DNA of 64,000 nt from Candidatus Fermentibacterota bacterium (GCA_963845085.1 CAWJQI010000004.1:512001-576000), one strand, 5' to 3'. Counted from the stretch's first letter, positions 1-64,000 are shown. Notes: a model not told the origin generated them from the sequence alone. Made by a program: numbers and translations.

Positions 1-506
1 AAGCCACCATTGGGATCCCATCTGAGCGGCATGACTTCAACAAGGGCAAGGTTGCGGCCGCGCATCTCGCCGGCGTAGACAACGCGGACCCATTCGGATG
101 GGTAGGGCGTGCCCTGGGTGTAGACAGCCGGGTCGTGCACGACGGTGAAACTGTCGCGGGGACGGCTCTTCTCGGCGCTGATGATGCCGGGCTCGACAGG
201 AAACCCTGTGCCATCGACGGATTCAAGCCTCTGCTCGTTTACGCTGACCGAAACGGTGGCACCCACCGGAATCTCGATCCAGCTGCGATAAACCGGAAGC
301 CTCGGAAAGCCGGCCTCGGCAAGGTTCTCGGCCTCGGCCATCGAAACGGTTGTGTATGTAACACCACGGAGCAGAACGGTTCCAAACTCCGGAACAGCGG
401 CCCGAAGTGTCATGTCAAGGCCGTCAACAGTGCTCTCAGTGATGGAGACACCTGCGGAAAACCCGCTTGCGGCCACCACAAGGGCAAGAACAAGAACGAT
501 TTTCAA
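1..506 (-). CDS. C25 (gingipain-like) cysteine peptidase precursor, 5' part: signal peptide plus propeptide; runs off the window
   Basis: Absent from the ORF track. Manual translation from TTG at 506 (AAGGAG upstream): MKIVLVLALVVAASGFSA...GFPRLPVYRSWIEIPVGATVSV...YPSEWVRVVYAGEMRGRNLALVEVMPLRWDP, open to base 1. The G.P.LP....I.IP and G.MRG..LA.V.V.P patterns recall Propeptide_C25. Confidence 0.7.
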   Translation of the reverse strand, partial: MKIVLVLALVVAASGFSAGVSITESTVDGLDMTLRAAVPEFGTVLLRGVTYTTVSMAEAENLAEAGFPRLPVYRSWIEIPVGATVSVSVNEQRLESVDGTGFPVEPGIISAEKSRPRDSFTVVHDPAVYTQGTPYPSEWVRVVYAGEMRGRNLALVEVMPLRWDPNGG

Positions 507-611
507 AACATCTCCTTTGGCTTAAGAACCGCTTTTTACTGCGGTGGTTGATAATCCCACAACGAATGTAGAATTCTATAATAGGGAAAGTTCCAGCCCG
601 GGTAAAGGAGC

Positions 612-2714
612 GTGATGAAAACCCTGATCACCGCAGCACTCATCTTTCTGCTATCGGCACAGGCGTTCGCGGCGGACGGCATAACCCTTGTGTTGTCCGG
701 CGGTGGGGCCAGGGGGCTTGCTCACATTGGCGTACTGATGGCGCTGGAAGAGGAGGGTGTTCCGATCCGGGCACTCGCCGGCACCAGCATGGGTGCGCTG
801 CTGGCCGGTCTTTACGCCTGCGGTTACAACGCTGCCCAACTCGACAGCATAGCTGAAAGCCTGGACTGGAATCACCTCTTCAGCGCGGTTCCGGAGACAC
901 GCATGGCGCTGCTGCCGGAACGGATCCGGGGAAGGCAGGACCTGATTACACTGAGCCTGAGGGGACTCGTTCCAGTGATCCCGACAGGTGCGGTCTCCAA
1001 CATGAGGGTGGGCCTTCTTCTTTCCTCCCTGACCGGTCCTGCCCAGGTACAGCGGGGCAACTCCTTCGATTCGCTCCCAATCCCACTCAGGGTGGTCGCG
1101 GTGGACATTCCCACGTGCAGGCGCGTGATGTTCAGTTCAGGCGACCTTTCAAGGGCGTTGCTGGCGAGCATGGCCATCCCGGCCGTCTTCCCGGCGATAA
1201 GGGAGGGGGACATGCTGCTGGTCGACGGCGGTGTGTTCGATAATCTCCCGGTCGACGCGGCCGTGAAGGCCTGGCCGGAAAGCCCTGTTCTGGCCGTCGA
1301 TGTCGGCACCAGTTACCCCGACTCCTTCCCTGAATACCCGTCCATCCTCGAAGTGGGCAACTACACGTTCGACGCAATGTCCAAACGGGTGAACAGCGAG
1401 CACATGGCTGTTCCGGACTGGTATTTTGCCCCGGATCTCGACGATGCGAAGCTCTGGAGTTTCGGCGAACTTGACAGCCTTGTGGCCTGGGGTTACCAGC
1501 AGGCTCAGAGCTGGCTTGCGGCTCACCAAGAGGTTCCCAGGGGTGCACCACCGAGAGCTCCCCTCAGCATTCCCGTTTTCAGGATGAGAAACCTGCTGAT
1601 CTCCGGGAACCAGAGGGTTTCCTTCTCTGCAATAAATGCATGGCTGACCATCTCCAGGGGTGACTCCGTGACTCCGGAGGTCATGCGGGACGTTTCCGAG
1701 GAACTGTACGCATCAAGCCTTTTTGAAAGCGTAAGGCTCAGGTTGTACCCGGGAGCCTCCGTGAACGAGGTTGATGTCGCCTTCACCCTGAGGGAGAGCA
1801 ATCCTGCATCCCTGGGGATCGGGCTGACCTACCACAGCGATTACGGGCTGGACGGACGGATCACCATCGATCACAGGAACACCTTCAACAGGGGAATGAA
1901 CGGCCTGATAAACGCGGGCGGGGGTGGAAACTACGCCTTCCTGGAAGGATCGATCAACACCGGCGCAGGCCGTGGATACGTCAGGCTCGAGGGCGGACTG
2001 CATCAGATAAAGGCTGAGGAGCCTGACGCCGAAGGCAATACCCCGACAAGGGTATGGACAGATCATCACATTTCAGTCTCGTCGGGACGCACCGTATCCT
2101 GGTTCGGCCTTATGGAGACCGGCGTCGGCTGGTTCGGCAGGCGGTACAGCGGCTTCACAAGGGAAGGCTTCCCGGCTCTGTTCCTCCGTGCAACCGCCGA
2201 CACCCGGGACAATCCGACAGCCACTACACCCGGCACGCGGCTCTCCCTGGAATTCTCGGTCTGCCCGCAACCCGGCCACAGCCACAACCTGTTCAACTGG
2301 AGCTTTGACGGCATCGCAGGGAGCAGGAGGGGCTTTACCTCCGGCGTGAACACCTGGGGGCAGATCCTCACAGGAAGGAACTACCCCTGGCAGCTTTCCC
2401 GGTGTACCGCTGAAAGCAGCATTCCGGGCTACAAGTGGAACTCGCTCCCATCAAGGCAAAGGCTGGGAGCGGGCATCTTTCTTCAGCACAAGCTTGTGGG
2501 TCCCATAAATGCCGGCCTGAACGGCGGTGCATCCTGGGACTACGAATCCATAAGCTCTCCGGGCACCGGCGAACTGCGATACGGTTACGGTGCCTACCTG
2601 CAGATGAACGTACCGGGCGGTTCGGCAAGGCTCGCAATGGGAGTCCCCGAGGATGGTCCCATTCGCTGGACCGTATCGATGGGCAGTGATTACTCCTTCG
2701 GACCGGGAAGGTAG
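612..2714 (+). CDS. Patatin-like phospholipase with POTRA domain and C-terminal beta-barrel (PlpD/type Vd-like)
   Basis: Signal peptide; GGGARG, GTSMG (GxSxG) and DGG patatin motifs; POTRA-like ISGNQRVS...LYASSLFESV; C-terminus of alternating beta-strands. AAGGAG upstream. Confidence 0.85.
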   Translation: MMKTLITAALIFLLSAQAFAADGITLVLSGGGARGLAHIGVLMALEEEGVPIRALAGTSMGALLAGLYACGYNAAQLDSIAESLDWNHLFSAVPETRMALLPERIRGRQDLITLSLRGLVPVIPTGAVSNMRVGLLLSSLTGPAQVQRGNSFDSLPIPLRVVAVDIPTCRRVMFSSGDLSRALLASMAIPAVFPAIREGDMLLVDGGVFDNLPVDAAVKAWPESPVLAVDVGTSYPDSFPEYPSILEVGNYTFDAMSKRVNSEHMAVPDWYFAPDLDDAKLWSFGELDSLVAWGYQQAQSWLAAHQEVPRGAPPRAPLSIPVFRMRNLLISGNQRVSFSAINAWLTISRGDSVTPEVMRDVSEELYASSLFESVRLRLYPGASVNEVDVAFTLRESNPASLGIGLTYHSDYGLDGRITIDHRNTFNRGMNGLINAGGGGNYAFLEGSINTGAGRGYVRLEGGLHQIKAEEPDAEGNTPTRVWTDHHISVSSGRTVSWFGLMETGVGWFGRRYSGFTREGFPALFLRATADTRDNPTATTPGTRLSLEFSVCPQPGHSHNLFNWSFDGIAGSRRGFTSGVNTWGQILTGRNYPWQLSRCTAESSIPGYKWNSLPSRQRLGAGIFLQHKLVGPINAGLNGGASWDYESISSPGTGELRYGYGAYLQMNVPGGSARLAMGVPEDGPIRWTVSMGSDYSFGPGR

Positions 2715-2717
2715 GGC

Positions 2718-3059
2718 ATGAAAATACAAAGACGGCCGGCGACGAGGCCCGTAAGGGTGGTCGAGAACGGGGCTTCGGGTGTAAGCGAAGCCCTCATCGC
2801 TGATCAGGCTTCCGGGTGCGGGAAGTTCAGGGCGAAGAAAGTCTTCATCGCACCGGGAGGCAGGACAGCCCGTTTTGGCTCCGCCGCAGGTACACTGATC
2901 GTACTGCTCGAAGGCACCGCCGGTGCGGCTTCATCCGAGGGCGGCCTCGAGATCATTTCCCAGGGCGATGCGTTGGTACTCGCTCCCGGAGAGGAATGCC
3001 GGCTCATCAACCACGGCGATGACAGGGCCGTCGTCCTGAAGGTGGAGGGCAACACCTGA
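2718..3059 (+). CDS. Cupin-domain protein
   Basis: Cupin pattern IVLLEG...GDALVLAPGEECRLINHGD; begins 3 nt after the patatin stop. Confidence 0.7.
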   Translation: MKIQRRPATRPVRVVENGASGVSEALIADQASGCGKFRAKKVFIAPGGRTARFGSAAGTLIVLLEGTAGAASSEGGLEIISQGDALVLAPGEECRLINHGDDRAVVLKVEGNT

Positions 3060-3291
3060 TCAGCTGCCATGCAGCTCCTGCCCCACCGATCATGAGGCGC
3101 CAGAGCTGCTGAGACGGCTAAATACCTTTCCTGCATGGTTTTCCTGAGTATTCGGCAGGCAGGTTCCCGCGCATCCTGCATCTCCCATCGCGCAGAGCGG
3201 GAAACATACCCGCCGCACCCACGTTCGAACCCGGCACTTGGCATTGGAATTGTTCTTGGTTACTATTCAGAGGGAGGGGGTGGTGGCAGTC

Positions 3292-4509
3292 ATGTCCACA
3301 AAACTGGCAACCGGGCTTGCCGGGGCAAAAAACTGTGCCGCTGCAACCGACACCGCGCTGAAGGAAGCCCTTGGCAAACTTGGAGGCGCTTCTCCCGCGC
3401 TTGCGCTGGTTCATGCCTCATCAAGCTGTGACTATCGTCAGGTTCTCGACACGGTCAGAGCCGGGCTTGGAAGCATCCCCGTCATTGGCTGCTCAACCGC
3501 AGGGCACTTCACTGAAAGCAGGGTCGGACCCGGCGGTGTCGCCATCGGCATTTTCTCATCCGACACGATGCACTTCTCAACCGCCATGGCCCAGGGGCTT
3601 AGAAACGATCCCGAAGCCGTTGCGAGAAACCTTGCACAATGCATTCCACCAGTGGAATCGGGAAGGCACCTCACCGCACTCCTTTTCGCCGACGGCCTCT
3701 CCGGAACTGGTGAGGAGTTGTCCCTCAACTGCTCACGGCTCTTCGAGAGGTACGCGGGATGCCCGGTAACCCTGATCGGCGGCTTCGCGGGCGACGACCT
3801 CCTCTTCAATGAAACCCGGGTCTTTCATGGTGTTGAACATGCCTCCGATTCAGCGGCAGTCTGTTTCATCACATCCGTGCAGCCCTTTCACACCGGGGTG
3901 AAGCACGGGCACACCCCGCTGAGCCGCAGCCATACCATTACAAAGGCCCAGGGCAACCGTGTCTACGAAGTCGACGGATTGCCCGCCTGGAATGTCTGGT
4001 CGAGGGAAACCGCGTTCGCAGTGGAACAGCTCAAGGCAAGGTACCGGATACAGAAACCCGAGGATTTCACCAAGCTCGTCCTGGGCAACTTTGAACTGGG
4101 GCTGTGCACCGACGGCGATGAATACAAGATCAGGTTTCCTCTTGCGGTCAACCCTGACGGTTCAATGGTGTTCACCTGTTCAATCCCGAACGGTTCGGTC
4201 TTCCGCATAATGGACGGCGGCAACATCGAAGCCCAGATCGAGGCTTCAGAACTGGCGGCCCGGGCCGCTGTCGATTCGGCCGGTCTTGCAGGGCAGAGCG
4301 GCTACGCCGGAATGCTTGTCTTCGAATGCGGTATCAGGCTTGCGCTGCTCGAGGACAGTTTCACGAGAGCGATTGAATCCTACAGAAGGATCCTGCCGGG
4401 CGCTCCGATCCTTGGCTGGGAAACCTACGGAGAGATCAGGATGACCACGGGAAGCTACAGTGGCTTTCACAACACCACAACCGTTGTTGCACTGGTACCG
4501 GAAAGCTGA
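3292..4509 (+). CDS. FIST N/C domain sensor protein (NosP-like family)
   Basis: IGCSTAG, ADGL, GGFAGD, HGHTP, FECGIR and ETYGE motifs typical of FIST. Start set at ATG 3292 after a G-rich RBS. Confidence 0.88.
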   Translation: MSTKLATGLAGAKNCAAATDTALKEALGKLGGASPALALVHASSSCDYRQVLDTVRAGLGSIPVIGCSTAGHFTESRVGPGGVAIGIFSSDTMHFSTAMAQGLRNDPEAVARNLAQCIPPVESGRHLTALLFADGLSGTGEELSLNCSRLFERYAGCPVTLIGGFAGDDLLFNETRVFHGVEHASDSAAVCFITSVQPFHTGVKHGHTPLSRSHTITKAQGNRVYEVDGLPAWNVWSRETAFAVEQLKARYRIQKPEDFTKLVLGNFELGLCTDGDEYKIRFPLAVNPDGSMVFTCSIPNGSVFRIMDGGNIEAQIEASELAARAAVDSAGLAGQSGYAGMLVFECGIRLALLEDSFTRAIESYRRILPGAPILGWETYGEIRMTTGSYSGFHNTTTVVALVPES

Positions 4510-4513
4510 GGCA

Positions 4514-6337
4514 ATGGATCCCGATGGAAGGCTTGCCAGCCCGTTCGACACCCCGATAACGGTGTCCGTCCGGGAGATCGAGCTCGCGCTGGCCGAAAGC
4601 TCGGGAATCGAGGCAGCCAGGGTAAAGGTCTCCGAAGCCATGGCGGCATGCGGCTTTCACAACCTGGAAACACTCAACCCGCAGCAGGCCGGCAGGGTGT
4701 GTTCCATGCTCATGCGGCTGGGCGGGCTTTATGCCATGGTGGCGGAAAGCTTCCTTAACGGCCTTGAGAAACGGCTGCTTAGAACCGTCGAACAGACGCT
4801 CTGGCGTTCCGAGGAGATGCTGGGAACGCTGATCGACACCATCCCGTCGGCGATCTACATGAAGGATACACAGGGACGCCTCATTCTCGTGAACGAGGCT
4901 TATGAAAAAATCTCCGGGAAATCCCGAGACCGGATCATTGGTGAGCTTGAGAGGAATGTCCTTCCCGAACCGGCAGCCATTGAGAATGGGAAGGTTGACC
5001 GTTGGGTGTTGTCGGGTGGAAAGCAGTTCCGCCACGAACTCTCGATGGAGACCGGAAACATGCTCAGGGTCTATGAGGCCGTTAAAACCCCGGTCAGGAA
5101 CAGCGACGGCGAGGTGCTCGGACTGCTTGGCGTTCTTAACGATGTCACGGACAGGAAACTGATACAGGAAGAGCTCCTGAAAGCCGTGAGGCTTGAATCG
5201 GTGGGGCAGCTCGCAGGTGGGATCGCTCACGATTTCAACAACCTCCTCACCGTGATAATCGGCGCGGCATCCCTCGCGCAGCGGAAGGTCGAGCAGGGGC
5301 AGGATCCCGGAAATACATTCGACAGGCTGCAGGATGCGGCATTGAAGGCGAAGGCGCTTACCCACCGGCTTCTGACGTTCAGTTCGGGCGGCGCCCCCGT
5401 GAAGAACCTCGTCGATTTCCGGGAACTGCTCGAAGAGGCTGTCGAGCTTTCACTCTCCGGAACCAGGATCCGCTGCGTGTTCGAGTTCCCCAGGGAACTG
5501 CATGTGGTCCAGTGCGACAGGAGCCAGCTGATTCAGGTCATCCACAGCATAGTGAACAACGCTGTCCAGGCAATGCCGGCCGGAGGAACCATAACTGTTT
5601 CTGCAGAAAACGTGATGGTTCGGGATTCACGTGACAAGGAGACGGAGGGCGGGATGGAAGGTGAAAGCCTTCCGCTGAAATCGGGCGATTATCTGCGATT
5701 CTGCATAAGGGACCACGGAGGCGGGATACCAAAGGATATCAGAACCCGGATTTTCGACCCGTATTTCACCACCCGGGACAAGTCGACCGGTCTCGGGCTC
5801 CCGACGGCCTACAACGTTCTCAGGCGGCATGGCGGCTTCCTGCGGTTCGAACCCCCGCCGGGCGGCGGAGCCGCTTTTTTCGGCTACCTGCCCTCTGCGG
5901 GAGATGTCCCGGATCGGCCTGATTCCACACCCGTCCCGCGCGCGAACCTGAAGGTTCTGGTCATGGATGATGAGCCGATGGTTCTGGAAACAGTGGGTGA
6001 GATGCTCGAAGCCCTCGGCCATTCAGCCGATCTGGCCAGCGACGGCGCCGCAGTTGTTGATATGTACGGAACAGCAATCGAAACGGGCGAACCCTACGAT
6101 CTATTGATTCTCGACCTTACGGTCCCCGGGGGGATTGGTGGCGACGAAACGCTGGGGATTCTCAGAAACCGGTATCCTGATGTAAAGGCTTTTGTATCGA
6201 GCGGTTACTCGAACAATCCCATAATGGCCAACTTTGAGAAGCACGGCTTTGTAGGGGTCATTGCAAAACCGTATCGCCTTGACCAACTGGGCGACACTAT
6301 TCTGAACTACCTGTCCGCCTCCGGCAGCCACGTCTGA
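4514..6337 (+). CDS. Cytoplasmic hybrid histidine kinase (unknown N-domain, PAS, HisKA, HATPase, REC)
   Basis: H-box AGGIAHDFNNLL, N-box VNNAVQAM, DHGGGI, FDPYFTT, TGLGL; receiver VMDDE...LDLTVPG...AKPY; PAS YMKDTQGR. ATG 4 nt after the FIST stop. Confidence 0.92.
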   Translation: MDPDGRLASPFDTPITVSVREIELALAESSGIEAARVKVSEAMAACGFHNLETLNPQQAGRVCSMLMRLGGLYAMVAESFLNGLEKRLLRTVEQTLWRSEEMLGTLIDTIPSAIYMKDTQGRLILVNEAYEKISGKSRDRIIGELERNVLPEPAAIENGKVDRWVLSGGKQFRHELSMETGNMLRVYEAVKTPVRNSDGEVLGLLGVLNDVTDRKLIQEELLKAVRLESVGQLAGGIAHDFNNLLTVIIGAASLAQRKVEQGQDPGNTFDRLQDAALKAKALTHRLLTFSSGGAPVKNLVDFRELLEEAVELSLSGTRIRCVFEFPRELHVVQCDRSQLIQVIHSIVNNAVQAMPAGGTITVSAENVMVRDSRDKETEGGMEGESLPLKSGDYLRFCIRDHGGGIPKDIRTRIFDPYFTTRDKSTGLGLPTAYNVLRRHGGFLRFEPPPGGGAAFFGYLPSAGDVPDRPDSTPVPRANLKVLVMDDEPMVLETVGEMLEALGHSADLASDGAAVVDMYGTAIETGEPYDLLILDLTVPGGIGGDETLGILRNRYPDVKAFVSSGYSNNPIMANFEKHGFVGVIAKPYRLDQLGDTILNYLSASGSHV

Positions 6338-6371
6338 ACCTTGCGAGTGCTGAAGGCCGGCAGCGCTCCGG

Positions 6372-8642
6372 TCACTTCAGACAGTAAACCTGGAAACGGT
6401 TGACGCCTTCATCATCGCGGACCTTGTGGACGCCGTGGATCTCGCCCTCGAATCCGGGGAACATCGCCTCAAGCTCTTCGACCGCACCGAGATAATCCAT
6501 GATGTGCCCGGTTTCTGCGGTTATCATCTCACCCGGCATAATAATGGGAATGCCCGGAGGGTAGGGCACAACCTGAACAGCCACGACCCTGTTCTCCAGA
6601 TTCCTGATGCTCACCCTCTCAACTTCACCCCTAACCATTTCCCGGTAAGCCTGGCCGGGGGTCATCACCTGGCGGGGAAGGGTGCGGAAACAGGAAAGCA
6701 TGCCCTCCACCAGCTTGAATTCCCTCAGGAAGGTGTGCATCCTCATGCAGAGCTGCTGAATGGTCATGTCTCCGTACTCATCGGGATGGCTCTTCACAAG
6801 ATCGGGCAGGATCTCCTCCAGCTCGACGTCCTCATCGTAGAGCTCCTTGAACCGGAACAGCTCGGCGAGCAGGGTTCCCGATTTGCCCTTTGTGATCCCG
6901 ATGCTGAACAGGAGAAGCCACGAGTAGTGACCTGTCTTTTCGACCATGATGCCCCTGGAACGAAGCCATTTCGTGACGATGGCCGCCGGAATGCCCCACT
7001 GGTCGAGAACACCTTCCCGTGTGATCCCGGGGGTGGCAAGCGTGACCTTGAAGGGGTCAAGCATTATCCCGCCTTCGTCCATTCCGTTGAACATGTGCCA
7101 GGTGTCGGAGGCCTTGAGCATCCACCACTCCTGTTCGGCGAGCAGCATCTTGTCCTCAACGTCGAGAAGGTTGTCGGGCTGCCATGCCGTGAACCACCAC
7201 TTACGGGCGGGATCCGACTCCGAGTGCATGATCTCGCTGTTGATCGAGGCCATCGTCTTCCTGAAAACAACGGGCTCGCGAAGTGCTTCCTGCATCATCC
7301 TGACCCCGGCCTTGCCCTCCATCATCTGCGTCGAGACGTCGAGGGTGGCGATCATGCCGTACTGGGGGGATGTCGAGCTGTGCATCAGATAGGCTTCATT
7401 GAACACATCGGGGTCGATCTTGCGATCGGAACCGTCCCGGTAGTGGACCATCGACGCCTGTGACATCGCAGCCAGGGTCTTGTGGGTCGACTGGGTGGCA
7501 AAGACCGGCATCCTTGCTTCTTCGTCGCCCGGTCTGGGGGTCATGGCGTAATGCCCCCGGTAAAGCGGATGGAAATGGGCGTAAGCGAACCAGGCTTCGT
7601 CGAAGTGAATGCCGTCAACCGTATCGGAGAGCGCTTCGGTGATCCGGAGCGTGTTGTAGCACAGGCCGTCGTAGGTGCTGTTGGTGATCGCTGCAAGACG
7701 AACCCTGGCATTCTTGTCGGCAATAAGGGGGCAGTCCTCTATCTTCGCCCTGATGGCCTTGCTGTCGAATTCCTTGACTGAAATCGGGCCTATCGTGCCG
7801 TACGGGTTCCTGGTGGGCATGAAATAGATCGGAATCGCGTCGGCGAGAATGATGGCATGGTTGATGCTCTTGTGGCAGTTCCGGTCCACCACGACAACAT
7901 CGCCAGTGGTGACCATGGCACTCCAGACCATGAGGTTTGCGGCACTTGAGCCGTTGGTGACAAAGAATGTCTGGCTGGCGTTGAACACCCTTGCCGCATG
8001 CCTCTCCGCGGCACCGATGGGACCCTGGTGGTCGGGAAGGGACCCCAGTTCGGGAACCGATACGGACAGGTCAGCCCTGAACATGTTCTCACCGAAGAAG
8101 TCAAAGCACACCTTGCCGGCGGGCGTCTTCATGAATGCCACCCCGCCCATGTGCCCGGGAGTATGCCAGGAGTAACGGTACTCTTCGGCGTACTTCACCA
8201 GTTCGCGAAAGAATACGGGTAGGATGCCCTCGATGTACGACAGCGCTGCCTTTTCTATCCTGCCCGCAATGAAGTCGGGAGTGTCTTCCGCCAGCCAAAT
8301 GTAGCCGTCGATCTCCCTCAGGATGCCAATAGGAAGCTTCTCCACGCTGAACCTGTCAGTCATGAGAAGCACGGGCAGCACATCGCTGAAGCGCCTTATA
8401 CCCCTGAGGAAATCCTGGGGCATGTCGGTTTCGGTGTTCCAGTCCACCACGGCGCAACCAAGGTTCGGGTGGGTGTGGAAGTCGCTGAGGCCATCAGTGC
8501 AATTCTCAGCCTTGAGCACTGTGAAACCCGAGGTTTCAAGCTTTTCAGCGATCGCCCGCACCCTTCTTCCCTCAAGGGTGTGGGATCCGATCTCTCCGCT
8601 TACGATGAGAATGGGGAACGATCCCCTGTTTACTGCCTTCAT
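6372..8642 (-). CDS. Orn/Lys/Arg decarboxylase (AAT-fold, with wing domain; AdiA/LdcC/SpeF family)
   Basis: WHTPGHMGG, ADLSVS, FVTNGSS, DRNCHKS, HFDEAW, TQSTHK (PLP Lys), STSPQY, PYPPGIP, FPGFEGEIHG. Confidence 0.95.
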   Translation of the reverse strand: MKAVNRGSFPILIVSGEIGSHTLEGRRVRAIAEKLETSGFTVLKAENCTDGLSDFHTHPNLGCAVVDWNTETDMPQDFLRGIRRFSDVLPVLLMTDRFSVEKLPIGILREIDGYIWLAEDTPDFIAGRIEKAALSYIEGILPVFFRELVKYAEEYRYSWHTPGHMGGVAFMKTPAGKVCFDFFGENMFRADLSVSVPELGSLPDHQGPIGAAERHAARVFNASQTFFVTNGSSAANLMVWSAMVTTGDVVVVDRNCHKSINHAIILADAIPIYFMPTRNPYGTIGPISVKEFDSKAIRAKIEDCPLIADKNARVRLAAITNSTYDGLCYNTLRITEALSDTVDGIHFDEAWFAYAHFHPLYRGHYAMTPRPGDEEARMPVFATQSTHKTLAAMSQASMVHYRDGSDRKIDPDVFNEAYLMHSSTSPQYGMIATLDVSTQMMEGKAGVRMMQEALREPVVFRKTMASINSEIMHSESDPARKWWFTAWQPDNLLDVEDKMLLAEQEWWMLKASDTWHMFNGMDEGGIMLDPFKVTLATPGITREGVLDQWGIPAAIVTKWLRSRGIMVEKTGHYSWLLLFSIGITKGKSGTLLAELFRFKELYDEDVELEEILPDLVKSHPDEYGDMTIQQLCMRMHTFLREFKLVEGMLSCFRTLPRQVMTPGQAYREMVRGEVERVSIRNLENRVVAVQVVPYPPGIPIIMPGEMITAETGHIMDYLGAVEELEAMFPGFEGEIHGVHKVRDDEGVNRFQVYCLK

Positions 8643-8787
8643 TATTCCCTCTCCTGAAAACGGTGGGAAACAGAACCGGGTTCACTCCGGAATATACAAT
8701 TGCGCGCCCAGGTCACTCCGGTGCCGGGATCATACGAAACACCACCGTTAGACAATTCACATCAACAGGTTGCGCAGACAATCTAAT

Positions 8788-9729
8788 CTATCTTAGTCCG
8801 TCCCCGAACCACGAGACGGTGCGGGCGAGGCCGTCGGCAAAGGAGACGACGGGGGAGTAACCCAGAACCCTCTCGGCCAGGGAGATGGAGGCGCACGAGT
8901 GAAGGACGTCACCGGGACGGGCCTCGCGATGCGCCGGGGTGATCTCGGGGCGGCCCACGAGGCGGGCGATCTCACAGGCGAGATGGTTCACGGTGACCGA
9001 ACCGTGACAGGCGACGTTGATCACGCGGCCCGGTGCATCAGGTGCGTCCGCGGCAAGAAGGTTTCCGTGAACGACGTTCGCAACGTATGTAAAGTCACGG
9101 CTCTGCTCACCGGAACCGTTGATGAACGGCGCCCTGCCCTCCCTGAACGCCCTTATGAAAAGGGGGATGACCGCCGAGTAGGGGCTGTCGGGGTCCTGGA
9201 ACGGCCCGAAAACGTTGAAATAGCGAAGCGCAACCGTTTCGAGGCCGTAAATCCTGTGGAATACCTGGAAGTAGGCCTCTCCGGCAAGCTTGCTCACCGC
9301 ATAGGGGGAGAGAGGCATCGGGGGGAGGCTCTCGTCCTTGACTTCGCACGGAGCGTTGCCGTAGATCGAAGAGGACGAGGCGAAAACCACCCTGCGCACG
9401 CCTGCATCAACGGCGGCATGCAGCACGTTAAGGGTGCCCCCGACATTCACTTCATTCGAGGTGATCGGATCGGCTATCGAACGGGGAACGGACGGGAGGG
9501 CTCCCTCGTGGAACACGACCTCCACCCCCTTCATCGCCTGCTGGACAATATGGAAGCTGCGGATGTCACCCTCGAGAACCTCGACATCGGAGGCCACATC
9601 CTCAAGGTTTTTCCTGTGCCCCGTGGAAAAGTTGTCGAGCACCCGAACGCTCAGACCCCTGGACAGGAGCTCTCTGACTATGTTGCACCCGATGAAGCCG
9701 GCACCGCCGGTAACGAGATGAATGCCCAT
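8788..9729 (-). CDS. NAD-dependent epimerase/dehydratase (UDP-GlcNAc/UDP-Glc 4-epimerase, WbpP-like)
   Basis: TGGAGFIG, SVPRSIADP, ASSSSIYG, YAVSK (YxxxK), LRYFNVFGP.QDP, RDFTYV. Confidence 0.92.
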   Translation of the reverse strand: MGIHLVTGGAGFIGCNIVRELLSRGLSVRVLDNFSTGHRKNLEDVASDVEVLEGDIRSFHIVQQAMKGVEVVFHEGALPSVPRSIADPITSNEVNVGGTLNVLHAAVDAGVRRVVFASSSSIYGNAPCEVKDESLPPMPLSPYAVSKLAGEAYFQVFHRIYGLETVALRYFNVFGPFQDPDSPYSAVIPLFIRAFREGRAPFINGSGEQSRDFTYVANVVHGNLLAADAPDAPGRVINVACHGSVTVNHLACEIARLVGRPEITPAHREARPGDVLHSCASISLAERVLGYSPVVSFADGLARTVSWFGDGLR

Positions 9730-9813
9730 TCACTGCCTTTCCATAACCGTTCAGGGTGTCACCGCACAGGGTGGCCCGGAACGGATACCGTCCCCGGTTC
9801 CCTCCAGTGGGGA

Positions 9814-9843
9814 AAACTACGCTCACGGCATTGCAGGTGCAAT
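9814..9843 (-). promoter_or_regulatory. Putative sigma70 promoter of the epimerase gene with a palindrome over -35
   Basis: Minus strand TTGCAC-N17-TAGTTT; inverted repeat ATTGCA-GG-TGCAAT at 9830-9843. Confidence 0.4.
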
Positions 9844-9908
9844 AGTGCGCGGAGTGTCCTGCAGCGGGCTGTCAGCGAAACGGGGGACGGATGCGACCGC
9901 TCCGGAGC

Positions 9909-12900
9909 TCAGGGGGGCCCGGACGACCCGGAGTCGGAACGCGAAGAAGGGTCGCCCGAAGAACAGGGCACAGCCTCCCTCAGGGAGACAAGTTTCGCCT
10001 CGGTGTCCCAGTGGGGGTGGCGGCGCTGAAGCTCCTCGCCCTCCCTAAGGCACTCCCGCAGAACAGCAGGATCGCCTGAGGCGTTGTACAACTGCCGAAG
10101 GAGATCGAACCGCTCCAGTTCGTCAGTCGCGTCGGCAAGGGCGGCCTGCAGTACGGAAACGGCCTCCCTGCACTTTCCCCGGGCGGCAAGAAGCCTTCCG
10201 CAGCAGCAGGAGTAATACGCCCTGTAATCATCGGGGAACCCCCAGCGCCGGACCTGTTCTATCCCGGCCTCGGCCTCGTCGAGCCTGCCCATGTCCATGA
10301 GGACGTTGCTCATCTCAAGGGCGTAGTCCACGCGGTGCAGTCCGAGACCATGTTCCCTGCAGACCTCGAGCGCCTCTGCAAAAAGCGTGCAGGCCTCCAT
10401 GTGCCGCCCCACCCGGCCGTATGCGCTGGCAAGGTTTCCCAGGGCAATGGAAGCTGTATCGCCCCCGCCGTACTTCCTTGCAAGCTCAACGGCCTTTTCC
10501 AGAAGGCTGAAGGCCTCCGGGGAGGGGTCGTCCTTCTCCATGAGAGAACCGAGGTTGCCGGTGGCCTGAAGCTCGACAAGCCTGCTTCCCGTCAATCTGG
10601 CGAGTTCCATGTGCTCCCTGGTCAAGGCCATCGCATCCTTCATCCTGCCCGGAAGGTACTTGTAGGCCAGTGCCAGATTGCCGACACAAAGCGTTTCCAT
10701 GAGAAGGTTGCCCGTCTCCCTGGCGTAGCTTCGAAGCCTTTTCAGATTCCGCTCGGTGTCTTCAAGGCGGTCCCGCAGCCGCAGCATGCAGCCGCAGGCA
10801 TTGCCAAGCGCCTTGAAGGCAAGCAGTCTCTCTTCGGGAGAACCTGTTCTGAATTCCTCGTAGACGGCAAGCAGGTGGTCCCTGGCTTCGTCGTTCCTCC
10901 CCTCGAGCACAAGGATGCGGCCCCTCAGGTGAAGAACGTCAGGCCTGAGCCCGGGGCTCATCCCCTCAAGCCCGTCAAGGTGCTCCATAGCCTCCCGGGG
11001 CTTGCCCTCGTTTATGGCCAGGTTCGCACGCATCAGGCGGATCACCGCCCGCCGCCGCAGGTCGTCACCGGGCTCGAGTGATGCCCTTTCGATGCACTCC
11101 CGGGCCTTTTCGATGTCGCCGGAGGATGCATGCAGATCGTAGAGCAGCCTGTGGGCGGAAAGCCTGAGAAGAGGATCCGCAGAGAGCTCGAGCACCTTTT
11201 CCATCTGCACAAGACACGAGGCGTTCATTCTCCTTGAAAGCGAATGCTCCCCTGCCTTGATGTACCAGTCCGCAGCCTCCGGACCCTGGTCGGCCAGTTC
11301 CAGGTGGTGGGCGATCACAGCGTACTTCTCCGGTCTGCTTCCCCAAAGGCGCGCCATGCCATCGGCGGCCCTTGCGTGGAGTGGAACCCTTTCGCCATGG
11401 AGCTGAAGCCTGTAGGCGGCCTCCCTCAGAAGGATATGGACAAAGCTGCAGCTTCCGTCAGGTTCAAGCCTCCAGACCCTCTCCCTCACGCCCCTTTCGA
11501 TCAGCTCGTCGGCCTGCGCTGAATGGCAGAGAAAACCGAGTATCTCGCGGTCGAACTCCCTGCCAAGAATGCTGGCCGATAGCACAGACCTGCGAAGCTC
11601 CGGCTCAAGCCGGTCCAGACGGGCCACGAGAAGTGCATGAAGGCTTCCCGGAAAACTGTGCTCGTCCGGGGGGGATTCAGCTGACACAAGCATTCCCGCG
11701 TAGTGCTCCATGAAGAAAGGAATCCCTTCGGTACGCAGATGAAACCACTCCAGGAGGGCATCGGACGGCGCCTGCCCGAGGCTCCATTGGAGGAATGCGC
11801 GGCTTCCCTCCCGGGACAGCGGGGGAAGCTCCAGAATCTCAGGCTCGAGGCCGAGTGCGATGGCGGTGTTTGCCGAATCGGGTCTGGACAGCAGAAGCAC
11901 CGGCGGGCGGTTCTCATCCAACTCGCGGAGTACGGAAGCCAGCACCTTCCTTGAATCGGGGGAGATCCACTGCAGGTCGTCAACGGTGATAACGGTGCGC
12001 CCCAGAAGCGTGTGCCCCCTGATGAAGGCAGCGAGGGCTGCCACGGTGTTTGCAAACCTTCCCTGAGGATCGAGCACCTGATAAAGGGACTTTTCCCACC
12101 CGAGCCCGACGAGCGCCGCAAGGAATGACTCCGCCCTGAGAAGTTCGTCCGCCACCTGCATTGCGGATGGATCTTCAAGCTCCTCGAGACTGCTGATGAA
12201 CCCGTACAGCTTCTCCTTGAAGGCCGGAAGCCCCTCGCGACGGTCCCTGCCGCCCAGCCATTCGCCGAACCATGATGAGAATACATCGGAGCCGGAAACG
12301 GGAAGGCTCCGGCAGCGAAGGTTCATGAAGAACGTGTCGCTCAGGCGCTGTTGCAGCTCTTCCACCAGACGGGTCTTCCCCATGCCGGTGTCGCCGAGAA
12401 GAAGCATCGCCGCGCCAGGCTTCTCCAATGCATTTTCCATCCCGGCAAGGATGCCGTCCCTCTCGATAAGTGGAGGGGTCGAGCCGCGGCTTTCCCTTCT
12501 CTGCTTCCATGGTGAGAGCACCAGTGCGCTGACCACGCTCGAAAAACCCTTGAGCCGGAGCCCGAGTTCCCTTCTCACGCCCATGCGGGAGGAGCCGTTG
12601 AAAACAGGGTCTCCGTAAACGCTGTTCCAGCCGGCCGTGTCGTGCAGCCTCGCGGCAAGGTTCACGGAAGGGCCAAGGACTGTGTACGACTCGAGCATCG
12701 GCGTTCGTATCGTGCCGCTGAAGACCAGCCCGGTGGCTGCCCCGGCCCTTACCCTGCCGGATGCCGAGGCGAACACCCTTCCAAGGAATGCATCCGCCCG
12801 GCCCGGATCATCCTCGCGTGTGACCGGTGCGCCGAAGACAACAAGCATCCGCTGGCCCGAGCCTCCCGCCTGAAGACCGGATACGAAGCCGCCCATCTCT

Positions 12901-13544
12901 CCCGCCGCTGCGAGCACCAGTGACTGGAACTCCCGCGGGCACCATTGTCCGCCCCGGTTCTCCATCGACAGGAAAATGCTTGTCACCTGCCTGAACTCGT
13001 TGACTGCGCCGTCAAGGAAGAGCGTGGGCGGGAGGAACTCGGTACTTGGGATCGGGCCCGACACAATGGGGAACATTTCGGGCATGAAGGGGGCGGATGG
13101 GTTCGCCCCGTCTCCCGCCGCGAGGCTCAGGGCCGATCCCTGAAAGCTGTAGAATGTCCAGGAATCAAGAGGTATCACGTCCCAGACGACCTGTCCAACG
13201 CCGAGGGTCGTCTTCAACGGAAGCGCCGCACAAGGTGACCCGGTCTCTACAAGCAAGCGGGCTTTCGAGGCGTCTGCGCAACCACCGGGGAACACTATGG
13301 TCACTGCATCGCCCGCGAATGAGACGGGGTACCCGCCACTGAGGGAGCACAGGTCAACCACCCCGGACAGGGTTTCGCTCACTTCCCTCGCGAGCTGTTC
13401 CGCCCCCTCTACACCCAGCCCCGCCATCCCCTGAAATCTGTTGGTAAAACCGCAGATATCGGCGGTCAGGGCGGCGCCCGGAAAACTGCCGGTGAGCTCC
13501 CCTCGCGAAATCGCTTCACGGATGATTTCGGGTGCCTGCTTCAA
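9909..13544 (-). CDS. Class III nucleotide cyclase (two cyclase domains) plus STAND-type NTPase and TPR repeats
   Basis: C1 ADICGFT and FAGDA; C2 EFRQVT, VFGAP, YTVLGPSVNLAARL; Walker A GDTGMGKT, Walker B VDDLQW, EGIPFF, ARLDRL, FVHILLREAAY; helical repeats (LGNLA) at the C-terminus. Confidence 0.88.
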   Translation of the reverse strand: MKQAPEIIREAISRGELTGSFPGAALTADICGFTNRFQGMAGLGVEGAEQLAREVSETLSGVVDLCSLSGGYPVSFAGDAVTIVFPGGCADASKARLLVETGSPCAALPLKTTLGVGQVVWDVIPLDSWTFYSFQGSALSLAAGDGANPSAPFMPEMFPIVSGPIPSTEFLPPTLFLDGAVNEFRQVTSIFLSMENRGGQWCPREFQSLVLAAAGEMGGFVSGLQAGGSGQRMLVVFGAPVTREDDPGRADAFLGRVFASASGRVRAGAATGLVFSGTIRTPMLESYTVLGPSVNLAARLHDTAGWNSVYGDPVFNGSSRMGVRRELGLRLKGFSSVVSALVLSPWKQRRESRGSTPPLIERDGILAGMENALEKPGAAMLLLGDTGMGKTRLVEELQQRLSDTFFMNLRCRSLPVSGSDVFSSWFGEWLGGRDRREGLPAFKEKLYGFISSLEELEDPSAMQVADELLRAESFLAALVGLGWEKSLYQVLDPQGRFANTVAALAAFIRGHTLLGRTVITVDDLQWISPDSRKVLASVLRELDENRPPVLLLSRPDSANTAIALGLEPEILELPPLSREGSRAFLQWSLGQAPSDALLEWFHLRTEGIPFFMEHYAGMLVSAESPPDEHSFPGSLHALLVARLDRLEPELRRSVLSASILGREFDREILGFLCHSAQADELIERGVRERVWRLEPDGSCSFVHILLREAAYRLQLHGERVPLHARAADGMARLWGSRPEKYAVIAHHLELADQGPEAADWYIKAGEHSLSRRMNASCLVQMEKVLELSADPLLRLSAHRLLYDLHASSGDIEKARECIERASLEPGDDLRRRAVIRLMRANLAINEGKPREAMEHLDGLEGMSPGLRPDVLHLRGRILVLEGRNDEARDHLLAVYEEFRTGSPEERLLAFKALGNACGCMLRLRDRLEDTERNLKRLRSYARETGNLLMETLCVGNLALAYKYLPGRMKDAMALTREHMELARLTGSRLVELQATGNLGSLMEKDDPSPEAFSLLEKAVELARKYGGGDTASIALGNLASAYGRVGRHMEACTLFAEALEVCREHGLGLHRVDYALEMSNVLMDMGRLDEAEAGIEQVRRWGFPDDYRAYYSCCCGRLLAARGKCREAVSVLQAALADATDELERFDLLRQLYNASGDPAVLRECLREGEELQRRHPHWDTEAKLVSLREAVPCSSGDPSSRSDSGSSGPP

Positions 13545-13624
13545 CGAATCCCTTTCCGGATGAGCCTGCAGGAGGGAAAGTATAAAAGCCCCGAGGGAAA
13601 AGCAATCGCAGCCGTTGAAGCGGG

Positions 13625-13650
13625 AGCGGGCCGGAGAAACCCGGCCCGCT
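13625..13650 (-). terminator. GC-rich hairpin 8 nt after the propeller gene stop
   Basis: AGCGGGCCGG-agaaac-CCGGCCCGCT, perfect 10-bp stem; no clear U-tract. Confidence 0.55.
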
Positions 13651-13658
13651 GCAAAGAA

Positions 13659-15850
13659 CTACCTGGTCACCACCATCCGGGCGACGGAGGTGGAACCCTC
13701 ATGCGCAAGACGGGCGAAGTAGACACCCGGAGCGAGTGCTTCCGTGGAGAAGGACAGGGTGTGGCTGCCCTCGGAGAGAACCTGCTCCGCAACTTGTATA
13801 ACCAGCCTGCCCGCAATGTCGAACACCGAAAGACGGGTCATCCCCGTCGAGGGAATTTCGAAACTCACTGACGCCGCGCCACCGGAAACGGGATTCGGAT
13901 GTACCGCGAGCGAGAAACCGGACAGGGCCGCCGAGGAAGCGCCCTCGGTGCCCGTGCCGTAGTAGCTCCTCCATACCGAACCGGCGGGTGTGCCCGCATA
14001 AAGGTACAGGCTGGGCGAATCGAGAACGTTCGTGATGGATGCGGGGGTGGCGGAGATCTGGACAGGTGTGCCCGACCAGTTCTCCCACTTCCATGTGCCC
14101 TGTGCAGAAGTGCCCACCACAAGGCTCGCGCCATCGCTCGATACCGCGGCATCAACTGACGAGCCGAAGGCGGTCGTTACCCTGGTCCAGGTGGAGCCGC
14201 CGTTGGTCGATGAGTACAGGCCGGAAGAGGAGGCCGCGGCGAGGTGAGATCCGTTGTCAGGGTTCACAAGAAGCCTGAACGGCGTTCCCGACCATCCCGA
14301 TGCGGCAACGCTCTGCCAGGTGGCGCCGCCGTCTTCGGTGGAGTAGACCTTCCAGGCGCTGCTTTCGTACGCGATGACGAACACCCTGTCACTGTCGGTC
14401 GGATCGACCGCGATCGCCCTGGCGTACCGGTAGTCGGTACCCGAGGAGAGGATGTGGCGGGTCCATGATGCCCCGTTGTTGTCCGTCAGGGAGACCGTCA
14501 CCTCGTAGTTCGGAGCGGTGTACTTGTAGCCGGTGTACCAGTAGGTGCCGCCACCTCCGAAGACGAGGTCGTAACCGCTGCCATAGTAATTGTCGACCGT
14601 TGTCCAGACGGAACCTCCGTCTGTGCTCGCATAGAGCTCCACTCCGCCTCAACCACTTCCTTCAAGGCCCAGGATCACGTTCGAACCATCGGTTGCCAGC
14701 CGAACGAAATCACCGCAAGTGGACGGCCTGCTCATGAACTGCCAGCTGCCGGCGGCGCTGTCTTCCATCCTGTAAAGCCCCTGGCTCGCCATGTTCACCC
14801 AGATGTACCCGTTGCTGCGGGCCATCGAGATCACGTTGCCTATGACGAGCCCCGAGTTGCTGGCCGTCCAGGAGGCCCCGCCGGTGGTGCTGCGGAAAAA
14901 ACCTGCGGTTGTGCCGGTATAGGCCAGGGAGACGTCCTCATGGTCGGGCACTATCCACTTGCAGTTGGTTCCGGTTATCCCTGTTGACACCGTGCTCCAG
15001 GAAGCTCCCGCGTTCGTGCTTCGATACGTGTAGCCAAGGCCCGCTCCGAGGGCGAGGTTGTTGTCGACCGGGCTGAAAGTGAGCCCGTAGTTGTAATACT
15101 GGGTGATGCTCGTCCAGCTGGAGCCGCCGTTGGTGCTCCGGTAAAGGGCAAGGTAGGCCCCGGCGAGAATGATGGCGGGGTTGGCCGGGTGAAAGGCGAG
15201 CCCCTCAAAATAATAGTCGTCCGAAGCCCCAGCGGGAGTAACATCGGAAAATGTCGCCCCGCCGTCGGTCGAACTGAAGAGCTGGGCCACCGTCGTGGTC
15301 GTGGACTTGTATCCCCCGATCAGGATGCGGTCAGGCTCCGAGTGTGACACTGCGATGCTTCTGCCGTAGGAGTGCAGCCCGGCCTCACCAACGTAGGTGC
15401 CTGTCCAGTTGGCCCCTCCGTCGGTGCTCCTGAAAAAGGTCATTCTCCAGTAGCTTCCGTCGTACTTGTAACCGGCAGCGTAAACCGTGGCGCCGTTGGT
15501 GGGGTGAACCGCTCCGAGCATGAACACAGTGTTCGAGAACGATCCCGAAACCCAGGTGAGGCCGCCGTCTGAAGACCTCCAGATCCGGCTGCTGCCCAGG
15601 GCCACCAGTGTGCCGTCGGCGGTTATCACCATGTCGTTGGGAGTTGAGCCGGTAAATGTCGAGATGGCCTCCCATGACAGTCCCCTGTCCTGGGAGCGGA
15701 CCACCACGGTCGGGTTGTAGCCGCTCATCCCGTAAATGATGTCGGCGTCAAGCGGAGACTGTACGATGGCCTTGATCTCTCCCCCTCGGGACCGAGGCTT
15801 TCGAAGGGGCCGTAGCTTGCAAACACGAGCAGAATCAGTGGCAGAACCAT
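13659..15850 (-). CDS. Secreted BNR/Asp-box beta-propeller protein with T9SS/FlgD-type C-terminal domain, about 730 aa when joined; in-frame TGA at 14649-14651 (candidate Sec) and 1-nt frameshift near 15781-15785
   Basis: ATG 15850 with AAGGGAG gives MVLPLILLVFASYGPFESLGPEG; adding one G to the G5 run continues GEIKAIVQSP into the 15728 ORF; many S-x-D/N-G-G-x-x-W boxes; GGT TGA GGC GGA GTG joins the two ORFs in frame; C-terminus HPNPV...LSVFDIAGRLV...LAPGVYFARL. Confidence 0.8.
14605..14623 (-). promoter_or_regulatory. SECIS-like hairpin downstream of the in-frame UGA
   Basis: mRNA CAGACGGA-GGU-UCCGUCUG, perfect 8-bp stem, loop begins 33 nt after the UGA. Confidence 0.5.
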
Positions 15851-15953
15851 CTTTTCTCCCTTCGGAAACTTTTCTTCAAATCGATGTATACAATCCATTG
15901 AAGCAGGGGCGAAAACAAGTCCCTAAAATGGTGCTCGCAAAGCGGAAGAGGCC

Positions 15954-15991
15954 TTGACACTTGACATTCAGTGAAACGAAAGTATCGTTTC
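15954..15991 (+). promoter_or_regulatory. Putative sigma70 promoter with overlapping palindromic operator
   Basis: TTGACA twice (15954, 15961); TATCGT 16 nt after the second; GAAACGA-AAGTA-TCGTTTC at 15973-15991. Confidence 0.55.
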
Positions 15992-16007
15992 GCGCCCGGA
16001 GGAGCCG

Positions 16008-16142
16008 ATGGTCAGGATAAACTGGAAACATGCCGTCATCGGTCTGGTTCTGGGCGTTCTCATAGCCCTTTTCGTCGCGGGCGAGTTAAACGGAGGGGTG
16101 ATTTCCAATGCTCAGGGTTCGCAGGCGGGAATTGACCGCTAA
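16008..16142 (+). CDS. Small single-TM protein, 44 aa
   Basis: Below the ORF-track cut-off. GGAGGAG then ATG: MVRINWKHAVIGLVLGVLIALFVAGELNGGVISNAQGSQAGIDR*. Confidence 0.55.
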   Translation: MVRINWKHAVIGLVLGVLIALFVAGELNGGVISNAQGSQAGIDR

Positions 16143-16671
16143 GCTCTTTTCATTGTTGGGGGGCCTCACAACAGGCCTTCTAGTCACAATGGCCGTGGTC
16201 ATCCCCATGCCTTCGCAGTCCGTCCAGACCCTTGCGGAAAGGGTCGAGGCCATCCCGAGCTACAAGTTTGAGAACGACAAGTCCGCCTTTGAATCGGAGC
16301 CGACCCAAATCGTCGCCGCACCCGAAACCGGGGCGACCGTTCGGTCCGAGGAGCCTCTACCGGTCACAGCGACACCTCTCACCCCCCTTGCGATCGAAAA
16401 CCCGTTGCCGGACCAGTACGAGAGAAACCTTCTTCTTCAGCAGGAGATCCGTTCACCTGAACCCAGCCCTGCCACCCACCAGCTTGCACAGGCATGGGAA
16501 CCCACATCCACTCAGTTTCACCGTTACCTGCCCGCCGCCCAGTCGGGAAACATCCCCAGAAGGACCGACCCCGGCCAGCCTGGCATTGCCGGCAGAGGCA
16601 CAAGGCACCCGGGGCACCCGGGGCTCCCCGGCAGCCCCTCTCCCGCTGGTTTCGGAAAAGACCTTCGCTGA
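16108..16671 (+). CDS. Hypothetical membrane-anchored Pro/Thr/Glu-rich protein
   Basis: Basic N-terminus, one hydrophobic helix (LFSLLGGLTTGLLVTMAVVIP), low-complexity tail; GGAGG upstream. Confidence 0.5.
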   Translation: MLRVRRRELTAKLFSLLGGLTTGLLVTMAVVIPMPSQSVQTLAERVEAIPSYKFENDKSAFESEPTQIVAAPETGATVRSEEPLPVTATPLTPLAIENPLPDQYERNLLLQQEIRSPEPSPATHQLAQAWEPTSTQFHRYLPAAQSGNIPRRTDPGQPGIAGRGTRHPGHPGLPGSPSPAGFGKDLR

Positions 16672-16804
16672 GGCTCCCCCGGCATCGTCGACCTGACCCT
16701 GTTCTCACCTTTCCGCCATCTGCTCACGGTTCTTTACGACCGGGTGCCGCGCTGCTATCATCCTCGGTAAAATCCATTACCAACCCGGAACGGAGAGGAT
16801 CACG

Positions 16805-17242
16805 GTGAAACCGGCATTATTGCTGACTGCAATGTTGTGCTCTTCGGGCTTGTCGGCACGGGTTCTGGTGTCCGAAAACGCCCCGGCTTCCGATTCAACA
16901 TTCGAGTTCATCAGGGACAACCTGAGGATCGGTCAGGAGGCAGGCGAGGTTATTGAACTTCTCGGCGATGACTACGCCGAGGTGATGTCGATAATGATCG
17001 GTGCCGAAATGTGGCGCTACGACTTTCCGGCTGAACCGGAGTACACTTTCGTGTGCCCTTCGGGAGAGGACTGCGTTGATATTGAAGGGCTGGAGAGCGG
17101 ACGCATGGCCGTGCAGCTGTTCATAACATGGACCGGATCGGGGCTGCTCGACGACTTCACGGTCTACACGGGCGCGGGCAACGGAACCGTGAACGAGTAC
17201 AGGGTCTTTCCCGACGGCTCAGTGAGAAAGACGAAGATCTGA
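16805..17242 (+). CDS. Hypothetical exported acidic protein
   Basis: GGAGAGGA RBS, signal peptide [18 protein letters not shown]; no family recognised. Confidence 0.65.
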
Positions 17243-17306
17243 GACCGGCCTCGAAAGCAATGGCTTTCGGAAAGGCACATCTGCATATTCCAAAACTGGA
17301 GGTTGC

Positions 17307-18185
17307 ATGAAAGGGATCATCCTTGCCGGGGGGAGCGGATCAAGGCTTCACCCCATGACAATCGCCATCAGCAAACAGCTCCTTCCCGTCTATGACAAGC
17401 CGATGATCTATTACCCGCTCAGCATTCTGATGCTCGCAGGCATAAGGGAAATACTCGTGATCTCGACCCCTCATGATCTTCCACTTTTCAGAACGCTTCT
17501 GGGGTCCGGGGAGGATTTCGGGATCACACTCGAGTACGCCGAACAGCCGAAACCGGAAGGGCTCGCCCAGGCTTTTCACATCGGGGAGGATTTCCTCGGG
17601 GGCGGAAGCGCATGCCTCATTCTCGGCGACAACATCTTCTACGGGCAGGGGCTTCCCGCGCTCCTGCAAAACGCGCGGGATGAGGCTGGAAACGGCGGAG
17701 CCATCATTTTCGGCTATCGTGTGGCCGATCCCGAACGCTACGGAGTCGTCGAGTTTGACAGGGACCTTTCCGTCAAGAGCATTGACGAAAAGCCGGCCCA
17801 TCCGAAAAGCAACTTTGCCATCACAGGGCTCTATTTCTATGACAATCAGGTATGCAGGCTGGCCAGGACCATCAAGCCTTCCGCGAGGGGGGAGCTTGAG
17901 ATAACCGCGCTGAACAGCCTGTACCTTGAGCAGCGGCAGCTTTCCTGCAGACTCCTCGGGAGGGGGGTCGCCTGGCTCGACACCGGAACGCCGGACAGCC
18001 TTGCAGAGGCCAGCAACTATTTCATGACGATCGAGAAAAGGCAGGGACTGAAGGTTTCCTGTCTGGAGGAAATAGCCGTCCACATGGGTTATGTGGACAG
18101 GATTGACATGCTGGCCCGCGTAAGGACAAAGCCGGGAAGCTACTATGGATACGTCGAAACGAGATTGAAGGAGGGCGATGCGTAA
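17307..18185 (+). CDS. rfbA: Glucose-1-phosphate thymidylyltransferase
   Basis: [64 protein letters not shown]. Confidence 0.97.
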
Positions 18186-19371
18186 GCTTGCCGTTCTCGG
18201 AGGTCGGCAGGCCTTCGACGAGCCTCTGCACGTCGGCAGGCCGAACCTTCCCGACCGCGGCACGTTCAACAGCCTTCTCGACGAGATGTTCGACAGGCGC
18301 TGGTTCACGAACTACGGCCCCCTTGTGAAACGCTTCCAGGACGAGTTGCAGACTCTGCTCGGCGTTAAGCACTGCATCCCACTTTGCAATGGAACCATAG
18401 CGCTCGAGCTTGCCTGCAGGGCGATCGGTCTCTCCGGCGAGGTCATCATCCCCTCGTTTACCTTCATCGCAACGGCGCACGCCCTCAAGTGGCAGCAGAT
18501 AACCCCTGTCTTCTGCGACATGAGGGAAAGCGATTTCACCATGGACCCTGACAAGATTGAAGATCTGGTCACGGAAAACACCACCGGAATAATCGGCGTG
18601 CACGTCTACGGCAATCCCTGCGACGACCGGGCCATTCGTAGGATCGCCGGCAAACACCGATTGAAGGTCGTCTACGATGCCGCCCATGCATTCACGAACG
18701 AGGTGAACGGCATTCCGATCTGCCGGATGGGCGACATATCCGTGCTGAGCTTCCACGCCACCAAGTTCTTCAGCACATTCGAGGGCGGAGCAGTGGCCAC
18801 CGACAACGATGAACTCGCGCACAGGGTCCGCCTCATGATGAACTTCGGCTTCGGCGGCAAGGACAGGGACCGGGTCGATTACATCGGCACCAACGGCAAG
18901 ATGACCGAGGTCTGCTCGGCCATGGGGCTGGCCATGCTGGACCGGGTGGAGGCCATCCGCACAATCAACGAGCGGAACTTCCACGGATACGGGAACCGCC
19001 TTTCCGGCATACCTGGGATCACCCTGCGTGAACCTTCGGGCGATCTGACAAAACAGAACTGGCAGTACGTGATCATTACCGTCGACAGCAGCGCCTTCGG
19101 CCTCTCCCGGGATGACCTGATCGCGGTTCTCGACGCCGAGAATGTACTGGCGAGGCGCTATTTCTACCCCGGCTGCCACAGGATGGAGCCCTACCTGAAC
19201 TGCTTCCCGAACAAGGGCAGGCTTCTTCCTGTCACCGACAGGATCTCCGAGACCGTGATCTCTCTCCCGACGGGCGAACCTGTGGACGAGTGCGTGATCG
19301 ATACCGTCGCCGACATCATCCGGACCGCAGGAATGAATGCTCGGCCCGTTCTGAAAGCCCTGCATGGCTGA
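18178..19371 (+). CDS. vioA: DegT/DnrJ/EryC1/StrS sugar aminotransferase (VioA/DesI-like)
   Basis: [32 protein letters not shown] (PLP Lys), EGGA, NGKMTE, RRYFYP; vioB-like gene nearby. Confidence 0.8.
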
Positions 19372-20373
19372 CAGGAAGACTTATGGGGGCTTTTTTGCGC
19401 TTGAGCGGTGCCACGGCGCCCGGGGGAAAACTCCCGGATCTGTCATCTCGGTGGCGCCATCAGTTTCTACAACGCAAGAAGTGCAATAGCAGCGCTTATC
19501 CGGGAAAATGCCTTCAGGGATGTGGTGCTTCCGCACTACATCTGCCCCGTTGTTCATCGCGCGGTTGAAGAAACCGGTGCTCCGGCAAGGTTCTACCCTG
19601 TCACCCCGGACTTCTCCCCCGATTATTCCACCCTCTCGGCCATGGTCCGGGAAGACACTCTTCTCATCGTCCCGGCCTACTTCGGTGTCTGCCTGCCGGA
19701 TATGGAAGCCCTTTCCCTTCTCTCACGGGGAACCGGGTGCAGAGTCCTCCTCGATTACGCCCAGGCTCTGTATGAACCCTGCCCTGCGGAGTTTTCCGCG
19801 GTCTACTCCCCCAGGAAGTTCCTCGGGGTTCCGGATGGCGGATTTCTGCTGGTCGGCGCGGGATCAAGGCTGAAGGCACCGGCGCAGCCCGTGCACAAGG
19901 TTGATCAATCCGTTTTCGGAGAACGCCTTGCATGCCACGGCACGAGGGGGGAATACCCTTCGGGTGACCTGCTTGATGTTTTCAGAGCCCTCGAGCAGAA
20001 CATGCCCAGCGGAGCGATCCGCATGTCCGGGCTTGCCATGAGCATCTTCACGGCATTCGACCACGATGCGGCCTGTGCTCAGCGAACGGCGAACCATGAT
20101 GCGCTTGCTTCCGCGCTTGGGTCCGAACCTGTGGGGGGTGGCTCGGTACCCCTTTGCTACCCTTTCAGGGTGGATCCCTCCCGTTTTGAACCGATGAGAA
20201 AGGCCCTGATCAAGGCGGGCGTATTTGTACCCTTCTACTGGCCGGGTCCTCCCGACCTGATGAGGCCGGGTACGGGCGTACTCCCTCTTCCCGTCGATCA
20301 CAGGTATAACTTCAAGGACATGGCCGCCGTTGCCGGAGCGGTCATCGAAATCCTTCACGGGAGGTCATCTTGA
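19364..20373 (+). CDS. DegT-fold PLP-type hypothetical protein, apparent 1-nt frameshift between 19406 and 19455
   Basis: ATG 19364 overlapping the vioA stop gives [14 protein letters not shown]; the other frame continues NARSAI, LPHYICP, YFG, DYAQA, YSPRKFLGVPDGG, LPVDHRY. Confidence 0.7.
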
Positions 20374-20984
20374 GTTCCTTCTATTCCGACACAGAGCTCA
20401 TGGAAATCGGCTTCGAAACCATGGGGCACGACATCAGGATCAGCCGCAGGGCAAGCATCTACCACCCCGAGCGGATCTCTCTCGGAAGCCACGTGCGGAT
20501 CGATGATTTCTGCGTTCTTTCCGCATGCAGCGACGGCTTCATAAAGATCGGCAGTTTTGTTCATATTGCGGCGCTCTGTCTCATCGAGGCCCCCGCGGGG
20601 TTCGAAATGGAGGACTTTTCCGGGCTTGCCGGAAGATGCACCGTATACGGCGGAACCGATGACTACTCGGGCGAACATCTGACCAATCCCTGCGTTCCAT
20701 GGGAGTTCAGGAGCTGCGTCTGGAAAACGATACGAATGAGGAGGCACGCCCTTGCCGGAGCGGGTGCGGTCATCCTGCCAGGAGTGACCATGGGTGAGTG
20801 CAGCGTGGCTGGTGCGATGTCACTCGTTACGAGATCGATACCGGACGGGCAGATCCACGCGGGCGTACCGGCGCGTTTCATCAAGGAGAGAAGCATGAAG
20901 CTTCTCGAACTCGAGGAAGAGTTCAGATCCAGGCTGACCCTGGGCACCGACTGGTGCCGGGTCTGTGCCCCGAAAAAGGGGTGA
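20370..20984 (+). CDS. vioB: Hexapeptide-repeat N-acyltransferase (VioB-like)
   Basis: ELMEIGF..MG..IRISRRAS.Y, VRIDDFCVLSA, DDYSGE.LTNP, GVPARFIKERS..LLELE match the VioB pattern as I recall it. Confidence 0.8.
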   Translation: MSSFYSDTELMEIGFETMGHDIRISRRASIYHPERISLGSHVRIDDFCVLSACSDGFIKIGSFVHIAALCLIEAPAGFEMEDFSGLAGRCTVYGGTDDYSGEHLTNPCVPWEFRSCVWKTIRMRRHALAGAGAVILPGVTMGECSVAGAMSLVTRSIPDGQIHAGVPARFIKERSMKLLELEEEFRSRLTLGTDWCRVCAPKKG

Positions 20985-20985
20985 A

Positions 20986-21981
20986 ATGGCACAGGAAACA
21001 CTTGTCAGGCGTGTTCGGATAATCGGCACGGGCAGCCATGTCCCTGAGAGGGTCGTGACGAACACCGAGCTTGCAGGCAGGGTCTCGACGTCGGATGAAT
21101 GGATCCGGGAAAAGCTCGGCATCCGTGAGAGAAGGGTGGCCGACCCCTCGGTCTGCACATCTGTGCTCGCCGCCGAGGCAGGGAAAAAGGCCCTCGAGAA
21201 GGCCGGTGTCGAGGCAGACGAACTCGACATGATCATACTCGCCACCGCCACACCTGACCGAATCGCACCGGCCACGGCTCCGAAGGTGCAGGCGCTCCTC
21301 GGCGCCTGGAATGCGGCTGCGTTCGACATGAACGCAGTATGTGCGGGCTTCATATACGCTCTGACCATGGGGGCGCAGTTCGTCGGGACCGGCATGTCCA
21401 GAAAGGTGCTCGTCATTGGCGCCGACACATTCTCCCGCATCACTGACTGGACCAGGCGTGACTGCGTTTTCTTCGGGGACGGTGCTGGGGCGGTTGTGCT
21501 CTCGCATTCCGAGGATGACACGGGGTTCCTGTGTTCCAGGCTGTATGCGGACGGCAGGGGATACGAGGCTTTCACGGTTCCTGCGGGGGGAACCGAGACA
21601 CCGGCAACCCCCGACACGGTGGCGGCTGGGCTGCATTTCTACAGAATGGACGGCCAGGCTGTTTTCAACACGGCGGTTAAGGTGATTCCCGACGCTCTTA
21701 TGCAGGTCATAGAAAAATCAGGGTTCAAGGTGTCCGATGTCGATCACGTGATCCCCCATCAGCCAAGCGTGAGGATCCTCGAGGAAAGCGCCAGACGGAT
21801 CGGAATCCCTTTTGAAAAGTTCCACACGAACATGGACAGATTCGCCAACACATCAAGCTCCACCATCCCCCTCCTTCTCGACGAGGTGAACCGCAGTGGC
21901 CTCATCAGGCCGGGCGAACTGGTCGCCTTTGTCGCAGTCGGTGCGGGATGGGCATGGGGGGCATCCCTTCTGAGATGGTAG
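20986..21981 (+). CDS. fabH: 3-oxoacyl-ACP/CoA synthase III (FabH family)
   Basis: Cys-His-Asn triad in AVCAGF, PHQPS, ANTSS; GIRERR, FGDGAGA. Confidence 0.9.
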   Translation: MAQETLVRRVRIIGTGSHVPERVVTNTELAGRVSTSDEWIREKLGIRERRVADPSVCTSVLAAEAGKKALEKAGVEADELDMIILATATPDRIAPATAPKVQALLGAWNAAAFDMNAVCAGFIYALTMGAQFVGTGMSRKVLVIGADTFSRITDWTRRDCVFFGDGAGAVVLSHSEDDTGFLCSRLYADGRGYEAFTVPAGGTETPATPDTVAAGLHFYRMDGQAVFNTAVKVIPDALMQVIEKSGFKVSDVDHVIPHQPSVRILEESARRIGIPFEKFHTNMDRFANTSSSTIPLLLDEVNRSGLIRPGELVAFVAVGAGWAWGASLLRW

Positions 21982-22667
21982 ACAACAGCCCGCTGTACGT
22001 TGTTGTGGGAGGGTCGTCTTCACTGGGTGCGGCTGTGGTCTCGGGCCTGACCGCCAGGAACCGCAGGGTGATAAGCACATTCATGAGGGACAGACCCGCA
22101 CCCGGCCCCGGGGAAATGCACTGCGACGTAACAAGCCTTGACGACTGCCGGGCGGTTGCCGACCGCGCCTTCAGCCAGAGCAGAAAGGTGTTCGTTGTCT
22201 GCCTTTCGGGCATTTCCGTCAGCTCGATGATCCACAAAACGAACCCCGATGACTGGAACAGAGTCCTGAATGTCAATCTTGGCGGTGCATTCCAGGTGGC
22301 CCGTGCCTTCCTTCCCGGAATGAGGGAGGCGGGCTATGGCAGGCTGGCATTCGCCGGGTCCGTGGCCGGCAGGCTTGGTGCGGTCGGCACTGGTTCCTAC
22401 AGCGCTTCGAAGGAGGGGCTCAGGGGCCTTGTCCGGGTGATTGCCTGTGAAAACGCCTCAAAGGGAATTTCGGCCAACACCATCGAGATCGGTTACATGG
22501 ACTCCGGGCTGACGAACACCATCCCGGAAGCGATCAGGGAGAGTATTCGCGGGCAGATCCCGGCCGGACGATTCGGCGCCCCGGGTGAACTCACACCGGT
22601 TCTTCTGATGCTTGAGGAAGCATCCTACGTGAACGGTTCCGTCATCACCATATCGGGCGGTCTCTGA
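21975..22667 (+). CDS. SDR oxidoreductase, FabG/acetoacetyl-CoA reductase-like
   Basis: GGSSSLG, VNLGG, YSASK, IPAGRFG, YVNG; overlaps the fabH stop. Confidence 0.85.
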   Translation: MVDNSPLYVVVGGSSSLGAAVVSGLTARNRRVISTFMRDRPAPGPGEMHCDVTSLDDCRAVADRAFSQSRKVFVVCLSGISVSSMIHKTNPDDWNRVLNVNLGGAFQVARAFLPGMREAGYGRLAFAGSVAGRLGAVGTGSYSASKEGLRGLVRVIACENASKGISANTIEIGYMDSGLTNTIPEAIRESIRGQIPAGRFGAPGELTPVLLMLEEASYVNGSVITISGGL

Positions 22668-22698
22668 TCCGTGGGGCCGAGCTGTCCGGCTGCTTCCG

Positions 22699-23767
22699 TC
22701 AGCCGCTCCCGTACATCCATCTGAGAGGGTAGGCCGATGCGGCTTCCGACGATTGGGGAGGATGAGACAGGCATTTATTTATAAGATCATTATATATTTT
22801 GCGATCATGTATCCGCGTGGCTATCGTGAATCCAACCACCCCTTCGGGTGAGAACGACCTTTTGTATTCAAATATGCCGTCGGACCCCCCCGGTCCTCCT
22901 CCGAGCAGATAGTTCTCATATCCCTTCTCCCTGGCCCACCTGATGATCTCATGCTTCAAAAGGTTGTTCGGCCGCAACTCGTAGAACTCCTCCATCGTGC
23001 CGCCGAGAAATGAGTAGACTGCGGTTTCAGAGCAGAGTACCAGTTCGACCGAGAGAGTCCTGCCATTTTGAACCGCGTAGAAGACTCTGCAGTTTCCGCC
23101 CAGCCCGGCCGCCAGCCGGTCATAAAAGCCGGCAGGGAAAAGAAACTCCTGTTTTGCCTCCCGGCGCTTCATCGTGTGCGCATAGATTTCCAGGTAGTCC
23201 CCGAACCTTGCGCCTCCGATCCCCTCGTGAACGATCTCCACTCCGGATCGAAGGGCCTTGCTTATGTTTTTCCTGTTGTTGTGCCTGTATCCCTTCCAGA
23301 TCTCCTCGTCGGAGCGCTGCAGTGCGACAACGATCTGGTCATTGGCCTTTTGAAGGCTGTAGTGCCCGCGCCAGACGGTCATCGATCCCCAGAAGAGGGT
23401 TAAGACGGATCAGCTCCGCAACCACGCCCGACCCACGACAGTGGCAACCGAAGGATGCAAGGAAAGCCGCCAGAAGTCGTGCGTTGTCAGTGGCGCCGTA
23501 GATGCCTCCGTAGCCGTAGGCAGTGATGATGTCACATGAATCCCGCGGGGCATCGAGCCATGGGTATCTGGAAAGGGGGCATCTGAAATACGGGTAAACG
23601 AGCGTTCCTTCTTCTTCCTCGGCGATGGCGCACTCAGGGATCCTGTTCGTGTCGAGAAGCGCATGCGCCTCATAATACGGCCTGAGCGCGTAGACATCCC
23701 GCCGGGAAGCCGGCAGGGAACCGAGGGCTTCGTCCCACCTTGCGCTGCCTGAAGAAACGATCTCCAT
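22699..23767 (-). CDS. FemAB-like/GNAT transferase, split by a frameshift near 23370
   Basis: N part DIITAYGYGG, ELIRLNPLL; C part NRKNISKA, YAHTMKRR, PNNLLK, LGGG, FEYKRSFS; halves overlap one base out of frame. Confidence 0.78.
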
Positions 23768-23913
23768 GCCGTTCATTCCTCCCCTGGTCCATCGAGCCCT
23801 ATCATTAAGCTTTCATCGCAATGCCGCCACATTGCCAAGACTCAGTCGAGCCATTAGCTTTCAGACGCCTTCAGGCGTGTTCTTCACTTCGACTCGTCTT
23901 CGAACGGACTTTG

Positions 23914-24894
23914 ATGAGCCATCGCACGCGGATACTGGGTTACTTCCTGCCCCTTGCCGTTTCGGTCGGGTTGCTGTTCCTGATGTACCGCCATGTCCAG
24001 GCCGGACAGCTCGTGGATGAAGTAAGGCATGCCGGTCTTCCCTGGACACTTCTCTACATCGTTCTGTCCTCCGTCGAACCTCTTGTAAGGGGGCTGAGAT
24101 GGAGTTTTCTCGTCGGCGCGAAATCACGATCAGCTGCGATCAAAGGCCTTTACATTGCTAAAGCAGGAAACAATCTGCTGCCACTTCGTATGGGCGATGC
24201 CGTGAGAACACAGTATCTGAGGGACTGCGAAGGAATCCCCTATTCAACAACAGCCGCATCGATACTCGCCGAAACCGCTCTTGATCTCGTGATGCTCGGG
24301 CTGCTCGTGCTGTTCTTCGCCCTGTTTGCAGCCTCGGCAACCGGGGTGATGATGTCGGTGGCACTCCTCGCGGGAATCCCCCTCGCAGTTTTCCTTTTCA
24401 CAAGGGGAGCCAGGTTCGTTCCCCGCCTTCTGCGAAGGTCTTTTGTCTTCAACGTGATAGGCCTGTTGACTGCGAGGCTCAGACTCATACTTTCGAGCGG
24501 GAACAGGATCGCAGTCATCGCGCTGACAGCCCTTCTATGGATCGTAACCCTCTCAGCCTCCTACTCCGGTCTGAGAATGTTCCTTCCACATGTGGGGTTC
24601 ATGGGCGTTATTTCCTCCATCGTATTCGTCTATTTCTCGGTGCTGGTACCCTCCGCGCCCGGTTTCATCGGAACGTATCATGCAGCGCTTGCGGGCAGTC
24701 TTGCCGTGATGGGGTACTCGCTTGCCGAATACCCTGCCGTCCCCATTGTGCTGCATCTTCTCCAGTTCATCCCCCAGACGATCATCGGACTGATCTTCGG
24801 GATCCGATACCTTTTCTCCAATGACTGGCGCAATGCCCTGGACGGGTTGAACAGCGCGAGAAGAAAACTCTTTCAGGGACGAGCGGAAGCATGA
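23914..24894 (+). CDS. UPF0104 / lysylphosphatidylglycerol-synthase TM-domain protein (putative flippase)
   Basis: RGLRW, NNLLPLRMGDAVR, PSAPGFIGTYH; many TM helices. Confidence 0.85.
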   Translation: MSHRTRILGYFLPLAVSVGLLFLMYRHVQAGQLVDEVRHAGLPWTLLYIVLSSVEPLVRGLRWSFLVGAKSRSAAIKGLYIAKAGNNLLPLRMGDAVRTQYLRDCEGIPYSTTAASILAETALDLVMLGLLVLFFALFAASATGVMMSVALLAGIPLAVFLFTRGARFVPRLLRRSFVFNVIGLLTARLRLILSSGNRIAVIALTALLWIVTLSASYSGLRMFLPHVGFMGVISSIVFVYFSVLVPSAPGFIGTYHAALAGSLAVMGYSLAEYPAVPIVLHLLQFIPQTIIGLIFGIRYLFSNDWRNALDGLNSARRKLFQGRAEA

Positions 24895-26237
24895 AAATAG
24901 CCGTGATCGGTGGCGGGATTTCCGGAGTGGCGGCTTCATACTTCCTTCTGCAGGGGAAGCGGTCCGACGACATCGAGGTGCGCCTGTACGAAAAGAGGCC
25001 CTTGATCGGAGGTCTGTGCCAGACGGTGGACATCGACGGGTTCAGGTTCGATTTCGGTCCCCACAACATCCATTCCATCGATCCCTGGTTCAACCTTTTC
25101 ATGGAAAACCTGCTGGGCAGCGAGTACCGAACACGAATCTACCAGCCCAAGGTCGTCTTCCGCGACAGTTTCATACCCTACCCCATGAAGGGGCTGGACA
25201 TCCTCAAGGGTGTCTCCGCCTGGACGTCGGCAGCATGTGCGGCAAGCTTCGTCTGGAGCAGGATTGAATCGCTGTTCAGGGCATGGGAGGACGACAGTTT
25301 CGAGGACTTCATAAGGAACAGGTTTGGCAGAAAGCTTTACGACATCTATTTCGGCCCCTTCACCGAAAAGACCTGGGGAGTGCCGGGCAGCATGATCTCG
25401 GCGGATTTCGGCAGGCAGCGCATAGGGGTCTTTACCCTCTGGGACCTGTTCAAAAGAACATTTCTCGGCATCAAACCGAAAGCCATGGAATCCGAGGAGG
25501 ACCCGTTCCTCAACTCGCGCTGCGTCTACCCGGATCAGGGCAGCGGCACCATAATCGACGCCCTGATCGGCCCCTGCCTTGCCGACCCGCGGTTCAGGCT
25601 GAGTGCGCCCCATGCCGTCGACCGGATCACTCCCGACGCAGGCGGCTACCTCGTCTCATCGAACGGTTCCGATTTCAGGGCTGACATGGTGTTTTCGAGC
25701 ATTTCGCTCACAGATCTTTTCGAAGCGCTCGGGTTGCCCGATCCGGGCCTCGTTTACGTCTCAACCCGTTTTCTCCTTCTTGCCATCGACCAGGAAACGG
25801 TTTTCGGAACCACGCCATGGGTATACTTCGCCGACGACAGGACAGCGTTCAACCGCGTCAGCGAACCCAGAAACATGAGCCCGATGATGGCGCCCGGGGG
25901 GAAAACCTCCCTGTGCATTGAGTTCACGACCACGGGAGACGATGCGATCGCAGGGGCTTCAGGCGAAGCCCTTCTTGAAATGGCCGTGACCGGTCTTTCA
26001 CAGTACGGCCTGCTGAAGCCGGGTGCGGTCCGGAACTGGAAAGTCGTTGACTGGGAGAACACATATCCCCTGAGGACACTGAACTACAGGGAAGTGACAT
26101 CCGCCGCCATGTCGGCCCTCGACGGCTTCGACAACCTGGTTTCGCACGGAAGGCTCGGGCGGTTCGAGTACTTCAACATGGACCATTGTGTAGCCGACGC
26201 ATTCAATACCGTCAACCGGCTTCTGCCGGAGGCCTGA
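24891..26237 (+). CDS. FAD-dependent oxidoreductase (protoporphyrinogen oxidase / UDP-galactopyranose mutase-like)
   Basis: MKIAVIGGGISG, GGLCQT, FDFGPH, FTEKTWG, GRLGRFEYFNMDH. Confidence 0.85.
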   Translation: MKIAVIGGGISGVAASYFLLQGKRSDDIEVRLYEKRPLIGGLCQTVDIDGFRFDFGPHNIHSIDPWFNLFMENLLGSEYRTRIYQPKVVFRDSFIPYPMKGLDILKGVSAWTSAACAASFVWSRIESLFRAWEDDSFEDFIRNRFGRKLYDIYFGPFTEKTWGVPGSMISADFGRQRIGVFTLWDLFKRTFLGIKPKAMESEEDPFLNSRCVYPDQGSGTIIDALIGPCLADPRFRLSAPHAVDRITPDAGGYLVSSNGSDFRADMVFSSISLTDLFEALGLPDPGLVYVSTRFLLLAIDQETVFGTTPWVYFADDRTAFNRVSEPRNMSPMMAPGGKTSLCIEFTTTGDDAIAGASGEALLEMAVTGLSQYGLLKPGAVRNWKVVDWENTYPLRTLNYREVTSAAMSALDGFDNLVSHGRLGRFEYFNMDHCVADAFNTVNRLLPEA

Positions 26238-26280
26238 CTTCGGAGGGACTGACCTGACGGCATCACGGAAGAGTGCCATC

Positions 26281-27630
26281 ATGCCTGCAGCCGCGCTTGC
26301 GCTGATCGCCTGCCTCCGGATCGCAGGCCTCTTCCTTGTCGGCGACCCATGGAGCACGGAGTGGGAGCACAGGATATTCTACTCCGATACCTACTCCTAC
26401 CTGCATGCCGCGGATGAGCTTGCTGACGGCAGCCAGAACATGCCGCTCTTCAGGGTGCCGGGCTATCCGCTTCTCCTTCTCGGTACGAGGGACCTTTGCG
26501 GGCCTGCCTGGACCGCGACAATGATCATCCACCAGATTGCTGACTTACTTACCGCCCTTGTCGTTGTGGCAGTTTCCACCCCCCTGCTCGGAAAGGTTCG
26601 AGGCATCTGGTCGGGGGCCTTCTACCTGGCTCTGCCCTCGGGCATCCTCTACTCTTCCTTCATGATACCGGATATTCTGGTTGCCTGCCTGATCGCTCTG
26701 TCCGGCCTTCTCTGGCTCAGAACCCCTCCCGGGGCATCTCCTGCGAGGGGAGCGCTCAACGGCCTTCTCGGGGGTCTTTGCTTCTCTTCCGCACTGCTTC
26801 TCAAACCGGTGGTTCTTTATGCACCCCTCATATACCTTGCACTCGTATTCATCCCCAAAAACCGGGGCCGGCTTGCAAGAGCGCTGTTCGCGGTGATGCT
26901 TGCGCTTCCCAGCACCGGCACCTACCTGATCCTCCGGAACCACAACGAAAGGTCCTTCGGCCTCCCGGGCATCAGCACGCAGGATGCGCTCGAACCGATG
27001 GGAAGAATGGTTCAGATCGCGGATTACAGGGGGACGGGTGTCGGAGGGGAAACGTTCTGGACTTTCGAGGACAGCCTTTCGAATGAGGCCCTTCGCGACG
27101 GTGTTGTGGACTGGGGTCGACGTGACAGCCTTTTCAGGGCCGTCACAAGGGAGGCTGTTCTCTCCAATCCGCTGCGTGTGGCCTACTTCGAGCTGACGAG
27201 ATGGCCGAAATTCTTCGTGAACCTCGACGGCCACCAGCCATACCTCGGCATCACCCCGAGGAATGCAAAACCGCTCTGGTACGTCGCACTGACCTCGATG
27301 ATCCAGTTCCCGCTCGGAATCGCCCTGCTTGCGGCGCTTGCCGTCCCGGGGATCCGCAGGCGGCTTGGCAGGGTTTTCTGGCTGGGCCTGGCCTGGTTCC
27401 TCTACTGCGTCCCCGTGATCGGACCCATCGCCTCTTTCCGCTACGGTCTGATGTTCTACTGGGCCCTTGTGCCGTTTCTGTTCGTCGCCTGCGATGAACT
27501 CACCCGGGGGAAGGGAAGCCGTCAGGGCGCGACGGAACCCGGTCGGGATCTTCGTGCGAGCAGCACTGCCGCCATGCAGAGCGATGAAATGGCTGCGGCG
27601 GCCAAGACGGGGAAAAAGGTGAGGCCGTAG
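26281..27630 (+). CDS. GT-C fold integral membrane glycosyltransferase (ArnT/PMT-like)
   Basis: DTYSY, FRVPGYPLLL, MIPD, LLKP, C-terminal RY; many TM helices. Confidence 0.7.
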   Translation: MPAAALALIACLRIAGLFLVGDPWSTEWEHRIFYSDTYSYLHAADELADGSQNMPLFRVPGYPLLLLGTRDLCGPAWTATMIIHQIADLLTALVVVAVSTPLLGKVRGIWSGAFYLALPSGILYSSFMIPDILVACLIALSGLLWLRTPPGASPARGALNGLLGGLCFSSALLLKPVVLYAPLIYLALVFIPKNRGRLARALFAVMLALPSTGTYLILRNHNERSFGLPGISTQDALEPMGRMVQIADYRGTGVGGETFWTFEDSLSNEALRDGVVDWGRRDSLFRAVTREAVLSNPLRVAYFELTRWPKFFVNLDGHQPYLGITPRNAKPLWYVALTSMIQFPLGIALLAALAVPGIRRRLGRVFWLGLAWFLYCVPVIGPIASFRYGLMFYWALVPFLFVACDELTRGKGSRQGATEPGRDLRASSTAAMQSDEMAAAAKTGKKVRP

Positions 27631-28808
27631 CGCGGTCCTGCAAGGGGGCCGTGCACCGGAACCATCACCGCGAACCAGACGGATGCCAGGCATAGAAGCG
27701 GGCCTGTCCTCCTTCTTATCGAGGGCACAGCCAGACCGGTAACGAAACCGGCCGGCATGAGAAGGACGAGGATCGCGCTCAGTATCTTGAGCGGACCGGC
27801 AAACCATCCGTCCCGGGGAAGACCGAGGTATCTCAGCGTGTTTCCCACACCCGTCGAGAAGAAGCGCGGCCAGCTCGCGATATGGGGAAGGATCACCGCC
27901 CAGGGATCGCTCCGGAAGCCTTCCAGCGCCATTTCCCGGTAAATCGCGCTCCTGACGCCGTAATCCACGCGCCCGTTCCTCATTGAGAGGGCGTTGACGC
28001 TGTCCTTCACTTCGGTCACGAACTCCAGCTGCGTGGCTCTTCCACTGAGCACCCATATCCTCCCGGCCTGTTCGTACCCGTCCTGAGCGGAGATCGAGTC
28101 AAGCCCGAAGGCTTCACGGTTGTGATGGAGGAGGAACTGCGGACCCGCCGAGTGAACTGCAAGGAGCACCAGAATGGACAGGATCCTGTCAATGAGGGGC
28201 CTTTTTCCGGTAGCGAAAACAAGAACGGTGTAGACCAGGGGGGCAAACATGTAGACCGGCTTGATGAGGGTGCCCACTGCACAGGTTACACCGATCAGAG
28301 CGTACAGCCCGATCAGTTTCCGTGGATCGCGCACCGCCGCGGCCCGCAGCCAGAGAAAGCCGCCTGCTGCTGTCATCAGTGCAAGAAGGGTGTCTGGAAG
28401 GATCCTGACGGACGTGATGAGAGATGCGGGAAGAAGGAGGTAGTAGGCCGACGCCAGCCACGGCTTCCCGCACGCGGAGGCAGGGACCATCAAGCCGATC
28501 AGCAGCGCGGTGGCAAGATCGGAAAGCTGCTGGAGGAGCACCGGGGCAAGCGCGCTCTCCCCGGGCTCGGGGGAGGTCAGTGCAAGAAAAACCGGATAGG
28601 CTGGGGTTCGGGTTGATACGCTGTCCTGCGTCCCGTCGGAAACATCCCGGGAGAAGGCAAGGTACCCGTGCGAATCGGGATCAAGCGTCCATGAGGTCCA
28701 TTCCTGCAGGTCGCCGAAACCCCAGACCATCAGCACGGCTGAGACTTTGAACAGGGCTGCCACGGCCAGAACCGTCAACCAGGAGGCATTTCTGATGGGA
28801 GTGGTCAC
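27522..28808 (-). CDS. GT-C fold integral membrane glycosyltransferase, paralog of the preceding gene
   Basis: DSHGY, RTPAYPVFL, ILPD, LIKP, GPRYGL. GTG 28808 overlaps the upstream stop; the longer ORF-track extension lies over another gene. Confidence 0.7.
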   Translation of the reverse strand: MTTPIRNASWLTVLAVAALFKVSAVLMVWGFGDLQEWTSWTLDPDSHGYLAFSRDVSDGTQDSVSTRTPAYPVFLALTSPEPGESALAPVLLQQLSDLATALLIGLMVPASACGKPWLASAYYLLLPASLITSVRILPDTLLALMTAAGGFLWLRAAAVRDPRKLIGLYALIGVTCAVGTLIKPVYMFAPLVYTVLVFATGKRPLIDRILSILVLLAVHSAGPQFLLHHNREAFGLDSISAQDGYEQAGRIWVLSGRATQLEFVTEVKDSVNALSMRNGRVDYGVRSAIYREMALEGFRSDPWAVILPHIASWPRFFSTGVGNTLRYLGLPRDGWFAGPLKILSAILVLLMPAGFVTGLAVPSIRRRTGPLLCLASVWFAVMVPVHGPLAGPRYGLTFFPVLAAAAISSLCMAAVLLARRSRPGSVAP

Positions 28809-30118
28809 TTCGGATCCCCGATCACCGGCGCATCGCCCTGACCGGGCTCGACAGAACCGGTCTGAGCCCTTCCGGGCATCAGGCTTCTGAACTTGTAACA
28901 CCTGCAGAATGCGCCGAGGCTGAAAAAGGTGAACGACCCCCGTCGGAGCAGTGTGTCGCCGCCGATGCTCACAATGAGTATGGCAATAGTGCCGAGAACG
29001 GCCACATAGCCGATGTCCTCGACAAGGGAACCGGTGAACTTGAGCCTTATGCCCCTGAGGCAGCGGAACACGAAAACGAAGTAGATGATTACGCCGACCA
29101 GACCGGTTTCCATGAGAAGCAGTGCGAAACCGCTGTGCGCGGCGAGCGAGTATCCCATGGTTCCGGTATGCTCCTGACGGTAGGTTGACCATGATTCGAT
29201 CCCCCAGCCGAAAAGCGGCCTTTCACTGAAGCCGTCGAGTGCGATCCGGATGTTTTCGAGCCGCATGCCGGCATCGGGATTCTCCTGAAGGGTTCCGGTC
29301 TGAGCTGCGGATGAAAGCTGCTGTATGCGGGAAACCATTCTCTCGGTCTGCGTATTCTCGGGCAGCAGCGAGAATGCAAGCACTCCGAGTGCAGCCATCA
29401 GGGCGGTCCACCAGACCTTTCTTCTGTAGAAGGCAAGGATGAATACGTAGGCGGCTGTCGGCGTTCTTGCACCCGTCAGGAAGGTGGCCAGTGTGAGGAA
29501 GGCAAGGCCGGCAAGTGTGAACAGCTTCGAGCGGATCTTCTTCAGCGCATGGAAGAGCATCAGCACCATGGGCAGCATGAGAAGCCCGCTGCTGGCGGGA
29601 AGCTGGTAGTGAGGCACAGGGCCGAAAAAGCTCATCCCGGAGAAGAACGGAACCCAGGCCGGCATGTACGTGAAGATGTTGAACAGAAGCCCCGCCCCCA
29701 TTGAGACGAGAAACCAGATTATCTGCCGGCGCGTGCCGTTCAGAAGCGATGCGACGCAGAGAAGGAAGAAACCGAAATTGCCGACGTGCTCGAAAACGAT
29801 CTTGAAGCTCAGGACCCCGCTCAGTATTACGTGCGAGAAAACGATGTACAGGGCCAGCGTGAGCGTCGATGCCAGGATGCGCGTTGCTTTCAGAAGGGCG
29901 AGGGCATGCAGCACCGCCTTGTCTGACACAATGAGCAGAAGGAAGGCAAGATACGAGCGCATCCCCGAGCCGAGGATGGGAACCTCGAACTGGATCCCGC
30001 CCATTGTCATGAAGACGAGGATGTTGAACAGGATGAGCCTGGATCTGGACGACCCCTTTGAGGAAAGGGTCAGGAGGAGGATCGCAGCGATAAAGAAGTT
30101 GAAAAGAATGCCTGACAC
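28805..30118 (-). CDS. O-antigen ligase/polymerase family membrane protein (Wzy_C)
   Basis: LTGART, periplasmic loop with R...ERPLFGWG, AHS...LLMETGLVG; many TM helices. Confidence 0.82.
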   Translation of the reverse strand: MSGILFNFFIAAILLLTLSSKGSSRSRLILFNILVFMTMGGIQFEVPILGSGMRSYLAFLLLIVSDKAVLHALALLKATRILASTLTLALYIVFSHVILSGVLSFKIVFEHVGNFGFFLLCVASLLNGTRRQIIWFLVSMGAGLLFNIFTYMPAWVPFFSGMSFFGPVPHYQLPASSGLLMLPMVLMLFHALKKIRSKLFTLAGLAFLTLATFLTGARTPTAAYVFILAFYRRKVWWTALMAALGVLAFSLLPENTQTERMVSRIQQLSSAAQTGTLQENPDAGMRLENIRIALDGFSERPLFGWGIESWSTYRQEHTGTMGYSLAAHSGFALLLMETGLVGVIIYFVFVFRCLRGIRLKFTGSLVEDIGYVAVLGTIAILIVSIGGDTLLRRGSFTFFSLGAFCRCYKFRSLMPGRAQTGSVEPGQGDAPVIGDPK

Positions 30119-30131
30119 CGGTTCACGCCGC

Positions 30132-31229
30132 TCAATTCCCGGGGAAGCAGTTCAGCCGGGACATCATTATGGAGGCCACGACTTCCGACACATCCTTCCT
30201 CAGGTACTCGGCGGGAGGGGTCCAGGTTCGCGGCGAGTTCATGGCTTTCCGGACACACCTCGCCACATGTCCGGGCTCGACGCCTGAAAGGATGTTGCTG
30301 CCGCACTCGATGGTTTCAGGCCTTTCAGTCACATCCCTCAGTGTAACGTTTGCGGTCCTGAAGATGCAGCACTCCTCCTGGACGGTACCGCTGTCGGTCA
30401 GCACGCACGCGGCGTTCTTCTCGAGCCTTACGAAATCAAAGAAGCCGAACGGTTCATGGAACCTTATCAGGGGATTCCCGGGAAGCACGCCCAGAGAGGC
30501 AATTCTTGCCTTTGTGCGGGGGTGAACGCTCACGATCACCGGAAGCCCGTACTCGGCCTGGACCTGCGACAGGGATGCCAGTATGCCGAGGAGCCTTGAT
30601 TCGACGTCGACATTCTCAGCCCGGTGAGCGGTCACGAGGAAGTAGCCCCCGGTTTCCAGCCCGAGCTCCTCGATGATGCGGGACGAATCAATGGCCTCCG
30701 CATGCCGGGTTATCACCTCGAGTATGGGGTTCCCCGTGACGATGACCCTCTCCCCCGGAAATCCCTCCCGCAGAAGGTTCTCCCGGCTTCTTGCGGTGTA
30801 GGGCATAAGAACATCGCTGCAGGCATCCACGATCCGCCGGTTGACCTCTTCTGGAACCCTGTCGTCGAAGCACCTGTTCCCGGCTTCCATGTGGAAAACC
30901 GGGATGCCCATACGCTTCGCCATGTACACCGACAGAGCGCTGTTGGTGTCGCCCAGGACAAGGACGCGGTCGGGCCTCTCTTCACTGAAGACCTTCTCGC
31001 ACCCCTCGAGAATGCCGCCGACCTGGCGCCCGGGGCTCGATGTGTCCACCCCGAGGAACACGTCGGGCTTTCTGACACCCAGATCCCGGAAGAACACGTC
31101 GGAAAGACCGGGATCGGAGTTCTGCCCCGTGTGCACAAGCAGTTGCGTGCACAACCCGTCAAGCCTACCGATCAGCACGGAGAGCCTGATTATCTCAGGC
31201 CTTGTGCCGAGCACCGTCGCTATCTTCAC
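30132..31229 (-). CDS. Non-hydrolysing UDP-HexNAc 2-epimerase (FnlC/WbjD/QnlB-like)
   Basis: GTRPEIIR, HTGQN, LGDTNS, HMEAGNRCFD.RVPEE.NR, TDSGTVQEE, TERPE. Confidence 0.92.
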   Translation of the reverse strand: MKIATVLGTRPEIIRLSVLIGRLDGLCTQLLVHTGQNSDPGLSDVFFRDLGVRKPDVFLGVDTSSPGRQVGGILEGCEKVFSEERPDRVLVLGDTNSALSVYMAKRMGIPVFHMEAGNRCFDDRVPEEVNRRIVDACSDVLMPYTARSRENLLREGFPGERVIVTGNPILEVITRHAEAIDSSRIIEELGLETGGYFLVTAHRAENVDVESRLLGILASLSQVQAEYGLPVIVSVHPRTKARIASLGVLPGNPLIRFHEPFGFFDFVRLEKNAACVLTDSGTVQEECCIFRTANVTLRDVTERPETIECGSNILSGVEPGHVARCVRKAMNSPRTWTPPAEYLRKDVSEVVASIMMSRLNCFPGN

Positions 31230-32311
31230 CTCAGAAGCTCCCCGTCCCCGGACCCGGCCTGGTCGGGCATGAGCCCGTGCCTGCGCAGGAGGCCACCCAG
31301 CTGCTCCCGGCTCACGAGCGAATCCGCGGAGCTGTACTCCCTGCCGATGTACGGGCCTTCGGCCTCAGCTGCCCTTATTTCGGGCAGGATCGATCCAATC
31401 GCGTAGAAGTTCTTCCCCTTTTCGACGGTCCGGCCGGCTTCCTCCTCAGAAACAAGTATCTCGTGAATCTTCTCTCCGGGACGTATGCCGGTCGTAACGA
31501 TGGAGATCGGCCTGCCTTCGATAAGCACTTCGGCGAGGTCGATCATCCTTGCCGACGGAACCCTGGGAATCCAGGTCTCGCCCGGAACGCCATCCCGTAT
31601 CGCGGCGAAAACAGTGTCGACAGCATCATCGAGGCTCAAAAGGAACCTCGTCATGTCCCTCGTCGTTATCGTGACGGGACCGCCGGAACGGATCTGGCTG
31701 AGAAAAAGAGGGATGACCGAGCCCCTCGAAGCGAGCACATTCCCATAGCGCACACAGATGAACCTGGTGGACGGATTCCTCATGTTGCCCTGAAGGAAGA
31801 GCCTTTCCTGTATGGCTTTGGTCATGCCCATAACGTTTACGGGCTTGCAGGCCTTGTCGGTGGATATCCCGACTACGGTTTCAACGGGAAGCCTGTGCTC
31901 CCGTATGGCCCTTATGATGTTCTCGGGACCGGCGATGTTCGTCTGCACGGCCTCGAACGGAAAATACTCGCAGGTCGGGACCTGTTTCAGGGCGGCGGCG
32001 CTGAACACCACGTCGGCATCACCCAGAACCGAGGAGACGGAGTGAAAATCCCTCACGTCGCCAATTCGGAACTCGAGAAGCCTTCTGAAGTTTTCAAAGA
32101 TTATCTCATCGGTCGCCGCGAAGCGGTTGGCGTACGAGACGCGCATCTCGTGCTGTTTTGCCTCGTCGCGGGAGAAGACGATGACTTTTGAGGGCATGCC
32201 CATCTCGCCGGAGAGCAGCCTTCTGACAAGAACCTTTCCGAGAGAACCGGTGCCTCCCGTGACAAGCAGCCGTTTACCTTCGAACGGGGACATTCCATCC
32301 TCTCCATTCAT
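31226..32311 (-). CDS. UDP-GlcNAc 4,6-dehydratase/epimerase (FnlA/WbjB/CapE-like)
   Basis: TGGTGSLG, SRDEAKQ, AALKQVPTCEYFP, STDKA, RYGNV.ASRGSVIP, MTRF, GIRPGEK.HE. Confidence 0.92.
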   Translation of the reverse strand: MNGEDGMSPFEGKRLLVTGGTGSLGKVLVRRLLSGEMGMPSKVIVFSRDEAKQHEMRVSYANRFAATDEIIFENFRRLLEFRIGDVRDFHSVSSVLGDADVVFSAAALKQVPTCEYFPFEAVQTNIAGPENIIRAIREHRLPVETVVGISTDKACKPVNVMGMTKAIQERLFLQGNMRNPSTRFICVRYGNVLASRGSVIPLFLSQIRSGGPVTITTRDMTRFLLSLDDAVDTVFAAIRDGVPGETWIPRVPSARMIDLAEVLIEGRPISIVTTGIRPGEKIHEILVSEEEAGRTVEKGKNFYAIGSILPEIRAAEAEGPYIGREYSSADSLVSREQLGGLLRRHGLMPDQAGSGDGELLR

Positions 32312-33188
32312 CGTAGCGGTTCATATCGTCACCAAGTGACGCAATCATATCATCAAGCGAAGGAATTTCCATCCCGAGTACCGATCGGAACCTGTCGGAG
32401 CACAGGCTCCTGTTTTCGGCCGGTTCCGGAACGGGAACGACCTCGATACCCAGGCCGAGGGCAAGGCTGATCCGTTTCAGCAGGTCGCACTTGGATATCG
32501 GTTCGGACGCGACATGGTAAAGCCCCTCGGTCCAGGGGCGCTGCGATATGATCCAACCCGTGAGTTCAGACAGGGCACCTGTTGTCAGCCCGCTCCAGAT
32601 GGCGTTGCTGAACCCCCGGACCGAACCGTGCCGGTTGGAGAGGAACCACTCCAGAAGCCCGGTGGTCCGTTGCAGTTCCCTTCCTATTATCGATGTCCGG
32701 AGTGTCAGGCATCCCCGCGAAACGGGTTCTCCGAGTGCCTTTGACCTTCCGTACAAGTCTGTGGCGTCAGGTCTGTCCTTCTCCGTGTAACCGCCTGTTC
32801 CGCCTGAGAAAACGCAGTCCGTCCCTATGTGGATGAGCCAGATGTTCCGCTGTCTGCAGGCCTCGGCGAGCCTGTGCGGAAAGAGCGAATTCAGTTCGAT
32901 GGCCGCAACCGGATCCGACCCTTCCGGACGCTGCCTGATGACACCGATGCAGTTGATAACAGCCTCGGGGCCAACGCTATCCAGAGTGTCCGTCACGGTT
33001 TCAAACCTGCGGGCGTCCACACCGACCCGCAGCCTCCCTTCGACGAACCCTGAATAGAATGCCTGCGGAGCCGGCAGACCGCCTTCCCCGCCCCGGACCG
33101 ACGCGAATGTCTCGAAGCGTCCTGAAAGGACCTCCAGCATCCTGTGTCCAAGCATTCCGCTTCCGCCCAGAACAAGCAATCTCTTCAA
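32274..33188 (-). CDS. RmlD-like NDP-4-keto-6-deoxyhexose reductase (QnlA/WbvR-like)
   Basis: GGSGMLG, NCIGVI, NSLFPH, TDCVFSG, YGRSK, RTSIIG; TTG start after GGAGG. Confidence 0.85.
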   Translation of the reverse strand: MKRLLVLGGSGMLGHRMLEVLSGRFETFASVRGGEGGLPAPQAFYSGFVEGRLRVGVDARRFETVTDTLDSVGPEAVINCIGVIRQRPEGSDPVAAIELNSLFPHRLAEACRQRNIWLIHIGTDCVFSGGTGGYTEKDRPDATDLYGRSKALGEPVSRGCLTLRTSIIGRELQRTTGLLEWFLSNRHGSVRGFSNAIWSGLTTGALSELTGWIISQRPWTEGLYHVASEPISKCDLLKRISLALGLGIEVVPVPEPAENRSLCSDRFRSVLGMEIPSLDDMIASLGDDMNRYDEWRGWNVPVRR

Positions 33189-33307
33189 TGAGCCTCCCGG
33201 AGCCGCATGCGTTCGCGTGCAACGGCGCACCCTCGAATCAGAAGAGATTATATTGCAGCCCATGGGCATTGCATACCCCGCTCTTCCCCGGGAGGTTGTT
33301 TCCGCAA

Positions 33308-34528
33308 ATGAATCGAAGGCTCATTGCGATATCCTTCGCCTACCCTCCGGAAATGTCTGCAATGGCCATCCTCGTCTGGCGCCTGCTGCGCCACTCCGGC
33401 AGCAGGTTCAGCGTGGTTTGCGGCTCGAGGGGGGTGGCATCCGACCATGGCCTTGCGGGAATGGCGGGGGACGGGGCTGAAGAGGTCATCTACGTTCCGT
33501 TCCGGGAAAACCCCCTGCACCTGCTTGCCAGACGGGTTCTCAGCCGGACTCCCCTTGTCCGGATGCTTGAGATCCCTGACATATACAGGCCTTGGGTTCC
33601 CCGGGCCACAGCGGCGGCCCTGGCTTTAAAACCTGACAGATCCGACGTCCTTGTGACGTTCGCTTCTCCGATGAGCGATCACCTCGCCGGCCTCTCAATT
33701 CGACGGAACAACCCCGGCATCCCGTGGGTGGCCTACTTCGGAGACCCCTGGACCCGGAACCCGATGATAAAATCCGATACTGTCGCGCGTGCGGCGAACC
33801 GGCGCATGGAAAGGGCCGTCGTTCACGGCGCCGATCTTCTGGTGTTTCCATGCGAGGAGATGAGCATCCTCACACTGAGGGGTTACAACAGCTCGATCCA
33901 CGATAAATCAAGGGTTGTCTCTCATGGCTTCGAGGAGACCCTCTACCCCCCGGACAGGCATGCAGCATCCCCGAATGTTTTCACCATCAGGCACCTGGGC
34001 AGCCTCTACGGCTCTCGGACTCCCTCAGACCTCGGCGCTGCAATGCGGCTTCTTCAGAGTACGGCTCCGGGCGTCGCAGGCAGGATTCGCTTCGAGTTTT
34101 ACGGATACCACTCGTCCGCACCCGATGCCGCCGAGTATCCCCCTGACACCTTCAGCTTCCATCCCGCAGTGGGGTATCTCGAGAGCCTTGATCTTATGCG
34201 GACGGCGGATGCCCTTCTTGTGATCACCCCAACCGAGGCCGATTCCGGTGCGTTCCTCCCGTCAAAGCTTATAGACTACACCGGCGCCCGAAGGCCGATC
34301 ATCGGGATCTGTCGTCCGGGGGTCTGCACGACTCTCATAAAAAATCTTGGCGGCTGGGTTTCCGGGGCAGGCGATCCAGCTAAACTGGCCGGGAATCTTG
34401 GAGAGCTCGTCGCCTTTCTTTCAACGGAGGAGGGCAACCGGCCGTGGGGGGACGAATCCGTCAGAGCCGGGTACACCGCTGAAAAGGCTGGCCGGGTCTT
34501 TGCCGGGTTCATCGAGGAGCTTCTCTGA
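33308..34528 (+). CDS. GT4-like glycosyltransferase
   Basis: YPP, PDIYRPW, FGDPW, HLGSLYG.R, PSKLIDY; GGAGG RBS. Confidence 0.82.
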   Translation: MNRRLIAISFAYPPEMSAMAILVWRLLRHSGSRFSVVCGSRGVASDHGLAGMAGDGAEEVIYVPFRENPLHLLARRVLSRTPLVRMLEIPDIYRPWVPRATAAALALKPDRSDVLVTFASPMSDHLAGLSIRRNNPGIPWVAYFGDPWTRNPMIKSDTVARAANRRMERAVVHGADLLVFPCEEMSILTLRGYNSSIHDKSRVVSHGFEETLYPPDRHAASPNVFTIRHLGSLYGSRTPSDLGAAMRLLQSTAPGVAGRIRFEFYGYHSSAPDAAEYPPDTFSFHPAVGYLESLDLMRTADALLVITPTEADSGAFLPSKLIDYTGARRPIIGICRPGVCTTLIKNLGGWVSGAGDPAKLAGNLGELVAFLSTEEGNRPWGDESVRAGYTAEKAGRVFAGFIEELL

Positions 34529-35937
34529 AAGCGAACAGACCGGCAGGCGCCGTTGCGCCGGGCCACACATCCCCGCACCGAAGCATTGCGGTCACGTTCA
34601 CGGGGAACGTGCTCGCGTTTCTTGCCGCGCTCGCGGGAGGCATGATCACCGCAAGGGCACTGGGCCCCGCCGGACGGGGAGCTTTCGCTCTTCTGCACAC
34701 CACGCCCGATCTCATAACGAGCTTCGTGCTTCTTGGAATAGTGCAGACAAACGTCTGCTTCGTGTCGCAGGGAATACTGCCTGTCCGCAGGATGCTGGGC
34801 GTTTCCACTGCGGCCGCACTTTTTCAGTCAGCCGCCGGATTCCTGCTCTTTGCGGTCGCCGCTCTTTTCTGGAAAGAGCAGTTCTTCGGGAATTCGGGGC
34901 TTCCTCTCGTTGCCATGTCGGCGGCGCTGATACCACTGGGAATTTTCCAGGCACACTGGTCGTCCCTCCTGGGCGCCCTGAAGCAGTTCACCCGGCTGGC
35001 ATTCCTTCGTGCAATGGCTCCGTTCCTTCTGGTCCTGGGATACATCCTTCTTCTTGTGGTATTCAGGCTGGGCGTGAGCGGAGGCCTTATGGCCGTACTG
35101 CTTTCCTCGGCGGTCGTTGTTTCACTGATGCTCACAAGTCTGGGCCGCTATGCCGGGCGCAGGCGGAACACCCCTGACACCCCTGCGGAAGGCTTGTGCG
35201 ACGGGTTCTGGAAGAGGTACCTGACCTACGGGATCAAGCTTCATGCATCTGCGCTCATGTGGTTTCTGATCATCAAGGTCGACATCTACATGATCAAGTA
35301 CTTCCTCGACATCGAATCCGTAGGCTACTTCGCCCTTGCGTCGAGCCTCGCGGAGAAGCTGTGGCTGGTCACCACGTCGGCCAACACGGTGCTCCTTCCC
35401 TCGCTCGCCTCCATAGCCGATCCGCGGGAGAGGGCCATAATGGCAGCGAAGGCTTCGCGCCAGATCACGATCGTACTGCTTCCGTTCTTCCTTCTCGGAA
35501 TCTTTCTGGGCAGGCCGCTGATCATGATCCTCTACGGGGCGGAGTTCGAACCGTCAGCCGTCCCCTTCGTGATACTCCTGGGATCAACCCTTGTCCAGGC
35601 TCACAGATCGATCACTGCGAGCTTTTTCGAAAGCTCGGATCTGGCCCTTCTGAACGTCGCGACAAGGGCTGCGGCATTTCTGCTGAAGGTCATTCTGAAC
35701 GTGCTTCTGATCCCGGCGCTTCTCATGCAGGGAGCGGCCCTTTCGAGCCTCGTGGCATACTCGTTCGAATGGTATCTGGGAACCAGGGTGTTCCTCCGGC
35801 GAAACGGTCTGGGATGGAGGGATTCGATACCGGCCGCCCCCGATGCGGTGACGGTTTTCAGGAAGCTTTCTGACCTGCTGCACAACCCTCTCCGAACTGA
35901 CGCCGTCACCCCCTTCGACAAGGATGGGCTTCCGTGA
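34525..35937 (+). CDS. wzx: Wzx-type polysaccharide flippase
   Basis: ARALGPAGRG, KVDIYMI, VGYFALA, ILYGAEF, LNVLLIP...GAA. Frame open back to CTG 34525 (ORF track starts at GTG 34609). Confidence 0.82.
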   Translation: MKANRPAGAVAPGHTSPHRSIAVTFTGNVLAFLAALAGGMITARALGPAGRGAFALLHTTPDLITSFVLLGIVQTNVCFVSQGILPVRRMLGVSTAAALFQSAAGFLLFAVAALFWKEQFFGNSGLPLVAMSAALIPLGIFQAHWSSLLGALKQFTRLAFLRAMAPFLLVLGYILLLVVFRLGVSGGLMAVLLSSAVVVSLMLTSLGRYAGRRRNTPDTPAEGLCDGFWKRYLTYGIKLHASALMWFLIIKVDIYMIKYFLDIESVGYFALASSLAEKLWLVTTSANTVLLPSLASIADPRERAIMAAKASRQITIVLLPFFLLGIFLGRPLIMILYGAEFEPSAVPFVILLGSTLVQAHRSITASFFESSDLALLNVATRAAAFLLKVILNVLLIPALLMQGAALSSLVAYSFEWYLGTRVFLRRNGLGWRDSIPAAPDAVTVFRKLSDLLHNPLRTDAVTPFDKDGLP

Positions 35938-37064
35938 AAGGTTCGGTCTGCTTCGTGGGCGGAGGGGTCAGAACACTGCTCGGGCTTCCCGACGGCGGTT
36001 CGGAACGGCAGATCGCACTGCTTGCGACCGAGCTTTCCAGAAGGGGCAGCAGGGTGAGCCTCGTGGTACCCGGTCTTCGTGAGGAATGCCGGATCGGCGG
36101 CATTGATGTGCGTTCCGGCTGGAACGGGGAGAAAGGCTGGCCGAAGGGGCTGCGTTTCTGGACGCACAGGCTGCCGGAACTGAAACGCACCATCGGGGGC
36201 ATTGAGCCCGATCTGCTCTACACAAGGGGTTTCTCGCTGTTCGCACCCGCTGTGGCTTCGGTTTCCGGAAGAACAGGGGCGACCTATCTTGCGGCGCTTG
36301 CCTGCGATGACGACCTTCGGACAAGGGCCCTGAGCCGGACCAGAGGGTTTGTTCAGAGCGCGGGCTACGGCTTCATGGCGAGAGCCCTGTTCAAGCGGTT
36401 CGCCCTCGGAAGGGCTGACCTTGTCCTTTCGCAGCATGGTGGCCAGGCCAGCGAATGCCGGAGGATGAAACTCCCTTCGCGCATCGTACGAAATGTTTTC
36501 GCACCTCCTGCGGTCATCCCTCCGGACCGTACGGTGTTCGACGCCGCCTGGGTCGGCCACATCTCCGAATTCAAGGGATTCGACAGGCTGCTCGACATTG
36601 CTGGCCGGGCGCGGGGATTGAAGATCGCCGTGGCCGGCGCGGTACAGGGCGGGCGCAACAACCGGCTCGTGGAACTCGCGCGCACGATTCCCGGCATTTC
36701 ATACCTCGGCGAGATGCCTCACGACGGGGTGCTTGCGCTCATGGCCGGCTCGTCCGTTCTTCTCAACACATCTCCAACCGAGGGTTTTCCAAACACATTC
36801 CTCGAAGCCTGGTATCTTGGAAAACCCGTCGTGAGCCTCTCGGCTGATCCGGACGGGGTTCTTTCGAGCGACGCGCCCCCGGGTCTCTGTGGAGGGGGCG
36901 ATACAGGGGCGACTGCGGATGCCCTTGTCCGGCTGTGCGGCGATCGTGAAAAAAGGATGGAAATGGGCGGGAGGGGCAGGTCCATTGTCGAGAGGGATCA
37001 CCTCGTCGCAGCGGTCGTCGACTCTCTCGAAGAGGCCTTTCTATCATCATCCGGTTCCACATAG
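35934..37064 (+). CDS. GT4 glycosyltransferase
   Basis: GGSERQ, KG, EGFPNTFLEAW (ExF..E). Confidence 0.88.
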   Translation: MKGSVCFVGGGVRTLLGLPDGGSERQIALLATELSRRGSRVSLVVPGLREECRIGGIDVRSGWNGEKGWPKGLRFWTHRLPELKRTIGGIEPDLLYTRGFSLFAPAVASVSGRTGATYLAALACDDDLRTRALSRTRGFVQSAGYGFMARALFKRFALGRADLVLSQHGGQASECRRMKLPSRIVRNVFAPPAVIPPDRTVFDAAWVGHISEFKGFDRLLDIAGRARGLKIAVAGAVQGGRNNRLVELARTIPGISYLGEMPHDGVLALMAGSSVLLNTSPTEGFPNTFLEAWYLGKPVVSLSADPDGVLSSDAPPGLCGGGDTGATADALVRLCGDREKRMEMGGRGRSIVERDHLVAAVVDSLEEAFLSSSGST

Positions 37065-38386
37065 GAGCCGGCAAGGCACTCCCAGCCTGAAGCCGGGCAG
37101 GCCGTCGGCCTCATCGCCGAACCAATCACGGAATGGATCTTCCCGCCGATCTGACCGGCCGACATGTACGCCGGGAGAGGCCAGCGAAACCCCGACGATG
37201 CCTGATGCAACACCGGAATCAGCCCCGGATCAAACCCGAGAAGCGCGCTGTGAAGCCGGTCGGCATCAACAGAGCTGTCGGAATAGGTAACGCAGCCAAG
37301 GGCAAAGGGCCACGGCTGCAGGGGGCCGTCCTTCTCTCCGCAGATCAGCGCATCGGTGAGGCTGACGATCCTTCTCTGCGGGGAGCCGTTCATCGTTCCA
37401 TCAGCCCTTCCGTAAAGGGCGATCCTGTTCACGTCGAGAACAGTGCGCCAGACCGTGTCGTTTCCGGACCACCCGCCTTCGATCTCGACATCACCGAACA
37501 GCACCTTCCTGATGTTCAGAAGAACGTCGGCTGCGAAAAGCCAGCGCGGGAAGGAGGCCCGGCCGATCCTCCGGTTCGCCCCGTCTATCATCGTCTCCGC
37601 CAGCCGCTTGAGAACACTCCTGCCGGGGTAGCAGTCGCCCCCCGCTTTAAAGCCGCCGACCCTGTGGTGCGGAAGGAATTCCTTGTTGCCGTTGATACCG
37701 ACAAGGTTCTTGAGCGCGCCCGTCATGCCGGCCTTGCGGTGAGTCTTCAACTTGGGCAGGTTGACTATGACATCGGCCTCCAGGGCTTCGCGGGCGATCA
37801 GGTACTGGTGTGTTCCGGGCGAATGCCTTCTTGCAAGAAGGTCGGGATCGTACATGGTCACCCTGAACCTTCCCGAAGGTCTTGAAACCGGCTCAAGCAT
37901 GCTGTCCGCCCCCAGGTCGAAGAGCACGAACATCTCATCCGGTCTGGCGTCGGGGCTCGTTCCTGCACGCAGGGATTCGCCGTGCATTATCGTCCGGCGG
38001 AAATCAGCAAGATGCAGAACGCCGTCCGGCATGATCCCTGCCATGGCCGCGGCAAATGATGGCGGAACAACGTCGGTCCAGTGGCAGCCCTGAATGGGTG
38101 CATCCCCGACGATGATCCTGGAAGGTCTGCACTTCACGATCTCGCGAAGGGCTGCAAGAACGAACTCCCGCTGCGTGTAAAGGCATTCCGTCCCGCCCCT
38201 GTCATTTCTGTGGTAAACCCAGTTCGGCTTCACCAGAACACTGTCTCCCGGCATTATCGGCAGGCGGGCGTCAGCCGTTCCGCATGCATCCTCAAGGGCC
38301 TCCCGTATCAGGGCATCGAGGTGACCCGGGGTGTACCACTCCGATTCCGGAACACCGTGCCTGAAAGCGTACGAAAGACCAATCAC
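36998..38386 (-). CDS. DUF362-domain protein (copy 1)
   Basis: VLVKPNWV, IVGDAP, VNLPKLKTHRKAGMTGALKNLVG, GNDTVWRT, GEKDGPL; GTG 38386 with GGAGG. Confidence 0.85.
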   Translation of the reverse strand: MIGLSYAFRHGVPESEWYTPGHLDALIREALEDACGTADARLPIMPGDSVLVKPNWVYHRNDRGGTECLYTQREFVLAALREIVKCRPSRIIVGDAPIQGCHWTDVVPPSFAAAMAGIMPDGVLHLADFRRTIMHGESLRAGTSPDARPDEMFVLFDLGADSMLEPVSRPSGRFRVTMYDPDLLARRHSPGTHQYLIAREALEADVIVNLPKLKTHRKAGMTGALKNLVGINGNKEFLPHHRVGGFKAGGDCYPGRSVLKRLAETMIDGANRRIGRASFPRWLFAADVLLNIRKVLFGDVEIEGGWSGNDTVWRTVLDVNRIALYGRADGTMNGSPQRRIVSLTDALICGEKDGPLQPWPFALGCVTYSDSSVDADRLHSALLGFDPGLIPVLHQASSGFRWPLPAYMSAGQIGGKIHSVIGSAMRPTACPASGWECLAGSYVEPDDDRKASSRESTTAATR

Positions 38387-38492
38387 GCATGCCTCCCTGC
38401 GGCTTTTCTTTTGCCTGGACTGTGCCCGGCTTGTATAATCCTGAGCGAGGGTTGCGACAAGGACTCGAGTGCCCCACTCTGGAGACGATCGC

Positions 38493-39539
38493 TTGAACGA
38501 ACCAGTCCTGAAGGTTGCCGTGGGCCGCGATCGCGGGAAATGGCACGAAAAGTTCATGGATTCATTGGAGAAGAAGGCGGTGGAGATGCCCTGCCTTCGC
38601 ATTTCCCTTGTGAACATGGACCGCAGCGACTGGCTCTCGCAGATCGGCGACGCAACGCTCGTGCTGTGGAAACCACCCTACATGGGGCACGAGTTTGCCG
38701 GCTACGTGAAGGAAAAGGTCTTCCTGCTCGAGCGGTACCACGGAAAGGTAGTCCTGCCGAACTTTTCGACAGTGTGGCACTTCGAAAGCAAGATCGCCCA
38801 GAGTTATCTCTTCGACCTCTTGAACGTCAGCACACCGCGAACCGTTGTCAGTTTCGACTATGACGAGGCTTTGGAACTCGCCCGGCGGGAGTGCTTTCCG
38901 GTCGTGCAGAAGAAACCGGCAGGCGCCGGCAGCACCAATGTAAGGGCCCTGTACAGCCTCGGTGCCCTCAGGCGCCATCTCGAACACACTTTCAGCCTTT
39001 CCCTGTGGGACCGGAGCCAGAACGAGCCGGGCCGGGCGAAAAGGGTCGCGAAGGGAATCGCTCATCGCTGGTTCTGGGATTTTGCACGGCGAAGGCTCCT
39101 TCATTCCGATCTCTTCGGGGTCGCGTACTGGCAGGAATTCATTCCAGGCAACAACTCCGACCTTCGCATCACTGCAATAGGAGACAGGTTCGCAACGGGT
39201 TTCTGGAGACGCAACAGACCGGGAGACTTCCGGGCCAGCGGCAGCGGGAACATCGATTTCGAAACGCCCCTTCCCGAAGAGGCACTGAGATGCTGCCTCG
39301 ACATCAACAGAAGGCTTGATTTCGACTCGATGGCGTACGACATCCTTTTCCGCGACGGCAAAATGGTCATCTCGGAGATGTCTTACGGTTATTCCGACGC
39401 TGCAGTTCACAGGGTGAAAGGCTATTCCGTTCTTGAACCGGATGGAAGCCTTTCATTCGTACAGGGAAACACCTGGCCGCAGGAGCTGTGGGTCGAGTGG
39501 GCCCTGATCCGGGCGGGAAGGCGATGCAACCCCAGGTGA
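38493..39539 (+). CDS. ATP-grasp ligase (RimK-like)
   Basis: FESK, P.T, FPVVQK, GAGS.NV, YWQEFIP, DLRI, DFRASGSG, SMAYD, ISEMS. Confidence 0.82.
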   Translation: MNEPVLKVAVGRDRGKWHEKFMDSLEKKAVEMPCLRISLVNMDRSDWLSQIGDATLVLWKPPYMGHEFAGYVKEKVFLLERYHGKVVLPNFSTVWHFESKIAQSYLFDLLNVSTPRTVVSFDYDEALELARRECFPVVQKKPAGAGSTNVRALYSLGALRRHLEHTFSLSLWDRSQNEPGRAKRVAKGIAHRWFWDFARRRLLHSDLFGVAYWQEFIPGNNSDLRITAIGDRFATGFWRRNRPGDFRASGSGNIDFETPLPEEALRCCLDINRRLDFDSMAYDILFRDGKMVISEMSYGYSDAAVHRVKGYSVLEPDGSLSFVQGNTWPQELWVEWALIRAGRRCNPR

Positions 39540-39579
39540 GGAATCCCGTGCACTATCCCTTCGATTCCGGTGATGTGCG

Positions 39580-40755
39580 GTGACGGCAGCCCGGCCCTGC
39601 AGGGTTGTAGTCGTTGCCGGGGCTTCACCTCATGACCCGGCGGCGGTCGGCGGGGTCAGCGGCTTTCTGAGAGCCCTGGAGAGGGTCGCTCCTCCCGAAT
39701 GGGTCCTTCTTGCACCTTCCGCCGACGGAACCGACAGCCCGGAAACGCTTGGCCCCTCTCTCTACGGCAGCCGCCTCCCTCACAGGCTGCTTTTCCCGCT
39801 GCGGCTGCTGCGCCGTCTTGGCAGGCTTGTGCACCTTGAACCGGATGTGGTTTATACCCACAGCAACGAGGCCGCGATGCTCCTGTGCATTCTTCGACGG
39901 CTCGGGCTGTTCAGGGCAGCCCTGGTCCATCACCAGCACGGTTCGGAGAACCCGCTCAGGTTTGCCACCTTTCGCCTCGGGAGGCTGCTGTTCCTTCCGG
40001 GGCTGTACGATGCAGTGCTCAGGCGGACTCACCGCGCGGTCGACCACATCATCGTAATCGACAAAATGTGCCTTGAGATGAACACGAAATGGGGTGTGCC
40101 CGGCAGCAGGATGACACTGTTGTCGAATGCGGTCGACACCGAGGTCTACCGCCCCTCGGCACAGCTGCGTGAAACCTTCCGCGAGGCGGAGCGCATCCCG
40201 AAGGATGCCTTTCTCTTCGCGTTTGCGGGAAGGCTCGAGGAGGTGAAGCGGATCCACCTGATCCTCGGGGCCCTGCGTCTATTGGAAGGAGGGGCGTGGC
40301 TGGTGGTCGCGGGCGATGGCTCGCTTCGATCCGGACTTGTGCGCCTTGCCGGATCGGAAGGCGTGGCGGATCGGACCATCTTCACCGGACCGCTCGACTC
40401 GGCAGCCATGCCAGCGCTCTACGCTGCTGCAGACTGCCTCGTGCTCCCATCAGCCGCCGAGGGGGTTCCCCTTGTAATACTCGAGGCGATGGCTGCGGGT
40501 ATCCCGGTCGTGGCAACAGCGGTGGGGGGCGTCACAGAGCTTCTCGATCCCGGGAGCGGGATCATCCTGAGTCCGGACATAACGGCACGGGAACTGGCGG
40601 ATGCCATGGAGGCCGCACGCAGGGCAACCTGGGACCCTGCTGCGATCAGGTCGGGGGCCGGCTCCCATTCAGGCCTGGCGGCCGTTTCGATCCTGTCCCG
40701 GGTATTTGCTTCGGTCGCGGCCCGGGGACGGCAGCGGAAGCGGAAGCCGCTCTGA
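39580..40755 (+). CDS. GT4 glycosyltransferase
   Basis: GGV, NAVDT, GRLEEVK, EGVPLVILEAMAAG.PVVAT.VGG; exact start uncertain. Confidence 0.88.
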   Translation: MTAARPCRVVVVAGASPHDPAAVGGVSGFLRALERVAPPEWVLLAPSADGTDSPETLGPSLYGSRLPHRLLFPLRLLRRLGRLVHLEPDVVYTHSNEAAMLLCILRRLGLFRAALVHHQHGSENPLRFATFRLGRLLFLPGLYDAVLRRTHRAVDHIIVIDKMCLEMNTKWGVPGSRMTLLSNAVDTEVYRPSAQLRETFREAERIPKDAFLFAFAGRLEEVKRIHLILGALRLLEGGAWLVVAGDGSLRSGLVRLAGSEGVADRTIFTGPLDSAAMPALYAAADCLVLPSAAEGVPLVILEAMAAGIPVVATAVGGVTELLDPGSGIILSPDITARELADAMEAARRATWDPAAIRSGAGSHSGLAAVSILSRVFASVAARGRQRKRKPL

Positions 40756-40756
40756 G

Positions 40757-41896
40757 TCAACCCCTGATACCGGCCCAGCGAAGAATCCCTCCAAGGCCTT
40801 CCGAGTACTCCGTGAATGAGTACTTCCTGGAAGCCTCGATGCCCCCGAGCGCAAGTGTCACCCTGAGGGAGGGGTCATCGAGAAGCCTTTTGATCGAGTC
40901 GGCGAGCAGGCCGGGGTTGCACGGTTCAGTGAGAAGGCCGGCAGTTCCGTTCAGCAGCACCTCCGGTATGGCTCCGATGTTTGTGGCCACCACCGGAACC
41001 CCCTTGCTCATCGCTTCCGCCAGTACAAGCCCGAACGCCTCTTCCCTCCTTGTGGGAAAAACGAGGATCGGCAAGCCCTCGGAAAGACGTGCCTCTATCT
41101 CGCGGTGCCCCATCTCGCCCACGACATGCACCCTGTCCTCCAGCCGGTTCCTCGCCGCCCAGTCCCTGATCTCTCCGAAGATTCCGATGTCGGTTTCGGG
41201 TCCGATGATCTCGAGATCGGGCAGATCCCTGCCCTGACTCGACAGGATTCCATAGGCTTCGGTAAGGTCCCATATCCCTTTGCGGGCCCTCACTGTCGAC
41301 AGGAAGAGGATCGCCGAGGGGCTGCCCGCAGCTCTGGCTGCCGCAGCATCAGGATCGGCGAACGCCCAGCCGGGAGGAAGGCAGTTCAAGAGAACCCTTG
41401 TTTTTTCCGGCGGAACCCCCACCGACACAAGGTCGTCGGCCACCACTTCGCTTGGGCCGATGCACCAGTCGAAGGATTGCCAGAACTTCTGAGTGTGCAT
41501 TGACTGGAACCGGCTGGGCCCCTCCTTCAGCTGCCTGTAGCGGACCATGTGGGAGTAGCCGATCCAGACCCTGGACAGATTTTTAACGAATGGAAAGAAA
41601 TAATAATCAAATGTCAAAGCGGGAGGCAGGGAGGCGGGAAGATAGAAGGCGGCGTCAAACCGGCGCAGCAGTGCCAGGCGGATCACCCGAAGCACCATGA
41701 AGGCAGCCCTGAACAGCTTGTAGGGTTTGACCTTGCCGATCTCGGTGTTCCTCCGTGAGAACGCCCTGTCAAGAACGGTGACTTCGCAGCCGTTAAGGGC
41801 CAGTGCCCTGACAAGATACCTTGTCATGACCAGGGAACCGTGCATGGCTCCGGAATTGTTTCCAACGACCAGGACTCGAAGCGGTTTTTCGCTCAT
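40757..41896 (-). CDS. GT4 glycosyltransferase
   Basis: RKG, EAFGLVLAEAMSKGVPVVATNIGAIPE. Confidence 0.88.
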   Translation of the reverse strand: MSEKPLRVLVVGNNSGAMHGSLVMTRYLVRALALNGCEVTVLDRAFSRRNTEIGKVKPYKLFRAAFMVLRVIRLALLRRFDAAFYLPASLPPALTFDYYFFPFVKNLSRVWIGYSHMVRYRQLKEGPSRFQSMHTQKFWQSFDWCIGPSEVVADDLVSVGVPPEKTRVLLNCLPPGWAFADPDAAAARAAGSPSAILFLSTVRARKGIWDLTEAYGILSSQGRDLPDLEIIGPETDIGIFGEIRDWAARNRLEDRVHVVGEMGHREIEARLSEGLPILVFPTRREEAFGLVLAEAMSKGVPVVATNIGAIPEVLLNGTAGLLTEPCNPGLLADSIKRLLDDPSLRVTLALGGIEASRKYSFTEYSEGLGGILRWAGIRG

Positions 41897-43020
41897 CGGC
41901 TTGCTCGGCCCTTCAGTGCAAGCGCCTCACGGTAGACATCGACCGTTGCGCCCACCATCTTCTCAACTGTAAACCCGGCAAGGATCCGCTCCCTGCCGGA
42001 ACCGCCCATTCTCTCGCACATGCCGGGATCATTCGCCAGAAGGAGAAGCCGGTCTGCGATGAGCCCCGGATCGGCCTTGGGGAGGATGAAACCATCAACG
42101 GAATCCCTCACCAGTTCGGGATTTCCCCCGCCGGCCGTGCAGAGCACCGGAAGCCCGGAAGCCATGCACTCCATCAAAAAGTTCGACATTCCCTCACCCA
42201 GCGGGGAGAGTAGGATGCCGGCATGAGATTCATACAGCCATGGAATAATACTACCGGTTCTGCCGGGGAAAAATACGGAGTCCCCGCACCCGCTCTCCTG
42301 CGCCAGTTTCCGAAGCTTCGGCCGATCCCGGCCATCGCCGAGAAGGTTGAAGACGAACCTGCCGGGCACCCTGACTCGAAGGATGGCGGCAGCCCGCACC
42401 AGTGATGCGAAATCCTTGTGGGAGGCCATCGAACCGGCCATGATCACTGTGAACGGCTTTTCAACTCCAGACGGGCGCGACAGGCCGGAAAGCCTTGCCG
42501 GATCGAAACCGTTCGCCACCAGTCTTGCCCTTCTGCACGGAATTCCCCATGCCCGGAGCCCGGCAGCGCTGTTCCCTACGGAAAGACATCCCAGCCTCGA
42601 TGCTAGAAAGAGCCTCAACCTCTTCCTGGAGGGCAGCGTACCCATCCTCACAAGACCCGTGACATGGGCAGAAGAGCCCTGCCGCCTCGATGCGGCCTCC
42701 ATGAGGAAAGAGCTTATCCAGCCCCAGGAATGAACTATGTCGGGTTTGAAACCGGATGAAAGGGAGATCGCCGTACCCATTGCCTGGCAACGATTTCTTC
42801 CTTCGGCCCTTCCGATCAGGCGTGGGATGCCCATGGCCTCAAGTTCAGCCGCCATCACCCCTCCGTGAAAAGCCCATACAGACACATCCGCGATCTCTTT
42901 CAGCCCCCGGCAAAGAAGGCAGAACTGCCTCTCCGCCCCCCCCGGTCCGAGGCCGTCGATTGCGAGGAGAACCCTCAGCCGCCTCCCGCCGTCGTCTGAA
43001 TTGCCTTCCGGAAGCTTCAT
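41893..43020 (-). CDS. GT4 glycosyltransferase
   Basis: GGAERQ, NGFD, HKD, EGMSNFLMECMASGLPV, GGNPELV. Confidence 0.88.
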   Translation of the reverse strand: MKLPEGNSDDGGRRLRVLLAIDGLGPGGAERQFCLLCRGLKEIADVSVWAFHGGVMAAELEAMGIPRLIGRAEGRNRCQAMGTAISLSSGFKPDIVHSWGWISSFLMEAASRRQGSSAHVTGLVRMGTLPSRKRLRLFLASRLGCLSVGNSAAGLRAWGIPCRRARLVANGFDPARLSGLSRPSGVEKPFTVIMAGSMASHKDFASLVRAAAILRVRVPGRFVFNLLGDGRDRPKLRKLAQESGCGDSVFFPGRTGSIIPWLYESHAGILLSPLGEGMSNFLMECMASGLPVLCTAGGGNPELVRDSVDGFILPKADPGLIADRLLLLANDPGMCERMGGSGRERILAGFTVEKMVGATVDVYREALALKGRASR

Positions 43021-44489
43021 TTCCCCACCTCGGAGCCGGCCCACGCGAAATGCCTTCTGAAGGCTTCCAGGGTCGGTATCGAGGAGAGCCCCATGTACGC
43101 AAGTCCGTCCGGGTCAACGACTGCGGATACTTCCTCCACCGGGCACGGTGCAAAGCCCCACGTGCTTCGGAACCCGTTGCCAACGATCCTGAGCCCGAGC
43201 GGGCTGATCCCGACGACCGCTGCGGACACCGCATCCACAAGCAGGGGGGAGGCGCCCGCTATTATCAGCCGTGACGGCCTCGGATCGGCATCGAGCGGTC
43301 CGTTACCCTCGCCGCCGACGATCCCGTCGACCACGTTGAAGAACCTCCGGACCGGGCGGTCATGAACGACGCCATCGCTGTCGCAGTATGTGAGGATGGC
43401 GGCGAGGTCAAGAACCGTTCTCCAGATCGTGTCGTTGCCGGGCCAGTTCCCGCTTCGAACCACGTTTTTCGTTGAGCCGAACAGCTTGTATCCCAACGGT
43501 TTGACGATACCGATCAAAGCGCTGGTCATTCGACCCCCGCGGACTAGCATCTTCTTTGCGCCCGAAACGGTCAGGTTTTCAAGATGCCCTGCACGCCTGC
43601 CGTCAGGGTACTGGTCCCCCCCCTTCGACGGGGGACCGAACCTGTAGTGCGGCAGAAGGTTCTTGTTGCCGGTCAAACCAACCATGCCCTTCAGGCAGCC
43701 GGTCAGTCCGCACTTCTTGTGGGTTTTAAGCTTGGGTATGTTGATGATCACGTCGGCCGCGAGCGCAGTACCGCATACCTCATAGACGTGCCTGCCCCCC
43801 GAGTGGTTCAGGTTCGTTTCCGCTGTGTCATACCCCGCCCCGTAGAACTGGGGCGATTCCGGTGTGCCGTGAAAATGGCTCCGTTCGGCAAGGTCGATCC
43901 TGCGAACGCCCATCGGATCGCCGGCGAGTGCCACTTTGCCGCTGCACACGCCTTTTGTGACCATCCAGCGCTCGCTGCGAAGGTCACTAAGCGAGAGGGG
44001 TATGCCGGATCTGCGGGCGATCTCATCGGTCATCTCTTTGAGACCGGTGCGCCGGGCGATGAGGTCGAAGTCGGAATCAGTCTGGGGGGAATCGGCAATG
44101 ACTATCCGCCCCGCCCCGGAAAGCGCGATGCATACATAGTCAAGCACAGCCCTTACGACAGCCGCCGAGGTTACGATCTGCTCCCACTGGTCCGGTCTTC
44201 CCTCGCGGTTCTCGCAAACCAGATTGGGTTTCACAAGAACCGTGTCGAAAGGCCTCACGATCCCGCCAAGCGGATTCCATGAAGCCGTACCCGCGTTGCC
44301 GCCGTCCAGACCGAGTGCGGCGAAAGACCTTCTCACAGCATCATAGGCATGGTTGATCCGGCGACCGGCTGGTTCGTTCCACGGGTACTCCGGCGGGGCG
44401 ATCCCCGGATCGAATGGAGATTCAAGCGGATAGACAGCCTCACCGGTTCTCACGATGGCCGTCGTCCGATAGTCGAGCATGCCTGTCAT
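43017..44489 (-). CDS. DUF362-domain protein (copy 2)
   Basis: PFDP...PEYP, VLVKPNLV, IADSPQ, INIPKLKTHKKCGLTGCLKGMVG, GNDTIWRT, GEGNGPL. Confidence 0.87.
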   Translation of the reverse strand: MTGMLDYRTTAIVRTGEAVYPLESPFDPGIAPPEYPWNEPAGRRINHAYDAVRRSFAALGLDGGNAGTASWNPLGGIVRPFDTVLVKPNLVCENREGRPDQWEQIVTSAAVVRAVLDYVCIALSGAGRIVIADSPQTDSDFDLIARRTGLKEMTDEIARRSGIPLSLSDLRSERWMVTKGVCSGKVALAGDPMGVRRIDLAERSHFHGTPESPQFYGAGYDTAETNLNHSGGRHVYEVCGTALAADVIINIPKLKTHKKCGLTGCLKGMVGLTGNKNLLPHYRFGPPSKGGDQYPDGRRAGHLENLTVSGAKKMLVRGGRMTSALIGIVKPLGYKLFGSTKNVVRSGNWPGNDTIWRTVLDLAAILTYCDSDGVVHDRPVRRFFNVVDGIVGGEGNGPLDADPRPSRLIIAGASPLLVDAVSAAVVGISPLGLRIVGNGFRSTWGFAPCPVEEVSAVVDPDGLAYMGLSSIPTLEAFRRHFAWAGSEVGK

Positions 44490-44592
44490 CCTGTTCCGTA
44501 ACGGCCACTGGCGCCCATTGAGTGCGTGAACGATGACATTACTATATTCAGGCGTTCACACAAAGGTGATATCAATCGGAACAGGGGTTGCT

Positions 44593-46014
44593 GTGTACTC
44601 CGGCTTGAAATACAGTGTGTACAGCTCTCTACCGGTCTGGCTGCAGAACCTTGCGGTGTCATCAATTGCGTCGATCAGGCTTTTCCATGAAACACGAGCC
44701 CCCTTTCGAAGGCTGGTCGCCAGCCTCAACGACATGCAGCAATGGCCTGCGCACCAGGTCAGAAGCTTTCAGGAACAGCGTCTTGCAGAGGTTCTTATCG
44801 CAGCGGGATGCGCGCCCTACTACGCGGGGATGATCCCGGACGCGGCCACTGTCAGGGTCGACCCCATAGGTGTCTTGAAAACCCTCCCAGTTCTGGACAA
44901 GAAAACGGTCGCAGGGAACACCGAGGCGTTCATCAGCAGCAAGGCGGACAGGTCAAGGCTTGTGAGGTACGGTACCAGCGGCACCACCGGCTTCCCGCTT
45001 CATGTTTTCTGGAACAGGTCCGCAATCGACTGGGAGCGCGCCCTGATCTGGAGGCACAGGCTTGGCGCGGGGTGCCGGATGGGGCGGGACTGGGTGGGCA
45101 TGCTCGGCGGTCACCGGATCGTCCCGACGGGGCAGAATTCCCCTCCGTTCTGGAGGGAGTGCCCTCCGGCAAAGCTTTCCTACCTCTCCACCTACCACAT
45201 TTCCCCGGACAACGTCAGCCACTACGTCAGGTATTTTGAACAGCGCGGGATCGTGTTTTTGTCCGGCTACCCGTCCGCACTGTATGCACTTGCCCTTTCG
45301 ATGCGAAGGGACGGCCTCTGTTGTCCCATGAAGGGTGTTTTCTACGGCGCCGAGCCCCTTCACGACTTCCAGCGCAGGGCTGTCGAGGAAGCTTTCAGCT
45401 GCCATCTCTGGGACTTCTACGGGCTGACGGAGAGGGTCGTTTCCGCAAGCGAGTTCGAGTGCAGGAACGGGCTTCACATAAACTGGGAGAACTCGTTCTT
45501 CGAGCTCCTTGATTCTTCTGGAAACGATGTTCCTGCGGGGCAGCCCGGGGAGCTGGTCGGAACCTCGCTGAGCAATACCGCCTTCACTCTGCTCAGGTAC
45601 CGCACCGGGGACATGACCAGGCTGCTCTCCGGTGATTGCCCGTGCGGAAGGGCTTCCCCGCGCATTGCCGCAGTCGACACAAAGGTCGAGGACCTGCTGG
45701 TGATGCCTGGGGGCAAGCTGCTTTCAGCATCGAACCTCACCATTCCGTTCAAAAGTGTTTCATGCATCCGTCATGCTCAGATCTACCAGCGGGAGCCACG
45801 CGAGCTGATAGTCAGGATAGTTCCCGACGACGGATTCAGCAGTGCACTGGCCGACAGGCTGGTCAGGGGCCTTCAGGACGCCCTGCCCCCGGATGTGTCG
45901 GTAAGGATCGACATTGTCGAATCGATCCCGTTGAACAAGTCGGGAAAGTACTCCTTCGCCGTTTCAGATGTGAAGGGCGACCAGAGAAGCATCACCAGGC
46001 AGGAACAGGTCTGA
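44593..46014 (+). CDS. Phenylacetate-CoA ligase family adenylating enzyme (CapK/F390-synthetase-like)
   Basis: TSGTTG, GYPS, YGLTE, LLRYRTGD, CPCGR, KSGK. Confidence 0.88.
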   Translation: MYSGLKYSVYSSLPVWLQNLAVSSIASIRLFHETRAPFRRLVASLNDMQQWPAHQVRSFQEQRLAEVLIAAGCAPYYAGMIPDAATVRVDPIGVLKTLPVLDKKTVAGNTEAFISSKADRSRLVRYGTSGTTGFPLHVFWNRSAIDWERALIWRHRLGAGCRMGRDWVGMLGGHRIVPTGQNSPPFWRECPPAKLSYLSTYHISPDNVSHYVRYFEQRGIVFLSGYPSALYALALSMRRDGLCCPMKGVFYGAEPLHDFQRRAVEEAFSCHLWDFYGLTERVVSASEFECRNGLHINWENSFFELLDSSGNDVPAGQPGELVGTSLSNTAFTLLRYRTGDMTRLLSGDCPCGRASPRIAAVDTKVEDLLVMPGGKLLSASNLTIPFKSVSCIRHAQIYQREPRELIVRIVPDDGFSSALADRLVRGLQDALPPDVSVRIDIVESIPLNKSGKYSFAVSDVKGDQRSITRQEQV

Positions 46015-46030
46015 TCCCGTCCGGCGGGAA

Positions 46031-47056
46031 TCAGCAGACCCCTTCTGTCAGCAGGCTGCAGATCCTTCCGACCATGCCGGGAGGCGGAGGGATCGGGCAT
46101 CTCCTGCCGCTTCCGGGTGAAGGCAGCGAAGGCAGATCGTGAATGTTTGAGAGCGTTTTGAGGGCTCCCATTTCTACAAGACGCTCGTCAACTTTCCCGG
46201 GTCTTCCCCTGAAAAAGCTGCAGGATGGAACACCCAGTATGGCCGCCTCCCTCGTCATTGTTCCCCCTCCGCCAACAACCATGCTCATGGCGAGGATCAA
46301 CTGCGGCCCGGGATAGACACGCCTGGGAACAATGACCCTGGCCGCGTGCCTGCCTTCAACAAGAGCGTTCAGTTCGGGCGTTCTCGGAACCCACACGAGC
46401 TCCACATCCTTATTCTCCAGAAGCATAGCAAGGAGGGCTTTCAGGATCTCCTCCGACTCGGGGTTGTGGTAATGGGCAGTTGTGGCGGGAGGCCGCAGAA
46501 GGACCCGTATCTTCCCGTCGGTCAGCCCCAGTTCGGCTGCGATCGCGGGATCGGGTTCAATGTCGCTCAGATAGAGGTTCTCCTTGAACCCCGGATAGAA
46601 CGCGACTTTGCCCGAATCGATACCGGCCTCGGCGCACCTTTCCACGGTTATTGCCTCCGGAAGGAGTATCCTGGTGCAGAACCCGTTGAAGATGGCGGGA
46701 TTGACCCACTCGTAATCGTACATCGTGATGCTCGGGATGCCGAGCAGCCGCGATGCGATTGGCAGCGACCTCGACCCGTGGCCGAACGAAATGTCGGCAC
46801 GCCACTTCCTCATCCTCTTCGCAAGCTGCAAAGCCCTTCCAACGGTACCCATGGCCTTGGCAAGCGATGATCTTCCGTACGCTCCGCCGACCCTTGTGCA
46901 GCTCAGGCCGTACATGTCAAGCAGCTGGCAGGTATCGGCCCTGTCCCTCGCCGTGAAGGCGACGATGTGGCCCCGCCGGGTCAGCTCTTCCGCAAGTGGT
47001 TTCATCACAAGAACATGCGGTGCATTGTCCGCATCAAACCAGATCTTCACGGCCAC
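46031..47056 (-). CDS. DUF354 family protein (GT-B-like)
   Basis: IWFDADNAPHV, TARD, DYE, YPGFKE..YL, GGGGTMTREAA.LG.P. Confidence 0.85.
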   Translation of the reverse strand: MAVKIWFDADNAPHVLVMKPLAEELTRRGHIVAFTARDRADTCQLLDMYGLSCTRVGGAYGRSSLAKAMGTVGRALQLAKRMRKWRADISFGHGSRSLPIASRLLGIPSITMYDYEWVNPAIFNGFCTRILLPEAITVERCAEAGIDSGKVAFYPGFKENLYLSDIEPDPAIAAELGLTDGKIRVLLRPPATTAHYHNPESEEILKALLAMLLENKDVELVWVPRTPELNALVEGRHAARVIVPRRVYPGPQLILAMSMVVGGGGTMTREAAILGVPSCSFFRGRPGKVDERLVEMGALKTLSNIHDLPSLPSPGSGRRCPIPPPPGMVGRICSLLTEGVC

Positions 47057-48293
47057 CCCCGGACGGATTATGGAGATAATCGCACAATGCCTTGAACATC
47101 CATCCCTGGCTCCAGCGCATGTGGATCTGTTCCTTCAGCATTCCTACCCGATTCTTCCGGAATCCGAAGCCATCGAGCCCTTCGATCCAGAGAAGCGTGA
47201 CCGCCCTTTCAAGCACTCTCTTCGCATCCTCCCTGAAGCCCGCCCTGTTCAGCGTGATTGCTCCCTGTGCAAAGCAGTGCGGATCGATCGGCCGGATCCT
47301 GTCACTGTAGTATTTCGCGGTGCCGTCTTCCGTGAACATGCTTGTTCTGTAGAAGTCCATGCCTCTTGCAACGGCTTGCCCGCATTCATGGCTGCCGACA
47401 AGGTCTGAAATGTCCTTCATGGCCTCCAGCACGAAGCCGGTGTGAAGGCCGTCGACCCATTGCCAGTGCTCTGCCTCTCCGTAAACCCAGCTTCCGTCCC
47501 CCCTCTGCCTTTTCAGAACGTATCTGCATGCTTCCCTGGCCGTGCGAACATAGTCCGCCGCTTTCTCCCCCCCCACGATCCCCGGAAAACTCGAGGCGCA
47601 TGCAAGTATGCGCGCGGCGAAAAGCGAGGCATTGAACACCCTCGAATCGTCTTTCGGGGAATAGCTGAAGATCAGACCGCTCCCGTCGGTGTGCCTGTTA
47701 AGCGAACCCATGACAAAAGCTGCAAGGCCCGCTGCAACAGGCGGGAAAAAAGAGCTTCCCGAATCACGCAGGGCATCGAGCACAAAGGCCGAGCAAACAG
47801 CGGTGGGAAACCAGGCCGGCTGCAGGAACGCCCTGCTCTGCCAGGGAAAATCGTAACCCCACCCTATCGGACCGGCCCCTGCCACTTCGGAAGGCGTGAT
47901 GTCGTTCCGGAACTCCCTGTCCGCAGAAAAGACGGGAGAACCATCCGGCCTGGAGGCAAGGCTCAAGAGCATTTGCGTAAGGTGCATCATGATGTTGCGT
48001 TCCGGGTCGCCTTCCCCCGGCGGACGGTGACCGGAGCGGAGGCCCAGCCCGGACAGGAACAGCGCAAGCCCCTTCGGGTTGCGGCCCTGCGGCACCAGTA
48101 GCACACGTCTGGGGTCAAACGGTGAATTCTTGACGATCTGGATTACGGCCAGGCGAAGCAGCCGGGACGAGCCAAGAACAGGCCGGAGAAGCCTGCTGTT
48201 CAGTCCGTCGTAGGGATCGGTTCCCCTGAAATCCCTCGATACGGCCCAGGAGAGGACGGTGTCGGCAATACGCCGAAATTCATCATTCTCCAT
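47034..48293 (-). CDS. Conserved hypothetical, predicted (alpha/alpha) barrel, typical of polysaccharide loci
   Basis: DPYDGLNS, NPKG..LF, WGYDFPWQSRAF, FSYSP, QR.DGSW.YG, WVD..HTGF, HMRWSQGWM. Confidence 0.7.
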   Translation of the reverse strand: MENDEFRRIADTVLSWAVSRDFRGTDPYDGLNSRLLRPVLGSSRLLRLAVIQIVKNSPFDPRRVLLVPQGRNPKGLALFLSGLGLRSGHRPPGEGDPERNIMMHLTQMLLSLASRPDGSPVFSADREFRNDITPSEVAGAGPIGWGYDFPWQSRAFLQPAWFPTAVCSAFVLDALRDSGSSFFPPVAAGLAAFVMGSLNRHTDGSGLIFSYSPKDDSRVFNASLFAARILACASSFPGIVGGEKAADYVRTAREACRYVLKRQRGDGSWVYGEAEHWQWVDGLHTGFVLEAMKDISDLVGSHECGQAVARGMDFYRTSMFTEDGTAKYYSDRIRPIDPHCFAQGAITLNRAGFREDAKRVLERAVTLLWIEGLDGFGFRKNRVGMLKEQIHMRWSQGWMFKALCDYLHNPSGGGREDLV

Positions 48294-48296
48294 GGA

Positions 48297-50459
48297 TCAG
48301 ATCTTCCCGGTGTCGACCTGTACCGCACGGCCGGTCCCAATGCTTTCAAGAACCGCAAAACTTGCGAGGGTGACCGCTGTCTGGGAATCCATGGAAATGG
48401 CCGGAATACCGGTTCGCACGGCGGAGACGAACGCCGCGATCTCCTCGGAATGCCCCTTGCCGCTGAACCTCTTCACGGTTCTTCCCGATCCTGCGTAAAG
48501 CTCCAGCCGGCTGAAGTTGTCGATCACGGCGCTCCGGCTGCCGCAAAAAACCTCGAACCTTTCCTTCGGCATCGATTTGCCGCCCTCTGCAAAATACCCG
48601 ATCGAACCCACCGAGCCATCCCCGAACCTGATGCTTATCACGGTGTTGTCCTCACGGACGACCGATTCGTCACGGGTATCGATGCAGAAGGCGTGAACGG
48701 CCACCGGGACTGAATCGGCGAAATAGTGCATGAGGTCGATGAAATGGCATGCTTCTCCGAGTATCCTTCCACCGCCCTGCGAAGTCTGGGTCCAGTGTGT
48801 CCGGGGGATGTGGCCTGCACTTATCCTGTAGAACATCGTAAGCGGTGCGTGGTCAATGCCGATGAACCTCTTCGCGGCCCCAGCAGCCGGTGAAAACCTT
48901 CTGTTGAAACCGACCTGAACCAGAGTGCCGGTCCCCCGCTGCAAGTCGCTGATCCGTCTCAACTCATCCCTCGAAAGGCACAGTGGTTTTTCCACGAAGA
49001 CGGGCTTCTCCGCCCGGATGCACGCAAGAACTGATTCAGCGTGTGTGTCGTGTCTTGTGGCGACCACTATGGCATGGGTTTCAGGATCGGCAAGGATCGC
49101 GTCGAGGCTGTCGACCGCTCGTCTGAATCCCAGCCTCTCGCCCGTATCAGCGGCGGTCAGCCCGCTGCGGGTGCACACCGCTGAAAAGTACACCTTGGGG
49201 TCCTTTGAGAGGGGTGGAAGCAGGAATGTCTGTGCAAACGAGCCGGGGCCTGCAACCGCCAGCCCTATCCTGTCAGCCGGAACCGGCTTTGCCGATGCAG
49301 AAAGTGCGACAGTGCCGGTCCGCCCCCTGACGGCGTCAGGATATTCTATCAGCATTCCACAGAAGGGTTCGCTCTTCCCGGAGATGATCTCGTAAGCCCC
49401 GGGCGAGTCATCAAAGCCGAAAACGTGGGTGGTGACGCTGACGGGATCGACCGCGCCCGAGGCCATGCAGTCAAGAACGGCTTCGAGGTTCCTGCCCTCC
49501 GTCCATCTGACGAAAGGGAAGGGGTAGTCGATTCCCTCTTCTTCGTATGTCGGATCGTACCTGCCGGGCCCGTACGAGCAGGACACGGTGAAACGGATTT
49601 CCTTGGTGTAGTAGTTCTCCCTCGGAATGTCCATTCCAACCGCGCCGACAACAACAACCCTGCCGCGCTTCCTTGCAAGATCCCCTGCAAGTTCCACGGG
49701 CTGATTGCCGGATGTTCCCGCGCAGATGATCACCATGTCGGCGCCCCTGCCGCGGGTGAAATCGCTTACCATCCCCTCGATGCCATCCCTGCCGGTCACC
49801 CCTCCGGCATGTATGGAACCCGTCCCGATGCCGAGTCTGACCTGGTTTTCATCGGTATCTGTCCCAAAAACACGGCATCCGTTCGATTTCAGCAGTTGGG
49901 CAGCAAGCTGCCCGACGATCCCCAGCCCGATGACCACAACCGATTCTCCAAGCGTCGGTTCCAAAAGCCGAACCCCCTGCAGGGAGATCGAGGCAATGGT
50001 AGCGTATGCGGCGGCCCTCGGATCAACAGCATGCGGGAGCCTTACGACAAGGTTCCTGGGAACGACAACCTCATCCGCATGATTCGCGTACCCGCCTCCT
50101 GCGCAGGCGACCAGATCGCCGACCTCGAGGCCGGCAATTCCCGGCGGAAGTTCTGTCACGACTCCGCAGAGGCTGTAACCAAGAGGCTGTGCTCCCTCGA
50201 GCTTGCTCCGGACTTTCAGATATGTGGCCTTAAGCCCCATCGACCTTGCCATTCCGACGACCTGCATGGCCTGGGCCGGTTTCGCCCTGGCCTTGCCGAG
50301 CAGGGACATCCTGCCGGTGATCACCTTTGCGCCCTCGGTACCGGCGCTGATGGCGGAGTAAAGAGTTCTCACCCGCACAAATCCCTGAATCAGAACGGGA
50401 TCGGGAGCCTCAAACACGCGGACGGAACCGTCGCTGAGTTTCTGCCCAAGGATCTTCAA
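48297..50459 (-). CDS. Bi-domain oxidoreductase (MDR/ADH-like plus Gfo/Idh/MocA)
   Basis: ISAGTE, LGYS, GLGIVG, SCSYGPGRYD, RWTEGRN; then ATRHDTH, FVEKP, VGFNRRF, GEACHFID. TTG 50459 after GGAGG. Confidence 0.92.
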   Translation of the reverse strand: MKILGQKLSDGSVRVFEAPDPVLIQGFVRVRTLYSAISAGTEGAKVITGRMSLLGKARAKPAQAMQVVGMARSMGLKATYLKVRSKLEGAQPLGYSLCGVVTELPPGIAGLEVGDLVACAGGGYANHADEVVVPRNLVVRLPHAVDPRAAAYATIASISLQGVRLLEPTLGESVVVIGLGIVGQLAAQLLKSNGCRVFGTDTDENQVRLGIGTGSIHAGGVTGRDGIEGMVSDFTRGRGADMVIICAGTSGNQPVELAGDLARKRGRVVVVGAVGMDIPRENYYTKEIRFTVSCSYGPGRYDPTYEEEGIDYPFPFVRWTEGRNLEAVLDCMASGAVDPVSVTTHVFGFDDSPGAYEIISGKSEPFCGMLIEYPDAVRGRTGTVALSASAKPVPADRIGLAVAGPGSFAQTFLLPPLSKDPKVYFSAVCTRSGLTAADTGERLGFRRAVDSLDAILADPETHAIVVATRHDTHAESVLACIRAEKPVFVEKPLCLSRDELRRISDLQRGTGTLVQVGFNRRFSPAAGAAKRFIGIDHAPLTMFYRISAGHIPRTHWTQTSQGGGRILGEACHFIDLMHYFADSVPVAVHAFCIDTRDESVVREDNTVISIRFGDGSVGSIGYFAEGGKSMPKERFEVFCGSRSAVIDNFSRLELYAGSGRTVKRFSGKGHSEEIAAFVSAVRTGIPAISMDSQTAVTLASFAVLESIGTGRAVQVDTGKI

Positions 50460-50526
50460 GCGTCTCGCCTCCAATTATGGTGTTCAACACTGCAAGAATA
50501 ACTCAGGGCCGGGCATTTCGAAAGAC

Positions 50527-50563
50527 CCGCCGTCGCCTGCCCGCGGAAAGGCAGGGGCGGCGG
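50527..50563 (-). terminator. Intrinsic-terminator-like hairpin after the MBOAT gene
   Basis: Minus strand CCGCCGCC-CCTGCC...GGCAGG-C-GACGGCGG then GTCTTT, 3 nt past the stop. Confidence 0.55.
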
Positions 50564-50566
50564 TAT

Positions 50567-52000
50567 TCAGAACTGCGCGTAGATGAAGCCGTTGCTTCCA
50601 AACGCCCCGAACACCGCAACGAGAATGATGGCAGCCTCGTAGATCACCCACCGGACGAAAACGGGAAAACCTTCGACCGCAAGAAAATGTTCCTTGTCAC
50701 GCTGGAACCACTCGATGACAAGAAGAAGGAAACAGGCGAGCAGCATCGGAAGGAATGACCCGTACTCGAGCGACAGGAAGGGATGGCTGACCGCCCGTGC
50801 AAGAAACCCGACCGCCTGGCTGAAGGAATCAGCCATGAAAAAAACCCATGCGAACGAGGTCATGAGGAATGTGAAAGCCATTGCCCGGCCCTCCCTGAAT
50901 GTGGGTGTGACCCGGCCGGCTGCCGGCAGGCCGATGTACCTGGGGTGCATTTTCCTGAGGGTCAGGGGCAGGAAGTAAAGGCCGTGCAGAAAGCCCCAGA
51001 AGACAAAGGTCCATGCGGGTTCATGCCACAGGCCGCACAGCGCAAAGGTGAAAACGATGCATGCCGCCTTCCTGCGGCGTGAAGGCCGTATCCCGCACAT
51101 CGGCACATAAAGGTAATCCCGTAGCCAGGATGATAGCGAGATGTGCCACCGCCTCCAGAACTCGGCGATGTCCCTTGAGAAGAATGGTACAGAGAAGTTC
51201 CGCATCGACCTGAACCCAAGGAGCTTTCCGATCCCGATCGCGAGATCGGAATAGCCTGCAAAATCGCAGTAAAGCTGCATTGCCGCAAAGAACACGCCGA
51301 TTACGAGGCTTAGGCCGTCGTAGTTTCCGTAGTTCGAGAACAGCTCGCCAACAACAGGCACCAGGTTGTCGGCTATGATCAGCTTTTTCATCAAGCCGGA
51401 CAGGATCTGCCTGAGACCGTCGCGCGCCTGTGCGTTGCTGAACTCCCGTCTTTCCAGAAACTGTGGAAGCAGCGTGCCGGCCCTGTCTATGGGGCCCGCC
51501 AGAAGTTGCGGAAAGAATGCCACAAAGGAGAAAAAGGCCACCGGGTCGCGAGTGGGCTCAATGGTTTCACGGTAGATGTCGATCGTGTACGACAGCCTTT
51601 TGAAGGTAAAATAGCTTATGCCTACCGGCATTATTATGCCAAGACTTACCGGATTTGATTCAAGACCGAAAAGGCCGAGGAATCCGGCAGCGGATTCGAG
51701 AAAGAAGCCGAGGTACTTGAAATAACCCAGAAGGGCGAGATTCACGAACAGGCTTGACCGGATCAGGGCTTTTCTTCGCGCGGCTCTGCGCTCCGTGCCG
51801 AGACGTGACCCGATGAAGAAATCGATGGCTGTACCGCCGAAAAGAAGGGCTGCAAACCGCAGGTCAAGGGTCGCGTAGAAAAAATAGCTCGAAACGAGAA
51901 GAAGCAGGTTCTGAGCGCGGCTGCCTGCCTTCCCCATGCTCCAGTACAGTGCGAACACTATCGGGAAGAAAACAATGAACCAGGTCGAGGTGAACTGCAT
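50567..52000 (-). CDS. MBOAT O-acyltransferase (AlgI/PatA-like)
   Basis: PVGISYFTF, FFPQLLAGPI, YCDFAGYSD, FWRRWHISLSSW.RDY.Y, GLWH, FIYAQF. Confidence 0.93.
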   Translation of the reverse strand: MQFTSTWFIVFFPIVFALYWSMGKAGSRAQNLLLLVSSYFFYATLDLRFAALLFGGTAIDFFIGSRLGTERRAARRKALIRSSLFVNLALLGYFKYLGFFLESAAGFLGLFGLESNPVSLGIIMPVGISYFTFKRLSYTIDIYRETIEPTRDPVAFFSFVAFFPQLLAGPIDRAGTLLPQFLERREFSNAQARDGLRQILSGLMKKLIIADNLVPVVGELFSNYGNYDGLSLVIGVFFAAMQLYCDFAGYSDLAIGIGKLLGFRSMRNFSVPFFSRDIAEFWRRWHISLSSWLRDYLYVPMCGIRPSRRRKAACIVFTFALCGLWHEPAWTFVFWGFLHGLYFLPLTLRKMHPRYIGLPAAGRVTPTFREGRAMAFTFLMTSFAWVFFMADSFSQAVGFLARAVSHPFLSLEYGSFLPMLLACFLLLVIEWFQRDKEHFLAVEGFPVFVRWVIYEAAIILVAVFGAFGSNGFIYAQF

Positions 52001-52065
52001 CAGCAGCCCGGCTCTTTCAGTTGGCGCAAGGGCAAACGGTTACCTCCGAAACGCACACAGGCATA

Positions 52066-53124
52066 TCAGAACAGGTCACGCAGACTGGGATAAACAGCTT
52101 CGGCGATCACACGGTTGGCGTAGGCGTCCCAGTGCGGATTGTCCTTCAGGGAAAACCACCGGCCGTCCCGGGCGAATGCCTCGGAATAGTACCCGGACAG
52201 CTCCAACAGACGGATGCCCGGATACCCTTCAACAGCTTCCCTGAGGGCGATCACATCATCGAAGACCTCTTCATCGCCATATTCGTAAATCCACGACCTC
52301 GGGCAGTCCGCAACGATCAGCACGGGACGGCCGAATGAACTCAGTTCGTCAAGCAGGAATTCCGTCTCGGCAGCGATGCGTGGCGAAGGCTGGTCTTCGG
52401 GGACCGGCCCGTTCCCGGGTCGCTCCAGCTCGGCATTCGCGTCGGCCAGCCCTCCCCCGAAAATCGGAACAAGGGCATTAACACGCAGGTACCTGACGAA
52501 TGCACTCCTCAAAAGCAGATCCTTCAGGAAGTTCCTCGTCCGGGCGTCGGGTCGCTCCTCGACAAAGCACCCCGGCGCGGTTTCAGAGTACTGGAAGAAG
52601 TAGGGATGCTTTCCGCCGGATTCCCTGAAACTCGATGCGATGTCTGATGCGTTCACGAAGATTATGTAGGCGTCGGGCGAGTACTGCTCCACCTCGTATC
52701 TCATGAGAGCGACGTACTGGGAAAGCATGCCGCCCGACATCGCAAATGTGTAGAAGCAAACGGAATCGTCGAACATCTCCGTCAGGTGAACATCGATGTG
52801 CTCATCGACATCCGAGTAGAAACCCTCCAGGTATGAATCCCCGAGTATCGCTGCCATGGGCGCGTCCCTCTCTTCAGCGGTTTCGTACTCGTAAACGCTG
52901 TTCCATCCCTGGCCGTTGATCGACCATTCAAACCCGCCCCGGCAATACCTCCCGTATGTGAACCTTCCGCGGGTGAAACTCCCGCTGTCGAACCTTCTAA
53001 TGCCCGACCCTAGAATGACTCCCTTCGGCCAGTCACATGCAGGCAGCACGAATCTGAAGAACAATTCGAGCACGACAGCCGTGCCCAGAACGAAAAGAAG
53101 CCCGTGTGCAAGAAATCTTTTCAC
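52066..53124 (-). CDS. Membrane-anchored SGNH-like protein, probable MBOAT partner
   Basis: N-terminal TM ending LELFFR, block I LGDSY.EG, C-terminal DNPHW; GTG 53124. Confidence 0.65.
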   Translation of the reverse strand: MKRFLAHGLLFVLGTAVVLELFFRFVLPACDWPKGVILGSGIRRFDSGSFTRGRFTYGRYCRGGFEWSINGQGWNSVYEYETAEERDAPMAAILGDSYLEGFYSDVDEHIDVHLTEMFDDSVCFYTFAMSGGMLSQYVALMRYEVEQYSPDAYIIFVNASDIASSFRESGGKHPYFFQYSETAPGCFVEERPDARTRNFLKDLLLRSAFVRYLRVNALVPIFGGGLADANAELERPGNGPVPEDQPSPRIAAETEFLLDELSSFGRPVLIVADCPRSWIYEYGDEEVFDDVIALREAVEGYPGIRLLELSGYYSEAFARDGRWFSLKDNPHWDAYANRVIAEAVYPSLRDLF

Positions 53125-53340
53125 TGATCTCCGGTGTTCATACCCGACACCCGGCGGGAAAGCAGACCGCAGTGTGGAAGGCGTGGCCACCATAAGAAAA
53201 TGATCCCGGTGGCACAACCTGCCGCGCCGGCGGACAAGGTCCTGCGGGCAGCACGCCGTGCATCCCTTCTTAAGGCTCTTGGAGGAGACGAGCCGCTTGG
53301 GCCACCCCGCTTCTTTATGTATTGTTGCACGGGAGGTTCG

Positions 53341-53793
53341 GTGAAAAAGCTGTTTTTCGACATCGTGGACAGTCTCCTGACGGGTCTTACGCTTCAAGCG
53401 CTGCTACTTTTCATCTGGTTCTCGCTGGTTGCGGGACTCGTGGCTGCGATAGTCGACCTGGTTCAGTTCTTCCGGTACAGCGCCGCATTCCCGGACGGCG
53501 ACTTCTCCCCGGTGGCAACTGCCGGTGCGGCGGCAGTGCTCATGTTCGGATTCTCCCTGTGGGGCGCCATTGCGATCCACAGGAAAAAGCGCCGCCTTAC
53601 AGCGCTTCGTCTCGGGGTTTCCACTGCCATGGCGTTTCTGCTCGCCTTTCTTCCCCGCCCTGCCATCGGGACCGGTGTAAGGACTGACCTTTTCGCTTTT
53701 CTGGGAGGGCTCGGTGCCCTGGGCGTAGTGCTTCTCATAGTGACTGACCCCGGTTCCCGGCAGGATGGATCGGATGCCGATGAAAGGGTTTGA
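53341..53793 (+). CDS. Hypothetical membrane protein (about 4 TM)
   Basis: GGGAGG then GTG AAA AAG; four hydrophobic segments. Confidence 0.6.
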   Translation: MKKLFFDIVDSLLTGLTLQALLLFIWFSLVAGLVAAIVDLVQFFRYSAAFPDGDFSPVATAGAAAVLMFGFSLWGAIAIHRKKRRLTALRLGVSTAMAFLLAFLPRPAIGTGVRTDLFAFLGGLGALGVVLLIVTDPGSRQDGSDADERV

Positions 53794-54745
53794 ACCGCCC
53801 GATGGGATAACCCGGGCCGCATGCAGATGGCTCGGCGCAGGCGCGAAAAGGGGCGGTTACGAAGGCCCGGAGCCCGGTGGAGGGCATAACCTGTTCCCGC
53901 TTCTTTCCATGGAATTTGGAAAAAGGGAGGCGTTCCTTCTCTCCTCCGCCCAATGGTTCCGCCAGGAACAGATACTTGGGCCTTTGTTGAAAATGCTTTC
54001 CGACGAAGGGGAAGCGCTCTGGGCTTTCAAGGGCTTCGATCTGGCGAGAAGCGTCTACCCCTTTCCCGAGGGAAGACCCATGGGTGATGCGGATCTTTAC
54101 GTCGAGGCGGGCAACCTTCGGGGGGTGCTGAATGCCTTCCGAAGATGCGGATGGTCAATGCGGTCTCCGGGCGACGGCATTTTCTTCTCCGGGATTATTT
54201 CCGAGATGAAGATGGAGAAACACGGAATCATCGCGGAACTGCATACGCACATATTCTATTTTCCGGCAACATTTCCCGGAAGGCTTCCGGCCGACATGTT
54301 CGAGAACGGCCGCCCCCTCGGCCCGGGGCTCAAGGGGTTTTCCTGGCACAACGCCCTGCTGATGGTGCTGATCCACATGCTGGTCAACGCCGACATCAGG
54401 CCGTACTGGTGGGTCGATGCATTCCTGCTCTGCGGCAGGACCACCAGTGAGGAGGGCTGGGGAAAATTCGCGAGGAACGCCGCCGGAACAAGGCTCGGAC
54501 ACTCGATCTCCTCCATTCTTGCAGTTGCGGCAGAGACTCTCGACGCCCCAGTGCCGGAAGCCGTCATCCGGGAGCTCGGAAGGTGCGACGCATCCCGGGA
54601 GCTCATACTCGAGCGACTGAAAACGCGGAGGAAGGCGCCCTCCCTCCTCAACATGGTGCACCTCCAGGGCTGGAAAAGGCTGTCATGGATTCCTGCCGTA
54701 TTGTGGAACGCCTTCACGCAGCGGGAGGATCAGAGGGGGAATTGA
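53765..54745 (+). CDS. Nucleotidyltransferase family protein (NTP_transf_5-like)
   Basis: FKG..LA..VYP....RPMGDADLYV (DxD), ELH, W..D; start may be 53774 or 53780. Confidence 0.78.
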   Translation: MDRMPMKGFEPPDGITRAACRWLGAGAKRGGYEGPEPGGGHNLFPLLSMEFGKREAFLLSSAQWFRQEQILGPLLKMLSDEGEALWAFKGFDLARSVYPFPEGRPMGDADLYVEAGNLRGVLNAFRRCGWSMRSPGDGIFFSGIISEMKMEKHGIIAELHTHIFYFPATFPGRLPADMFENGRPLGPGLKGFSWHNALLMVLIHMLVNADIRPYWWVDAFLLCGRTTSEEGWGKFARNAAGTRLGHSISSILAVAAETLDAPVPEAVIRELGRCDASRELILERLKTRRKAPSLLNMVHLQGWKRLSWIPAVLWNAFTQREDQRGN

Positions 54746-54795
54746 CGCATTGCCGCCCTGCTGTATTGTCATCCCCGAACAACCTGGAGGGAAAA

Positions 54796-55554
54796 ATGCT
54801 GCACAACGAAGTGATCGATTCGCTCATGAACCGGAAATCAATTCGAAGGTACAAAGCAGATTCTCCGTCCGACGAGGTCGTGGAGTCGGTGGTGCGCGCA
54901 GGACAGCAGGCTCCGTTCGCCATGCAGCTAGGAAGCGTTCTCCTCTCGCGCAGGCCCGAATCGAATCCGTTCAGGGCGCCGCTTTGTTTCACGATCTGCG
55001 TGGACGTCCACAGAATGGAAAAGGTCATGGAGAAAAGAGGCTGGAAGAGGAACGCCTCGGACCTCTACACTCTCCTGTTCGGCATGCAGGACGCCTGCTA
55101 CATGGCCCAGAACATGGTTGTCGCCGCCGAAAGCCTCGGACTCGGAAGCTGCTACATCGGTGGCGCCCCGTTCATGGCCGGCAAGATCCGCACGCAGTTC
55201 GGGCTTCCGGAAGGCGTTTTCCCCCTCGTCATGCTCTCCATGGGTTACCCGGATGAAGAGCCGCCTGTGCGTCCCCGATATCCCATGTCCTTCCACCTGT
55301 TCGAGGGTTCGTACCCCGAGCTCAGCGATGAGAGGGTGACCGAGGCCATGGAGGCAATGGACCAGGGCTACCTCGAGCAGGAGTACTACAGAAGGGCCGA
55401 TTTCATGATCCCGCTTCCGGAGGGGATGGATGAAAGTTTCACCTTCGACGACTACAGCTGGACCGAGCACATCTCGCGGAAGCTCGGCCTCTGGGGCGCC
55501 GACCCCTCTCATATCATCGGCATTCTTGCCGAGTGCGGCTTTGACATTACATGA
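54796..55554 (+). CDS. Nitroreductase (NfsA/FRP-like)
   Basis: RKSIRRY, AQNMVVAAESLGLGSCYIG, GYPDE...RPR. Confidence 0.9.
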   Translation: MLHNEVIDSLMNRKSIRRYKADSPSDEVVESVVRAGQQAPFAMQLGSVLLSRRPESNPFRAPLCFTICVDVHRMEKVMEKRGWKRNASDLYTLLFGMQDACYMAQNMVVAAESLGLGSCYIGGAPFMAGKIRTQFGLPEGVFPLVMLSMGYPDEEPPVRPRYPMSFHLFEGSYPELSDERVTEAMEAMDQGYLEQEYYRRADFMIPLPEGMDESFTFDDYSWTEHISRKLGLWGADPSHIIGILAECGFDIT

Positions 55555-55574
55555 ATCCGTCGAACGGAGGCAGC

Positions 55575-56066
55575 ATGAAAAAGCTTGTGGTTTTCTACTC
55601 GCTCGAGGGCAATACACGGCTTGTGGCGAAAACGATAGCCGAGGCCTCGGGTGCCGACCTGCTCGAGTTGAAGCCCGCCCTTGCCCCGCCCTCCAGGGGT
55701 TTCAAAAAGTACTTCTGGGGAGGGCGTGCCGCGTTGATGCACGCGAAACCCGGGCTTGCACCCTTCGAAGTGGACCCTTCATCATACGACATGCTTTTCA
55801 TAGGAACGCCGGTATGGGCATGGACCTTCGCCCCCCCGATGAACACCTTCCTCTCCGGTCAGGACCTGTCCGGAAAAAAGATTGCCCTCTTCTGCTGCCA
55901 TGGCGGAGGTCCGGGCCGGATATTCCAGAAGATGCGTGCAGCAATGCCGGGAGGGGTTTTTCTTGGCGAAATGGACTTTCAGGAACCGCTTGCGCATGAA
56001 ACCGAGGCGGAGATGAAAAAAGCACGGGAATGGGCGCTATCGATTCTGGGCAGCCCCGGTTTGTGA
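55575..56066 (+). CDS. Flavodoxin family protein
   Basis: FYSLEGNT, IGTPVW, FCCHGG; GGAGG RBS. Confidence 0.9.
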   Translation: MKKLVVFYSLEGNTRLVAKTIAEASGADLLELKPALAPPSRGFKKYFWGGRAALMHAKPGLAPFEVDPSSYDMLFIGTPVWAWTFAPPMNTFLSGQDLSGKKIALFCCHGGGPGRIFQKMRAAMPGGVFLGEMDFQEPLAHETEAEMKKAREWALSILGSPGL

Positions 56067-57584
56067 GCAATCAAAGGCCTGAGGACTGTCAGGCCTTGAA
56101 TACCACTTCACCTTGGTTATCACTGGGTTCGTGCCTTTCCTCAGGTGCCTGTCGTAAAAGTCCGCTGCAAACCTGTACACGGTCATATCGCTCTTCAGTG
56201 TGAACTTCCTTGTGAGCACGGATCGTACATTAAGAAGCACCTTGATGGGATGAAAAAAAAGCTTCAGGAGGGCAAAATTGGCGTATATCCATAACCGCGA
56301 AAGGGTGATAAGCCTGTAGTTTTCCCTCCAGGTCGGCGAGAAATTGATGTCCTCGAACTCGATATCGTCCGGCTTGAGACCCGCGACAGCGGTGTTTGGA
56401 AGAGGTGTCAGCATGAATGCTGTGATTTCATCCATGCCCTGAATGGTCAGCTGCCTGATGAACCTGTATGTAAGCCTTCTATCCCTGCGTTCCTCCCCCG
56501 GGAAGCCAAGTACAAAATTGCAGTTCACCCTGATCCCGAGTTCATGGCACCAGCGTACGACCTTCCTGACAAACTCGAGATCGACAGGCTTGTTCATCAG
56601 CCCCAGAACCTTTTTGGACGCAGACTCAGGAGAGAGGGAAATGTACCGGCATCCCGACCTGTGGAGTAGCACCAGTTCATCCCGGCTTACCGTCTCTACC
56701 TTGATGCCCGAAGGAAAACAGTAGGTGTATTCTCTGTTCCGCTTCAGAAGCTCCTGGGCAAACTCCCTCGTCCGCTCCCTGGAAAGGGAGAAGTTCTCGT
56801 CCTGGATGTGAAAGTCGGTTACTCCGTGCCTCTCATTGTAGTGGTCCATCTCGTCAACGATCCGACGGGGCGACTTGGCCATCCAGTGACCTCCCCACAT
56901 TTTGGGAGTCTGGCAAAAGGCGCAGGCGAAGGGACACCCTCTGCTGGTGAACATCGGGATGTACCTGCCATCCCTTACGGGCCCGTGTGCATACCTGAGC
57001 TTCCAGTAGGCCTCGAGCGGGATCGGATCGAAGAAGGCAAAAGGCAGGTCTTCGATGGGGCACACGATCGGAGTGCGCTCCTCGGCCTGGTTACTGCTGA
57101 AAATGCCGTCCATCGTAAAAGGCACACCCGACTCCAGCGATCGCAGAAGCATGGGAAGGCGCTTCTCCCCCTCTCCCTGAAGTACGTAGTCCGCACCGGC
57201 AGCAAGAAACGGTTCAACACAGAATGTCGTGTGATAACCCCCGACGATAACGGGAATATCGGGAAACTTTTTCTTTGAGTGCTTTATTATCGAAATCGCC
57301 ATTCCGTGTTCGAGAGTACAGTGAACCGATAACCCTATTGCATCGGCGTCATCGGGGATTGAGTCAACAATCTCGCCCGGCAGCAAACCCCTGGCTTCAA
57401 ATTTGCCGAGATATGGTGTAAATCTGTGCGGAGCAAGCCCGTAGGAGTCAACGACAGTCACGGTATGGCCGTCATTCAGAAGCACACTGCAAAGGTAGGG
57501 AAGATTGGCAGGGATTCCTGGGGTAGACCCGAACGGGCTGTTCCTGAGGTTGACCACCGGGGTACGAAGAAGGGCGATCTTCAT
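56037..57584 (-). CDS. B12-binding radical SAM protein
   Basis: N-terminal cobalamin-binding-like fold (GLS, VGGYH.T, QGEGE), TSRGCPFACAFC, DENF, ES, GFPGE. Confidence 0.9.
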   Translation of the reverse strand: MKIALLRTPVVNLRNSPFGSTPGIPANLPYLCSVLLNDGHTVTVVDSYGLAPHRFTPYLGKFEARGLLPGEIVDSIPDDADAIGLSVHCTLEHGMAISIIKHSKKKFPDIPVIVGGYHTTFCVEPFLAAGADYVLQGEGEKRLPMLLRSLESGVPFTMDGIFSSNQAEERTPIVCPIEDLPFAFFDPIPLEAYWKLRYAHGPVRDGRYIPMFTSRGCPFACAFCQTPKMWGGHWMAKSPRRIVDEMDHYNERHGVTDFHIQDENFSLSRERTREFAQELLKRNREYTYCFPSGIKVETVSRDELVLLHRSGCRYISLSPESASKKVLGLMNKPVDLEFVRKVVRWCHELGIRVNCNFVLGFPGEERRDRRLTYRFIRQLTIQGMDEITAFMLTPLPNTAVAGLKPDDIEFEDINFSPTWRENYRLITLSRLWIYANFALLKLFFHPIKVLLNVRSVLTRKFTLKSDMTVYRFAADFYDRHLRKGTNPVITKVKWYSRPDSPQAFDCSQTGAAQNR

Positions 57585-58663
57585 ACGGCCACCCCTCGTG
57601 AAGTGAACATCTGCTTCACGGTCTCCACAAAAAGCGCAGGCGCGAACCTGGGATCGCACACGATGTTGCAGGAAACCGCACACTCCCATGTGCATGCACA
57701 TTTGCCTGAATTAACATGTTTTATGAAGCTGTCGGACCGTGCAAGAATGCTCTTGAGATCGTACCGGTTCGCCCGAAGATCACCGAGTACATCCTCCCTG
57801 CACTCGCACAGTCTGACCTGGCCTGTTTCGCTTATCACCGTGAACATCCTGCCGGCAGTACATTCTGATAGCACTTTGCCCGCCATGACCTTCTCAAGCC
57901 CTTTAATGTAAAGGCTGTTGAGTCCCCTGAAGAAGGAGCTGAATGCCCTGCTCTCTCTTGAGCTGCTGCCTTTTCTGTATCTGGCCAGCTCTTCAAGAAA
58001 GACAGAGTTGTCACACCCGGGGTGGGATACCGCCGGCCACTCCGGTCTTAGGAAATGCAGCTCGTGGTTGTCAGGGGATATTCTGTCCCTCACCAGTTTT
58101 CGCAATGCATCGTGATCCTGCCCGGGCGAGTTCAGATAGATTGAAACGATGTCAAGCGTGAGGTTCTTTCTGGTCTTTTTAAGCTCGTTTATGGCGGCGG
58201 CCGACTCGAGTACGCTGTCCAGACAGCCTGCAACCCTTCTTGAAATGTCGTGCTTCACATCCCCGTGGTCGATGCTGAAAGCTGCCCTGAAATGGCACCG
58301 GGGATACTTCTCGGTAAGAGTGCTGAAGAGCTCACGGCTTCTGGCCGGGGCGAGTCCGTTTGAGGGAACCGTTATGAACTGGCAATGGGCGTTTTCAATG
58401 AAAGAGCTGATTATCTCCGCCAGATCATCCCGAAGAACCGGCTCTCCGCCTGAGATCAATAGATACGGTATGTTGCCGCATTTTTTCGATATGAGTCGGA
58501 ATTCGTCAGTTGTCAGCTCCAGCCTTTTCCTTGTCCTGCACGCCACCTCCTCGCCATAAAAGCAGAAGTCACACCCGGCATTGCACTGGGATGTGACGAA
58601 AAGAATAAGATAGGAAGGCTGTCGCTTGTTCAGGTAGCTGCGGGCCATTCTTACGATGTCCAT
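57581..58663 (-). CDS. Radical SAM protein with C-terminal SPASM/twitch-like Cys cluster
   Basis: CNAGCDFC, SGGEP, CTAG...G.V.LCE, CACTWEC. Confidence 0.9.
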   Translation of the reverse strand: MDIVRMARSYLNKRQPSYLILFVTSQCNAGCDFCFYGEEVACRTRKRLELTTDEFRLISKKCGNIPYLLISGGEPVLRDDLAEIISSFIENAHCQFITVPSNGLAPARSRELFSTLTEKYPRCHFRAAFSIDHGDVKHDISRRVAGCLDSVLESAAAINELKKTRKNLTLDIVSIYLNSPGQDHDALRKLVRDRISPDNHELHFLRPEWPAVSHPGCDNSVFLEELARYRKGSSSRESRAFSSFFRGLNSLYIKGLEKVMAGKVLSECTAGRMFTVISETGQVRLCECREDVLGDLRANRYDLKSILARSDSFIKHVNSGKCACTWECAVSCNIVCDPRFAPALFVETVKQMFTSRGVAV

Positions 58664-58876
58664 GAGAGGTTCTGCTCCAAGAGGTTGCCGGCGGAACGGC
58701 GCAGTGACGAAAATGCGGGGTACAGCCGGGAAGGTGATAAGTATCGGCCGTCCGGAATTCCGTCAGGCCCTGCGATTTTTCATTAGCATTCGGCTGTACG
58801 GAATGTTCCCGCGCACCTGCAGCACGGGCGTTTCAGCGGGATCCGGGTCGTACGCATAACTGAACGGGGGAATAGA

Positions 58877-59422
58877 ATGACATTCGAGGACGTTGCCGCG
58901 TTTCACGGCCACGAATGCCCGGGGCTTGCCATGGGTTACAGGATGGCGCTGGCGGGTCTCTCGGCCCTTGCCGGCGAAAGGGCGGCCGACGAGGAACTCG
59001 TTGCTGTCGTCGAGAACGACGCATGCGGCGTTGACGCCCTGCAATGCCTTTCGGGCTGCACGTTCGGAAAGGGCAACCTGTTGTTTCGGGACTACGGAAA
59101 AAGCGTGTACACGATCTATTCCCGCCTGACCCGCCGCGGCGTCAGGGTCCTGTTCCACGGCAGCGGTGCACCGGACGGGCTGCGCGGGGACAGGAAGGCC
59201 TACATGGAATGGATCCTTGCGGCCCCCGAGAAGGACATGATCACAGTTGCACCGGCGGTTGCCGATGAGCCCGAGCCGGCAAGGATAATGGCTTCGGTGC
59301 CCTGTGCGATCTGCGGCGAACGTGTCATGGAGACAAGAACACGCCAGGCGGGTGAGGGACTCGTCTGTATCCCGTGCTTCGCGATGTTCTCAAGCCAGAC
59401 CGGTCAGTTGCCCAGAAGCTGA
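58877..59422 (+). CDS. FmdE family protein with C-terminal C4 zinc finger
   Basis: FHGHECPGLAMG, ENDACGVDA.Q..SGCTFGKGNL, CAICGE...CIPC. Confidence 0.9.
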   Translation: MTFEDVAAFHGHECPGLAMGYRMALAGLSALAGERAADEELVAVVENDACGVDALQCLSGCTFGKGNLLFRDYGKSVYTIYSRLTRRGVRVLFHGSGAPDGLRGDRKAYMEWILAAPEKDMITVAPAVADEPEPARIMASVPCAICGERVMETRTRQAGEGLVCIPCFAMFSSQTGQLPRS

Positions 59423-60582
59423 ACCACGGTGAAGACAAGCCCTGCAAGGGTCGCCACGAGGCTCACATAGTCGGTGTTCTTCGAGATCCAGGTGTAGTCC
59501 ACTTCGACCGTGCTGTTGGGCGGAACGATGTAGAGGGCAGGATCCTCCACGTTGAACGATGTTCCGCTGGTGCTGACAACGATGTCATCGGTATCGGCCT
59601 CGACGAGATAACCCCCCGCAGCCTGAATGTACCAGTCAATGGTGGCTCCGGGACGAAAATCGATGATCCCGGGTGCGACGACCGCACCTCCTATGAACAC
59701 GGTGCTCTCGTGGGGAACCAGATTCAACGTGTCGCCGGGCATGAGCGTCAGTTCGGCATAGCCCGCGCCTTCGCTCCAGATCGGCAGAACCCGGTTGTCC
59801 CGCGTTGACAGGTAAGAGACGGGCAGGTCAAGATTGCCGGTGAAAAGCGGTGTTTCCGCAAGCAGCGCTTCAAGGGGGATGCCATTGGAGGGTATGTCGT
59901 ACGTGGAAACTGCCCCGTGAGCGTTTATGAAGAGCGGATTTACGCAGGGGTGCATTTCGATCGATGCAACCTGGCTCAGCATGGGGTCGGAACGGGGCCT
60001 TCCGGTTTCGGGGTCGATGGAGAGATCAACAGGCTCGGTACTTCCCTCAGGAGTGATTACATGCCCATACTGGGAGCCGTACATTCGAAGCCCGTCGCTC
60101 TCCCGGATCGCATCGGATACCGACTGCGTGGCGAACATGGCCAGCCTTCCGGGGTTCACGACGGTGCCCCTTACATCGATGTTCACCACCCTCGGGAAAC
60201 TGAGTGAAAGGCGCGCGCGCAGTGAGGGGAAGAACGTTCTGACAAGCGCGTCGAGGCTCTGCTGGGCCTCGGTGATGCTTCTTCCCTCAACCAGGACCGA
60301 ACCGATGCCCGAAACGTTGAGATATCCGTCGAGCGAGACCTCGCACTTGTCCAGCGGAAGAACACCGACGGAGAGAAGGTACTCCGATACGCCGCCCTCG
60401 ATTGTAACCAGCAGCAGGTCACCGGCAGCCAGACGGTAAAGGTCGCGGTCCACCGGAACAACTGCGATGCCCGATGGAACAGCCTCTGAATATGTGGTCA
60501 TCTGAGGAGACGAAAGGCCTGCGCCCGGGGTTGCGGCTGGCAGTGACAGCTGCGCGACGATCATCATAAGTATGAGAACCAT
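59404..60582 (-). CDS. SLBB-domain polysaccharide export protein (Wza/KpsD-like)
   Basis: YRLAAGD, DG.L...GIG, V.VRGTV.NPG, LMPGD, V.IGGAV..PG, YIQAAGG; hydrophobic C-terminal helix. Confidence 0.78.
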   Translation of the reverse strand: MVLILMMIVAQLSLPAATPGAGLSSPQMTTYSEAVPSGIAVVPVDRDLYRLAAGDLLLVTIEGGVSEYLLSVGVLPLDKCEVSLDGYLNVSGIGSVLVEGRSITEAQQSLDALVRTFFPSLRARLSLSFPRVVNIDVRGTVVNPGRLAMFATQSVSDAIRESDGLRMYGSQYGHVITPEGSTEPVDLSIDPETGRPRSDPMLSQVASIEMHPCVNPLFINAHGAVSTYDIPSNGIPLEALLAETPLFTGNLDLPVSYLSTRDNRVLPIWSEGAGYAELTLMPGDTLNLVPHESTVFIGGAVVAPGIIDFRPGATIDWYIQAAGGYLVEADTDDIVVSTSGTSFNVEDPALYIVPPNSTVEVDYTWISKNTDYVSLVATLAGLVFTVVQLLGN

Positions 60583-60793
60583 TGAGCCCCTTTTACGGTC
60601 CGGGTGTAGTTCACCGTTGCCCTCCGGCAACCTCTGACAAGAGTGAAACTATAACCCCGGCAGTTGTTTCGGGTCAATCGCGGGGGCTTTTCCGACCTGC
60701 CGGCCCGACAGCATTGTCTGGCCTGGGTTGCCCGGTCATCCCAGCTTATTTTAACATGTATGAGTTTGCGACATCGAATCGGGGGGGTGCATA

Positions 60794-61186
60794 ATGGATT
60801 CTGAAACTGCCAGCCGCGCCGAAAAAGCGTTTCTTGAGGATACGGACAGGATTGCCGGGGAAGATGTTGACAGAGTTCTTGTGAATCGCGAACCTATCAT
60901 CAGGAAAGTTCTTGGAAGCAAACATCTCGCCTCGTTCGTCGGCGACGTGGAACTGCTTTTCGGAATGATCCGCGACTACATGACAAAAAGGTACAGGGAA
61001 ATCCCCTGGAAAACCATCGCGGCGGCGGCGGCCACCCTGCTTTACATTCTCAACCCCTTCGACATCATTCCCGACTTCATCCCGGGGATCGGTTACATCG
61101 ACGACGGCATGGTGCTCATGCTGGCGTTGAAGATGGTCGGGAAGGACCTGGAGAAGTACAGGAACTGGCGGAACGCCAGCCGTTGA
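60794..61186 (+). CDS. YkvA/DUF1232 family protein
   Basis: LLYILNPFDIIPDFIPGIGYIDD. Confidence 0.92.
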   Translation: MDSETASRAEKAFLEDTDRIAGEDVDRVLVNREPIIRKVLGSKHLASFVGDVELLFGMIRDYMTKRYREIPWKTIAAAAATLLYILNPFDIIPDFIPGIGYIDDGMVLMLALKMVGKDLEKYRNWRNASR

Positions 61187-61226
61187 CCCGCTTCCCCCGC
61201 GAACAGCACAATGCTATGATCCCGGT

Positions 61227-63722
61227 ATGTTGAAGCACAGGCTGGTGCTGGTATTCGCAATCGCTGTCGCAGCGGCGGTGTTTCTGGTTCTGGCCCACGA
61301 GTTTGACAAGCTCCGGAACTTCACGCGCATGGGCGACATGTGGAGTCTTGTCGACCTGAGGGAAGACAGACCCGCGGTTTTCGCTGAGATCGACTCTCTT
61401 GATTTCACGGAATCAGCGGTTCCCGAAAGGTCCGACACGCTGCTTTCAGTCGACGGCCTGCCTGCGACCACAACCAACTACTTCCTCATCTTCAACACGC
61501 ACAGGGCTGCAGGCGATACAATTTCCATCACCTTTCTGCACGGGGGAGAGATCCGGACCACTTCCGTTGTCACACGGTCCATTCCGGCAAACATCCGCTG
61601 GCTGACCATGGGTCTTTTCACTCTGCGGCTGCTCATCGTTTTCGGTTTCTTCTCGATCGCCTACATCGGCCTTCTCAAGCGAAAACCTTCATCAACAGTG
61701 AGGGCGCTGGTTCTCTTCAGCCTGGCGATGGCTGCAGCGCTATCCATCACATGGGGCTCGATCTCCGACGAATACGCATCGTTCACCCTGCCGAGGGAAC
61801 TGCGCGTTTTTCTGGCGGTATTCTCGCAATTCTCCTGGGCGTTCCTTCTCAAGCTTGCACTGGTCTTTCCCAGAGCCCAGTGGTCGGTCCGGATGAGGAT
61901 AGTCACATGGCTCGTTTTCGTGGCACCGCTTGTCCTGTCCGTGCCGGGCTTCTTCAGAGCGATGCAGGGCGATCAGGACGGCCTTGATGTCCCCTCGGCG
62001 GTTTACACTACCGTTTACTGTCTTCTGTCGATCGGTTTCCTTTTCCGATCGTCGCACCGGCTGATCGACCCGCTTGAAAGGCGGCAGGTTCGAATCGTCC
62101 TGATGGGTGCCCTTCCCGGAATGGCTGGGCAGATCGGCATAATCTGGTATTTCCTTCTCTTCTTCGGGATGAAATACCTTCCTTTTTCCACGCGGCTCAT
62201 GATAGGCAACGGGCTCTTTCTCCTCCTCTCCCTTCTCCCCGCATCCTTCCTTTACGCCATCCGCCGGTACGGGCTGATGGCCCTTGAAGCAAGGATCCGG
62301 CGCAGCACCCGCTTCATCGGTGTAAACCTGCTTTTGCTGCTCGCACTGATCGGCGTGTTGTGGGCCTTCGCCGAAATTGTTCTTTCCAGCATCAACGTCA
62401 CCAGCCACACCCCGACGCTGGTCCTCGGGCTGTTGCTGGCAATGGGGTTCGGCCCCACCCAGCGCCGCATCAGGATGAGACTGGAAGAACGCTTCTTCCC
62501 GGAGAGGGTGAAGCTCAGGGTTCTGCTTCGCGACTTCCTTGCATCGGGAATGGCACGTTCAGGGGCAAAAGTGTTCTGGTCGGAACTCGGTTTCCGCCTC
62601 GGGGAGGGGCTTGGAGCCCGGCAGGTCGTTCCTGTCCTGCTTCGCAACGGAGAATGCGTTGAGCCGGTTTCCGGAGAGCCGGCTCCCTTCAGCGCAAACG
62701 ATCCCTTTCTCAGGGACCTTTCGGACACGGGTCAGCCGCTGCCTCTCGATGAGATAGTCGCAAGCGGCAGGTTCGACCTGACACGCGAGCAGACGCAGTG
62801 GTTCCGCGAACGCTCAGCATCGATGCTGCTTCCGCTGGCGACGGGCGAGGGGTTGCTCGGTTTCGTCGTCGTGGGCGGGAAGACCGGAGGCGAGGACTAC
62901 ACCGCAAGCGAGCTGGAGATCCTCTCGGCACTCTCCGGCCAGATGAGCCTTGTTGTCGAAAATCTCGAGCTGCTCGAGGAACGGGTTCGAAAGGAAGCGC
63001 TTGAGCGCCAGATGGACCTTGCAAGAACGGTTCAGAAGAGGCTTCTCCCGATAAGCCTGCCGAAGGTTCCCGGGTGCACCCTTGCCGCCATGATCAAACC
63101 CTGTCTGGACGTGGCGGGCGACTACTACGATGCATTCCTCTTTCAGGACGGGAAGCTTCTTGTCGCGGTTGGAGATGTATCGGGCAAGGGCATGGGCCCG
63201 GCCCTGATCATGGCCAACTTCCAGGCGTCCATGAGAACAGCCATGGAGGCAGGGTTGTCTCTTGATGCCGCTCTGTTCAAGATCAACAGGATGGTCTACG
63301 AGAACACCCCGGAAGATATGTTCATCACTCTCTTCGCCGCATGCCACACCCCGGATGACAACTGTCTTGTCTACGTGAACGCCGGGCACAACCCCCCATT
63401 GCTTCTGAAGAAGTCCGGCGAGGCGCGTTTTCTGTCCGAGGGCGGCCTGTTGCTCGGAATACGGGCTTCATCGGAATATGCCATCGGTCGTGTCGAGTGT
63501 TCCCCGGGGGACCTTCTTCTTCTTTACACCGACGGCGTGACCGAGGTCATGAATGCAGCGGGGGAGGAGTTCGGGGAGAAGAGGCTGCAGGCGCTTGTGG
63601 CAGCGAACTCCGAGATGGCCCTTGATGAATTGTTGCACCTCATCGAGAGTGAGGCCGCCGCATGGATGGGGAGCGATGAATTCACGGATGACTTCACCCT
63701 GCTGGCAATGAGAAAAACCTGA
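61227..63722 (+). CDS. Membrane PP2C (SpoIIE/RsbU-type) phosphatase with PDZ-like, multi-TM and GAF-like regions
   Basis: D.LLSVDG, TM array, GK.GG..Y...EL..L, VAGDYYD, GDVSGKG, NAGHNPP, LYTDGVTE, DDFT. Confidence 0.9.
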   Translation: MLKHRLVLVFAIAVAAAVFLVLAHEFDKLRNFTRMGDMWSLVDLREDRPAVFAEIDSLDFTESAVPERSDTLLSVDGLPATTTNYFLIFNTHRAAGDTISITFLHGGEIRTTSVVTRSIPANIRWLTMGLFTLRLLIVFGFFSIAYIGLLKRKPSSTVRALVLFSLAMAAALSITWGSISDEYASFTLPRELRVFLAVFSQFSWAFLLKLALVFPRAQWSVRMRIVTWLVFVAPLVLSVPGFFRAMQGDQDGLDVPSAVYTTVYCLLSIGFLFRSSHRLIDPLERRQVRIVLMGALPGMAGQIGIIWYFLLFFGMKYLPFSTRLMIGNGLFLLLSLLPASFLYAIRRYGLMALEARIRRSTRFIGVNLLLLLALIGVLWAFAEIVLSSINVTSHTPTLVLGLLLAMGFGPTQRRIRMRLEERFFPERVKLRVLLRDFLASGMARSGAKVFWSELGFRLGEGLGARQVVPVLLRNGECVEPVSGEPAPFSANDPFLRDLSDTGQPLPLDEIVASGRFDLTREQTQWFRERSASMLLPLATGEGLLGFVVVGGKTGGEDYTASELEILSALSGQMSLVVENLELLEERVRKEALERQMDLARTVQKRLLPISLPKVPGCTLAAMIKPCLDVAGDYYDAFLFQDGKLLVAVGDVSGKGMGPALIMANFQASMRTAMEAGLSLDAALFKINRMVYENTPEDMFITLFAACHTPDDNCLVYVNAGHNPPLLLKKSGEARFLSEGGLLLGIRASSEYAIGRVECSPGDLLLLYTDGVTEVMNAAGEEFGEKRLQALVAANSEMALDELLHLIESEAAAWMGSDEFTDDFTLLAMRKT

Positions 63723-63727
63723 CAGGG

Positions 63728-64000
63728 TCAGAAAGGCCAGAACCTGAGAATGGCGGGAATCGAGGCCGCGAGGACGACCAGTGTCAGGGGGAGGCCCGGT
63801 TTCCAGTAATCACCGAAACGGTAACCCCCCGGACCCATCACCAGAGTGTTGGACTGGTGCCCTATCGGCGACATGAACGCGGAGGATGCGCTTATTGATA
63901 CCGCCATGAGAAAGGGATCGACCGACAGGCCGAGCCCCCGGGCCATACCGATCGCTACCGGAGCCATAAGTACTGCCGCCGCCGCGTTGTTGATGATGTT
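63728..64000 (-). CDS. SLC13/DASS-family permease, 3' end only
   Basis: NNAAAAVLMAP, ASSAFMSPIGHQSNTLVMGPGGYRFGDY, FWPF; frame open to the window edge. Confidence 0.88.
   Translation of the reverse strand, partial: NIINNAAAAVLMAPVAIGMARGLGLSVDPFLMAVSISASSAFMSPIGHQSNTLVMGPGGYRFGDYWKPGLPLTLVVLAASIPAILRFWPF

Follow-up and report, generated by a model that had tools for sequence, protein, structure and literature searches.

Relation to described selenoproteins and propeller proteins

Most of the bacterial selenoproteins described so far are enzymes of thioredoxin-like or metal-redox type that have Cys homologues, and the prototype of the bacterial genes with a SECIS element inside the open reading frame (ORF) is E. 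coli fdhF. In GH74 enzymes, we take the catalytic Asp to sit in the first blade of each propeller, a position mapped here by blade homology. To our knowledge, neither PorZ nor any other type-A cargo of the type IX secretion system (T9SS) contains selenocysteine (Sec). Deng and co-workers are said to have obtained in 2026 further candidate selenoproteins from 44,000 MAGs, which may include the propeller family described here.

According to the available part of a 2026 compilation (PMC13188914), nearly all selenoproteins have a Cys homologue, and the 119 prokaryotic families of its Table 1 include no propeller, BNR or T9SS entry. No mention of these terms was found in the main text and part of the supplement of BSepDB, in the accessible portion of the deep-Sep supplements, or in the main text of SelCysML. 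There was also no selenoprotein model among the NCBIfam (June 2026) matches of the protein described below, and the literature covered (most subscription papers lay outside its scope) contained nothing related on bacterial propeller, BNR, T9SS, WOR-3 or Fermentibacter(ota) selenoproteins. The statement of the first-pass annotation that no BNR-propeller selenoprotein family had been described therefore holds for the parts of the catalogues checked.

The locus lies on the minus strand of a stretch of 64,000 nucleotides of a Candidatus Fermentibacterota genome (the window, to whose first letter positions refer). Like bacterial in-ORF SECIS genes, it has an in-frame UGA, a small loop beginning with G 33 nt downstream, and SelABCD in the genome. 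It differs from them in its host fold, a BNR double propeller, in the absence of clear Cys homologues, and in a SECIS carved from the Asp-box of the repeat with an extra invariant 4-bp hairpin upstream. The decoding is of known type; what is new is the fold, the location and the fact that a Cys form is apparently missing. No catalogued Sec member exists for the propeller fold, and the family is apparently exported and apparently without a Cys form.

Among propeller proteins, the GH74 xyloglucanases (PDB 5fkq, 6p2m, 2cn3 and 2ebs) share the two 7-bladed Asp-box propellers and provide the best PDB sequence matches as well as the best Foldseek match (TM 0.64, 16% identity; structural alignment over 568 residues with Z 28 and rmsd 4.8). 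In contrast to GH74, neither propeller of this protein has a conserved Asp in the b-c loop of its first blade: in blade 8, position 333 is occupied by D in 52, E in 30 and G in 23 of 128 members and by Ser in the host protein, and the blade-1 loop lacks a conserved acid. Conservation is centred instead on a Cys/Glu/Sec cluster of blade 9, and a T9SS-type tail is present. PorZ (PDB 5m11), a T9SS type-A cargo, resembles the protein in its two propellers and C-terminal domain (CTD) and ranked 32nd in Foldseek, although the PorZ model matched with E 0.002, far under its cut-off. The Omp28-related selenoprotein (NF045500, GOS_C) is a catalogued family with a thioredoxin fold and a UxxC motif, unrelated to the propeller. 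Finally, the multiheme selenoenzyme MccSep (bioRxiv 10.1101/2025.11.18.688581) is, in the available part of that preprint, a protein of an anaerobe with a site of sequence-distant Cys and Sec acting on polysulfide, and thus sets a precedent for the chemistry proposed below; unlike the propeller, which has no heme motif, it is a heme protein that contains its own path for electrons.

The locus and its reading frame

The two ORFs reported by the first-pass annotation (Table 1) are in one frame and split by a single TGA at 14651-14649 (-), in the codon context GGT TGA GGC GGA GTG (protein NVILGLEGSG-*-GGVELYASTDGG). Read-through of 15782-13662 (-) gives 707 residues without a further stop. Residue numbers refer to this mature read-through protein (P0001); those of the precursor are higher by 23. 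Contigs from four public runs were compared at the locus, none of which covers the entire gene. A near-identical contig of another public run spans 14595-15034 with two differing letters (14925 and 14932) and an identical TGA, which is therefore genuine and not an assembly error. Database homologues also stop at the UGA: all eight matches end in LEGSG, and a search for full-length homologues gave such halves only. The gene was recovered by a relaxed scan for recoded genes; the first scan, based on a coding score, missed it among the matches listed. The two annotated halves are almost certainly one gene encoding one selenoprotein, which is probably exported.

Table 1. Features of the predicted propeller selenoprotein gene (window positions; residue numbers of P0001)
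Feature	Position (strand)	Basis or remark
Shine-Dalgarno-like AAGGGAG	15856..15862 (-)	5 nt upstream of ATG at 15850; direct sequence reading
Start and N-terminal signal peptide (MVLPLILLVFASYGPFESLGPE...)	15783..15850 (-)	Out of frame with propeller in this assembly; signal character judged by eye
One-base deficit beside G run	15785..15786 (-)	Comparison with contigs of other studies
Upstream ORF	14649-15728 (-)	Ends at internal TGA
First 7-bladed BNR/Asp-box beta-propeller	14868..15782 (-)	Residues 1-305; AlphaFold2 model, structural matches over 1-303/312
Second 7-bladed propeller, with Sec blade (blade 9)	13953..14867 (-)	Residues 306-610; model and structural matches
Cys356 (TGC) of CG[DN][FI]C motif, putative Sec partner	14715..14717 (-)	127/128 UGA-bearing, 0/11 non-UGA
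Glu374 of EGxG-U-G loop	14661..14663 (-)	127/128 UGA-bearing, 2/11 non-UGA
In-frame UGA, Sec378	14649..14651 (-)	Conservation across homologues; independent contig
Downstream ORF	13659-14642 (-)	Same frame as upstream ORF
4-bp helper hairpin GCUC-N5-GAGC	14625..14637 (-)	Between UGA and SECIS; paired in 38/38
bSECIS hairpin CAGACGGA-GGU-UCCGUCUG	14605..14623 (-)	Asp-box codons T-D-G-G-S-V-W of blade 9; loop 33 nt past UGA
T9SS type-A/FlgD-like C-terminal sorting domain	13668..13904 (-)	PF18962 30.9 bits (cut-off 27), TIGR04183 35.2 bits (cut-off 23); residues 627-705
True stop TAG	13659..13661 (-)	

At the 5′ end, two other studies each supplied one contig of a near-identical strain (depth under 5) with an extra base behind 15785, and signal peptide and propeller share a frame in all six same-genus orthologues. 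The base missing at 15785/15786 is probably a long-read assembly error; a strain-specific lesion is the alternative. It had been proposed that the signal peptide is confined to the upstream half and the CTD to the downstream half of a protein of about 730 aa. The CTD part of this proposal stands (TIGR04183 at residues 627-705), but the ATG at 15850 is out of frame here, and the proposed length is obtained if the missing base is restored (23 + 707 aa), not in the assembly as it is.

Downstream of the gene (window 9909-13544, minus strand) lies a gene for a 1211-aa protein with an AAA_16 ATPase domain and TPR repeats, the synteny being found mainly within the genus. Across 158 loci, no conserved partner gene was detected, and clustering of neighbourhoods reflected lineage-level synteny only.

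Conservation of the UGA

In an order-level search, 39 of 61 genomes had matches, and 33 of the 47 genomes belonging to the order have a match with one TGA. Fifty loci were examined, 40 of which carry a single in-frame TGA at the Sec column; the remaining 10 lack it, the column being occupied by F, Y, G or a gap and, in L055 alone, by C. In a scan of GTDB, TGA was found in 77 of 78 loci (labelled Fermentibacteria/Hyd24-12, WOR-3, Stahlbacteria or unclassified), a set that overlaps the order-level one and was retrieved with a pattern favouring SECIS-coded residues. When the codon was left free in a metagenome search, 113 of 115 distinct loci among the matches listed had TGA, one had CTA and one GGA; the GGA locus (L221) keeps the Cys and the hairpin codons. 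An HMM search of 201 WOR-3 genomes returned 53 matches in 29 genomes, each with one TGA and with up to six per genome. In one WOR-3 genome with six copies, three Sec-bearing paralogues lie within 7 kb (G216:C4:7566-14110). The TGA is retained down to approximately 30% identity, a degree of conservation well in excess of chance, and neither TAA nor TAG was seen at the internal column in any locus set examined (order, GTDB, WOR-3 and metagenomes). As expected in the earlier annotation, homologues thus keep TGA, rather than Trp, Gly, Arg, TAA or TAG, within conserved coding flanks in all four sets. The family is large and multi-copy, occurs in uncultured anaerobic bacteria and does not appear in the available parts of the selenoprotein lists checked.

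These data bear on a reading of the locus as two translationally coupled genes, a pseudogene or a sequencing error. The second lesion at 15785 and a GTG three codons past the TGA would fit such an origin here. However, the TGA recurs in an independent contig, the column never holds another stop, and the stop would cut a blade in half. Moreover, in 85 of the 128 non-redundant full-length members, the 25 codons past the UGA include no in-frame start, and a start at codon 3 occurs in just one. We consider this origin of the locus highly improbable, and for the family as a whole the two-gene or pseudogene reading is refuted.

The SECIS hairpin and neighbouring RNA features

According to the available part of PMC13188914, the bSECIS model comprises a loop of 3-9 nt with a G among its first two positions, a stem of 4-16 bp, a spacing of 16-37 nt and an MFE of -7.5 or lower. 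The hairpin of the propeller gene, with a 3-nt GGU loop, 8 bp, a spacing of 33 nt and -11.5 kcal/mol, satisfies all of these constraints, and the energy limit (-7.5 kcal/mol or lower) is passed by 127 of 128 members. A GGU loop on an 8-bp stem is also found in selD of the host genome. A stem of 8 bp or more is present at the blade-9 Asp-box of all 38 UGA-bearing genes analyzed (L048, which is truncated, and L054, which was set aside, are left out), and no such stem was found when the ten remaining Asp-boxes of these genes were inspected (36-38 rows for each). Among the non-UGA paralogues, one of 10 (L040) has an 8-bp hairpin at the homologous box. Codon choice is correspondingly uniform: on average, the commonest synonymous codon makes up a share of 0.93 at the 9 degenerate columns here vs. 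0.44 at 77 columns elsewhere.

All 456 stem cells across the 38 genes are paired; one change is two-sided and four are one-sided. As 22 of 500 shuffles reach this level, there is little covariation within Fermentibacteria; in the set of 127 members, a compensatory change from G-C to A-U occurred in three. The closing pair in this set is A-U (43), C-G (9) or U-A (1), or is open as C-U (60) or C-A (14), mostly so in WOR-3 members. Folds of the whole region of 62-100 nt after the UGA were no better than those of shuffles (z -0.16 to -0.79).

Since the helper hairpin never varies (Table 1), covariation offers no support for it; its G is fixed at the third codon position under eight different amino acids. 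The GGT codon directly before the UGA (14652-14654, minus strand) is invariant in the 38 Fermentibacteria genes and is GGY in WOR-3. As the SECIS of this family illustrates, codons that specify a structural repeat motif can at once make up a recoding signal.

Sec machinery and decoding of the UGA

The presence of Sec machinery, on which the selenoprotein reading depends, was verified: the host genome contains selA, selB, selD and tRNA-Sec, all over curated cut-offs, and its selD itself contains a TGA. The selA gene occurs in all 47 genomes of the order and is patchy in WOR-3 (67 of 201 genomes). In the latter, the propeller family was found in 29 of the 67 selA-positive and in none of the 134 selA-negative genomes, counts derived from incomplete MAGs with at most 23 candidates scored per genome. 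As these genomes are incomplete and related, so that kin are not independent, no test statistic is given.

Alternatively, the UGA could be read as Trp, Gly or Cys, owing to a suppressor or to code reassignment, or could function mainly as a leaky stop with a regulatory role. This view could draw on the one locus with GGA and on the computational nature of the case for Se in the protein. It is opposed by several observations. UGA is the commonest true stop of the host genome, where it ends 175 of 278 long ORFs, which rules out genome-wide reassignment (codes 4/25). It also ends 27 of the 128 family genes (TAG 61, TAA 40). The sole tRNA with a UCA anticodon in the genome is tRNA-Sec, the family tracks selA, and the hairpin fits the bSECIS consensus. 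Such decoding is thus very unlikely. None of the computational tests able to refute Sec did so, and the original assignment of the UGA to Sec is borne out by the machinery, the conserved TGA, the constrained bSECIS and the confinement of the family to selA-positive genomes. With a high degree of confidence, though from sequence data, we conclude that Sec is inserted at this codon. SelB would bind the hairpin in the blade-9 Asp-box codons and thereby direct Sec to the UGA.

Protein architecture, conserved residues and predicted export

BNR/Vps10 repeats run through the whole of P0001. An AlphaFold2 model (44 sequences, mean pLDDT 90.9, pTM 0.71, Cys standing in for Sec) comprises 14 blades in two propellers, followed by a linker and an Ig-like tail. 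In agreement with the initial proposal, the stop falls inside a blade of this model, blade 9, in the loop that joins strand b (370-374) to strand c (383-386). The precursor would thus be a chain of about 730 aa in which a signal peptide is followed by two 7-bladed propellers, arranged much as in GH74 enzymes, and by a T9SS-type tail.

Family-specific conservation is found only in blade 9 and the loop that follows it, apart from structural Gly, Trp, Ser and Pro and tail residues, which are common to the non-UGA copies too. Besides Cys356 and Glu374 (Table 1), the following residues distinguish UGA-bearing members from the 11 non-UGA copies: (i) U378, in 127 of 128 vs. none; (ii) C360, in 113 of 128 vs. 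three; and (iii) D402, in 112 of 128 vs. none, with Ser in the host genome's own protein. The Glu374 codon varies between GAA and GAG, which indicates constraint at the protein level. A conserved His was not found among the members, nor was a thioredoxin-like fold or a heme motif in the protein.

In propellers, the d-a and b-c loops lie on one (top) face. The model places Sec378 in a glycine-rich b-c loop and Cys356 in a d-a loop, both of blade 9; strands 359-364 and 370-374 would bring residue 356 opposite 378 if their register is 364:370.

The host genome gave matches over cut-off for SprA_N and a PorV-like protein as well as 87 CTD matches; a search for GldN had no match, with the control equally silent. 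Export would probably proceed through a SprA/PorV-type system. The sorting tail lies beyond the UGA and is lacking in a product without read-through, so that only Se-loaded copies would be exported.

Copies without UGA and the apparently missing Cys form

Cys homologues at the Sec column, which the first-pass annotation had named as possible support, are essentially absent. Replacing the Sec codon by TGY (Cys) in the same search pattern gave no match, and Cys was found at this column in none of the 115 distinct metagenome loci among the matches listed. The sole Cys in the 50 order-level loci belongs to L055, a distant and doubtful paralogue with a shorter loop and without Cys356. In a profile search of 1.84 billion representatives, the best 150 matches lacked the Cys/EG motif; long repeat proteins swamped this result, and remote Cys forms may exist. 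The apparent lack of a Cys form makes the family invisible to searches for Cys/Sec pairs, and it makes the family a test case for what selenium can do that sulfur cannot.

Cys356 is gone from all 11 aligned non-UGA copies. On a tree of 88 rows (the query, 31 order members, 45 of 97 others drawn randomly, and the 11 non-UGA copies), these copies require six changes, and several are nested in UGA-bearing groups, mostly on long branches; the tree was built with a quick method, midpoint-rooted, and has long branches. Copies lacking the Cys-Sec pair persist as intact genes. From this co-loss and from the topology, Cys356 and Sec378 likely form one functional pair.

Two of the non-UGA copies are described individually. 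In L040 (G023:C167), whose sister L030 is encoded by the same genome, the UGA and Cys356 are gone; the 8-bp hairpin is retained, and a Cys immediately precedes the old Sec site. Its sequence suggests a recent loss of UGA that is still in progress. L059 (G000:C1:371700-376000), from the host genome, is an intact distant paralogue without UGA, Cys356 and hairpin.

Possible function of the Cys-Sec site

Taken as a whole, the observations are very probably best explained by one gene for an exported selenoprotein, in which a Cys-Sec redox pair is the most likely functional site. Fermentibacteria are described, in the available parts of two studies (PMC5030696, PMC5763382), as anaerobic fermenters of sulfur-rich habitats with secreted proteases and possibly sulfur or polysulfide reduction. 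The favoured role of Cys356 and Sec378, at about even odds, is that of a catalytic selenylsulfide/selenolate couple whose targets would be S-S or peroxide bonds outside the cell. In this chemistry, the propellers would hold a ligand with such a bond (a protein disulfide, a polysulfide or an oxidant), which the selenolate would attack; Cys356 would resolve the Sec378 adduct, and Glu374 may tune the reaction. No electron donor is evident for the protein; re-reduction might come from ambient sulfide or from co-encoded Omp28-like UxxC selenoproteins, both substrate and reductant being conjectural.

A selenoprotein with a soft-metal site for Hg, Cu, Zn or Fe, serving scavenging, detoxification or metal catalysis, would use the same residues differently. 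Selenolate is a strong soft-metal ligand, and a single blade holds four conserved candidate ligands: C356, E374 and U378 each in 127 and D402 in 112 of 128 members. However, a conserved His is absent, D402 is replaced by Ser in the host protein, and metal-related neighbours are not conserved; we regard such a site as unlikely.

The pair might also act as a structural staple, with a selenylsulfide that stays closed in sulfidic, reducing sediment and shapes the binding loop of an adhesin or receptor. Se-S bonds have a lower redox potential than S-S bonds. A staple accounts for the loss of Sec together with Cys356 instead of a swap of Sec for Cys, and it is compatible with the intact state of the pair-less copies and with up to six paralogues per genome, as is often the case for binding proteins. 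The invariant Glu374 and the exposed, Gly-flanked loop nevertheless point to chemistry, and the other 13 blades do without a staple, so that a purely structural role seems rather improbable.

Returning to the redox selenoprotein, a more far-reaching version is offered tentatively and is itself doubtful as a whole: a surface propeller enzyme that is selenium-obligate (with no Cys version) would belong to an exported selenoproteome of Fermentibacteria and WOR-3, its sulfide-recharged Cys-Sec couple would open disulfides or polysulfide, and its export would be gated by selenium.

The SG-U-G motif resembles the GCGEQ of complement. A 'covalent adhesin' with a thioester or selenoester at this motif was considered and dropped, as there is no Gln at +3.

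Other candidates in the host genome

Four Omp28-like U-x-x-C proteins (the possible partners mentioned above) are encoded at G000:C4:51844 (+), C5:786648 (+), C5:499622 (-) and C4:684398 (-) (L293, L301, L300 and L296). They have signal peptides and SECIS-like hairpins; three weakly match NF045500, under its cut-off, and three have a TIGR04183 tail match.

A second, apparently uncatalogued family is represented by L294 (G000:C4:762314-763736, plus strand, two genes), L298 (C5:710719-712055, minus strand, two genes) and L297 (C5:144973-145620, plus strand). Its members have approximately 200 aa, a signal peptide, the motif P-x-C-x-x-U...(R/H)YQ (L297 has Ser in place of the Cys) and a hairpin of 8 bp with a GGU or GGC loop, and have no NCBIfam match. 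Matches were found in all 39 sampled genomes of the order, with up to eight per genome, often in tandem; most have one TGA, and a few copies have no stop. With at least two more apparently exported Sec families in the host genome, there may be an unrecognised selenium chemistry at the cell surface in sulfur-rich anoxic habitats.

Two oddities of the host genome were also noted. The 90-nt tRNA-Gly called by ARAGORN at G000:C5:968841-968930 has an ACC anticodon, which is unusual in bacteria, and is possibly a false call. At L295 (G000:C5:191406, minus strand), a beta-CASP metallo-beta-lactamase domain without an obvious ATG is closely preceded by a TGA that has a good hairpin of 8 bp; this TGA more likely represents an unusual start than Sec.
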